Shown here: positions 1-64,000 of the stretch, piece after piece | Numbering within the stretch: position 1 is the stretch's first letter | Layout: each line of letters opens with the position of its first letter | NCBI GenBank assembly: GCA_964016885.1 | Contig: OZ024745.1 | Location: 111,724,001-111,788,000 of the forward strand | Direction: 5' to 3' | DNA from: Eledone cirrhosa | Taxonomy: Eukaryota | Length of the DNA: 64,000 nucleotides | Notes under the pieces: model-generated | The model's input: the letters and a program-made list of their open reading frames with translations, nothing else | Told to the model about the DNA's origin: nothing | Database searches by the model: none | Position numbers and translations under genes: made by a program

Positions 1-529
1 CTTTCACCGAAGGTTCCTATCACCATACACGTCCCAGTCATTACCATACTGTCTTATTTTCGAACATAATGTATCTAGAACAACATTATCTAAAGTGTCC
101 TTAGTTATTTTTCAGACAGTAGGGTATGATTTGATGCAAATTTGGCCACCATTTTTAGCGGGTCAAACCGACCGCTTAGAAGCTCCTTCGCTTGTTCGGT
201 ATGTTATAGGTTAATTGTGAAGTATTTTAATCATGGCACCAGCAGATTAATTCATTAGATTAGAAACTAGATTTAGGACAGCATTTTCCTTATAACAAAT
301 CATATGGTAAAATTTGAAGCAGTCTTTTTATACATAAGAACTGATAGCATGTTCGGTGGCTAATGTTCTATCATTACTATGTTTCTTAGAATACATTTAG
401 ATGAGACCTCTCTACCCTGGCCCGTTAATATTTGGCACCCACTATATACGCTGCCTATGATTGTGACGAAGTTTTAAAATTGTTAGAGCTTTGGATTTAT
501 GAGATTTGTTCTAGCTCTCAGCTTTTAAA

Positions 530-715
530 TTCCTTCTTCGCTCACTTATGAGGGCAGAGTCCTCAAACATTCCTTCCAGTGGGTCCTGTCAGATCCTGGC
601 TGGATCCCCAAGTGAGACCAACTAAGCTCATGGCTGTTATCCAACCATCTTGCTCAGGGTCTTCTTCTAGGTCTCCTGCAGGTTGGTTTTGCCTGTAAAA
701 TCTATCCAGTGATTC
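530..715 (-). mobile_element. RTE-like LINE 3' end, (GAA)n-tailed family
   Basis: Homologous to 2435-2700; degraded RP-RWLDN motif; ends approximate. Confidence 0.6.
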
Positions 716-2000
716 ATAAATTCCACTGATGTTAAATCCACCTTTCTGTCAGGGTCAATAAATAAAGTACCAGTCCAGAGTGTGAGGTTGGCGGATTTGT
801 TAGTATCAGACAAGATCCCTTGTGGTATCTATTTCAGCTCTGTGTGTTTTGAATTCAAATGCTACCTTTTATTACTAAAAAAATGGTGACATGACACAAC
901 GAGCCTTTATTATTAAAACACCCAGAAAACAACCTGTAAGATGCAATATCATAGGAGGCCTGCTAAATCAACACAAGTGTGTGTCGTAATAACAATGTAT
1001 ATATACACACACACCTATATATGTATATGGTTGGTATTAGAAACCAAGCTAGAAAGAGTTCTGTATGAGCAAGACACTGTCATCTGATCTGACTTGTCTC
1101 ATAATGGGACAACTGATCTAACTCATGTTAGCATGGAACATGGACATTAAATGGTGATGATGATATATATATATATATACACACATACGTGAAACCATAT
1201 GTGAGATGCTAAGCTCCAGCCTGTATGGGAAATCAGTAGCCCCACTACAGTAGTGAGTTGGTCCGTGAAGACCCGTCCAACCTTTACTAGCAAGGGAAGT
1301 AGACATTAAAAGATGATATATATATACATGTTTATGAACATGAGCATTCAGTTTTTTTATCAACTGAATAGCCTATTTATTGACTTAGCATCCAGAGTGG
1401 TTGAGTATTCCACAAACACGTGTATCCATAATGTGATTCTCAAGAGGAATCCACAGGAGATGGCTGCATCTTTGAATTCCAGGTACACTCCTATCTCACC
1501 AGTTTGATGCATAGGGCTTGAGTTGACCCAAAGCAACACTAAAAGATACCAAGATGCCATGCTGCAGGCAGGACCAAACTCGAGACCTCATGATTGCTAA
1601 GCAAACTCCCTAATAGATGCACATGCATGCATGTATGTGTGTGTGTGTACGTGTGCCAATCAAATGTTTGCAAGTACCCTTCCGTTGTGTTAAAGACAAC
1701 CTATCCTGCGTACTCGTTAGAACCTGCTACCTTACACAAGTGAGATAACAGATCCCTAGCCTGTTTGGTAGGTCTGTAGCCCCACTTCAGTATTGACTTT
1801 GTCTATGTAGACCTGTTCAACTCTTGCTAGCAGGGAAAGCTCGTGTTAAAACAACGATAATGATATATATATATATTACCAATGTATCAAATAAATTGTA
1901 ATGGTTGTGGAGTCTGTCAAAATGATTTAGATAGTAATGCATTAATACACCACCATTAACACCTCTCAGTATCTATCTTTCCTCTTAGTTTAAATAGCCA

Positions 2001-2177
2001 TTAACCTTTTTAATACCAAACTGCCTGAAACCACCTCTGATTTTACAATACAAAGCTGTTTATTTTAAATTGTTTATTATTAGAAAAACTTTCCATGTAA
2101 GAAACTTTATGTTCCAATAAATTAATTGAAAACATAAGTAGTATCTTTCATTAGCAATATAGTAAGGAAAAGGTTAA
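2001..2177. mobile_element. TTAA-flanked MITE, family 2
   Basis: ttaaccttt...aaaggttaa termini; related pieces at ~5930-6191, 19899-20105, ~57350-57830. Confidence 0.55.
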
Positions 2178-2434
2178 AGGAAGTCTGGAATGGAATTGAC
2201 TGATGTTATTGTCAAGAATGTAACATGCAAATCTAAAAAGTCAGTCTTCAATGACGTGGCAATGCTGTTAATGATGGTAACAGTTGATTAGTTCAACCTC
2301 ACCCATTACTTAATTTATCAATTCTGTAAGGATGAAATCCAATTTAGCCCTACAGGATATTATCTCAGAATGTAAAAAGATGTAACTCAATAGCACAGAG
2401 CATTTTGTCTACTGATTCTACCAATCCACAACCT

Positions 2435-2700
2435 TCTTCTTCGCCCCCTTATTCCTGAGAGGGTCGTGGTGGAAGAGTCCTCAAACACTCCTTCCTGCAG
2501 GTCCTGTCAGAAGCAACCGTCTCCAACTGATCCGGCTAGGTCTCCGAGCATGACCAGCCAAGTTCATGGATGTTATCCAACCATCTTCCTCAGGGTCTAT
2601 CCTTGCGTCTTTTGCTGGTTGGTTTTACTCATAAACTCTTTCCAATGATTCTTTTGTGAGACATTCTAACCACATGCCTATAGTATTGGAGCTGTGATCT
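2435..2700 (-). mobile_element. RTE-like LINE 3' end, (GAA)n-tailed family
   Basis: Reverse strand reads RP*GRWLDNIHELGW...ASDR, typical of a non-LTR ORF end; a related + fragment lies at ~39000-39260. Confidence 0.65.
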
Positions 2701-2709
2701 TTTAATAAT

Positions 2710-3060
2710 AATTTCTTAGGCACAAGGCCAGAAATTTGGGAGAGGGATTTAGTCAATTATTTCAGCCTCATTACTGGCAGGATGAAAGTCAATTTCTTTA
2801 GCAGGATTTGAACTATAAATGTAACGAGCTTGAATAAATTCTGATACTGTAGTAATTCTGCCAAACCACCTCCTTAATAATAATAATTGTTTCTACTTTT
2901 GGCACAAGCCCAGCAATTATACCAGTGTATTACTGGTACTTTATTTTATTGACCCCGTAAGGATGAAAGGCAAAGATAACCTTGGCGCAAAGGGCCGTAA
3001 CTCTTTGCTGCAAAGCATGGCGTCCGACCCTCTACCGATACTGCTAAACCACCTCCTTAA
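2710..3060 (-). mobile_element. Two tandem degenerate SINEs
   Basis: Reverse complement of the SINE at 28240-28430 (ggcacaaggccag...tactggtactttatttta), separated by (AAT)n. Confidence 0.6.
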
Positions 3061-4943
3061 TAATAATAATAGCCAAAGAACAGGCCTTTATTCGGTCGCT
3101 CAACCTATTAGTAATAAAAGCCAAATTCCCTCAATTCACACTCTACCACCTTGAAACAGAATGTACATGTATAATACAGTCCTTAAATATATAAAGACAG
3201 GATGGTCATGATTGGAATGCCTTCAGTCATAAGTCTGCTCAATTAGGACCAACCTAAACCACAACTTAATAGTAAAAAGTGAAATCATGTGTAAACAAAT
3301 CATTAATTGGTAGCATTTTCTTAATTTTAAAAACATCTTGAAATGGTGGCATTAAATATTTGACGTGTTTAAATGTTATATTGGATTTTATACTGAACAT
3401 TATGTATATTCATTGATTTCTTTTGGTAAAATGTTTTGTTTATTAGGTCAGCAAGCCGAACTTAAAGTCTGTACACAACTTTGATGATTCCCCAGCTTAT
3501 AGTTGCTTGCCAAGATCATCTAATTAGTGTTGGAGACTAGCACCACATGGTTAATGTCAACACATGGAAGGAGTAGGTTTAATATGATGATATTTATACA
3601 TAATAATAAAATAAAAGGCTGCAAGTTGACAGCCATTAGAATGTTAGTTGGATTTCTTTGCATTATTCATTCTGGCTCCCTGTGCTCAAATCCTTCTGAG
3701 GTCAACTTTGCCTTTCATTCTTTTGAGGTTGATAAAAAAAAGTAGCAGTCTAATACTGGGATCAATTCTTCCTCTATATCTCTTTTTCACTTCCGCTCTA
3801 TCACTTTTCTGGAAGAAATTGGCTGTATTCCGACCAAGATGGGCTCCACCATGTTTAAAATGCCCAAGACGTCATTATGACTCCATCAAGAGTTATGGAT
3901 TCATACATACAATAATGAAATACAGATTCATGTTGCTTAGCCACCCCAGGTCATTCTTGACTGAGCAGACCTACGATCAAAAGCGCTCAAACCATGATTA
4001 ACCAATTGATTGCATGTCCAGAACTACCTCTATTATCCAGTAGCTCCTCCCTTTCCCAAGATGATAGGTGTGTTTTGTGGGAGCTGTGTCTGTTACTTCT
4101 AGTAAATCATGTAACCATATAGCATCTCATTTGCTGGCTTGTTAAAATACTGATATTGAATGTAGGTAAATGTATGATTTGTATTATGCACATCATTATC
4201 ATAGTTTTTTTTCCCCCCATAATACAGAAGTATCATTTAAAGTGTTTATATTTAAATTAAAATCTACCATCATAATTTTATGTAGTAACCTCAGATTAAT
4301 AATTGGATAAGTTAATTACTTCACTAAATCAATATGATCTAATTATTCTCAATTAATTCCAATCCAATTAAAATACATGAGCAATATATTTTATTTGAAA
4401 TAAAATCAGGAAAGAGTTAGTAAAAGTGAAAATATATACGTTGCACTTCACAAAATTTCCATCAATATTTTGACGCACTAAAGCATATTTACTCATACTC
4501 ACAATGAACAGACATCATCGTGATGACTCTGAAATTTTGCATTGACTAGACTGGAAGCATTATTTATTTTTTTTTTTTTTTCTTCTATTTCGCTCACTTG
4601 CAATATTTTCTAGCTAACTCAAGTAAATTTAGAGTAACCATATGTGTGATGCTAAGTTTTAGAGAAACTGTGTGTGTGGAGAGAAAGCTGTTTAGGATAA
4701 ATTGCAGCTCTTTGTATTTATAGTTTAGAAGTTGTGAAATTTAGGTGCTGTATGATAGACAAATATCTTGTATCTTTAAATCTCTTTAACTCTGTCTTTC
4801 TCAGCAAGACATACTATTTTGTTTATTTAGTCTAATTATAAAATAGTCTTCATTTCACAATTGATTTCTATATTAAAGCATATCCCAGTATTTCTAGAAC
4901 CATTACACTTACTATCATTGTGAAAGGTGAATAAAATCTAGCA

Positions 4944-5137
4944 TTAACTCTAGTGTTTACATTACTCTATATTTACTATTATATATTCATAGTAAAGGCT
5001 TTACTTCACATAATATCGAATGTATGAGATTTTGACATTATTTATGTTGAGAACACTACCTTAACATCAGTATGAGTGGCTGGTTTGAACAGAAAGAGGT
5101 GAGAGAATTCTGGCCGGTTTAAATGCTAAAGGGTTAA
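4944..5137 (-). mobile_element. piggyBac-like MITE, family 1
   Basis: TTAA ends with TIR ccctttagcattta; about 10 copies in this window. Confidence 0.8.
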
Positions 5138-6233
5138 ACATAGCTGTACATTTTACATAATGGAAAAAAACTATCTATTTTCCAAGGTTGAAAATATGCA
5201 GTGTAAACTAATTATTTTCTGAGAGCTAACATGTCTTAGGAAGCTGCAATTTTTCTGATTAATGAGTATAAACAGCTGCAAATGACAGCATGAGTATCAA
5301 ATGTTATAGGAGATAAGAACAAATAAATATGTTGGAAATATCATACTAATTATGATATATTTAACTCTGTTCTGGTCACTTAATGAATTAGAAATTCATT
5401 TTTGTGTGCTGATGACCATCTTTGTTCTTAATTATATGTAATTATATTTACTTAGGTGTATAATCATGCTTATGATAAAATATTTTTGATGTTTCAACTA
5501 AAGTTACATTTTGCTTATCTTCCCACAAGGCAGTCATTTGAAGTTCAAATAGAATAGTTTGTAGTATTCGTTTCCATTCTCTGCACTCTGGGTTCAAATC
5601 TTGCTGCAGTCAATTATGCCTATTGTCTTTCCGAGGTCGATAAAAAAAATTTACCAGTCCAGTACTGAGGTTGATTCTTCCTCTATATTTCTATCACTAT
5701 CTTTCCTTACTCTAGAAGAAATTAGCCATATTCATATCTGGAGAGGGGATGCGCTGTGCCAGGCTTAAACAAAATGCCCAAGAAATACTGTCACTACAAC
5801 ATTCCTACAATTCTCCCAGGAGTTATGGGTTCATACACACACATCTTCCCATATCAAATAAGCAAATAATGCTTACTATTTTTTTTTTTTATATTATCTT
5901 CTACAATTTTATGAATAGCTAGTAAATTGTTTAGCATTGCTTTACTTTTTTATTACCATATTTCTGATAAAAGACTATGATTTGCAAATCATTTTCAAAA
6001 TATTCAAGAATTTGGTAAGATTTAGTAAAATATCTTTCTTAGTATTAAACTGGTGTTTGGAGCATAACCTAATGAAGTTTCTTACATAAAACTATGATGG
6101 AAGGTTATTAGATAAATGCAAACATTTTAAAAACAATTTTGTGTCATAAAACGAGTGACAGCTTCAGATGATTTGCTATAAAAAGGGTTAATATGTGATT
6201 TTTATTAAATATTTTCAGATTCTACATTGAATA

Positions 6234-6502
6234 ATGTCTCGACTTAGTAGCAACAACCTCGGCCCAGCTACTGGTTGTAGTAATTCTACTCCAGGCTCTG
6301 GTAATACATCAAATTACTATGGCACAAGCTTCCGTGAAAAAATGAAACAAATGTCCAGGCAGGAGCAAATCATTGAAGAAAAGAAGCGCAAAATACAACA
6401 GAAGTTAGAAGATGAAATGAAGAATGTGTCTTCCGAGAATAGACCAGACAGCAGTGGTTCTCCACCTGGAACTAATCCTGCTGATAGGTTTAAATCAAAA
6501 TT
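6234..6502 (+). CDS. SUGP1: SUGP1 coding exon 1
   Basis: ttttcag acceptor ends at 6218, ATG 6234, [16 protein letters not shown], donor gtaagt at 6503. Confidence 0.85.
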
Positions 6503-9500
6503 GTAAGTTGACATTTATAAGGCTTTTGACCTTTCATTTTTTTAAAAATCTTTTTAATTCATCAACAAATGACAATCAGATTTTTTAAAATTCAATCATA
6601 TTTATTCTTTTAAATGGGTGTTGTTTATAAATGGCTGTGTGGCTTTGGGCTTGATCCTACTGCGTGGCACTTTGAACATCTGCTATAGGCTAGCCTTAGA
6701 CAGACAGATAACTTGTGACTGTAATTTGGTAGAAAAAATACTGTGGAAGCTTGTCATATTATTCTCATTAACACTGCTTGGGCAGCCAGTGACATATGTT
6801 TATAAGCTATATAAACAATATGTTCTGCAACTCAGTAATTTCATGTGTGAAGATTAGTTATCATCATCATCATCATCATCATTTTACTTCCGCTCTTCCC
6901 TGCTTGCAAGAGTGGGACAGGTCTTATTCAGCACAGCATCTCTCCACTTGTCACGGTCCTTCGTCATCTCCACCGTGAGTTTCAACGATCTGAGGTCTGT
7001 TCTCACCACCTCCGCTCATGTTTTTCGTGGTCTACCTCTACCACGTCTTCCTTCAACTAGCATTTCCTGGCACATCTTCACCCATCGGTCATCCTCCATG
7101 CGCATCACATGTCCATACCACCTCAGTCTCCTCTCCCATACACTACATTCTATCCCTCTCAGACACAGTTTCTCTCTCAACACATTCATGCTGGGTCGTT
7201 CACGCACATTTACACTGCACATCCAATGGAGCATGCTTGCCTCATTTCTCTCCAGCCGTTGCATATCCTCTTATAGTTATATAAGCATCTTACGGGGGTG
7301 TATTTTGTTAGAGATGGCTACCGACTGTAGTAGGTTTTACTATGTATTTAGGTAAGGCGGGTCTTCTCTATTACTGAGTACCGCCAAAGGTCTCGGTCCA
7401 GTGACATTGTCTTGGAGAGGTGTAAGTGTGTGAGGTCGGAGTTTATCAGCTCGTCCCAGGTTTTTCTAGGTCTGCCTATTCCGTGGCTACCGTCTATCTT
7501 TATTGCCCTGCACTTTGTTATACAGCTATTGACTTTCATGCGCGTCACGTGTCCATACCAACGTAGCCTTCTCTCGAGTAAACAACATCTGATCCCTCTT
7601 ATTTCTAATTTTTTCCTTAGTTCGTTTATGCTTTGCCGTTCACGTATATTACTATTACACATCCAGTGGAGCATGCAAGCTTCGTTCCTCTCTAGTCTGC
7701 GTATATCCTCTGCACACAATGCCCAGGTCTCACTGCCATGCAACATTGCTATTCGTATGCAGGCATCATACAACCTGCCTTTCATTTTTAGAGAGAACCC
7801 TTTAGCGGCTAATAGTGGTATAAGCTCTCTGAACTTTTTCCATCCAGTTCTGACTCTAGCTACTGTACTTTCAGAGCACCCTCCCCCACTGCTGATTTTG
7901 TCACCCAGGTAACGGAAGCTGTCCACTATTTCTATAGAGCCCTCTGCGCAGTTGAAAGAGCTAGTATTTTGTGGGCACTTGCTGCTACTTATTGCACCAG
8001 AGCACCGGCCACATGTGAAATCTATGTTCTTAGCTTACCTGTGATCCCACTACATCTTTTATGCACCCATACTTTGCATTTCTGACACAAAATGGAGTTT
8101 CTACCTACGATTTTCCTACACACTGAGCATGGCCACTTCCCAGAAGGGACCGCCGCCTTATTTTCTTTCCTACAAACTAGAACTTTGGTCTTAGCCAGGT
8201 TAATTTTAAGGCCTTTTGATTCTAGGCCGTGCTTCCATGTTTGGAATTTCTTCTCTAGCTCGGCCATTGATTCAGCTATGAGTGTTAGGTCGTCTGCGTA
8301 TAGGAGTTCCCATGGGCAGCCGGTCTTGAACTCCTCTGTTATAGCCTGAAGGGCAATAATAAATAGTAGGGGGCTGAGAACAGAGCCCTGATGGACGCCA
8401 ATTTTTACGCTAAACTCTTCACTATATTCGTTGTTAATTCTAACCTTGCTGACTGTTTCTTTATACATGGCTTGTATAGCTCTCACAAGCCATTCGTCGA
8501 CACCTAGTTTTCTAAGAGCCCACCAGATAATGGAACGGGGGACTCTGTCGAAGGCTTTCTCCAAGTCGACAAAAGCTAAGTATAGGGGTTTACTTTTAGC
8601 TAGGTACTTCTCCTGTAGTTGTCGTACAATGAAAAGAGCGTCTGTGGTACTTTTGCCTGACACAAACCCGAACTGCATTTCATCTAGGTCAATTCTCTCT
8701 CTGATTAGTTGCGCTATTACTCTTTCCGTGACCTTCATGACCTGGTCGATTAATTTAATGCCTCTATAGTTACTCCTATCTAGGGCATCTCCTTTACCCT
8801 TATAACAGTTAACGATGATGCTGCTACGCCAGTCCTTCAGAACAACCCCATTCTGTACGACTTGGTTATGTGTCCCACTGTGCCAGATGCCTTCAGCATC
8901 TCAGCAACTATTTCCGAAGGCCCAGCTGCCTTACCCGTCTTCATATCCTTGATTGCCTTACTTATTATACTACCCTCGACTAACACTGCTGGTCCCTCTA
9001 TTGGGTCGATGTGGGGGAGACTGTCTTTCTCCCATTTATTCTCCTCATTTAGTAGCCTTTCGTAGTGACACTTCCAAGCTACCTTCTTATCAGCGTCGGT
9101 GATGGCAAGTACGCCGTCATCATTAAGTACACACTTCTCCCCGACAATATCACGGTTTTCCTTGACACATTGCCTAGCAATCCTGAACAACTCACGTTTT
9201 TGGTCCTCGTGTTGTAGAACATGCTTGAACTTTCTTTCCTTTGCTTCCCTTCTTGCAAGGTACACTTGTCTCCTAGCTTCCCTCCTGGCCACTTGATAGT
9301 CTTCTCTACTTCCCCCATCCCGCCATACTTTCCAAGCCTGCTTTTTGGCCTTAATTGACCCCTCCACCTTACTGTTCCACCACCATGTTACTCTCCTCCT
9401 GCCTACAGGCCTGCTCCAGCCGCAGACTTCGTCTGCCGCCATCAGCAGGTTTGCTTTCAGGAATTCCCACTGCTCCTCTATATTGTACGACTCTAATTGC

Positions 9501-12500
9501 TCTTCCTTACTGTCGAAAGCATCAAGTAGTATGCTTTTAAATTTATTTCTGGCTGTGGGGTCCTTTAGCTTCCATATTTTTCTCCTGAGGATAGTCCTCT
9601 TCAGTTGTCTAGTACGTCTCGTCCTGACTATTAGGTCGCTAATTATCAGTATGTTGGGAGGTTCATTCTTCATGGGGGAGGGATTTAGTTTTTACAACAG
9701 ACACTCTGTCACGATAAACAATCTATTATTAAAGCCATTGAGGGAGTTAAGAACTTTGAGTAGTAAGTTAACCTAGAGTTAACAGCTTCAACACATGTTT
9801 TTAACAAAAAAGAGTCAAAAAGTTGTGTTGAAGTTGTTAACTAAAAGTTTATATATATATATTTCATCATCATCATACATCCCCTTTCCTTGCTTGCATG
9901 AGTTGGACAGGTTGTTTCACTTTGAGACCAGACATATTTCATTATTAGCATGAGTGTATTTTCCGTGACACCAGTACTAACCACTTTATAGGGGCTACTG
10001 GGTGTATTTTATCATGGCACCAATGCTAAAACATTTGTCACATTGCTAGGTAAAAACTGAAGAGGCCATTCAAACTCTATATTGTCTCCATATGACTTTG
10101 ATTGCCAAACACTGTAGCCTCCGGCCTCTCACCGTGTTTAGTTTTAGTGTCATGGTGCTTGTACTGGTGGGTGTATCTTTTGTATTTTGGCATATCACCT
10201 GTCATCTCAGTTCTGTGTCATCTGCTTTGTGAGGTTCAGTTTCTTGAGGTCATTATTCCCAACTTTGCCCTGTCTTCCTTGGTTTCCCTCTTCCACAAGT
10301 TCTATCCCCCTCAAGCGTTCAGTACTTCTTTTTTTATACAGCTCTGGTTCATCAAATAACCATACCAATACAATCATCTCTCTTGCACACTAAATTCAAT
10401 TCATCTTATATTCAACTTTTCTCTTGGCTTGTGCTCTGTCATTCACGCACACTAATATTACACACCCAGTGAAGCATGCATGCTTCATTTCTTTTTAGTC
10501 CTTGCAAATCTTTTATATTCAAAGCCCACATCTCACTGCCTGGCAACATTGCAGTTCAAACACATGTATCATATAATCTGCTCTTACACTGTTTTTACTT
10601 TGACTATAAGGGTACCCCAATCTGTCATCTGGTGGTCCCTAAGGAAACTAGGTGTTGAGGAATGGCTTGTGAGGACAGTGCAAACTTTGTACAGAGGTAC
10701 TCTCAGTAAAGTCAGGGTAGGAATGGAGTTTAGTGAGGAATTCCAGATACAAGTAGGAGTACATCAGGGTTCGGTCCTCAGCACGCTCTTGTTCATTATA
10801 GTCCTCCAAGCCATAACAGAGGAGTTTAAGATTGGCTGTCCATGGGAACTTCTCTATGCTGACGATCTGGTCCTTATAGCAGAATCAGTAGAGTAGCTAG
10901 AGAATAAATTCTGGCTATGGAAACAGCAGTTGGAAGCAAGAGGACTGAGAGTGAACCTAGCGAAGACAAAAGTGTTGATGAGTTGAAAAGAGGACAAAAC
11001 TCTAATTACGTCGGGGAAATGGCCATGTTTGATATGCAGAAAAGGAACTGGCATAAATTCTATAAAATGTACACAATGCAGATCTTGGGTATACAAGAGA
11101 TGTAGTGGGATAGCAGGCAAACTAACAGGTAGGGTGAAATACGTATGCAGTAGATGTACAGGGAAATTAGACAGTAGAAGTCGCATTGATAGACACATTT
11201 TTCAAATGCAGGAGGGTGCTATAGAAGTGGTGAATAGCTTCCGGTACCTAGGAGATCAGATTAGCATGGGAGAGGGAGGGGGTGTTCCGAGGTCATAGTA
11301 TGTAGAATGACGGGTTGGAAGAAGTTTAGGGAGCTGCTGACGAAGAAGGGTTTCTCCCTGCGTACGAAAGGCCGGTTGTATGATGCCTGTGTGAGGAGCG
11401 TGATGCTGCATGCTAGTGAGACATGGGCAGCAACTGCAGAGGATATGCGACGGCTGGAGAGAAATGAGGCAAGCATGCTCCGTTGGATGTGCAATGTCAA
11501 TGTGCGTGAACGACCCAGCATGAATGTGTTGAGAGAGAAGCTATGTCTGAGAGGGATAGAATGTAGTGTGCGAGAGAGGAGACAGGTGGTATGGACATGT
11601 GATGCGCATGGAGGATGACCGATGGGTGAAGAGGTGCCAGGAAATGCCAGTTGAAGGAAGACGTGGTAGAGGTAGACCACGAAAAACATGGGCGGAGGTG
11701 GTGAGAACAGACCTCAGATCGCTGAAGCTAACGGTGGAGATGACGAAGGACCGTTATAAGTGGAGAGATGCTGTGCTGAATAAGACCTGTCCCACCCTTG
11801 CAAGCAGGGAAAAGCGGACGTAAAATGATGATGATGATGACATAACACTTTTGATATATCCACTTCCACTACTAATTAGATCACCTTCATAGCAAAAGTT
11901 TTCAAAATTTTATTACTCTTACTCTTAACTACTACTGTGCACATGCCATTTATGAAGCCTACCCTCTCTGTTACCTTAGATGAGATCCCACTATATCTCT
12001 TGTATGTCCACAGTTTACACTGAGTAAACCATATGGAGTTCCTACCCGTTCTTTCTCTACATATTGAGCACCGCCGTTTCATTGTTGGTAGCAGGCTTTT
12101 ATCCTTTTTCCTTCTTACTAAAATTTAGTCTTCGTTTGGTTTACTTTGAGGCTCTTTGATTCTAGATTTTCTCTAGTTCTATTGTTTTGGTTATGAGAGC
12201 TAGATTATCAATGCATTTGAACTCCCAGGGACAACTTGTTTTGAGTTCCTCTTTTATAGCCTGGAAGACAAATAAACTGAGCCATCACCCTCCATCTAGT
12301 TGAGACCTTGCTCCATCCATAGCACTCATCTCTAACCCATAGTAGGATGTCTTGTTGAAGTTTCCAGGTGCTCTCTATGTTATATGTATCTAATTCCTTA
12401 TCCTCCTCCTTGTCAACTGCTTCCTTCAGTATATCTCTAAATCTTTGTTTGATGGCTCTTTAAGCATCTATATCTTTCTTCTCCAGACCATCTTAGGCTT

Positions 12501-15500
12501 CTGAGTTTGTCTAACTTGTACTCTAAACTCACTAATAACTAACCTGTGTTGAATGGTGCATTCTTTCCCAGGGAAAGTTTTAGCATTTGTCTGTCTTGTT
12601 TTCTAGTGAAATAAAGGCAATTTAGCTTGTGTTCACTTGATTGATATGTGACTTAGTAGCTAGCCGTTTGTCTTACATCACAGAACTATATATATATATA
12701 TGTATATGTATCTATATGTGAGTGTATGTCTGATTACTTTTTTTCTTTTCTTAAGATTTGGCAAAAGACCCTCTTTACTTAAAAAGTATACAGATCTGAA
12801 AAAGTCCAAAGTTGAAAACACTGAGAATTCACGAAATGCATCTTCACTTAACCCAGGAGTTACAACAGCCAATCAAGATATGTTTGTCAATGATGGCAGC
12901 TTTCTGGAAAGGTTCAAGAAACTTCAGGGACTTGTGCGTAAGTACTCTGTTTCTCATTCTTATCATCATCATCATTGTCGTACTGAAGCAGTGTTGTTGA
13001 TGAGATTGATAGTAGCAGGAGAGTAATGGCTTTTGCTAAAAATGGTCCCTTATTAGTCTATAAAAGAAGTACTGTTATATTGGTGAGATGGTTGTGATTT
13101 GGGAGAATACTAAGTTATAGATAAGTCCTACTAACTTTGTAAAGCAGGAGTCAGGAACTATCCTCTAACCTTGTAAAACAGGGTTCAGGTACCATCCTAT
13201 CAGCCTAGTAAAACAGAGGTTGGGAACCATTTCAATATGAAGAGTCATTTTTAACTTTAAAAAAATAATTGACATTATCAGAGCGGCATAATTAATTGAA
13301 AACAAGAATTTAGCTTACTTTTTTTCTTACTCAATGCTTCTTTGGCTTTGAATCTTATCTGAGATTGTTTCAATGTCTGTCATGAGTCATAGGATTTATT
13401 TTAATTTAAAAAATATTTCAGGCTATCTACAAGCCATTCAAGATAAGGTAAAGAGCCACAAGTTCTTGAACCTTGTTGAAAAAAAAAAAACAGCATCTAC
13501 TAAATTTTCAGACATTGGGCTGCCATTACTTTATTCAGGATAGCTACAGTTTTATAATAGTAATAGAATAGACATAAGTTTAAACTGATTGTTGATCCAT
13601 ATTCTGGCTTTAAGTTGTCGCTGACAGTAGGATGATGTGTTCAAGTATTTTATGACTGAATACACTTATAACATCAGAGACTCTATCACAAGATACAGTT
13701 GATTACCATTTACATTTAATAGATTGAAACAAACAATGGAATGCTATTCCTAGGGATGTAACAAAAGCTGTGCATTTTGTTTGCTGCTTTCTGTAGAATA
13801 TGGATGCAATTTCAGCAGAGAGAGAAATGGGGGGTGGGGTCGAGAGGACCCTTCAATCATGCTACAGTACGGCAATCTTCCTAGTGTTGGTGACCTATAC
13901 GATAAACACACCGACTACACGCTGAAAAGTGGTTGGTGATAAGAAAGGCATCGAGCCATAGAAAGCTTGCCAAACAAAGGGTTAGGAGAACCCTCGGTTG
14001 TGTCATAGACATGACAACCTCCCCTGTGCACTCGGTAGAATGTGAGACTGTATATAAGTGTGATGCAGGTGCCCTTCTTGACATCAACCTTTTTAGTTGC
14101 TTCTTCCAATACACAGGGATGTATACTCTATTTGCCACTAGTTGTTGCATAAGCAACAAAATAATGTTGTAGATATTAAAAGATTTCTGTTTCGGTAGTA
14201 CAAAATGTTAGTCCAGGCTAGGCATGTTCAGTATTCTTGAATACCTCATAGTAGGTGTTTAATAGCATTGGCGTTGTTCTACTTCAATTTTATTTCTTTA
14301 AAAATTCCAAATGTGACTACACGTTTTATGTTCACTACATGCCACTAGTAACAAGAATATTGTAGATATAAAAAAGTGTCAGTACTACAAATGTTAAGCA
14401 AGCCATGTTATCCAAAAGATAGTTGAATGTTGTTGAATAACTTGAATATGTTAAATGAGCTTCACATTCTACTACTACAAGTGTTGTAACAGAATGCTGA
14501 AATTAGCACAAATGCAAAGTAAGAAAAAATGATCTCCGATGAGTAGAAAAGAGCATGTATGTGTAGATACCCAGTAAATCATGTATATACAGGTGCGCAT
14601 GTATGTTGTGCAGTTTTATGGTTAGGTCAGGTTCCTACTTGTTACTGGTACTATGTAACCCAGTACAACCTGCTTCATGGTCGAGTGGTCAGTGGCTAAA
14701 CCAGCTCCACCACCAGACCCTGGTCTGGTGAGGAGGGTAGGTGGAACCCCAGCAGCATAAAAAAGAGCTGTTAAAAGGGTAGATGAACTCCTCAGAGTCA
14801 ACAGCCATCCACTCCCAACTATGGGTTAAATAGCCTCACTAACCAGCAATTGGCCAAGACCAAACAGAAAGCTGTGGAGGTCAACCAGAAAGGGGTCCCT
14901 CCAACAGAAGTGAGAAGGCCCTGGATTGGATTAGATGTTGTATGTAAAGGAACACTCATCTATCAATGACTGGTGATCCAAACAATTCTTACACCTTTCC
15001 AGTAAAATATAGTGCAACCAATTTATATTGTAGCAAGTGTAGTTTGTAATGAAATGAAATGTGTGGTGCCGTGATAAAAAGCACCCAGTCCACCTTGTAA
15101 GGTGGTAGTGCCAGAGTCGTGATAAAATTCTCCCAATACACACTAGGCGTTCAGAAGGGTATCCAGTCATAAACACCAGGCTAAAAAATAGGGCATATGA
15201 GCAAGATGTAGTCACTGCCTTGTCTGGCTTCATAACGTTACAACCTGTCTAACCTATGCCAGCTTGGAAAATAAACATTAAACAGTAATGATGATGAATG
15301 CAACACCAATCATGAAACAATCACTTTAACATGAGATAATTGCTACACATTTCTTGATATTTTATGATGTATTTAAGCTAGAATTTATATTGGTTCATAC
15401 ACCTGATGTACCCCTTCCATACACATGCACACATGTGTGTATCATGACTCGTGCACTGTTCATTTTACTGATGTTTGTGCATTGCCCTAAGTACTGTACA

Positions 15501-18500
15501 TGCACTTTTTTGATGAGTTGTGCACCTGGGCACTGTACACAATATTTCATTATTGTTATTGTTATTATATCATGACTCATACACTGTTTATTTTCCTGAC
15601 ATTTGTACATTATTCTATGTACTATACATGCACCTTTGATGAGTTGTAGTGCACCTGAGCACTGTACACAATAATTTCATTATTATTATTATTATATAAG
15701 GTTAGGAGTGGTTTGAATTGTAAATAGGAGTCTTGATATGCTAGCTACTTGGTCAGTTTCATACAGCTATCATCTTACAGTGAATAATAACTTGGAGCAA
15801 TAGCTCAATATATTTTAATGATACTTTGTGCTCAAATTTAAATGTTATTCTTTTCAACTAGCTTCTCAGCAAACTGATTCTATGCCGAAATCTGGACCAC
15901 AAGAGGAAAAACCTCCAAATGTTACTCAAGTGCCTTGCTCATCTTTACCATCTCAGAGTTCAGTAACCAAGTCTGTCACCTCAACTGTTGCATCCCAGCC
16001 AGCACCACTTCTACCATCCCCTACACTGTCTGCTGTAAAAATACCAAAAATGTTGGCTTCTCCTCCTTCTTCTTCTTCTTCCTCTTCCTCTTCCTCATCC
16101 TCTTCTTCTTCTTCTTCCTCTTCTTCCTCTTCCTCTTCTTCTTCCTCTTCTTCGTCTTCTTCTTCAAAATCTCCAGTAACACCAGCTGTTGGATTATCTT
16201 CACTATCTAGTTCTCATTCTTCTTCCACCATTCCCTGTGCTCCATCTGGTTCTAGTTGTAAATCAAACAGGCCTTCTAATACAAATACTTTAACTCACAG
16301 TGCGTCATTGATCTCTTCAGTGAAAGAGGAAGATGATAAATATGACCCAACATCACCAACCGAAGACCTCAGTCCAGGTAAGAAATCATTTTTGATTAAC
16401 TCCATAAGATATTTTTTCTTTTGTTACCATTGTTGATGTAGTTAAAATTATATTCATATGTTTTTAGGGGGTAGAAGGCCTAAAACTTTGTCTGGTTTAG
16501 CTCCTCTACTTGCTGAGTCAACGAAGGAATCCCTACACAGTCACTCAAACTGCTCAACGTAGCAGTCAGATAACAACCTACCATCTCAAAAAAGAACACA
16601 TTGGATACTGTATCCTCCCGACCTCTTGTTTGCCAAGCTTTCTATGGCTTTCACATGCTAGGAGTACTTTAAAAGCAAAAGATAGAATAAAGAACTTTGT
16701 ATAGGGATTCATAGAGTAGAAGAGAGAGAGAGTGACAGCAAGAGTGAGAAAAATAGAAGATGAGAGCAAGAAGGAAGAGAGGGTATGAGCAATAAAATAA
16801 AATCAGAAGTAATATTGAAAGTAAAACTATTGTCACATAAAACGTATGTGTGCATGGGATATATTTATGTAACAAAACGTCTGAATTCTAAAATTTTGTT
16901 GGAAATATTTTCAAGGGAACCATAAATAGGACCAACGACTATGTAAATGTAGAAAAACAAAAATAGTGTTTCATTGTGAAATAATCACTCCAGATATTTT
17001 AGCACCATATTTACGTAGAATTTGAACTTGGTGAAAATCATCAAAATACTGAATGTAAAGCGCCCCCCCCCCCCCCCCCCCATCCTCTTTCTAAACACTT
17101 ATATTTGAGTATATACAGTAAGTTCTATTTTTAACTCTTTAGCATTTAAACCGGCCATATCCGGCCAAAATTTTCTCACCTCTTTCTGTTCAAACTGGCC
17201 ATAATCAGCCACTCATACTGATGTCATGGTATTGTTCTCAAAATAAATAATATCAAAATCTCATAGATTCGATATTATGTGAGATAAAGCCTTTACCGTG
17301 AAAATGTAATAGTAAATATAGAGTAATGTAAATGCTAAAGGGTTAATAATCAGTTTTGTTACTGACATAGTAAATAAATGAAATGATGAAATTTTCATAG
17401 TTGCTCGATTGCTAGTTCTATTATTGACAGTTTTGCTGACTTTAGAACACTTAATAATATGAGATATGTTTTAAACTAAGATTCTGTTCTTTACTTGATA
17501 TTTAATTCTTAGTAAATTGTTAACTTATTTTCTAGTAAAACTTCATCCAACTAGTGGCCAGAAGGAAAGCCTATCTCACAATACTGACAAGATTGAAAAC
17601 TGTTCTTCTATCACACCAAAAACTGAAAACCAAAATAATCAAGAAACTATATCAAGGTATGTTGATTCTCTTTAATTTCCTTTTTCATATTTGATGGGAA
17701 ACAGCATTTGGTAGAGAGGGCTCTTCAGTCATGTCAAGGAAATGACAACCTCTTTAGTGCTGGTGCCACAATAAAATGCACCCAATATACTCTCTAGTAT
17801 TATGATGATGAATATAAGCTGTCCCAGCTTATATTCATCAGTATCATTTTACGTCTGCTTTTCCCTGCTTGCAAGGGTGGGCTCTTCAGCACAGCATCTC
17901 TCCATTCGTCGTGGTCCTTCGTCATCTCTGTGAGCTTCAGCGATCTGAGGTCAGCTCTCACCACCTCCGCCCATGTTTTTCGTGGTCTTCCTCTATTGTG
18001 CCTTCCTTCCACTGGGATTTCCTGGCACTTCTTCATCCAGCGATCATCTTCCATGCGCATCACATGGCCATACCAACGCAGTCTTCTCTCCCGCACACTA
18101 CAGTTTATCCCTCTTATACGCAGTATCACTCTCAACTCATTCATGCACATTGACATTGCACATCCATCAAAGCATGCTTGCTTCATTTCTTTCCAGCCTT
18201 CGCGCATCTTACACAGGCATCATACAACCAACCTTTCGTTCATAGGGAGAAACCCTTCGTTGTCAATATTTTGGCGATTTTCACCAACTTCAAATTCTAC
18301 ATAAATATGGTGCTAACATATCTGGAGTGGTTATTTTGTAATGAAACGCTGTTTTTCTACATTTAAATCCTCATTGGTGTTATTTACGCATTCCCTTGAA
18401 AACATTTCCAACAAATTTTGAACTTTTTAATACATAAATATTCCATCACTACATGTGCATACACTCACACATACGTTTTTCTTTCAATCTTACTTCTGAT

Positions 18501-21500
18501 TTTATTGCTCTCACCTTCTCTCTCTATCTCCCTCTTCTACTCTATGAATCCCTATACAAAGTTCTCTTATTCCATCTTTTGCTTTCAAAGTACTTAACAT
18601 AATGGAAACTCATTGTGTAATGGAGTTGTGAAACAAAAACTATACTCTAAACAACTCTTAAAACTTCATAAATATATTTTATGCTCATGAGAATTTCAAA
18701 ACAACACCATTTAAACATAATGCGTTGATTAGCTGCCTCAGCTTATAAACAGGGTTTTGATTTTTGCCCATTTCTTAGACATAAAATAGTGGGATCGGCT
18801 TATATTCAAGTATATATGGTAATTCAATTGTTATTTGTTAATTGCAATGACATAGAAATATTAATATTAATAGGCATAAAACAATGTGATTAATTCAGAT
18901 ATTGTTTTGTTTTTTTATTTTATCAAAAGCTGCTGCTAGTCTCTGATCTAAGCTAATAGGAATTTAAAACTGCAAACTATGATGCTAATTTACTTTGTTA
19001 ATAAGAATTTATACAATTATTATGGATTAATTTTTATCATTTCATATTTTGTATGTTTACTCCATTAGTGTGTCCTCCCTGTCTGACTCCAAACAGACTC
19101 CAAACAAAAAAATCAAGAGTGAGGATTCAGTTTTGACAAATGTGAAAAAGGAGGAAAATCAAGAAAGAGGTATTCCCCTAGTCTATGATATATCTTTTAT
19201 TGAATAAACTTATTTTATTTATAACTTCACTCAATTTTTCAATATAATTTCTCTTTATTCATTTTAACTTATTGAATTTCAAATCTTAAATCTAGTTTTT
19301 AAGTTACTTAGTATTTTACCTTTTTTTTTTCTCATTAATTCTTTACTTGTTAGAATAACTTTTTGGTAAATGGGAAGGGTAGTAACAGTAAAGCTCTGTG
19401 ACATTAAAGATATATATATATATATATTTGCCTTCATTGTGTGTGTAGAATGTAGTTTGGATGGGTATGTTTGTCATTTGACTGTTTGGTTAATGTCACT
19501 TTGTGTGTGCATGAATAGAATTACTTTTTTGTTTGCTTTCTAACTGTTGCTATACTTGTCTTAAGTTTTTATTTTATTTAGTTTTTTTTTTTTACATGTC
19601 AGAAAACACTCATAAAAACTAAGGATTTAGACAAATATAAAAACACAAACTAAACATTGCAAATTGACAAAAAATCTACCTTTAGTCTCCTGTTTTACTA
19701 CTATTAACCCATTAGCATTTAAACCAGCCATATCCGACTAGAATTCTGTCACCTCTTTCTGTTCAAACCAGTCGTAACTGGCTGCTTATACTGACGTTAA
19801 GGTATTGTTCTCAAAATAAATAATATCAAAATCTCATAGATCTGATATTATGTGAGATAATGCCTTTTCTGTGAAAATAGAATGTGATTGCTAAAGGGTT
19901 AATCTTTTTGATTACTAAACTACCTGAAAGCACCCCTAGTTCTAGAATTCTTTAAAGTGTACAACTTAAAGTCTGTAACTTAACAAAGTTTCTTACATAA
20001 AATTATGGTGGAAAGTTAGAAATAAATATAAACACTTGAAAATAAACAGCTTTGTCTCACAGAACTAGGGGAGGTTTCAGGTGGGTTTGGTATCAAAAGG
20101 TTTAATAAACAGAAATGAAATTACATATAAATTTTAATGTCTGTAATTGAAATGATCATAGCATATTAAAGTGGAGGCGCGTGGCTTAGTGGTAAGGGTG
20201 TTGGACTTATGATCATAATGTTGTGGGTTTGATTCCTGGGCTAGGTTGCATGTTGTGTTCTTGAGCAAAACATTTCATTTCACATTGCTCAAGTATACTC
20301 AGCTGAAAATGAGTACCAGCTATAGCTGGAAGTTTAACCCTGTGATAGACTGGCGTCCTGTCCAGGGGGAGTCATGTACTCTGTCACTTCATGCCATGAA
20401 ACTGGGATAAGCCTCAGCCTAACAAGCTTTCTGGCTTAAGACAGACTTTAGACTTTAGGTAGCATATTAAAAGAAATCTATTGTTACAATAAGCAGCAAT
20501 GTAACATATAGACTATGTAAAGATGTTTTTGATAAGGAATTTTGATTCTGTTAGTCATTCTATCATTTTGTTCTGCTTGAGTAATTCCTGTATTTATTAA
20601 CATTCAATAATAGTATTGTATTCACACTTTAAACTGTTGGGTATATTTATGGAATAAAATAATCTATTAATTCAGCTTAGCTGCAATTTCATAAGCTCCA
20701 ATTATTAATATAATTAATTGCTGGATTGTGATTCTCAAAAGCCAGCTAATTATATAATACTGACATGCTAATTGTCATTTTAGTTGTTTGTATTGTTGAG
20801 ATATCTGCTGTATTCTGCAGTTGTGGGTTATGAATGTTTTCTCTCTATAGAGTAGTGTAACTGTGAAGAAATGTTTTGTTTTTTTTGTTTTTTTTTTTTG
20901 TTTTTCATTAAAAAGTCCTGTCTCAAGTGGCAGTCAGTTATAATGAAGGAAGTCATCTGGCCTGCATTGTTGCTTGCGAGTTTCCACGTTTATATATCAG
21001 TGTGTATATGTGCTTGTTGAAGTGTATGTTTGTGGTATAACAGGGCCACAAGTACCATGTAGTGGTTTGCCGTTTCTGTCACAGTGGCTAGACTTGGCTG
21101 ACGCTAGGAGGTAAAAGATACTGATAGTGATTGTAGTCTCTCCAGCAGACGACCCGCAAGGACTTGTGGACCAACTAGCTGTAATCATTGCGCAGTGTGG
21201 CCCAGAAATGGAAAAAAAAATCTTGGCTGAAAATAAAGAAAATCCTTCTTACTGGTAAGTTATTTGATATTTTAGACAGGTTGTGAAGGTGCATAGCTTA
21301 TTTGTTAGAGAATTGGATTCGCAACCTTTCAGTTGCAAGTTCAATTCCTACACCTGGTGGTGCATTATGTCCTTCAGCAAGACACTTTATTTCATGTTGC
21401 TCATTCTACTAGGAGTTGTGACTGATAGATAGTATCAGCAATGGAAACATTGTTTCCTTGGTCCGATTTCACAAGTTTAACCCCACTGGGCAAGTGAATG

Positions 21501-24500
21501 AAGTCAGATTTTGTTGATCGATTTGATCAATCAATAAAAACAGATTGAAAAGATATATATGTTCTGTTATTTCGAACAAATATGCATATATATTTGTTAC
21601 TTTTCTATTATTGAATAGAAAATAGAATTTGATTTCTCTATGTTCTCATATGCAGTAGTTACCATATACTTTTCCTCCAAATTGGGAGAGTCGTTAGAAC
21701 GTCAGATAGAATGCTTTGCAGTATTTGTTCTAACTCTTTGCACTAAGTAATTAAAATACATTAAGATCTGCATTGCTGAGTAATTTCTATAAGACAATTA
21801 GTTCCAACCTTGTTCTATTCAAAGCATATTATTCTATTTGCTTATGCTTTCTTAAAGAGTTACTCTTCTTTCATCATGGTTTGAGTGAGTAGCATTAATA
21901 ATCCCATAAGATGATCTCAATAAAGAATTTAGTCCCATAACCTACACAATTTATTGTTAAACACTTTAATTTACACATTATTAAAAAAAAAAATGAATAC
22001 ATAAATCAAGGGCAGTGCCCCAGTATGGCCTTAGCCGGATGGCTGGAACAGGTAAAAGAATATAAATAATAGCAAATGTCAGTAGATAAGGAAGAATGAT
22101 ATTCACCAGTTTTCATTGCTTTTAGCTAGGTTTAAATTTTTTCTTTGTCATAATTTTGTAATTTTTATTTTATTTTATTTCATTTTACCATAAAGGTTTC
22201 TCTATGATACTGAATGTTCGCTGCACAAAAGAATGTGGCTGAAAATTGAAGAGTTACGTTGTTTAAAAAAAGCAGAAGATGCACAGAAGGTGAATTCTGA
22301 ATTATATACTAGTGATGATGGTGAGTAAAACTGGAAGAAATTTGGATTTTTTTTTTTTTTTTTTAATAGAAAAAAGGGTAATTTAACCCTTTAGCATTTA
22401 CATTGCTTTAGATATACTATTGTATTTTCATGATAAAGGCTTTATCTCACATAATATCGAATGATCATCATCCATACTCGCTGTACCAGCACAGTCTTCT
22501 CTTTTGCCTCTTGCACACTACATTTGATTCCTTTTATACTCAGTTTCTTTTTTGGCTCCATGCTTTGCTATTCATGTATATTAACATCATACATTCATCA
22601 AAGCATGCCATCTTCATTTATCTCCACATACCCTCTACATTTACTGCCTATGTTTCACTTCCATACAACATTACACTTTGTATGCAAGCATCATACAACT
22701 GGCATTTCATTTGTAGAAAGAAAGCTTTTGTTGTCAACAGAAACAGTAGACCCCTGAACTTTTCTATCCTGTTCTTATTGCTTGAAATAACTTTCCCCAT
22801 TGCTAATTTAGTTACCTAGGTAATCATCATCATCATCATCATCATCGTTTAACGTCCATGTTCCACGCTTGCATGAGTTTGGACGGGAGTTTTCCCACTT
22901 GAGGCAAGAGTGGTTGTCTTGCTCGCATAGGACTGTCTGGCGGGTTTTCTACAGCTGGATGCCCTTCCTAACACCAACCACATTTACAAATAGATATAGA
23001 ACCTTCTTGGGATTGGAAAAGCTTTATTTCACTGAGTCTCTTACTCATCTCTTGTTCATCTCTCACATACAAAGTCTACCATTTCTGTCAGTCTGCGTAA
23101 AATCCCATGACATCTCTTGCATACCCATGTTTTACATTTTGTACATTGTATGGAGTTCCCACATATTCCTTTTCTATATATTGTGCATGACCACTTCCCT
23201 GTTTTGACTAGAATTCTGTTTTCTTTCCTACTTACTAAAAATTTGGTCTTTGCTAAGTATATTCTGAGCCCTTTGGATTCTAAGTTTTGTTTTCTCAGTA
23301 GGAATTTCTTCTCTACTTCTACTGACTCAGCTATAAAAACCAGGATGTCAGTATACTGAAGTTCCCATGGACATTCAGTCTTAGACTTCTCGGTTATAAC
23401 CTGTGGCACTATAATAAACAGAAATGGGTTGATGACTTCAGTCCTGATGAACACCCACCTGCACACTGAATTCCTCACTAAACTTATTACCAATTCTCAC
23501 TTTACTGACAGCACCTCTGTACATGGCTTGCACTGTTCTCACAAGCCATTCTATTACACTTTGTTCCCTTAAGGACCACCTAATAACCCTGTTGAAGCAA
23601 GGGTTAACTTTGTGTGCCCCATGACAGGCTTCTCCATTTTGCCCTTCTCGCTACCCCCCCCCCCCCTCCCTCCACACACACCAGCCTCTTTGCTTTCATT
23701 TCCTCCTCTATCTTTAGCCAAGTTTTTCTTGTTCTTCCCCTTCCTCTACATTAGTTCTTCTCACCCAATCACTATCCTTCCTCAACACATGACCTAGTCA
23801 TCTCATTCCCTTTATTTTCACAACATTCATCACTGGCTCTATTCCCATCATCCTCTGCAATTCATTGTTTGTCTTCCTCTCTCTCAGTAATACTCCACTC
23901 ATCCACCAAACCATTCATATTTCTGATATTCAATAATGATTAAATTATATTTTTAGGTTTATTGGAAGGTAAAGGTGGCCGTAAGAAACGTCGAAGTCGG
24001 TGGGGTCCTCATGAGGAATTCTGTCCTCTTCCATCTGACCTTCTAGATCCTAGCAGTATTCCTGCCGGCTCCAGAACCAATATAGTTCCATGTACTATTG
24101 CTGTACAGCCTTCTGCAATGACATCAACTGCAGTTCCTGTATCTCGGCCTCCTGGTAAGAAGTCTTATGTTAAACCTACATAATTTTTTGCTATGGTTTA
24201 TTTATTCATTTATTTTTGTTAGATCACTGTTTAGTTGTATGATGCTGAGTTTTATTTCCATAGGCACAGGCATGGTCATGCGGTTAAGACGTTTGTTTCA
24301 GAAGCCATGGTTTTGGAATCAGTCCCATTATCTGGTACTTTGAGCGAGTGTTTTTACTACAGCCCTATGCCAACCAATGCCTTTTGAGGCAATATGGTAT
24401 ACAGAAACTGTATAAAGCTGGTCTATATACACATATATATATATGTGTGTGTGTGTGTGTAGACTGCTTTTTTTACAGTTTGTCTACCATATTTCCTTTA

Positions 24501-27500
24501 TATATATATATATATATAATCATCATTTTACATCCACTTTCCCTGCTAGCAAGGGTTGGATGGGTTTGCATAGACCAAGTCTGTATCCTACTTACATACA
24601 GCCATATATAATGAAGGATGGTATCCTGAAGGGGACCAGGAAATAACCACAGTTAAATAAGTTTATTAAATAGAAATGACTTCTACAGGACTAGAACTGT
24701 TCTTCATACAAATGAAACAATTATAGTTCTGCAGAAATCATTATATATATATAAATTGCAGGGCGATCGAAATTGATGGAAGTTACGGAGTAGGTAGACC
24801 CACAAAAACTTGGGACGATTTGATAAATTCCGACCTTACACACTTACACCTCTCTAAGACAATGTCACTGGACCGAGATCTTTGGCGTTATGCAGTAATA
24901 CAAGAAGACCCACCTTGCCTATATACATAGCGAAACCTACAGTCAGTAGGCACCTCTTAACCAAATATACACCCTCCCACTCCCACTAACACCACCCCCT
25001 CTCTGTAAAGTTATGTTGGTACCACAACATCCAGTCCTAAATAAATGACGTTGAGTAGGTGTCACAACCAAAAAACACACAGTACACGCTGTAATGTGGC
25101 CGTGTAGGTAACCCAGTAAAAACCTCCCAGTCCACACTGTAAATGTGGTTGGTGTTAGGAAGGGCATCCAACTGTAGAAAACCTGCCAGACAGTCCTATA
25201 TGAGCGAGACACGGTCTCCCGACCATTCTTGCCTCAAGTGGGACAATTCCCGTCTAAACCCATGCTAGCATGGAAGATAGACGTTAAACAATGATGATGA
25301 TGATGATGCTGATGATATATATTACGCAAGCGTAGAAAAACCTACGTAAAAACGTTGATGATGATGATTGAGTGATTCAGTAGATTTGTGGTTTGCTGGG
25401 GAAGGTACCAATATTAGCACTTTATGCTATAGTAGAGAGTGTACATTAAAAAGAACAAACCGAGGTTTCACATTGAGGTTTTTATTGATTAGGCTCAATT
25501 ACGAATGTTTCACAGATAAACCAGAATCTCGTCATGAGATGAGATTCTGGTTTTGCTTGATTAACATGTCTGATGAGCAGATTGGGGCTGGAGTCGGGTC
25601 TGTAACACAAATATGGATCCTGAGCCATCCATCTGTGAAACATTTGTAACTGAGCCGTATCAATAAAATGTGAAACCACATTTTACTCTTCTTATATATA
25701 TACTAGCCAAATTACCCACGCCTTGCTGCGTTTCACACATTTTTTTTGTAAGAAAATGATTGATTTTAAATCAGTGATATAATTTATGGAGAAAAACTCT
25801 GCATTTCAATATTACTCAATGTAAAGCATGAAAAATTGGAAAACATTTTTTGTAATATATCAAATCAAAATTACATTATTAAATCTTATTCTTATTTTGT
25901 TTCTTGTAAATAATTTTTTTCAAAATATCAATTCAAAACTTGATCATTTCATTTTTTTCTTGATTTACGTTTAATTAATAGATAAACCCCATGATAATAG
26001 AGGTTCCAATACTCAAGTTATGGGCTTCCAAAATTTTCACTATAGGGGGTCTAAGCCCCATTAGGGTGTCTTAATATTATTGAAATTTGTTGAAATTGTG
26101 TGATCATATCTTGTCATTTACCATATGGTTTAAATTCCATATAAATCGAAGGGAAAACATTTTCAGCAGGAGTTCGTGCCCCCGGGAAACCCTTTCATTA
26201 AAGTGAAATATCCAAGTACCCTGGGCAATGTGGTTTCAGAATATATATGGTTAGGGGGGGAGGGGGGTCTATCTCCAAAACCATAGGAGGAGTTTGTGAA
26301 TAAACAAACAAACAGACAGGAACTACAACTTTATATATATAGATATGTGTGTGTGATCATTGTTTCTTTATTTTTGCATGCTTACATGGGTTAGACAAGT
26401 TGTCACATTCTGTGGTTAAACTGGGCAGATGAATACATTTTACTCATACATTTTGATTTTGAATTAGTTTCTGTGGCTAGATGTCCTTCCTAATAAACAT
26501 GGAAAACAGATGTTAAATGATGTTGAGGATGATATATATATATATATATGTATGTGTGTCAGCTAGTCACTGAAAAATGGCATCTCTACAACATTTATAG
26601 TGCTAGTGGAACTAGTTCACATTGGGAAAAGTATTTGTTTGTTGAAAAAATATTTAAAGAATTTCTGTTTGTTGAAAAAATATCATTTGACTAGCATTCA
26701 AGATGTTTATCTCATAATTTTTCTGACATATTTACTAGTAGTTTATCCTGTATTTTCAACTACTTTTTAAGATGACAGGTTACTATTTGAGGAGAATTTG
26801 GCTGTAGATTGAGTGATTGCATAAAGGTTTTCTCATTGGTTTGTGTTGGTAGTAGTGTTATTTAACCCCATGTCTGTCCTGACCAAACAAATTCATTCCA
26901 GACAAGACCATATCATCTTATTTTTAAACAAAGTATATTTTGGACTATTTTATCTAATGTATCCTTCCTATTAAAGAAGACATTGGGAATGTCATTTCGA
27001 GGAAACTTTGGCTGCTATTTCTAACAAGGCGAGCGTAGAAGCTTCTTTATTTGGCTCCCTCTCAGTAATTTAGTTATGGGAGGAGTGGGTTATCCAAGAT
27101 GATGTGTGTACATTGAAGTCACCAAAGCTAGTGACTTCAAAGAGAAGTGGAGTGAGATAGTTGTCTTAAATGTATGATGAGAAATAATTGGACATCTGTT
27201 TTTATAGCTATAGGAATTTAACCCTTTAGCATTGTATTTTCGCGGTAAACATATCAAAATGTATGAGATTTTGATATTATTTATTTTGAGAACAATACCT
27301 TAACATAAGTATGAGCAGCCAGTTTGAGCAGAAAGCAGTGAGAGAATTCTGGCCGGATACAGCCAGTTTAAATGCTAAAGGGTTAAAGAGCATTAGACAA
27401 CAAATGAATTTAATTGTTTTGTTTTTTGTTTTTGTTTTCTCTTTATTAATTTTAACTCTTTATCTTTTAGTTGTGACAATTCAAGATTTTGCACGTAAGA

Positions 27501-28193
27501 TGGTTGGCAGTGATTCCCTGTCTGATGATCAATTAAAACAGATCAAAGAACAGCGAGAAGTAGGTTTTTTTCTTTTTTCCCATTTTAGATTGTAAATTAT
27601 GTAATTGCTGTTTGTACATCAGATTTCTTATATGTACTGTATGTTTTAAAATACAGCTTTTGTAAATGTTAAACAAAATCTGCTATATATTTTTGTGTTG
27701 ACAATTTTAGCTGTTAAGAGCTATTAACAAAGTTTTCATTCCTACTATTTGACTATTTAAATAGCCCTCAATAAAAAAAAAAGATACTCTGTCTTCAAGA
27801 TTTCATTATGAAACAAACTGCCAATATTGAATTCACACCTCAGGGAATTAGATTCAATTATTATCTAAATTTAATTATCTAAAATCGATTTGTAATTCTT
27901 ATTTGTATTTTATTATTGAGAAGGACTTTAAGTCTACCAAAGTATGTAATTTTCTCCTATCCTGTGTCATCTTATTTGTGAGTTTTAAATTTCTGTGGCC
28001 TTATTTATCACGCAAGAATTACAGTGCACTCTATGCCATCAATTGATATTCCCTCTCCATACACGTGCATGTGTCTGTGCATATATCATGACTCATACAC
28101 TGTTCACTTTCCTGACATTTGTACATTATTCTATGTACTATACATGCACCTTTGATGAGTTGTAGTGCACCTGAGCATTGTACACAATAATTT

Positions 28194-28237
<44 letters not shown>

Positions 28238-31200
28238 ACAAGGCGGTGGATTGGGAGTATCGGTAGAGGGTCGGACGCCATGCTTTCCAGCATAGTTACG
28301 TCCCTTTATGATCTGAGTTCAAATCCCGCCGAGGTTGACTTTGCCTTTCATCCTTACGGGGTCAATAAAATAAAGTACCAGTAATGCACTGGGTAATTGC
28401 TGGCCTTGTGCCTAAAGTAGAAACAATTATAACAAGTTATACATACTTTATACTTGTGAGAAAATCTTTTAGTTCTGTGAACAGTAGAATGTCTAGCAGC
28501 AGTTTACGTCAATGCCGAGCATATCTACATATCTATTTTAAAACCACTATCTCGTCCACGTGGTTCAGTTTAGTACATATGTAATATTAATAGCCATACC
28601 ATGCTCAAATTTTGTGCAGGTTAAAACTTTTTACTGTAAGTTCTAAAGTATCAATGCATCATGGCTTCACTGCATCCAACCCCATCACCTTTGATCATGT
28701 ATAATCTTAACAACATAACATGCATTCAACCCTATATGGCCTGCTACTGTCTGGTGAAATATGTAGCATAATTCCAAATAAAGCTGATATTTGGCATATC
28801 TAAGATTGCTTGTTATTGATTTGGCTACTTTTAGGTTTGTTTGAGTAGATCTGATTGGACCTATTCCAACCGCTGTCCTTATTATCAACTAATGCCCTTT
28901 ATAGTTAGTCATTTCCTCATCTAAGCAGTGCCAAACCTTCTCTTTCATAGAGAAACTCTCTGTCAGCAATGAAAACAATAATTTTCTAAACTTACTCTTA
29001 CTATACTATACACTTATGCTATTATACTAATTTAGTTGACTTGGTATCAGACATAATTGGATTCCTTTCTTGAGACTTTCATTATTTCCCTATTCGGAAT
29101 TAAGCTATTTTGATTCTAACTGCAAAGCTAGGTTTAACCCTTCAGCATTTAAACTGGCCATATCTGGTCAGAATTCTATCACCTCTTTCTGTTCAAACTG
29201 GTTGTAACCGACTGCTTATACTGATGTTAAGATATTGTTCTCAAAATAAATAATATCAAAATCTCATAGATTCGATGTTATGTGAGGTAAAGCCTTTAAC
29301 ATGAAAATATAATAGTAAATATAGAGTAATGTAAAGGGTTACCCTGACCTGATAATTTCTAGATCTCTTCTCCAAAACCTTGTCAATGTTTTAAACATTT
29401 TCTGCCATTCTTAGATTTTGTTTGTTTTGTTGGGTTTTTTTTGCAACAAAAACTGATTATTTAAATATATAGGTTTCTAAGTTTCTTTATAAGGGGTTCA
29501 AATAATTTTAGGGACATTTACAGAAATGAGATAGTTAAAGATACCTATTTTAGTCTTTAAAATTTCCAATAGCTATATTGCCATTCATGACTTTATTTTA
29601 TCTCCATTACCATCCTCATGTATGAATAACTTTCACCAAGACCACAGAATGTAAAATCTTTTAGGTCTTGTCTTGTGGTCAGCAAATGTAATATTAAGGT
29701 GCTTGATGTATTCCAGGAACTTGCAACTGTCACAGATATATTTGTAGTTTTGTATCTTGATACAAAACTAGAGACGACATTGAATAATGTAGTCCTTGAT
29801 ACACTGCACCAAGAAATATGATGTGGTGATAATGGTTGGAATGTCTATAGTTTTAGATCTGTTTGATCAGGGCTGACTTACACTGATCAACAGCAAAAAT
29901 CACTACCTATTTATTGGATTTTTTCTAACTTTTACCACAAACTAAAACTTTCTTCTCTGTGTGTATCCATCTTGTCTGTGGAATTTAATTAAGCAAGTGA
30001 TTAGTGTTACTCCTAACCAGTTTGATGCTTTTTTTTTTTTATGTCTCTGAAAGATTATCTACTTGTTGCCTTGCTAAATAGTTTCAAAGCCCCTGTTGAT
30101 AAATTATGAATACGTAGTAAGAGTTGTTTGTCTAGTTCACATGCAGATAATATATGTGTGAAGAAAGTTAAAAATTGAATGTTGGGATCACCTAAACTTC
30201 AGTGTGTGGGAATAGGTTAACAATAATGACTATAAGTCTTACATGAACTCCAGTGGAATGGAGTACTGCAAATGATAAGTATGTTTGAAAACTCAGCTGG
30301 TGTCAAGGGCAACAACTTTTGATTTTATCGATCTTTGATGTGTGAGGAAATAAGTCTCTTATAGCTTTGGTTGTACGGAGACCACAATGATAGTTACTGA
30401 GTAGAAAGAAGAGCCCAGTATGATAAAAGCATTGATTAACTCCAGCTCAGCTCTTATTGAACAGACCTTCGATTAAAGGTGTTTCAGACGTGATTATTCT
30501 GTTTAGTTGGCATCAGCAGCTGCCCCAAGCGACTCTGGTCTCTTCCCCTGCCCCCACTGTCCCTGGAGCTGCAAATCAAGGATCGGCCTCCACAGCCACC
30601 TTCGTGCCCACGGCAGACGGGAACAACAATAAAGAAGATGTCATCTTCGTTTACGATGGACAACCAAGAAGATTCTGTTTAGTATTTTTTAACAGTGTAC
30701 ATCATTTAATTTCTCAAGATGGATGGGTATGGTTGGTGTGTGATTGGAGTGAGATTTAATAACTATTTCCAGCAAGTGAAGTGACCATTTAGAGGCTTCT
30801 TCATTGGTCTTCTTCACCCACTTATTCCCGGCGACAGGGGTCGTATGGGCATAGTACATTTTTCTACTTTATGATATAATCTATAACAGTTAAATTTGGT
30901 GCTTTTAAAGCAGTTTCTTTGTTATTTTGTCTAGATGATCTTCACTAACTGTCTCATCTCTTTATGTAATTAATCCCTAGCTGCTAACTATCCAAAGGAG
31001 TATATATTCAAGTTCTTTTCTACTCGGCCTTCACTATGAAGGCGCATGGCTTAGTGGTTAGAGAAGGAATTGGATTCCTGAATGTGAGGTACATGTTTGA
31101 TTCCTGGACCAGGCAATGTTTAATGTCCTTGAGCAAGATACTTTATTTCATGTTGTTCTTTCTGTCAGGGGTTGTGACCAGTAGATAGTATCAGCAATGG

Positions 31201-34200
31201 AAAGACCAATGGAAACATTGTTTCTTTGGTTCCATCTAATGAGTTCCACTCCACTTGGTAAGCGAATGAGGTCTGAGATTTTGTTGATCAATTTTTTTCC
31301 TGTTTTTTCTTTGCACTGAGCAATTTTACTGAAGCATGTCTCAATCTCAATATTATCTACATTATGAAGTGTCTTCTGTCTCAGTTGAACTACCTTTACT
31401 TTTCCTTTCATTGATGCTAGTCAATCTGGTTAATTGATATAAAGAACAATGATCTGATTACTTTATAGAAATTAACATTTACTAACACCCCTCTTATTAA
31501 CATGAGGCATGCCAAATTAGTTTCTCTAGCTAGTAGTACTGGTTGACCATTGTATATGCTAGGTTTGGTCTAAGTTATAAAGTTAAATATCATTCATGAT
31601 AGCAACGGTAAGTGAATTGTATGTGTGGATCGTGTGCCAGCAAAGCTGGAAGCTCAGATTTTTACACGTGATAAATCAATTTTATTTTTGACAGACCATT
31701 TTCCAAGGTACTTTGAATACCTACCACTAGAGTTAAAGTGTCACATTGTTTAATTCCACTCTTGCATAAAAAAAAAAGCAAAAGAAAACGAGGGGTGAGG
31801 GCTTTTATGTTGTTAGTCAACCTTCTAGAAATAACAGCCAAACTTTCCCATATCCTAATTTATTGTCTTATAATAGAAACGAGGCATTGAAGAATTTAAT
31901 CCTAGATAAACTATGAGTCTGCTAGTCTGTTGCTCAATAAGGTCTAATGTAGCAACCTCTATGTGGTTGCATGTCCTGTCACAACAGCTTCATATGATAG
32001 TATAAGTCCCAACATAATATTATTGAATGTGCAGTAAATGCCCAAAGATTTATCTTTGGAAGCTGGTGAGAAATAAAATAAGTATCTAAGTTTTGATTGC
32101 TTCAGATAAGCTTAGGGTAAATAGTTTTGACATATTTTGTTGAAAGAGGTTCGCGATTTTAACTTTTGTCTTGTGTTTAATTTAATGCCTGTCATCTGTC
32201 AGTTAGTTTGATGTGGTTATGAAATTATTATTTTTTGGTGGGGGAAGGGTGTAAGCAGCTTCATATAAGTTATTTCCTTGTTTATTTGAATAGGTTTTTA
32301 AGAGGAAGGTGTTGTTAGAGGTGAACAAAAAAACCATATCCTAGTCGATTGGTTAGTCATAAAAACAATTGTTCTAACAGCTAAGCCATCTCACATATGT
32401 AGACGGAAAAAATAGATGAAAACGTGACTTTGTAGCTAATCATAAGATTATTTTTCAATTTATCTTATCGTTTTTCCACATTTGCATGGGTTGGACGGGT
32501 CCTTTTCAGCACAGTACCTCTCCACTCATTACATACCTTTGTCATCTCCTCTGTAATTCGAGATCAGCTCTCACCACCTCTGATCATATCTTCCTTTGTC
32601 TACCTCAGCTGCAGCTTCTTTTCACTGGGATTTCCTGGCCCATCTTCACCCAGCAATTATAATCCTTATATTAGATAATTGGTGTTGTTAATTCAAAGAT
32701 ACTTGTGTATTAATATATTTTACCACCTGAAACAAATATATTTTTATGAAATTTTGTATAAGCTATAAAGTTTTAGGATTTATTATTTTAAGTGGTCATT
32801 AATTATATTACAGGCATATTCTATTATAAACCATTATAGGATGTTTAGAGTTAAATTATATTAAAAAATAAGTTCAAACATGGGAATTTGGGTGAGTGAA
32901 GAAGATTGATGCAGTTTGTTTCATTTTCATGCAATAAATTTTAGTGATATTCAATTAGACGACTGTTAAGTGACCTTGCAGACAATGAGTGTTCATGGTC
33001 AAAAGGGTCGTTGACCTACATCATCTTCCATAGTTGACAGTGCCTCCATGGGAGTGGTTATGTCAAGGGGTTTAATATTGAACCCTGATATACACTATCA
33101 CATCAAAATCAGATCCAAATATGTGTCTTATAGGAATACAAAAACATATAACTATATACATTGTTTTTACAATTTTTACCCATCGCTCATATGGCCAATC
33201 TTGTCAAAATCTACCACAGAACATTTTAATGGGAAGTGAATGCTTTAGTAATGTTTTTAGTTTGTTTGTTTGTTTATTTTGATTTTTTTTTTTAAATGAA
33301 GCTTCCTTAAAAATTTACAAAAATTACCTTTATTAGTTATCATGAATTTTTTATTGTACTTAAAATTGTTAGCTGTTCTATCAACTTTTAGCTTAACATG
33401 ATGTATGAGCTAATTCTAGCTCAGAAGAAAGCCAAAGAAGCAGCCTTGATGGCTGAGGCAGCTGGTATTGCTTTAAACCCTATATATGAATATGATTCAG
33501 ACGAGGATGTAGAAGGTGGTACTTGGGAACATAAAAAGAGAATGGCTGAGATGAATGCCACCAGAGGTAAGAATGGACATTTATATTTTCTGTGTGCAAA
33601 AGAAATAGTACAAAAATTACATTTTTTTTTCTCTTCACATTTTTATACAAGGTTTGTTAAAAAAAGTATCTGACTTTATTTTTTGGGGGCTTATGGGAAG
33701 TTAAGGAAACAAAAGTAGCCAGTGGAGCTGCATATATTCATGCATCTGTATGATTAATTGTTTAATGAGCTTGTAGAATACTTCAGTTGCTCTCAGGCAG
33801 CCAATGTGTGAGTATACTTACTCGGTACATTTTCATTTTGTCCAGTACTGCCACCAATTATCCTGAATGCCGTGAATGAGATGTGGGTGTATGAGTTCAA
33901 CTGAGGCATTGTGCATCACATGTGCACCAGCAAGATGAACAGTTACCCCTCTAATCAGGAATTCCTCCAACATCTTAGCAATGTTGTTGAGCACAAGAGA
34001 CCAAATCTGTGGGCCTTGCAAAAACTATCAGCCCTATCATGACAATGCCTCATCTCATGTGTTGCAACTGATCTAAATTTGGCAAAGGAAGACATTTTGC
34101 TGACTTGCTAGGCTTCCTATTCTCCAGACATGGCTCCTTTTGAATTATAGTTGTTCTCCAAAATGAAGGTGCCACTGAAAGGCTCCCACTTTGAGAGCTG

Positions 34201-35802
34201 AGAAGCATGGAAGATGGGATTCTCCTAGTTTTTTGCTATTGGAGGATTAGTTCTACCCTATCCAGTCTAAGCCTCACTGGTTATGAGTATCTTTTAGTTC
34301 CTAAAATAAAACCCATTTCTATCACTGCATAAATCTGATTTAATTTATGGTGTAAGGTGGAAAATTGGCAGTCATTAGAACATCAGATAGAATGGTTTGA
34401 GGTATTTATTCCAGCTCCCTAGTCAACTTTGCCTTTCATCCTTTCAAGGTCGATAAATTAATGAAATCAACTGAATAAGGATGAGATCAACCCGGTTTAA
34501 ATTCTTTGATTTTTACTATAGAATTAAAATTTAAACTTATTGATGATAACTTAGATTTGAACTATGAATACATGTTTATACTTAGATAAAGTATCATCAT
34601 CATTACTGCTTTGTGTCTATTTTTGCATGCTTGCATGGGTTGGACGGGTCCTTTCCAGCATCTCTCCACTTGTAGTCATTTGTCAACCTGGCTGTAAAAT
34701 TTGGTGATTTGAGATCAGCTTTGACAACCTATGCACAGGTTTTCCTTCTCCCACAACACCCATCCACTGGGATTTCTTCACCCAATGTTCATCATCCATA
34801 CATTATTACAAGGTCATATCAACACATTCTTATTTCTCAGCTCATCTATGCTTTGCCTTTCAAAGCATGCTTACTCCATTTCTCTCCAGCCTTCACACAT
34901 CTCTGCAGTGGTTCAGATATAAATACAATACAAAAGATGTTCTTTATTTTGTCCCTTTTATTCTTTGTATCACTGGCTTTTTCTTGAACCATTTCATTAC
35001 AATATTTCTAATGAAAGACCCCACCTATAATTTTCAAAGAATTTTTAAAATCGACAATTAGTAATATGATAAATATTTTCATTAGTGGATTGGCAGTATC
35101 GGTAGAGGGTCGGACGCCATGCTTTGCAGCATATAGTTACGGCCCTTTATGGTCTGAGTTCAAATCCCACCAAGGTTAACTTTGTCTTTCATCCTTACGG
35201 GGTCGATAAAATAAAGTACCAGTAATGCACTGGGTAATTGCTGGCCTTGTGCCAAAAGTAGAAACAATTATTAACATGATGTTTAGAGCATAACTTTAAA
35301 AAGGTTCTTAAATAAAATTACGATGGAATACAATTATTAGGGGTTTTAGCATTTAAACTGGCCATATCCGGCCAGAATTGTCTTACCCCTTTCTGTTCAA
35401 ACCAGCTGTTCATACTTATGTTAAGGTGTTGTTCTCAAAATAAATAATATCAAAATCTCATAGATTCAATATTATGTGAGGTAAAGCCTTTATTGTGAAA
35501 ATATAATAGTAAATATAGAGTAATGTAAAAAATAAACAGCTTTGTAACATAGAACCAGTAGTTTAGAATTATGTTTCATAAATTTGGAATCTTGTCATTT
35601 CATTGTGCCTTGAAAACTTTCCTTTTCAGAGTGGGCTGAACAGTTGACAGAAATGAATAAAGGCAAACATTTTATTGGTGATTTTTTGCCTCCTGATGAA
35701 TTAGAAAAATTCATGGAAACCTACAATGTGAGTAATAGCTTTTTTGGTCTTTTCCTTTCCATTCCAGCTTGCCAGTCACACAGTGCAAGCTGTATGTAAA
35801 AC

Positions 35803-35853
<51 letters not shown>

Positions 35854-38800
35854 GCCCTTGCAAGCAGGGAAAAGCGGACGTAAAATGATGATGATGATGA
35901 TGATGATGATATATATATAGTAGAAAAAACACAAACAAAACACAGGAGGCAATTGTACAGTTATATTAGGTTCATGCTATATATATATATATATAAACAG
36001 AGAGGATGTGGTAAGATAGTAGGTGAACCATAACGCACCATAGTACTCAATACTTAGGAAAATAGTCAGGACCCCGACGGCTGAGCTCCAGCCGTTTCGA
36101 CAGCTAGATCCGAACTAAGCTCTTAGTTCGGATCTAGCTGTTGAAATGGCTGGAGCTCAGCCATCGGGGTCCCGATTCTTTTCTTATATATATATAGAGA
36201 GGGAGGCGGGGATAAAAACTCGACCGCGATGTCTAGCAGTTTCGGCTTATATTCAGCACAAGCTTAAACCACTACTTTTAGTGTTCCTTAATATGTCACT
36301 ATTAAGTTAAAAGCTTTGTTCAACCCTCATCATCATCGTTTAACGTCTATCTTCCACACTAGCATGGGTTTACACAGGAGTTGTCCTACTTGAGGCAAGA
36401 ATGGTCGGGTGACCATGTCTCGCTTGTATAGGACTGTCTGGCAGGTTTTCTACGGCTGGATGCCCTTCCTAACACCAACCACGTTTACAGTGTGGAATGG
36501 GAGGTTTTTACCGTGTTACCTACACGGCCACATTACAGCGTGGACTGTGTGTTTTTTTTGTCGTGACACCTACACGACCTCATTTATTTTGGACTGGATG
36601 TTGTGGTACCAACATAACTTTACAGAGAAAGGGTAGTGTTGGTGGGGGTGGGGGGTTGGGTGGAGTAGGGGTAGAAGGATAGGGTATATATTTGGTTTAC
36701 AGGTGCCTACTGATTGTAGGTTTCGGTTTGTACATAGGCAAGGTGGGTCTTCTGTATTACTGCGTAGCGCCAAAAATCTCGGTCCAGTGACATTGTCTTA
36801 GAGAGGTGCAAGTGTGCAAGGTCGGAATTTATCAAATCGTCCCATGTTTTTCTGGGTCTACCTACTCCGTAACTTCCATCAATTTTGATCGCCCTGCACT
36901 TTTTTTACAACTGTCGTTGTTCATGCGCATCACGTGACCATACCAACGAAGTCTTCTCTCGCGTAAACAGCATTTGATCCCTCTTATACCTAATTTCTCA
37001 CTTAGTTCATTTATACTTTGCCTTTTGCGTATATTACTATTATACATCCAACGGAGCATGGATGCTTCGTTCCTCTCCAGTCTGCGCAGATCCTCAGCAC
37101 ACAAAGCCTATGTCTCACTACCATGTAACATTGCTGTTCGTATACAGGCATCAAATAATCTGCCTTTCATTTTTAGAGAGAAACCTTTAGTGGCCAATAG
37201 TGGTATTAGCTCATTGAACTTTTTCCATCCCGTTCTGACTCTGGCTACTGTACTTTCAGAGCACCCTCCAACACTGATGATTTTGTCACCTAGGTAACGG
37301 AAGGTGTCCACTATTTCTATAGAACCATCTGGGCAATAGAAGGAGCTAGTATCCTGTGGGCACTTGCTACTTATTGCACCTGAGCATCGGCCACATATAA
37401 AATCTACGTTCTTAGTTTACCTGCGATCCCACTACATCTTTTATGTACCCATAATTTGCATTTGGGACATAAAATGGAATCTCTGCCTACACATTGAGCA
37501 TGGCCATTTTCCATCTACGTTCTTAGATAGCTTACCTGTGATTCCACTACATCTTTTATGTAGTCTTCGACAAGTTAACTTTAAGGCCTTTTGTTTCTAG
37601 GCCATGCTTCCATATTTGGAATATCTTCTCTAGTTCAACCATCGATTCAGCTATGAGAGTTAGCTCATGTGCGTATAGAAGTTCCAATGGGCAGCCGATC
37701 TTGAACTCCTCTGTTATTGGCTGAAGGAAGGGGCTAAGGACAGAGCCTTGATGAACACCAACTTTTACGCTAAATTCTTCACTATATTCGTTGTTAATTC
37801 TAACCTTGCTGACTGTTTCTTTATACATGGCTTGTATAGTTCTCACAAGCCATTCATCAACACCTAGTTTTCTAAGAGCCCACCACACAATGGAGTGTGG
37901 TACTCTGTTAAAGGCTTTCTCCAAGTCAACAAAAGCTAAGTATAGGGGTTTACTTTTAGCTAGGTACTTCTCCTGTAGTTGTCGTACAAGGAAAAGAGCG
38001 TCCGTGGTACTTTTACCTGACTCAAACCCAAACTGCATTTCATCTAGATCAATTCGTTCTCTGATTAGTTGCGCTATAAATCTTTCTGTGACCTTCATGA
38101 CCTGGTCAACCAATTTATTGCCTCTATAGTTTCCCCTATATAGGGCATCTCCTTTACCCTTGTAGCAGTTAATGATGATGCTGCTACGCCAGTCATTTGG
38201 TATGACCCCATTCTCTATGACTTGGTTTACTGTCCGGGTGACCATAGTGTGTCCCACCATCCCAGCAACTATCTCAGAAAGCCCAGTTGCCTTGCCTGTC
38301 TTCATATCTTTGATTGTCTTACTTATTATATACTACCTTCAACTAGCACTGCTGGTCCCTCTATTGGATTGATTTGGAGCAAACTCTCTTTTTCCCATTT
38401 ATTCTCCTCATTTAGTAGTCTCTCGTCCAAGCTACCTTCTTATCAGCATCAATGATGGCACGTATACCATCATCACTATGGACACACTTCTCCCCGACAA
38501 TATCACGGTTTTCCATGACACATTGTCTTGCAATCCTGAACACCTCACAATTTTGGTCCTCGCGTTGTAGAACATGCTTAAACTTTCTTTCCTCTGCTTT
38601 CATTCTTGCAAAGTACACTTGTCTCCTAGCTTCTCTCATATATTTAAAATCCTTCATTTGATATTATTTACAGGCACTAAAAGAAGGACGAGAACCGGAT
38701 CTTTCTGACTACAAAGAATTTAAGCTGACCTGTGAGAATATTGGTTACCAAATGCTGCAACGATTAGGCTGGCAAGAAGGCGAAGGTCTTGGCTCTGAAA

Positions 38801-41081
38801 GCCAGGGTATAAAAACTCCAGTTAATAAGTATGTTTTCAACCTAAACTCTGCTTACTGGAGTTAATTTCAGTATAAATATTAACATATGTCCTCGCTGTA
38901 AAAAAAATACTAATAATATTTCGTTTAGATTGATAAAAAATAGATTTGCAGGAGCTGGTGTAGAAATCTGCTAGCTTCAGCAGAAGGGAGGTAGATGTAA
39001 AAGCTGAACTCTCTGACTTCAGTTCGGTATTCGTGCCAACCCTTGAGTAATGACTGAAAGAATACAAGCGGCTGAAATAGGGTTCCTCCAAAGTGCATAG
39101 CTTGGAGATCAAAGAGTCACTCAAGATAGAACCACTACTTCTCCAAATTGAGAGATCACAGTTCCGATATTACAGACATGGGGTTAGTATGTGTCAGGAA
39201 AGAATCGCTGGACAGATTTTACAGACCCCAAACAAGATGGTTCGATAACACGAGTATGTTAGTACTGAGATTGAAGCAATTACTATGAAATTATAAAAGA
39301 TATCTAGCTTTGGGTTGGGACATTTTCTAGATGTCTCTTAACCCTTTAGCATTTAAACCGGCTGTTCATACCTATATTAAGGTATTGTTCTCAAAGTAAA
39401 TAACAACAAAATCTCAGATTCAAAATATTGTGAGATAAAGCCTTTACTGTGAAAACACAATAGTAAATATAGAATAATGTAAATGCTAAAGTGTTAAGCT
39501 ATTTATTGTTAGTACTAAGGCTACAGGTGAAGTTGACTTTGACAGATGTTTAAAGTCTAAAACTAGTCAGTTGATTTGAAAACCCATACCATAATTATTT
39601 TATACATGTAAATACACTGACATGGACAAATGGTCTAATGAAGCAGTTCTTTGGGTGTTTATTTAAGATATATAACTATATACTTCCAACAATGTTTATT
39701 CATGTGTGAAATAATATTCAACTGCTCTTTTGCTTGAATGTACATATCAGCAGCCTGAGATCCTCCTTCATAAACTTCCTCACCTATCCTGTGTCTCTAT
39801 CATTCATCAAGTGAAATATGCTTACCCCATTTCTTTACAACCTTTACCGTCAACATCCTTATCTTGCATACTCATATAATCTGGTTTTCTAACAGGTAAT
39901 AAGTTCCCTGAACGTGAATAATAGAGGAAAGCCATCCCCATGGTGGGATGTCTCTTTTTACACCACCCTAATGTAACGAGGTAGTAGTGGTAGAGTCATG
40001 ATAAAATGCTCCCAGTACACACAGTAAAGTGGGTGGTGTTAGGTAGGGCATCCAGTCAGAGCATAGTCTCCTGCCTGGTCCAGCTTCAGTGCATAACAAC
40101 CCATGCAAGCATGGAAACGAGATGTCAATGGTGATGATGATAACCATGTTAGGTCTGACTTCCAATTCAAATTTTGTTAGTGTCAAATCTTAACAGTAAT
40201 ATAATACAGTCAATCACCTAAAAGACAAATATTACATCAATGTTTTATTGTTGAAATATCTCCTTACAATGTTTACATAAAACATTAATGAAATATGTAT
40301 AATTGATATATAATGTGAATTTCATTTCACTAGAGGTATTCAATCTGTTGATGGTGGTGGTTTTGGAGTTGAACGACCTGCAAATCTTACAAAAGATGAT
40401 GATGAATACGAAGCCTTTAGAAAACGTATGATGCTTGCATACAAATTCCGACCAAATCCTTTGGTGAGCTGAACCTATTTGTGTCTTCTTATTGAAACTG
40501 TTACGTTTCAGTGTAAGATGAATCTTTGGAAATTATTATAACATCGAACAAAAAATGTGTATGGATTGCAAATCAAAGTTGAGTCACATGTTTCAGAAAC
40601 ATTACAGTAGAGAATTCTGGCCGGTTAAAGATTAAGAAAGAGAAATTTCATTTTGTAAATGACATGCAGTAATGTTATGTTTATGAAACATGTGGCTGGC
40701 TCAACTTTGATTTGATTTGCAATCCATACAACTGTTTCTTATATATATACTGGTAGAATTGCCCAGTTCAAGAGAATGCTATTGGATTTCTCTTTGAGAT
40801 AAGAAAATAATTTTTTCCAAACCATTTGATGTCTGCACTTTGCCAGAAATACACCCAATTCAGTGGTTGACATTAGGAAGGGCTAGATCTGTTAAATGTG
40901 CACCTTGGCCAAATAGGGCTCAAACCACATTTGTGTTGTCAGTATACTCTTAACTGGCCATTCATTGTTTTGACTTTTAAAATTTAGTAGATTGGGAAAG
41001 TATTTCATTATTGAATCTATAAACTAATCAAATATGTATATTTCTTTTTTTTAGAACAATCCACGCCGGCCATACTATTGA
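6234..41081 (+). CDS. SUGP1: SURP and G-patch domain-containing protein 1 (splicing factor 4), spliced gene, 14 coding exons, 2304 nt, ~767 aa
   Basis: Exons 6234-6502, 12756-12937, 15862-16377, 17536-17656, 19069-19169, 21137-21254, 22196-22320, 23957-24154, 27471-27559, 33392-33566, 35630-35727, 38674-38828, 40334-40463, 41055-41081 all have GT-AG ends and matching phases. Motifs recognised from human SUGP1: [63 protein letters not shown]-patch [42 protein letters not shown]. An in-frame TGA at 6228 supports the ATG; the acceptor at 6218 implies a further upstream 5' UTR exon. Confidence 0.95.
6860..7270 (-). mobile_element. RTE LINE family A, 5'-truncated 3' end with (ATG)n tail
   Basis: [12 protein letters not shown]...GRGRPRKTW; near-identical reverse complement of ~11440-11840. 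Confidence 0.9.
7280..9650 (-). mobile_element. RTE LINE family B, 5'-truncated, frameshifted reverse transcriptase
   Basis: [48 protein letters not shown]; frame breaks near 8020 and 8840. Confidence 0.95.
10190..10600 (-). mobile_element. Old RTE LINE fragment, continuing at ~11850-12680 and interrupted by the family A copy
   Basis: Degenerate similarity to RTE C-terminal coding region. Confidence 0.65.
10609..11840 (+). mobile_element. RTE LINE family A, 5'-truncated, with stops and frameshifts, (ATG)n tail
   Basis: [30 protein letters not shown], tail taaaatgatgatgatg. Confidence 0.93.
11850..12680 (-). mobile_element. Old RTE LINE fragments
   Basis: [25 protein letters not shown] remnant. 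Confidence 0.6.
12756..12937 (+). CDS. SUGP1: SUGP1 coding exon 2
   Basis: Polypyrimidine tract plus ttaag; [15 protein letters not shown]; gtaagt. Confidence 0.9.
13126..13230. repeat. Degenerate minisatellite, 3 x ~34 bp
   Basis: tcctmtaaccttgtaaaacaggg-tcaggaacca-like units. Confidence 0.6.
15400..15695 (+). mobile_element. Retroelement 3' end with internal duplication and (ATT)n tail
   Basis: tgatgagttgtagtgcacctgagcactgtacacaata occurs twice; another copy at ~28050-28236. Confidence 0.6.
15862..16377 (+). CDS. SUGP1: SUGP1 coding exon 3 (Ser/Pro-rich, 33-Ser tract)
   Basis: Phase 1-1 open exon, ends [12 protein letters not shown], donor gtaaga. Confidence 0.85.
16662..17120 (+). mobile_element. 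Non-autonomous DNA transposon fragment
   Basis: Reverse-complement match to 18262-18596; ends in gagtatatacagta, with a similar terminus at ~18820. Confidence 0.6.
17131..17346 (+). mobile_element. piggyBac-like MITE, family 1
   Basis: ttaactctttagcattta...taaatgctaaagggttaa. Confidence 0.85.
17536..17656 (+). CDS. SUGP1: SUGP1 coding exon 4
   Basis: ttttctag acceptor, open frame, ag|gtatgt donor; phase fits neighbours. Confidence 0.75.
17835..18262 (-). mobile_element. RTE LINE family A 3' end
   Basis: [17 protein letters not shown]...RGRPRKTW. Confidence 0.88.
18262..18821 (-). mobile_element. Non-autonomous DNA transposon, inverted copy of 16662-17120
   Basis: ctctatgaatccctatacaaagttct is the reverse complement of 16692-16717. 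Confidence 0.6.
19069..19169 (+). CDS. SUGP1: SUGP1 coding exon 5
   Basis: ccattag acceptor, open frame, ag|gtattc donor; restores phase 1. Confidence 0.75.
19704..20105. mobile_element. Family 1 MITE (19704-19902) abutting a family 2 MITE through a shared TTAA
   Basis: TIRs of both elements visible; the second has ~40-bp imperfect TIRs (cctgaaagcacccctagttct / agaactaggggaggtttcagg). Confidence 0.75.
20172..20458 (+). mobile_element. tRNA-derived SINE
   Basis: A box tggcttagtgg, B-box-like ggtttgattcc, central ccctgtgatagactggcgtcctgtccagggg, (AGACTTT)2 tail; similar heads at ~21285, ~24265, ~31040. Confidence 0.8.
21137..21254 (+). CDS. SUGP1: SUGP1 coding exon 6 (SURP N-half; exact acceptor ambiguous)
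   Basis: [40 protein letters not shown]; donor gtaagt. Confidence 0.85.
22196..22320 (+). CDS. SUGP1: SUGP1 coding exon 7 (SURP C-half)
   Basis: [21 protein letters not shown]; donor gtgagt. Confidence 0.85.
22383..23600 (-). mobile_element. Nested cluster: partial MITE, old RTE LINE, and a (CAT)n-tailed SINE/LINE tail at ~22823-22990
   Basis: [13 protein letters not shown] and [20 protein letters not shown] remnants. Confidence 0.7.
23957..24154 (+). CDS. SUGP1: SUGP1 coding exon 8 (ULM motif)
   Basis: [10 protein letters not shown]; ttttag acceptor, gtaaga donor. Confidence 0.9.
24752..25315 (+). mobile_element. RTE LINE family B 3' end with full 3' UTR and (ATG)n tail
   Basis: Reverse complement of 36327-36900. 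Confidence 0.88.
25464..25677. mobile_element. Fold-back MITE-like element
   Basis: ~47-bp imperfect TIRs plus an internal hairpin at 25518-25553. Confidence 0.65.
25703..26343 (-). mobile_element. Non-autonomous Helitron
   Basis: Minus strand starts TCTATATATATAAAG and ends acgc-agcaag-gcgt hairpin + gggtaatttggCTAG, inserted between A and T. Confidence 0.7.
27218..27386 (-). mobile_element. piggyBac-like MITE, family 1
   Basis: TTAA-CCCTTTAGCATT termini. Confidence 0.8.
27471..27559 (+). CDS. SUGP1: SUGP1 coding exon 9
   Basis: [20 protein letters not shown]; donor gtaggt, phase 0. Confidence 0.9.
28240..28430 (+). mobile_element. SINE with pol III-like head
   Basis: gagttcaaatccc B box and ttgcctttcatcct core; near-identical copy at 35085-35271. 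Confidence 0.8.
29134..29341 (+). mobile_element. piggyBac-like MITE, family 1
   Basis: Same internal sequence and TIR; further copies at ~35345-35528 and 39338-39497. Confidence 0.8.
30508..30671 (+). mobile_element. Short 5'-truncated RTE/BovB-like LINE end with C2H2 finger and 12-bp target-site duplication
   Basis: [21 protein letters not shown]; attctgtttagt at 30496-30507 and 30672-30683. Confidence 0.85.
33392..33566 (+). CDS. SUGP1: SUGP1 coding exon 10
   Basis: [23 protein letters not shown]. Confidence 0.95.
33645..34205 (+). mobile_element. Decayed mariner (Tc1/mariner) transposon
   Basis: HDNASSH at 34038 and [24 protein letters not shown], resembling the mariner HDNA and YSPDLAP motifs; boundaries approximate. 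Confidence 0.75.
35085..35271 (+). mobile_element. SINE, same family as 28240-28430
   Basis: Direct sequence match. Confidence 0.8.
35630..35727 (+). CDS. SUGP1: SUGP1 coding exon 11
   Basis: [33 protein letters not shown]. Confidence 0.95.
36055..36186. repeat. Near-perfect palindrome, 65-bp arms, 2-nt loop
   Basis: ...agctagatccgaactaag-ct-cttagttcggatctagct...; 7 mismatches across the arms. Confidence 0.95.
36327..38636 (-). mobile_element. RTE LINE family B, 5'-truncated, with 3' UTR and (ATG)n tail
   Basis: YKGKGD...[24 protein letters not shown], degraded YADD (YAHE). Confidence 0.95.
38674..38828 (+). CDS. SUGP1: SUGP1 coding exon 12 (G-patch)
   Basis: [46 protein letters not shown]. 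Confidence 0.95.
39338..39497 (+). mobile_element. piggyBac-like MITE, family 1 (internally deleted)
   Basis: TTAA and TIR at both ends. Confidence 0.8.
40334..40463 (+). CDS. SUGP1: SUGP1 coding exon 13
   Basis: [23 protein letters not shown]. Confidence 0.95.
40558..40730. mobile_element. MITE-like inverted repeat in the last SUGP1 intron
   Basis: tgtatggattgcaaatcaaagttgag ... ctcaactttgatttgatttgcaatccataca. Confidence 0.7.
41055..41081 (+). CDS. SUGP1: SUGP1 last coding exon
   Basis: NNPRRPYY then TGA. Confidence 0.95.
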   Translation, partial: NNPRRPYY

Positions 41082-41221
41082 GAGAATTGAAGTTTAAACA
41101 GAAGACCTCATCTAAAACAATTTTTATTCATCAGATATTATTTTCATGTCCATAATGTAACAACTTCTGAAAATACACAATATATCATCTGGTTTTTAAA
41201 GTCTTTCTGGCAGAAGTATTC

Positions 41222-41227
41222 AATAAA
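41222..41227 (+). promoter_or_regulatory. Candidate SUGP1 polyadenylation signal
   Basis: First AATAAA after the stop, ~140 nt downstream. Confidence 0.45.
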
Positions 41228-43228
41228 AAAAGTTATTTGGTTTAAAATTTAAAGGCTTCCCCTGTTATTGGTTGCTATCTGTGAAATAAGTGATTGACTA
41301 TATACTTGGTGTTTGAGACATTTCAGCTTGTCATAGTCAGCTTATTGAAAATTTCTCTCTTGGGTTGTGAAGTTCTGCTATTTTATAAATATATTTTATT
41401 TTGCGTCTCCAGAATGTCAAGTTGAAAGTACAAAAGCAACATGGTATGGTTGCTTGGTGTAGCTGCTATTAATTTAAATTAAACTGTGCATGTACTAACT
41501 TGAACTGTCACATTCCAGTGTTTCGCCCAGGGTTCTTTTTTCTTCAAATATTGACTATTTAACTCCTGCAAGCTCTTGTTGCAAAAATGGCATAAGTGAA
41601 AAAAAAAAAAAACACTAAATCCTGTTTACTGTGATCATTAAAGGATTGAAACTAATATTGGTCTTTCATAATTAAAGGCTTATTGAAGCAATATTGTTGG
41701 TTTTGTTTGATACTTTACATCTACTCAATGCAGCGTTTTGAATAGGAGGGAATCCTATCCCCATTAAGTTGTGGTTTCATTACATCTAACATTGATATAT
41801 AAGCATTCGATATTATAATGTATGTTTATAAAGTAATACAAACAATAGATTATATATAATCACATTTATTTTTCAAAATTTCTATGTAGAGTTAAGGTTA
41901 AACTCATTTCTTCTAGAATAGTATTTTAACAAAAACAGACTTGCATTGATTAAAAAGACTAATGGTGGGTTTGAACAATATGGGAGAAGGGACTGCCTTA
42001 AGTCGAACATCGGGATGAAAGGGAGGGAACTGTAAGAGATGCACGCTGCTACCATCTTTCTATCAATATTTGACTTACATCACTGATCCTTTTTCATTCA
42101 GGCAGTTTAACAACCTCAGATTATTTCATTTTTCTCTTCAGCTTTTATAGATCTACATTAGTTGGGCTTGTCTAACTTCAACTCCCTTGCTCTGAACTTT
42201 CACTAATAGAGACCTAACTGGAAGAGAAACACGTATATTGTGGACAATACTTTTTATTGCTGTGATGTCAACACCAAATTATATCCAGTGTCCCTTGTAT
42301 TTGCTGAAATGACATTCATTCAGAGTACTTACGCAAATGTTCTACACTCGACTTTATAAATTTGTATTATCAGATTTTTCTTGTACGCTTAAAGATGGTT
42401 CACAAGTCATTCAGAGAGGCATGGTCATCCATAATAAATATGCAAAGAATAGTTTGATTCTATTTGGGAAATGTCTCAAACTCAGCTTACTGTTGCAATT
42501 GACACATCTGTCCTAAGCGTAGCATCTCCATAATAAAATGAAGAATGTGACTAAAACCTACAAAAGTTAACATCTCAGCAATTTTGAGATAGTAATACTG
42601 CAACCCCATGGTCATCCATTAGTGTCATGTTGGTACCTTCATATTAACTCGTCTAATGCATCAGTAAATCTCTTAAGTTCCTCCTAGCTTGATACACCAT
42701 TTCTTGCTAAAGTGTCTAGCCAATTACTCTAAAAAAACTTTAAAATATGACCAGTTGTCTATAGTTCCTGAATTTATATTTGCTATAGAATGATAAAAAA
42801 AATATTTAGTTGTGGATAAGTTGCAATCATGATACTGAATTCTATTTTACTGCATTCTGCATGAGTGAAATCAGGGAGCCTTTGTGCAGTATGTATTTAA
42901 CTATATATAGACAAAGGAATAAACCCAAAAGAGCATTCTACATACTAAATATATACACACTGTAAGGTCCCAAATATAGTAAATTGATAAGGCGTCTTCC
43001 TAATTTTCTATTGAATTCTCAAAACTTTCATTTCATGACTTAAGTTGAGTTGTATCTTTTTTTTTTTTTTTTTAATCGCTAGAGTTCTAAAATGTAATAT
43101 ATTTGGAATCTGGTATAGACAATGTAGTTTAAAATGGATCTGATCTTAGACTTAACTGATGATAGTATGCTGCTGAAAGAACTATTACAACTAAATCAAA
43201 ATACTCCACAGCCAATGTGGTTCTCTTT

Positions 43229-43322
43229 TGGACAGTGCTTTCTCTGCAAGTTATAGAGCTATGTGTTAGGACAAGTGGACAGTGCTTTCTCTGCAAGTTA
43301 TAGAGCTATGTGTTAGGACAAG
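43229..43322. repeat. Perfect tandem duplication, 2 x 47 bp
   Basis: tggacagtgctttctctgcaagttatagagctatgtgttaggacaag twice. Confidence 0.95.
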
Positions 43323-46300
43323 AAACTGCATTCTTTGCTCAATAATTGGAGATCAAAGAATCAAGATACTTAAGCAAAAGGGCTCGAAACATTGTACAAT
43401 AACAAGCAACATTGTCAAAATAATATATTCCACAATAGACTTGGGTTGACCAACATCATGTCAGTCAACAAAATGTGGAGGGTAGTAATTCCAACCAAAT
43501 TTAAGACTTTGGTAACAATTAGTCATTGAAAACCTATAAACCATACACCATCCTTCACAAAATACTTGATGACAACTGGGATTTACAACTTAATTTTGAT
43601 TTTGCTAGCAGGCACTATTTTAATACAAACTTCAGAACATGAGAGTAACGACCACATACAGCTAGCAAGCAATTTTCCCATCAATAAGTAATATTTAAAT
43701 GAGGATACAACCATAAATCCGCCAGAACTAGAGTGTGATTTCACCAGATATTTGTACATTACCATTTTTATATGAAATTGTGTTCAACTTAATTTATTTT
43801 GGCTATATTTTTGTGACAGCAAAAAAAACCTACAGGATATTTTAATTGCCAATAGTTATAGCAACTCCAACAAAACCTAGAAAAGATTAATCCCTGAAAC
43901 AAGAGTGAAAATCCAAACTTCTATTCAGAAGTACTCAAAAACCAATCTATTTCCTTTTATTGAAACGTAGACAAATGCAGAACCAAACATGTAGAACAAA
44001 AGATGATCCCATACAGGTTTGGACGAAATTGAAGTTATTTTCCATGGTAAATAGATGTAAATCACTAGGAAGCTGAGCAAAATCAAGAACTACTGAACAC
44101 AAATCTTCAATGCGGTTGGTTTTCAATATCAGGACCATAAAGAACACGACCCCTCTCAACCTGGAAAAAGAATTGTCCATTGACAAAGATTGTACTGCTG
44201 GTTATGCCAACACATACTAAGACTAGAAATGAGATCACTTCCATATCAAAGAATTCACATAGCTTTTAACTGGTGTTTCAGTTGTGCCATTGTGGTGTGT
44301 ACCACAATTATTGCAAATAGAAAAGGGCTAATATTGGATATTTAAAAGGCAAAATTAAGGTGGTCTGATTCACTAATAGAAATGCAATTTGCTAGCAACT
44401 ACATACAAATGGGACCTGGACTTGTGGATGCAAATTGGCTTCAAATAATTCACAAAGGTAATAAGTGGAGGTATGTGGATTAGAACCAAAAGTGACTTGT
44501 TTGTAATTCCAAACATTGCAATTTAGAAAAAGGGCAGGACTCCTAGTGAATGGTAAATTGAAGCAACTTGCATGAAAATTCACGAACCTGTAAATTTTAA
44601 TTTTATTTGCATGTGAAGACTATTTTGTAGATTATGATGAATTCCAGTATTATGTGCTATTTTAGCCTATATTAATATGCACTCAAATTCAATTGATCTA
44701 ACGTGCTGAAATTTTCTATACAATTATTATAGATTTCAGCTTATTGTCTAGTAACTTATTTTATAGGGTGCTGTATTGAGAAAAATTCCAGATTTATGCA
44801 AATATCCTTTGTTAAGTTGTGTTCGAAGCTATATATATATATATATCAGTTTTAGTTTAATTGAAACAAACTAAGACATTCAAGAACTTAAGATTGGTTT
44901 CAATAATGGAAGGGTTAATTCCATCTAGATATCAATGAGGCAATGAAAGCCACTCAATATTTCAGTTACACATGGCCAGTACAAGACAATGAAAGAACTA
45001 ATGATTGATAAAAAGCAAGAATAAGGAGAAAAGTATTGGTGTGCATAATACTGTTTAGAACACAACCACAATGGAAAATGCCACTGACTCATTTTCAAAT
45101 CTGTGAATATTGTTTTTCTGTTATAACATCACCAAAATTGAAATGGCACTGATGTTGACAATTCCCTTACTGCCAATTAGATTAATTAACATGCTGAGAA
45201 AAGAAAAACTGAAATTAGTTTAAGATTTTATTTCAGAGATGAAATGACTAATGAGGAATCACAGATGGATTGTTTTATCACAGATTTCACTTGTAGAAAG
45301 ACTATGGTTTTGTAGTAATTTTGAGCACAAGGCATCAAAAATCGAGATCAAAGGGAAGAATCTCATTTTGAGAGCTATAAAAACTCATTTCAATGAACGT
45401 TTTTTTTATAAAAATGCATGTAAAATATAAATGATTTGTAGAAACTTTATAGTCATGAATATTGAAATGACAAATGTTTGAATAATGGCACGTAAAATAG
45501 ATGCTTTGTAAAAATTGAATGAGTCTGTATGGATATAAAATAAATTTGTACAAATTCAGAATAGTTCATATAAAATTCCATTTTTTCACACATGTAGTTC
45601 ATGTCCATGACCTGAAAAAAAAAAAAAGTAAAGTAATAAATAAAACTGAAATAAACAATTTTTGGTGCTAAACAACAGTAAAGATTAATTTAATTTTAAT
45701 ATGGCATAAAGTCTAAAATCCAACATTTTAGGAGAAATAAATAAACTTACCACATGCTTTTTAGAAAGTATAGACTCTGAATTTAATGATAATACACTGT
45801 AAATAAAGAAATTAAAATAAATTTATATAGAAGACAATTCTTATTACAATTTATTAATATCAACACAAAATTTAACATGTATGTTTACATATATGCATGG
45901 TTATGTAGAAGAAAAAAAAAAGGTACTTAATAGGAACACAGTTACCATGAAATCATCTCAATAAGTTCAATTTGAAGGTGTTTCTCATGTGAGAATAAGT
46001 ACAAAATTCAAGAGATAAAAGGTTCTGATTACAAGCTAGTGATTCACCAATTGCTTATTAAAAGTATTATATTCGTAAAAGCATTCAATATAGTCAAGGG
46101 CACCGACACTATAACTACTGGCAAGGTGCTTACTCAGCATACTGATCTTTATTTCAGTCCCCATAAAGTACTTTCAGCAGCTTCTTGACTGCTTAAAATG
46201 GACACTAAGGAGTGGCCTCTTCTCACAGAATAATGTACCCAATTCCAAGAGAAATTCAAGTCAAAAGGATGAAATGTTGACCATAGTGGGATTATTCTCA

Positions 46301-49300
46301 ATGATTTTTATCAAGTCAGAGGTTGCTTGATATGCTTGAAATAGGCAAATGTCTCAAATTACACTTCAATATTTAAGGAAAGACAGGCATACTGGACAAT
46401 GTAGTTTAAGAAATTATATAGAAACAGGATGATTATATATCAAATGCTCAACTACCATCATATGGAGCACATGAAATATTACTGTACTGGACAAAAATCA
46501 CAACATAAAAATCTATTACACAATATGACAAGGAAAAGAGATTACTTACCAATCTAAAAACGTACAAAAAATGCAACAGCTTGCAGTTGAGGAGTCATGA
46601 AAATATGTTGCTACGATGGAATGCCAGCATGAGGTAGGTCTTTATAGAGAAAACACTACAGAAAAAAAAAAGATATCAATTATACATCACAGTTAAAAAG
46701 ATTAATAAACAAGATATACTATGAAAACCAGACGAAAAGTATATATATACATATACATATATATATATATAATACATATACATATATATATATATATATG
46801 ATACATATACAACAAATGAATTCATACAAACTTGCTCCTTAAATGTGCAGGTAATTTACAACTGGCACACTCCATGAAGAGGGACTGAGTACATTTTGGT
46901 CTCATTTTTCATTAAAAGATTGCTCTTCATTTGATTTTTTTTTGTCAAAGTGGTGAGTGTTTAATAATTTACATTATCCTCTCAGAGAGAGATTAAAAGG
47001 ACCATTTGATAAATTAAAAAAAAATAATGTTCTTCCCTATTTGAAAATAGAATGATGCTATATATATATAAATATATATATTAGAATTTTACAAAGCATC
47101 AAGGGAGAAACATGAAAAACTTACAGAACATCAGCAAGCCGAGATTGATTTCACAATGCTTGATAAAAAATAAATGCAACAAATTGAGAGTAAACAAAAA
47201 CCAATATTTCTTTGTTCGGAGAAGTGCAGTGATATTGGAAGATGTGGGCCTTACAATTAAGGCGAGCCAGCAAAATTTTTTGTAGCAAAGCACGATGAAA
47301 GAATACAAAACACTTGTCTAATTATTATAATGAAATCATAGTAATTGTTGTAAATAGTGATAAGCATAAAAAGGTCAAAGTGAAGAAGCCTCTTTCTGGC
47401 AGCACTTCTAATTGAAGGCATAGCACACAGACTGACAATATCCACAAAGAAAACAACTACAGCATCACGTCTAATAGCAGTAAGCTAAGTTAATTACAAT
47501 TAAATACAAAACTAGAAATACAGAAAAACAATTAGAAAATTTTGTATTTGGTTAAAAAATTAAGAATGGTGGGGAAAGTTCATATTCAAGCTGATAAAAA
47601 GTGGCTGAACCAGAAGAAGAGAATTTGCCCATATAGAATAGTGGAAACAAAGGACAAATTCAGCAGTGGATAATTCATACATATATATAGTTTAAACAAA
47701 CAGGACTCCTTAACGGAATACTTAGCAGGCCAGCAAGTCTACAGAAAAAGTGCTAATCTCTAGGGAACTAACGAAAATATTTCACAACAAAGATGAGCTA
47801 GAAAAACAAAAATGTTTACTGTCACTAAAGTTATTGCAGAATAAATAAAAAGCCACCAATCCCAATTGTAAGTATTACTATATATAAAAAAACAAAGAAA
47901 AGAGACAAAAGATATTTCCTACTTACCATCATTTTATTGACTGAAGAAAATACAATGGTCTTGAAAGACGTCAGAGCCTCAACAACCCCTCAGCAAGCTC
48001 GCACTGTGAAGTCTTTACAACAAACATTAGGAGTTAACTAACACCTAGATATGAGGTAGATAAATAATAAATCTTCAACTTGGATTTTCCCAAGTCAAGA
48101 GTTATTCTCTCTGGACAACAGATAAAAAAAGGAGTTCAGTGAGACCATCCTCCCAGAGAGTCAAGAGATGAAGAAAAAAGATTTGGAGCATACACATTTC
48201 TGTGCAAATGATGCAGACAGACGAAGCTGTTGATAAAAATCCTTGGGAAATATTCTGCTAGATACCACCACGGTCAAATAAGCAGTACTAACTACCGGAG
48301 CAAGTAAAAAATAATATAATAAATACAATAGGATATACATATATAAGATTAAAAAAAAAGAAAAAAGATTTTTTTCTCTTTTTTTTTATGAAGAAAATTT
48401 TGTAAGCTTTCCCATATTACAAAAAACATGCAAATTCAGTATTGGCAATCAAACAGCTCCATCTCCAGAAAGAAATGTGTATAGCAAACAAAAACGATCA
48501 GGAACCACTGAGGTACACAAATTTCCAGGTAAACTTAACTAATTCCCTTATCCCAGAATTTTCCAATGATTGTTATATAGTTAGGAAGATATACAATTAG
48601 CAAATGGATAATTAAATGGGCTACTAACGAAAATGGATAAGACTAATTGAAGGGAAAATAATTTCAAGTCATATGAAGAATATTTAGGAGTACAAGGAAC
48701 TATGTAGCAAAGAGGAAGTTTAAATATATTTAGGGAAATAAAGCACAAAAAAAAAAATAAAAAAAGAGGGAGAGGAAAAATATGAAGTATATCATTCCAT
48801 TTATTTTAAACTGTCGTGGAGGTCTGCAGTGCAAAGAGCCAATTGCTGACAAAATTCACCATAGTAACTGGCCAGCAGTTGTTATCTTTTGACTGGAGAG
48901 CCTGGAAATTTTCGGCATTCAGTCGTTCAGCATGATCAAATTGTATTGCTCGAGTAAGCTGCCAACAGCCCTGTTCTTCGACAAAAAGGTAAAAAGTAAA
49001 AAGTCTGAATGAATATCTCAACATTAAATCCACTTGCTCAGTCAAAAGTAACTGGTTTGGTTGGTTTCCTAAATCTTTTTCACTTCAAACTTACAGCTAG
49101 TATCAAGAGATGAAACAAGCATTGCTGAATTGTAAAATTCTCTAAACTTGAATTCTAGTACAGGTCAAGCCATCTTTACTAATATTAGCAGAGATTGCCT
49201 GAAATTATATATCTAAGAGAGAGATATAAAGAAAAAAACCCAGATTTTATGGAATTCAACTTTAGATTTGTAATTAAGGAAAGAATTGTGAGCTGACCAA

Positions 49301-50272
49301 AAGCAGATTTCAGTTTTAAATTACACTTGAGCAAATGAAACTAAATTTAAAAAAAAAAAAAAAAAAGAATTAAAGCAATTTGTCAAATACCAATCAATAT
49401 TCCATTGAATCTTTTCAAACAAATGGGAAGAAAAAAATGCTTCATTAAATAAAACCGAAAATATTCCCAAATCTATTATTTTCCAAGTTTTTAAAAGCAA
49501 AGCACAAGAATTTTTCTTATTGGTTGTTTTTCAATGTATTCTAGTTTAAAATTAAACTAAGTACAAAAACCATGTGCTCAGGTAATGAAACAACCTAGTC
49601 CAAATAAAAAAAAAATATAAAAAAACGCACATGGCTTACATTGATAACTTACTGAACGATGACCAATAATAAAAAAAGCTAATTTGTAAACAGAATGGAT
49701 ACTGATCGTTGATCCAAGTTGAAATATTCAGACACATTTTGATTAAAAAAAATTGCAAAAGTTTGTGTGCACACGATTTTATTAAAAAAAAAAGAACTAG
49801 GTTTTCATTCAATTAAATTTGGACAAGAATAACTGAAAAGCTGCATACCAGTGAAACGACAAGCTTTCTCCAAAAGGGGGTTAAAATAAAAAAAATTTAA
49901 ATGAAAAAAAAGACAAAAAAAAAACAGAAAACAGCTTTCAGCAGGCCATAACTGTGAAGACGAGGACAAAGAGCCTTGAATCAATGTTGGTTTATTACAA
50001 ATGATGGTACATGTAAGTAAGTATTGTATTTTAGAGGATCAGACAAGAGAAATCCCCAACTGGCAAGGAATAGTGATCAAAATCTGTATCAGATCCAACA
50101 TCAAAAGGAGCAAGAGGAGGACGACGACGTGATTGACACACCAACCATGATCCATACATAAAAGCTAATAAAAGGCTAGAAGACAAGTGAACAAAAAGTG
50201 GTCCATGTATCAATTAAAATGTTTGCTTCTGATGTGTAGACATGATGATTGAAGATGTGAAATGTCTCCAGT

Positions 50273-63929
<13,657 letters not shown>

Positions 63930-64000
63930 CGCTGCTGTAGTTGTGACTAAGCCTTTCTCTCACTCTCTCTCTCACTGTCTTGCGTGTGTGTATGAGTGAG

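What the first reader, a model, noticed from the sequence alone, without database searches (positions are those of the whole stretch)
20880..21148. SUGP1 SURP exon has a decoy/poison acceptor array: possible autoregulatory 3' splice-site sensor
Seen: the productive acceptors are a ladder of in-frame AGs ending at 21127, 21136, 21145 and 21148, preceded by purine-rich gaggtaaaagatactgat with a branch-like CTGAT very close and almost no pyrimidine tract. Better-looking upstream acceptors all give premature stops when joined to exon 5: cgtttctgtcacag (21084) gives V-A-R-L-G-TGA; gtataacag (21043) runs in frame into TAA at 21112; the T-rich aaaag (20915) hits TAA near 21038. Known: SUGP1 acts with SF3B1 and DHX15 in branch-site and 3' splice-site choice, and many splicing factors autoregulate via unproductive splicing and NMD. 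Inference: this intron end reads out SUGP1's own activity.
Basis: partly seen in the sequence, partly recalled or inferred. Interest (0 to 1): 0.75.

Follow-up and report, generated by a model that had tools for sequence, protein, structure and literature searches.

The report
Conserved poison splice acceptor in SUGP1
In this octopus gene for the splicing-fidelity factor SUGP1, transcripts use an alternative splice acceptor that shifts the reading frame and stops the protein early; other cephalopods share it, mammals have one at the matching intron, and it likely lets SUGP1 activity throttle SUGP1's own production.

Summary
Largely confirmed, and it extends beyond the window. The gene is octopod SUGP1. 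Octopus protein records use all four in-frame AGs (21127, 21136, 21145, 21148). The frameshifting AG at 21084 is used: a contig joins 19169 to 21085 (GT..AG), and contigs start at that AG in 5 of 7 runs laid. Two more distant cephalopod-like protein clusters carry the same junction, one ending in VARIG-stop. Bases 21000-21253 are more conserved than neighbouring coding exons. AGs 21043 and 20915 have no support, so this is one poison acceptor, not an array. Humans have frameshifting upstream acceptors before both SURP exons (-65, -58); the -65 extension is conserved in mammals and birds. In one published table the longer-exon form at that human intron is 19% in wild-type and 0.6% in SF3B1-mutant leukaemia (adjusted p 0.06), the direction feedback predicts. 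Not shown: NMD in octopus, branch points, or any response to SUGP1 itself. Octopus and vertebrate extensions differ in length and show no evident sequence match. Ten literature searches found no report of SUGP1 autoregulation.

The parts
19069..19169 (+). Coding exon 5, ending in a phase-1 donor (GT at 19170-19171)
   Evidence: Gene model; contig X22 record 1 covers it
19170..21084 (+). Intron 5 as removed in the unproductive isoform; intron-side contigs run into the SURP exon
   Evidence: Joint 19167/21083 'GT..AG (cut +2)'; intron pieces at depth 8-12 in X22 and 22 in X1 and X8
21000..21084 (+). Conserved non-coding stretch upstream of the poison acceptor, ending in a pyrimidine-rich CAG
   Evidence: 21000-21112 differs at 5/113 (X1) and 4/113 (X8) letters; single copy in the genome
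21083..21084 (+). Frameshifting (poison) acceptor AG, 52 nt upstream of the VSP acceptor
   Evidence: Direct joint in X22; exon-5-like loose end in X5; contig starts at 21083 in 5 of 7 runs
21085..21136 (+). 52-nt alternative exon extension
   Evidence: homologous readings in P0003, P0020, P0142, P0143
21098..21102 (+). CTGAC: holds the premature stop TGA (21099-21101) and is a candidate branch motif for AG 21127 (-27)
   Evidence: branch use inferred
21121..21125 (+). CTGAT candidate branch motif: -13 from AG 21136, -22 from 21145, -25 from 21148
   Evidence: branch use inferred
21126..21148 (+). Four in-frame acceptors (AGs ending 21127, 21136, 21145, 21148)
   Evidence: Isoforms ER|VIVVSP, ER|VSP, ER|ADDP, ER|DDP in Octopus records; X7 contig starts at 21135
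21137..21254 (+). SURP-domain exon core (118 nt, phase 1 to phase 2), homologous to both vertebrate SURP exons
20914..21043 (+).
   Evidence: No joint listed

Best explanation
SUGP1 intron 5 ends in two competing acceptor sets, a frameshifting AG at 21084 and four in-frame AGs, and the choice between them likely acts as a feedback switch set by SUGP1-dependent branch-site proofreading. Shown: both sets are used; the upstream one puts a stop 153 nt before the next junction with 8 junctions downstream; the junction is kept in distant cephalopod-like transcripts; amniotes have a frameshifting acceptor at the homologous intron. Inferred: the VSP acceptor depends on a strong branch motif only about 13 nt (octopus) or 15 nt (bivalves, amniotes) from the AG with a poor pyrimidine tract, the geometry favoured when SF3B1 is mutant or SUGP1 is lost. 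With ample SUGP1-DHX15 activity the spliceosome would favour the upstream, pyrimidine-rich AG or leave the intron, giving mRNA predicted to be removed by NMD or to encode a protein without SURP and G-patch; with low activity the productive AG would win and SUGP1 would rise.
For: Joint 19169 to 21085 in X22, the only joint listed; X5 loose end matches the exon 5 end. Contigs start at 21083 in 5 of 7 runs from 5 studies. P0020's N-terminus is 13/13 compatible with the shifted exon-5 frame of P0024, 0 of 2000 shuffles as good; P0142 ends NERVARIG. 21000-21253 differs at 5/254 letters in X17 against 41/283 in the next two coding exons, Fisher p 9e-8. Human -65 and -58 acceptors are listed in Xing 2025 Table S7, and -58 is NMD-sensitive. 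Elephant isoform P0099 decodes to exon end plus exactly 65 nt before the first SURP exon; macaque, whale and quail models read the same extension. Pacholewska 2024 Table S2: longer-exon PSI 0.194 in wild-type and 0.006 in SF3B1-mutant CLL at the same intron. Mutant-SF3B1 acceptors use a strong branch point 11-14 nt from the AG (Alsafadi 2016), and SUGP1 knockdown mimics them.
Against: No SUGP1 knockdown, overexpression or NMD data were seen for the octopus site or the human -65 site. The CLL result has adjusted p 0.06, is blank for cell lines and MDS, is the only SUGP1 row in that paper's 7 files, and does not name the alternative AG. In an MDS table (file cut when stored) the -65 coordinates were absent; skipping of the same exon trends the same way (inclusion 0.95 vs 0.80), but my rank test gave p 0.13. 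The published trigger of both human sites is AQR loss, which disturbs 2,407 acceptors, and the authors treat -58 as missplicing. Octopus AGs 21145/21148 have ordinary branch spacing and could bypass the sensor. The stop-containing form is the surviving assembled path in most runs, which is odd for an efficient NMD target. Octopus and vertebrate extensions differ in length (52, 65, 58), with no evident match beyond a possible branch motif. No poison junction was seen in bivalves or gastropods.
Confidence: 0.55

Rival explanations
1. The site is a conserved unproductive acceptor that limits SUGP1, but it is set by other factors (AQR, U2AF, general spliceosome load, tissue or temperature) rather than by SUGP1 activity.
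For: AQR knockdown raises human -65 from 0.084 to 0.368 and -58 from 0.017 to 0.158. Use and conservation are explained equally well.
Against: The fall in SF3B1-mutant CLL and the short branch-to-AG spacing point to the SF3B1-SUGP1 axis.
Confidence: 0.27
2. The 21084 isoform is stable and functional: it yields a 401-aa N-terminal protein, or a re-initiated C-terminal G-patch protein, or a nuclear-held RNA pool.
For: It is the assembled path in X22, and 21 of 25 contigs of protein cluster 3 carry it. Alsafadi 2021 note a well-expressed early stop allele of human SUGP1.
Against: The stop lies 153 nt before the next junction. The downstream frame is open in cluster 3 but closed by TAA 21112 here, and the human shift differs (-65), so no product is conserved. 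Human -58 is NMD-sensitive. Contig depth is no measure of expression.
Confidence: 0.1
3. Splicing noise at a weak acceptor; the conservation reflects what the in-frame AGs need, and the vertebrate sites arose independently.
For: Upstream AGs give stops almost everywhere (37 of 44). No evident sequence match between the octopus and vertebrate extensions.
Against: The same junction and stop in three divergent cephalopod-like groups; conservation reaching 85 nt upstream of the poison AG; a fixed 65-nt extension in mammals and birds.
Confidence: 0.08

Closest known systems
Autoregulatory unproductive splicing with NMD in splicing-factor genes (SR-protein poison exons; recalled, and seen as search listings)
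   Same: A conserved alternative event in a splicing-factor gene puts a stop upstream of later junctions; non-coding sequence is unusually conserved.
   Different: An alternative 3' splice site, not a cassette exon. The proposed sensor is branch-point-to-AG spacing read by a helicase cofactor, not an RNA-binding site. Feedback is untested.
Human SUGP1 intron 6 cryptic 3' splice site (-58) and the annotated -65 site (Xing et al. 2025, PMC12434867)
   Same: Frameshifting acceptor upstream of a SURP exon that begins at a phase-1 VSPP boundary; -58 gives a PTC and NMD.
   Different: Described as AQR-loss missplicing; 'conserv' and 'autoregul' have 0 occurrences in the main text; -65 appears only in a table. 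In octopus the site is used in runs with no recorded perturbation, and there are four in-frame AGs.
SF3B1-mutant / SUGP1-loss cryptic 3' splice sites (Alsafadi 2016 PMC4743009; Alsafadi 2021 PMC7790757)
   Same: Strong branch motif about 11-15 nt from an AG with a weak pyrimidine tract.
   Different: Here that geometry belongs to the productive, downstream AG, and the competitor lies 52-65 nt upstream; in the cancer events the cryptic AG lies 10-30 nt upstream of the canonical one.
Tandem (NAGNAG) acceptors
   Same: 21145/21148 (CAGCAG) differ by one residue and both appear in records.
   Different: The ladder spans 21 nt, with 9-nt steps.

Membership tests
SUGP1 gene | SURP and G-patch domains, orthologous to named SUGP1 proteins | tested here: met
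   SURP exon 100% identical to Octopus SUGP1 records with PF01805 and PF01585; 14-exon, 767-aa model
Autoregulatory AS-NMD event | Alternative splice site is used in RNA | tested here: met
   Joint in X22, loose end in X5
Autoregulatory AS-NMD event | Stop more than 50 nt upstream of a later junction | tested here: met
   153 nt, 8 downstream junctions
Autoregulatory AS-NMD event | Event and flanking sequence conserved | tested here: met
   for cephalopods; positional only for amniotes
Autoregulatory AS-NMD event | Isoform degraded by NMD | not testable with these tools
   No octopus data; published for human -58 only
Autoregulatory AS-NMD event | Use depends on the level or activity of the gene's own product | tested here: inconclusive
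   Indirect SF3B1-mutant tables: one in the predicted direction at adjusted p 0.06, one trend, blanks elsewhere
SF3B1-mutant-type acceptor | Branch point 11-14 nt from the AG, weak pyrimidine tract | tested here: inconclusive
   Motif at -13 and 7/15 pyrimidines for AG 21136; branch use unmapped; 21145/21148 do not fit
SF3B1-mutant-type acceptor | Lies 10-30 nt upstream of the canonical AG | tested here: not met
   The short-spaced AG is downstream of its competitor by 52 nt

The most novel reading that the evidence does not exclude
SUGP1 has carried, since the mollusc-vertebrate ancestor, a feedback switch at its SURP exon in which the productive acceptor is a natural 'SF3B1-mutant-type' 3' splice site. 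It would be a built-in gauge of branch-point proofreading, duplicated with the SURP exon in vertebrates, and SF3B1-mutant cancers would switch the poison form off and partly compensate by making more SUGP1.
Probability: 0.35. Interest if true: 0.85.

Novelty: new variant of a known kind. Interest (0 to 1): 0.7.

Why it matters
SUGP1 loss reproduces the missplicing of SF3B1-mutant cancers, and SUGP1 overexpression partly rescues it (review PMC11874996). A conserved poison acceptor that limits SUGP1 would explain how its level is set, give an endogenous reporter of branch-site proofreading, and offer a splice site whose blocking should raise SUGP1. It would also suggest why acceptors with very short branch-to-AG spacing are kept at all. 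The human part can be tested at once in existing RNA-seq.

Tried and rejected
No RNA holder was listed as on record; runs were judged RNA-like from their spliced contigs. No joints to 21043 or 20915, and none to the in-frame AGs in X22; contigs drop rare variants, so this does not show absence. The adjacent ends of introns 4 and 6 and the first 74 nt of intron 5 were not covered in X22; not used as evidence for selective retention. RNA structure: 21000-21160 folds no better than shuffles, z 0.56. Rfam: one hit far below its gathering score. A-to-I rescue: editing the stop cannot restore the frame, because 52 is not a multiple of 3, and X22 showed no changed letters. A U12-like donor at 19190 was considered; the observed joint uses GT at 19170. 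The intron 3 row was off by one base and was redone. Three look-ups of earlier scan findings were empty. Ten paper searches gave no report of SUGP1 autoregulation or of this event in cephalopods. Liu 2020 and Zhang 2019 are not held. The supplements of Alsafadi 2021 and of the Feng bioRxiv preprint were not seen; they may hold SUGP1-perturbation values for the -65 site. PMC12711085, PMC12999471, PMC12002318 and PMC12427521 gave nothing relevant.

Full report
Gene. The translated stretch 21115-21252 is single-copy in the window's genome and 100% identical over the aligned part to SUGP1 records of Octopus sinensis and O. bimaculoides. A 14-exon model gives 767 aa with one stop. Exon 5 is 19069-19169 with a phase-1 donor; the SURP exon core is 21137-21254.

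Observation. The pattern alone is weak, since 37 of 44 AGs within 100 nt upstream of the 13 acceptors give stops and 3 of 13 introns have a better-looking YAG. Intron 5 still stands out: AG 21136 has the fewest pyrimidines (7/15) and the most upstream AGs (9; others 0-5). AGs 21145/21148 do have a tract (10/15). The CTGAT adenosine lies at -4, -13, -22 and -25 from the four AGs; an overlooked CTGAC (21098-21102) lies at -27 from 21127 and contains the premature stop.

In-frame AGs. Records of O. sinensis and O. bimaculoides use all four and O. vulgaris three; Argonauta uses the ADDP form. These are annotation models. In run X7 the contig starts at 21135, as expected for a branch at AG 21136.

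The poison AG is used. Of 24 listed runs I laid 7, all as contigs and none on record as RNA. In X22, which may come from the genome's own project, a contig of depth 27.8 joins 19169 to 21085 with GT..AG ends, the only joint listed. In X5 the 14 loose letters before 21083 match the exon 5 end. Contigs start at 21083 in X22, X1, X8, X4 and X5 (5 of 7 runs, 5 studies), which marks an assembly branch at this AG. X7 starts at 21135 and X17 runs through from 21000. Intron-side contigs overlap the exon in X22, X1 and X8. Depths do not measure expression, and rare junctions are dropped.

Conservation in cephalopods. In X17, 21000-21253 differs at 5 of 254 letters against 41 of 283 in the next two coding exons (p 9e-8); in X1, 21000-21112 differs at 5 of 113 against 42 of 283 (p 0.003). 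Two unnamed protein clusters, 78% and 71% identical to Octopus SUGP1 over residues 350-727, lie between Argonauta (88%) and bivalves (62% or less), so I infer they are other cephalopods. In the first, 4 of 7 members (21 of 25 contigs) begin in a shifted frame and read through the extension into the SURP domain, 2 start just before VSP, and 1 has the in-frame junction. The shifted N-terminus is compatible with the in-frame exon end at 13 of 13 codons for P0020 (0 of 2000 shuffles) and 11 of 13 for the other three (1 of 2000). In the second cluster, 2 of 6 members are in-frame, while P0142 ends NERVARIG and P0143, on a contig of equal length, begins in the extension.

Other molluscs. One of 15 listed oyster members (of 144) and two bivalve gene models read DTDRLLL or TDRLLL before VSPP. 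That allows a branch-like motif 15 nt from the AG, inferred from amino acids only. No poison junction was seen in bivalves or gastropods.

Vertebrates. Xing 2025 (PMC12434867; I read section 9, passages and table rows) reports a 58-nt cryptic acceptor in human SUGP1 intron 6, with a PTC, raised by emetine and by AQR knockdown, not induced by SF3B1 mutation. Table S7 also lists an annotated acceptor 65 nt upstream in another intron, PSI 0.084 to 0.368 on AQR knockdown. A row in PMC11001894 places a 124-nt exon directly after that acceptor; with the next 101-nt exon this makes 225 nt, the 75 residues between the two SURP starts in a primate record. So -65 precedes the first SURP exon and -58 the second. 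Elephant isoform P0099 decodes as the exon end in a shifted frame (6 of 6 codons; 0 of 5000 random peptides) plus exactly 65 nt. Macaque, whale and quail models read a similar extension ending TDSLLK, again allowing a branch motif at -15. The intron position and phase match octopus; the extension lengths differ and I saw no sequence match beyond that motif, so common ancestry is not established.

Direction of regulation. Mutant-SF3B1 acceptors have a strong branch point 11-14 nt from a weak AG (PMC4743009, passages), and SUGP1 knockdown induces the same sites (PMC7790757, passages). AG 21136 fits this geometry, which predicts less poison splicing when SUGP1 function falls. In PMC11610591 Table S2 (one row, header, and methods passages), the same human intron shows longer-exon PSI 0.194 in wild-type and 0.006 in SF3B1-mutant CLL, p 2e-4, adjusted 0.06; cell lines and MDS are blank and the alternative AG is not named. 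In PMC11001894 (rows only) inclusion of that exon averages 0.95 in 21 mutant and 0.80 in 6 wild-type samples, p 0.13 by my test, and the -65 coordinates were not found in a cut file. This is suggestive, not proof.

Mechanism. Shown: competing acceptors, a stop in NMD-permissive position, conservation in cephalopods, a positional counterpart in amniotes. Inferred: branch points, NMD in octopus, dependence on SUGP1-DHX15. I put feedback at 0.55, control by other factors at 0.27, a stable functional isoform at 0.10 and noise at 0.08. The prominence of the stop-containing form in assemblies and the ordinary geometry of 21145/21148 remain unexplained.

Novelty. Unproductive splicing of splicing-factor genes is a known kind (recalled; listings). 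Ten searches and term searches for 'autoregul' in PMC12434867, PMC7790757, the Feng preprint, PMC13701588, PMC11874996 and a G-patch family preprint found no SUGP1 autoregulation. Two key papers are not held and some supplements were not seen. Verdict: a real, conserved poison acceptor with a plausible, readily testable feedback role; interest 0.7.

Noticed in passing
window 19244-21112: Intron 5 is covered by contigs at depth 8-12 in X22, and intron-side contigs reach the SURP exon in X1, X8 and X17; intron retention may be a second unproductive outcome.
   Followed up: partly
window 16062-16165 (exon 3): A long serine run encoded by TCT/TCC repeats, absent from the Octopus SUGP1 records.
   Followed up: no
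human SUGP1, hg19 chr19:19414533-19414656: Frameshifting skipping of the 124-nt first SURP exon is listed as altered in SF3B1-mutant MDS, with more inclusion in mutants.
   Followed up: partly
window 21137-21148: AGs 21145 and 21148 remove the VSP residues that begin the SURP exon in nearly all animals aligned; the effect on the domain is unknown.
   Followed up: no
window 10456-11823, 17800-18300, 23056-23650: Retroelement-like (reverse transcriptase) fragments and other high-copy repeats in SUGP1 introns; label from the look of the translations, not from a family search.
   Followed up: no
P0017, P0018, P0144: An O. bimaculoides model with an extra 28-aa segment, and two Logan proteins that end by reading into other introns.
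   Followed up: no

What the first reader, a model, noticed from the sequence alone, without database searches (positions are those of the whole stretch)
45205..49700. Chain of non-coding exons downstream of the MYEF2 stop codon
Seen on the minus strand: six perfect GTAAGT donors in ~4 kb (after 49653, 49095, 47927, 47125, 46550, 45751), most paired with pyrimidine-rich acceptors. Candidate exons: 49198-49095, 47940-47927 (14 nt, itself containing AATAAA), 47511-47125 (least certain), 46655-46550, 45796-45751, and a terminal exon starting at 45611 (T-run + cag) with AATAAA at ~45227. A proximal AATAAA lies at 49991-49996. Known: introns more than ~50 nt past a stop trigger NMD, and several hnRNP-type genes autoregulate through 3' UTR splicing. 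Inference: a poly(A)-choice versus 3' UTR-splicing switch, or a separate spliced lncRNA or small-RNA host.
Basis: partly seen in the sequence, partly recalled or inferred. Interest (0 to 1): 0.7.

Follow-up and report, generated by a model that had tools for sequence, protein, structure and literature searches.

The report
MYEF2 spliced tail, likely decay switch
The single MYEF2/hnRNP M gene of this mollusc can splice out of its last coding exon, before the stop codon, into short downstream exons, giving an RNA that is predicted to be destroyed and that likely lets the cell cap the level of this splicing protein, as human TDP-43 does.

Summary
All coordinates are right and six GTAAGT donors exceed chance. 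The chain belongs to the MYEF2/hnRNP M transcript. This spliced tail appears in 3 of 4 runs laid, from three coded organisms. A genomic insertion elsewhere preserves the spliced junction 47927 to 46655, so the 14-nt microexon donor is used too. Donors after 49653, 49095 and 47125 have no splicing evidence and pair weakly with U1. The spliced form replaces the last strand of RRM3 and stops 61 and 107 nt before two junctions, which fits nonsense-mediated decay (NMD). A 1.2-kb non-coding block around the microexon is about 98% identical in relatives, more than the coding Gly/Met exon. Best reading: a TARDBP-like switch between proximal polyadenylation and unproductive splicing. NMD and self-regulation are inferred, not shown. 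Separate lncRNA or snoRNA host: not supported. New member of a known kind; interest 0.42.

The parts
50335..51385 (-). U12-type (minor) intron before the last coding exon
   Evidence: GTATCCTT donor at 51385 and TCCTTAAC branch motif at 50352 (consensus recalled); joint 50334/51386 in 3 of 4 runs
50273..50334 (-). Coding part of the last exon: end of RRM3, stop TGA at 50275-50273
   Evidence: tblastn with P0012; translation
50288..50296 (-). Internal 5' splice site GAG|GTGAGA (exon ends at 50294), 18 nt before the stop and inside the last beta-strand of RRM3
   Evidence: Joint 46655/50294 in X22 and 45772/50294 in X13; U1 duplex -9.7 kcal/mol; strand E580-583 in the model
49991..49996 (-). Proximal AATAAA (a second at 49783-49778); lies inside the alternative intron; use inferred
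   Evidence: Sequence; cleavage site not mapped
46812..50272 (-). Long unspliced 3' region, either a long 3' UTR or a retained alternative intron
   Evidence: One unbroken 3554-nt contig over 46812-50323 in X22; matching contigs in X1, X5, X13
47093..48320 (-). Highly conserved single-copy non-coding core around the microexon, ending 31 nt past the GTAAGT at 47124
   Evidence: 1.3 (X1) and 1.5 (X13) substitutions per 100 nt versus 4.8 and 5.1 in the coding Gly/Met exon, Fisher p about 9e-5 each; single copy
47927..47940 (-). 14-nt microexon: donor use recorded in a genomic copy, acceptor inferred; in-frame TGA at 47931-47929 if joined from 50294
   Evidence: 13 of its 14 nt directly joined to exon 46655 in L005; U1 duplex -10.7; frame
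46550..46655 (-). Spliced exon, 106 nt; 14 codons then TAG at 46613-46611 when joined from 50294
   Evidence: Joints at both ends in X22; translation
45751..45796 (-). Spliced non-coding exon, 46 nt
   Evidence: Joint 45796/46550 in X22; joint 45590/45749 in X5 and X13; contig length arithmetic 2501
43293..45611 (-). Terminal exon from 45611; covered without a break to at least 43293; true end not mapped
   Evidence: X22 record 16; X5 and X13 contigs run 866-931 nt beyond 45237; contigs are unstranded
49095..49198 (-). Candidate exon, unconfirmed
   Evidence: Donor U1 duplex -5.4; no joint in 4 of 4 runs
47125..47511 (-). Candidate exon, unconfirmed; lies inside the conserved core
   Evidence: Donor U1 duplex -5.4; no joint listed in 4 of 4 runs, of which X1 does not cover the donor

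Best explanation
The MYEF2/hnRNP M pre-mRNA has an alternative 3' end: a donor inside the last coding exon is spliced to exons 46655-46550, 45796-45751 and 45611 onward, giving an RNA that is likely unproductive, predicted to be removed by nonsense-mediated decay, and likely used as feedback on the protein's own level. Shown: the junctions, their link to the coding exon, loss of the last RRM3 strand residues, a stop 61 and 107 nt before two junctions, a variant with the microexon donor, a long unspliced form, and strong conservation around the microexon. Inferred: the productive mRNA is cut near the AATAAA at 49996 or 49783; when that is delayed, the transcript extends and the 50294 donor is used, removing both the normal stop and the proximal signals. 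Inferred by analogy only: MYEF2/hnRNP M itself binds the conserved core and drives this switch.
For:: joints 46655/50294 and 45796/46550 with GT-AG ends in X22; 45772/50294 in X13; 45590/45749 in X5 and X13. X22 record 16 is 2501 nt = 2319+46+106+30 exactly, which fixes the third junction; the stop lies 61 and 107 nt upstream of junctions, or 108 and 154 nt with the microexon; residues 580-583 form the last RRM3 strand and the donor cuts after residue 580. L005 holds a 98-nt perfect copy of exon 46656-46559 preceded by 13 microexon bases, inside a LINE whose 11 of 11 other copies examined lack the insert; at most 2-4 of the 13 bases can come from the LINE; it is the best match in 128 kb, and 0 of 87,987 control 13-mers match a strong donor; conservation of the core. 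Analogy: TARDBP uses donors in its last exon, competing poly(A) sites and NMD (PMC4937342, sections 14 and 17); a Drosophila hnRNP M self-regulation paper was seen as a reference title only.
Against: No NMD-inhibition or binding data. The 50-55 nt rule is established in chordates and only assumed for a snail in the passages read (PMC12277549). The spliced contigs are not rare: depth 29 versus 278 (X22), 79 versus 616 (X13), 68 versus 2835 (X5), though contig depth is a poor measure. X1 shows no spliced tail. The core is only mildly richer in UUGU/UGUU (20 and 15 per kb) than other regions (4-13 and 5-16 per kb), so no clear hnRNP M site was found. The poly(A) site was not mapped. The microexon is not seen in any RNA contig, and the DNA copy cannot show its acceptor.
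Confidence: 0.6

Rival explanations
1. The spliced form is a stable, productive isoform with a changed RRM3 end and a different 3' UTR.
For: Contig depth 2-13% of the coding contig in 3 runs. The replacement residues keep an alternating hydrophobic pattern and might still form a strand (inference). Junction-dependent NMD is not shown in molluscs; it is junction-independent in Drosophila (recalled).
Against: The microexon variant would give a different 3-residue tail. A terminal exon of 2.3 kb or more would also favour decay by the long-UTR route (recalled).
Confidence: 0.14
2. The RNA is unproductive, but control comes from another factor or from nuclear retention of the long unspliced form, not from MYEF2 itself through NMD.
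For: An abundant unspliced contig over 46812-50323; the long TARDBP form is mainly nuclear (PMC4937342 section 14); the 41-nt exon follows a U12-type intron, so minor-spliceosome activity could set the choice (inference).
Against: No direct evidence; self-regulation is common among RNA-binding proteins (PMC6547761 abstract).
Confidence: 0.16
3. The splicing is incidental read-through, and the conserved core is a DNA element (enhancer) or a localisation/stability element of a long 3' UTR.
For: The core is more conserved than the spliced exons; three of six donors lack splicing evidence; no RNA fold signal (z from -1.4 to 1.25).
Against: The same tail junctions occur in three coded organisms although the exon sequences diverged; the core surrounds a donor whose use is recorded in DNA.
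Confidence: 0.07
4. A separate spliced lncRNA or a small-RNA host gene lies downstream of MYEF2.
For: Short, poorly conserved exons with GC-richer intronic islands; loose H/ACA-like box spacing at 48962-48809 and 48158-48002.
Against: The exons are joined to the coding exon in 2 of 4 runs. Rfam: 0 matches at gathering score in the window; 13 weak matches, all below threshold and mostly TA repeats. The candidates fold no better than shuffles, z -0.35 and -1.40.
Confidence: 0.03

Closest known systems
TARDBP (TDP-43) last-exon autoregulation and sTDP43 isoforms (PMC4937342: abstract, sections 14 and 17; PMC11244999: passages)
   Same: RRM protein gene; donor inside the last coding exon before the stop; further introns downstream; proximal poly(A) signal inside the alternative intron; new stop more than 55 nt before the last junction; a long unspliced form also exists.
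   Different: Different gene family. Here the donor cuts the last strand of a folded RRM, the exon follows a U12-type intron, and a 14-nt microexon in a 1.2-kb conserved core is optional. Feedback and NMD are demonstrated for TARDBP, not here.
SFPQ switch to distal 3' exons targeted by NMD (PMC6547761: passages)
   Same: Proximal productive end versus a group of distal exons with a stop upstream of a junction.
   Different: SFPQ skips its terminal exon from the previous donor; here the donor lies within the terminal exon.
Ultraconserved poison exons of SR and hnRNP genes (PMC4379411: passages)
   Same: Non-coding sequence more conserved than coding sequence around a stop-bearing alternative exon in a splicing-factor gene.
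   Different: [quoted passage not shown]
hnRNP M self-regulation: Drosophila HRP59 (reference title only) and a low-confidence human HNRNPM essential exon (PMC6547761: passage)
   Same: Same protein family controlling, or proposed to control, its own mRNA.
   Different: Those events are internal exon skipping (human: passage read; fly: recalled), not a switch at the 3' end.

Membership tests
MYEF2/hnRNP M family | Three RRMs with a Gly/Met-rich linker; best named hits are MYEF2 or hnRNP M | tested here: met
   single copy in the genome
TARDBP-type AS-NMD feedback | Donor inside the last coding exon spliced to downstream exons | tested here: met
   Joints at 50294 in 2 of 4 runs; tail junctions in 3 of 4
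TARDBP-type AS-NMD feedback | Stop more than 50-55 nt upstream of the last junction | tested here: met
   61 and 107 nt; 108 and 154 nt with the microexon. An untested form skipping 46655-46550 would give only 10 nt.
TARDBP-type AS-NMD feedback | Proximal poly(A) site inside the alternative intron, in use | tested here: inconclusive
   AATAAA at 49996 and 49783; contigs cannot show RNA ends
TARDBP-type AS-NMD feedback | Isoform accumulates when NMD is blocked | not testable with these tools
   Needs UPF1/SMG1 perturbation
TARDBP-type AS-NMD feedback | The protein binds its own RNA and shifts the choice | not testable with these tools
   Motif counts were not telling
Conserved poison-exon element | Non-coding conservation above coding level around a stop-bearing exon | tested here: met
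   1.3-1.5 versus 4.8-5.1 substitutions per 100 nt against the Gly/Met exon; the RRM3 exon itself is at 1.0 in X5
snoRNA or miRNA host gene | Intronic small RNA with a family match or a significant fold | tested here: not met
   guide-target pairing to rRNA not tested
Independent lncRNA | Transcript not joined to the coding gene | tested here: not met
   Joined to the coding exon in X13 and X22

The most novel reading that the evidence does not exclude
This lineage's hnRNP M independently evolved a TDP-43-like self-limiting circuit in which a 41-nt exon sits between a minor-spliceosome acceptor and a major-spliceosome donor, so that minor-intron splicing, poly(A) choice and a 14-nt stop-bearing microexon in a 1.2-kb near-invariant block jointly set the level of the protein; RNAs that escape decay would give an RRM3-altered dominant variant.
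Probability: 0.15. Interest if true: 0.7.

Novelty: new member of a known kind. Interest (0 to 1): 0.42.

Why it matters
Unproductive splicing of splicing-factor genes is well described in vertebrates, flies, worms and plants. My searches found no paper on it for this gene in cephalopods (0 papers; none among the 13 and 12 listed). The locus gives an endogenous, conserved, RT-PCR-testable substrate for an open point: whether junction-dependent NMD and splicing-factor feedback operate in molluscs. It would also be a case of convergence on the TARDBP design in another RRM family. A retro-copied fragment recording a rare microexon junction shows that the genome itself can confirm isoforms that assemblies drop.

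Tried and rejected
Rfam: nothing at gathering score in 64 kb; 13 sub-threshold matches. Own H/ACA and C/D scan and sliding fold z-scores: loose candidates only, strongest signals at or beside TA repeats; 8 windows folded, none below z -1.4. The 92-codon frame 48806-49084 has only a sub-threshold Pfam match (E 0.034): rejected as coding. No listed run is on record as RNA; the four laid runs behave as RNA because they skip coding introns and leave 50384-50774 uncovered. Only 4 of 24 listed runs were laid, once, at 90% likeness, so minor junctions at 49653, 49198/49095 and 47511/47125 remain open. No genomic DNA of relatives was obtained, so splice-site conservation rests on RNA contigs, with 109 difference rows not shown. 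Long-range pairing: only a 14-nt complement 47100-47087/45513-45500 at E 0.59, not counted. Searches for further retro-copies gave self matches or repeats. X13's contig has 147 letters between 45772 and 50294, versus 130 (skip) or 144 (microexon included) in this genome: undecidable. My first isoform translation was out of frame and was redone. The bacterial promoter scan does not apply. Earlier scan findings: none. The HRP59 paper is not held. No supplements were read; those of PMC6547761 may hold further HNRNPM events.

Full report
Setting. The minus strand carries a three-RRM gene whose RRM2 exon matches named MYEF2 and hnRNP M proteins (80-86% to named mollusc and annelid proteins, about 71% to vertebrate hnRNP M) and one unnamed protein, P0012, at 98%. 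It is single copy in a 3.0-Gb genome. tblastn with P0012 places the last coding exon at 50334, behind an intron with U12-type signals (consensus recalled); the stop is TGA at 50275-50273. A convergent plus-strand gene with a G-patch domain (the name SUGP1 is recalled) has its last exon at about 41056.

The observation. All six donors, the acceptors and the three AATAAA are at the stated places. Six GTAAGT in 4.5 kb were reached by 1, 0 and 1 of 500 shuffles at Markov orders 1-3. The donors are not equal. U1 pairing is -10.7, -10.7 and -9.1 kcal/mol for those at 47926, 46549 and 45750, but -5.6, -5.4 and -5.4 for 49652, 49094 and 47124, the same as a GTAAGT inside the U12 intron (-5.4) and weaker than the coding donors that read GTAAGT (-7.0 to -12.3).

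RNA evidence. Of 24 runs listed, four were laid: X22 is from the organism whose other runs hold 97-99% of the words, and X1, X5, X13 are from three other coded organisms. None is on record as RNA, but all four skip at least one coding intron and none covers 50384-50774. X22 shows GT-AG joints 50294 to 46655 and 46550 to 45796. Its record 16 is 2501 nt, exactly 2319+46+106+30, which fixes the junction 45751 to 45611 that the tool skipped at a T-run. X13 joins 50294 to 45772 through diverged sequence, and X5 and X13 both show the last junction. X1 shows no spliced tail. So the tail is part of the MYEF2 transcript and occurs in 3 of 4 runs. The same runs hold long unspliced contigs (46812-50323 in one piece in X22) with no joint at 49653, 49198, 49095, 47511 or 47125; contigs drop rare forms, so these sites are unconfirmed, not excluded. 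Cover continues past the AATAAA at 45232 to 43293 and, in further unstranded contigs, to the neighbouring gene's 3' region, so the end is unmapped.

A DNA record of the microexon. A search of the own genome with 45240-46700 found a 98-nt perfect copy of 46656-46559 on another contig (L005). It is directly preceded by 13 of the 14 bases of microexon 47940-47927, with no intron. The flanks are a non-LTR retrotransposon (RVT_1 and endonuclease domains), many copies of which join the two flanks directly; 11 of 11 copies examined lack the insert, and only 2-4 of the 13 bases can be LINE-derived. The microexon donor is the best match in both strands of the window, and 0 of 87,987 control 13-mers match a strong donor. 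The junction string occurs once in the genome. This fits an RNA-templated patch at a DNA break (PMC5110952, passages). It shows that 47927 is spliced to 46655; it does not show the acceptor. A 14-nt exon would not break the long contigs, whereas an abundant long exon ending at 47927 would, which favours the microexon reading (inference).

Consequence. In a model of P0012 the last RRM3 strand is residues 580-583; the donor cuts after residue 580. Joined to 46655, the frame runs 14 codons to a TAG 61 and 107 nt before the two remaining junctions; through the microexon it stops after three codons, 108 and 154 nt before them. Both meet the 50-55 nt rule, which is established in chordates and only assumed for a snail in the passages read (PMC12277549). 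The splice removes the normal stop and both proximal AATAAA.

Conservation. From the table, 48320-47093 has 1.3 (X1) and 1.5 (X13) substitutions per 100 nt, against 4.8 and 5.1 in the coding Gly/Met exon (Fisher p about 9e-5 each) and 6.2 in the parts of the terminal exon that align; the 106-nt exon does not align at 90% in X5 or X13. The proximal UTR is also about 99% in X13. The core is single copy, has no Rfam match and no fold signal. It contains the microexon and ends 31 nt past the weak donor at 47124, which keeps that candidate alive. U/G-rich words are only mildly enriched.

Mechanism. The arrangement matches TARDBP point by point: donors in the last exon, a proximal poly(A) site in the alternative intron, extra downstream introns, NMD, and a long nuclear form (PMC4937342, abstract and sections 14, 17; PMC11244999, passages). 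I therefore favour a switch between proximal polyadenylation (productive) and distal splicing (unproductive), with feedback by the protein itself (0.6 overall; architecture about 0.9, decay about 0.7). Against it: no perturbation data, fairly high contig depth of the spliced form, and absence in X1. Rivals: another regulator or nuclear retention (0.16), a stable alternative isoform (0.14), incidental splicing with an unrelated conserved element (0.07), a separate lncRNA or small-RNA host (0.03).

Novelty. The mechanism class is known (PMC6547761, PMC4379411, passages). For hnRNP M, self-regulation is reported in the fly (title only) and suggested for a human internal exon. Searches for this gene or mechanism in cephalopods gave 0 papers or none relevant among those listed; the library lacks most subscription papers. 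Verdict: a new member of a known kind, real and testable; interest 0.42.

Noticed in passing
window 54876-53898 and 51385-50335 (-): Two U12-type introns at equivalent positions in RRM2 and RRM3 (GTATCCTT donors, TCCTTAAC branch motifs); the second is confirmed by RNA joints.
   Followed up: partly
window 51170-51303 and 54465-54666: Inverted copies of a high-copy short repeat (2350 first-look candidates; best arm 27 nt at 96%) sit in the two U12-type introns. They could pair and favour RNA editing or back-splicing of the exons between them (speculation).
   Followed up: partly
window 54350-54214 (-): 137-nt copy (97%) of coding exon sequence 55340-55204 inside the first U12-type intron; no sign of use was sought.
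   Followed up: no
L004:1501-1777: 95% identical unspliced copy of window 46385-46664 on another contig; a second, older dispersed fragment of the same exon.
   Followed up: partly
window 41054-43293: Contigs of the convergent G-patch gene (to 41847) and of the region toward MYEF2 (from 41849) abut in X22, so the two 3' ends may overlap; strand unknown. Minus-strand GTAAGT at 42332 and 42078 show no joint.
   Followed up: no
window 47100-47087 and 45513-45500: 14-nt perfect complement between the end of the conserved core and a conserved part of the terminal exon; E 0.59, may be chance.
   Followed up: no
window 50077-50323: The proximal 3' UTR just behind the internal donor is about 99% identical in X13, a second candidate regulatory site.
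   Followed up: no
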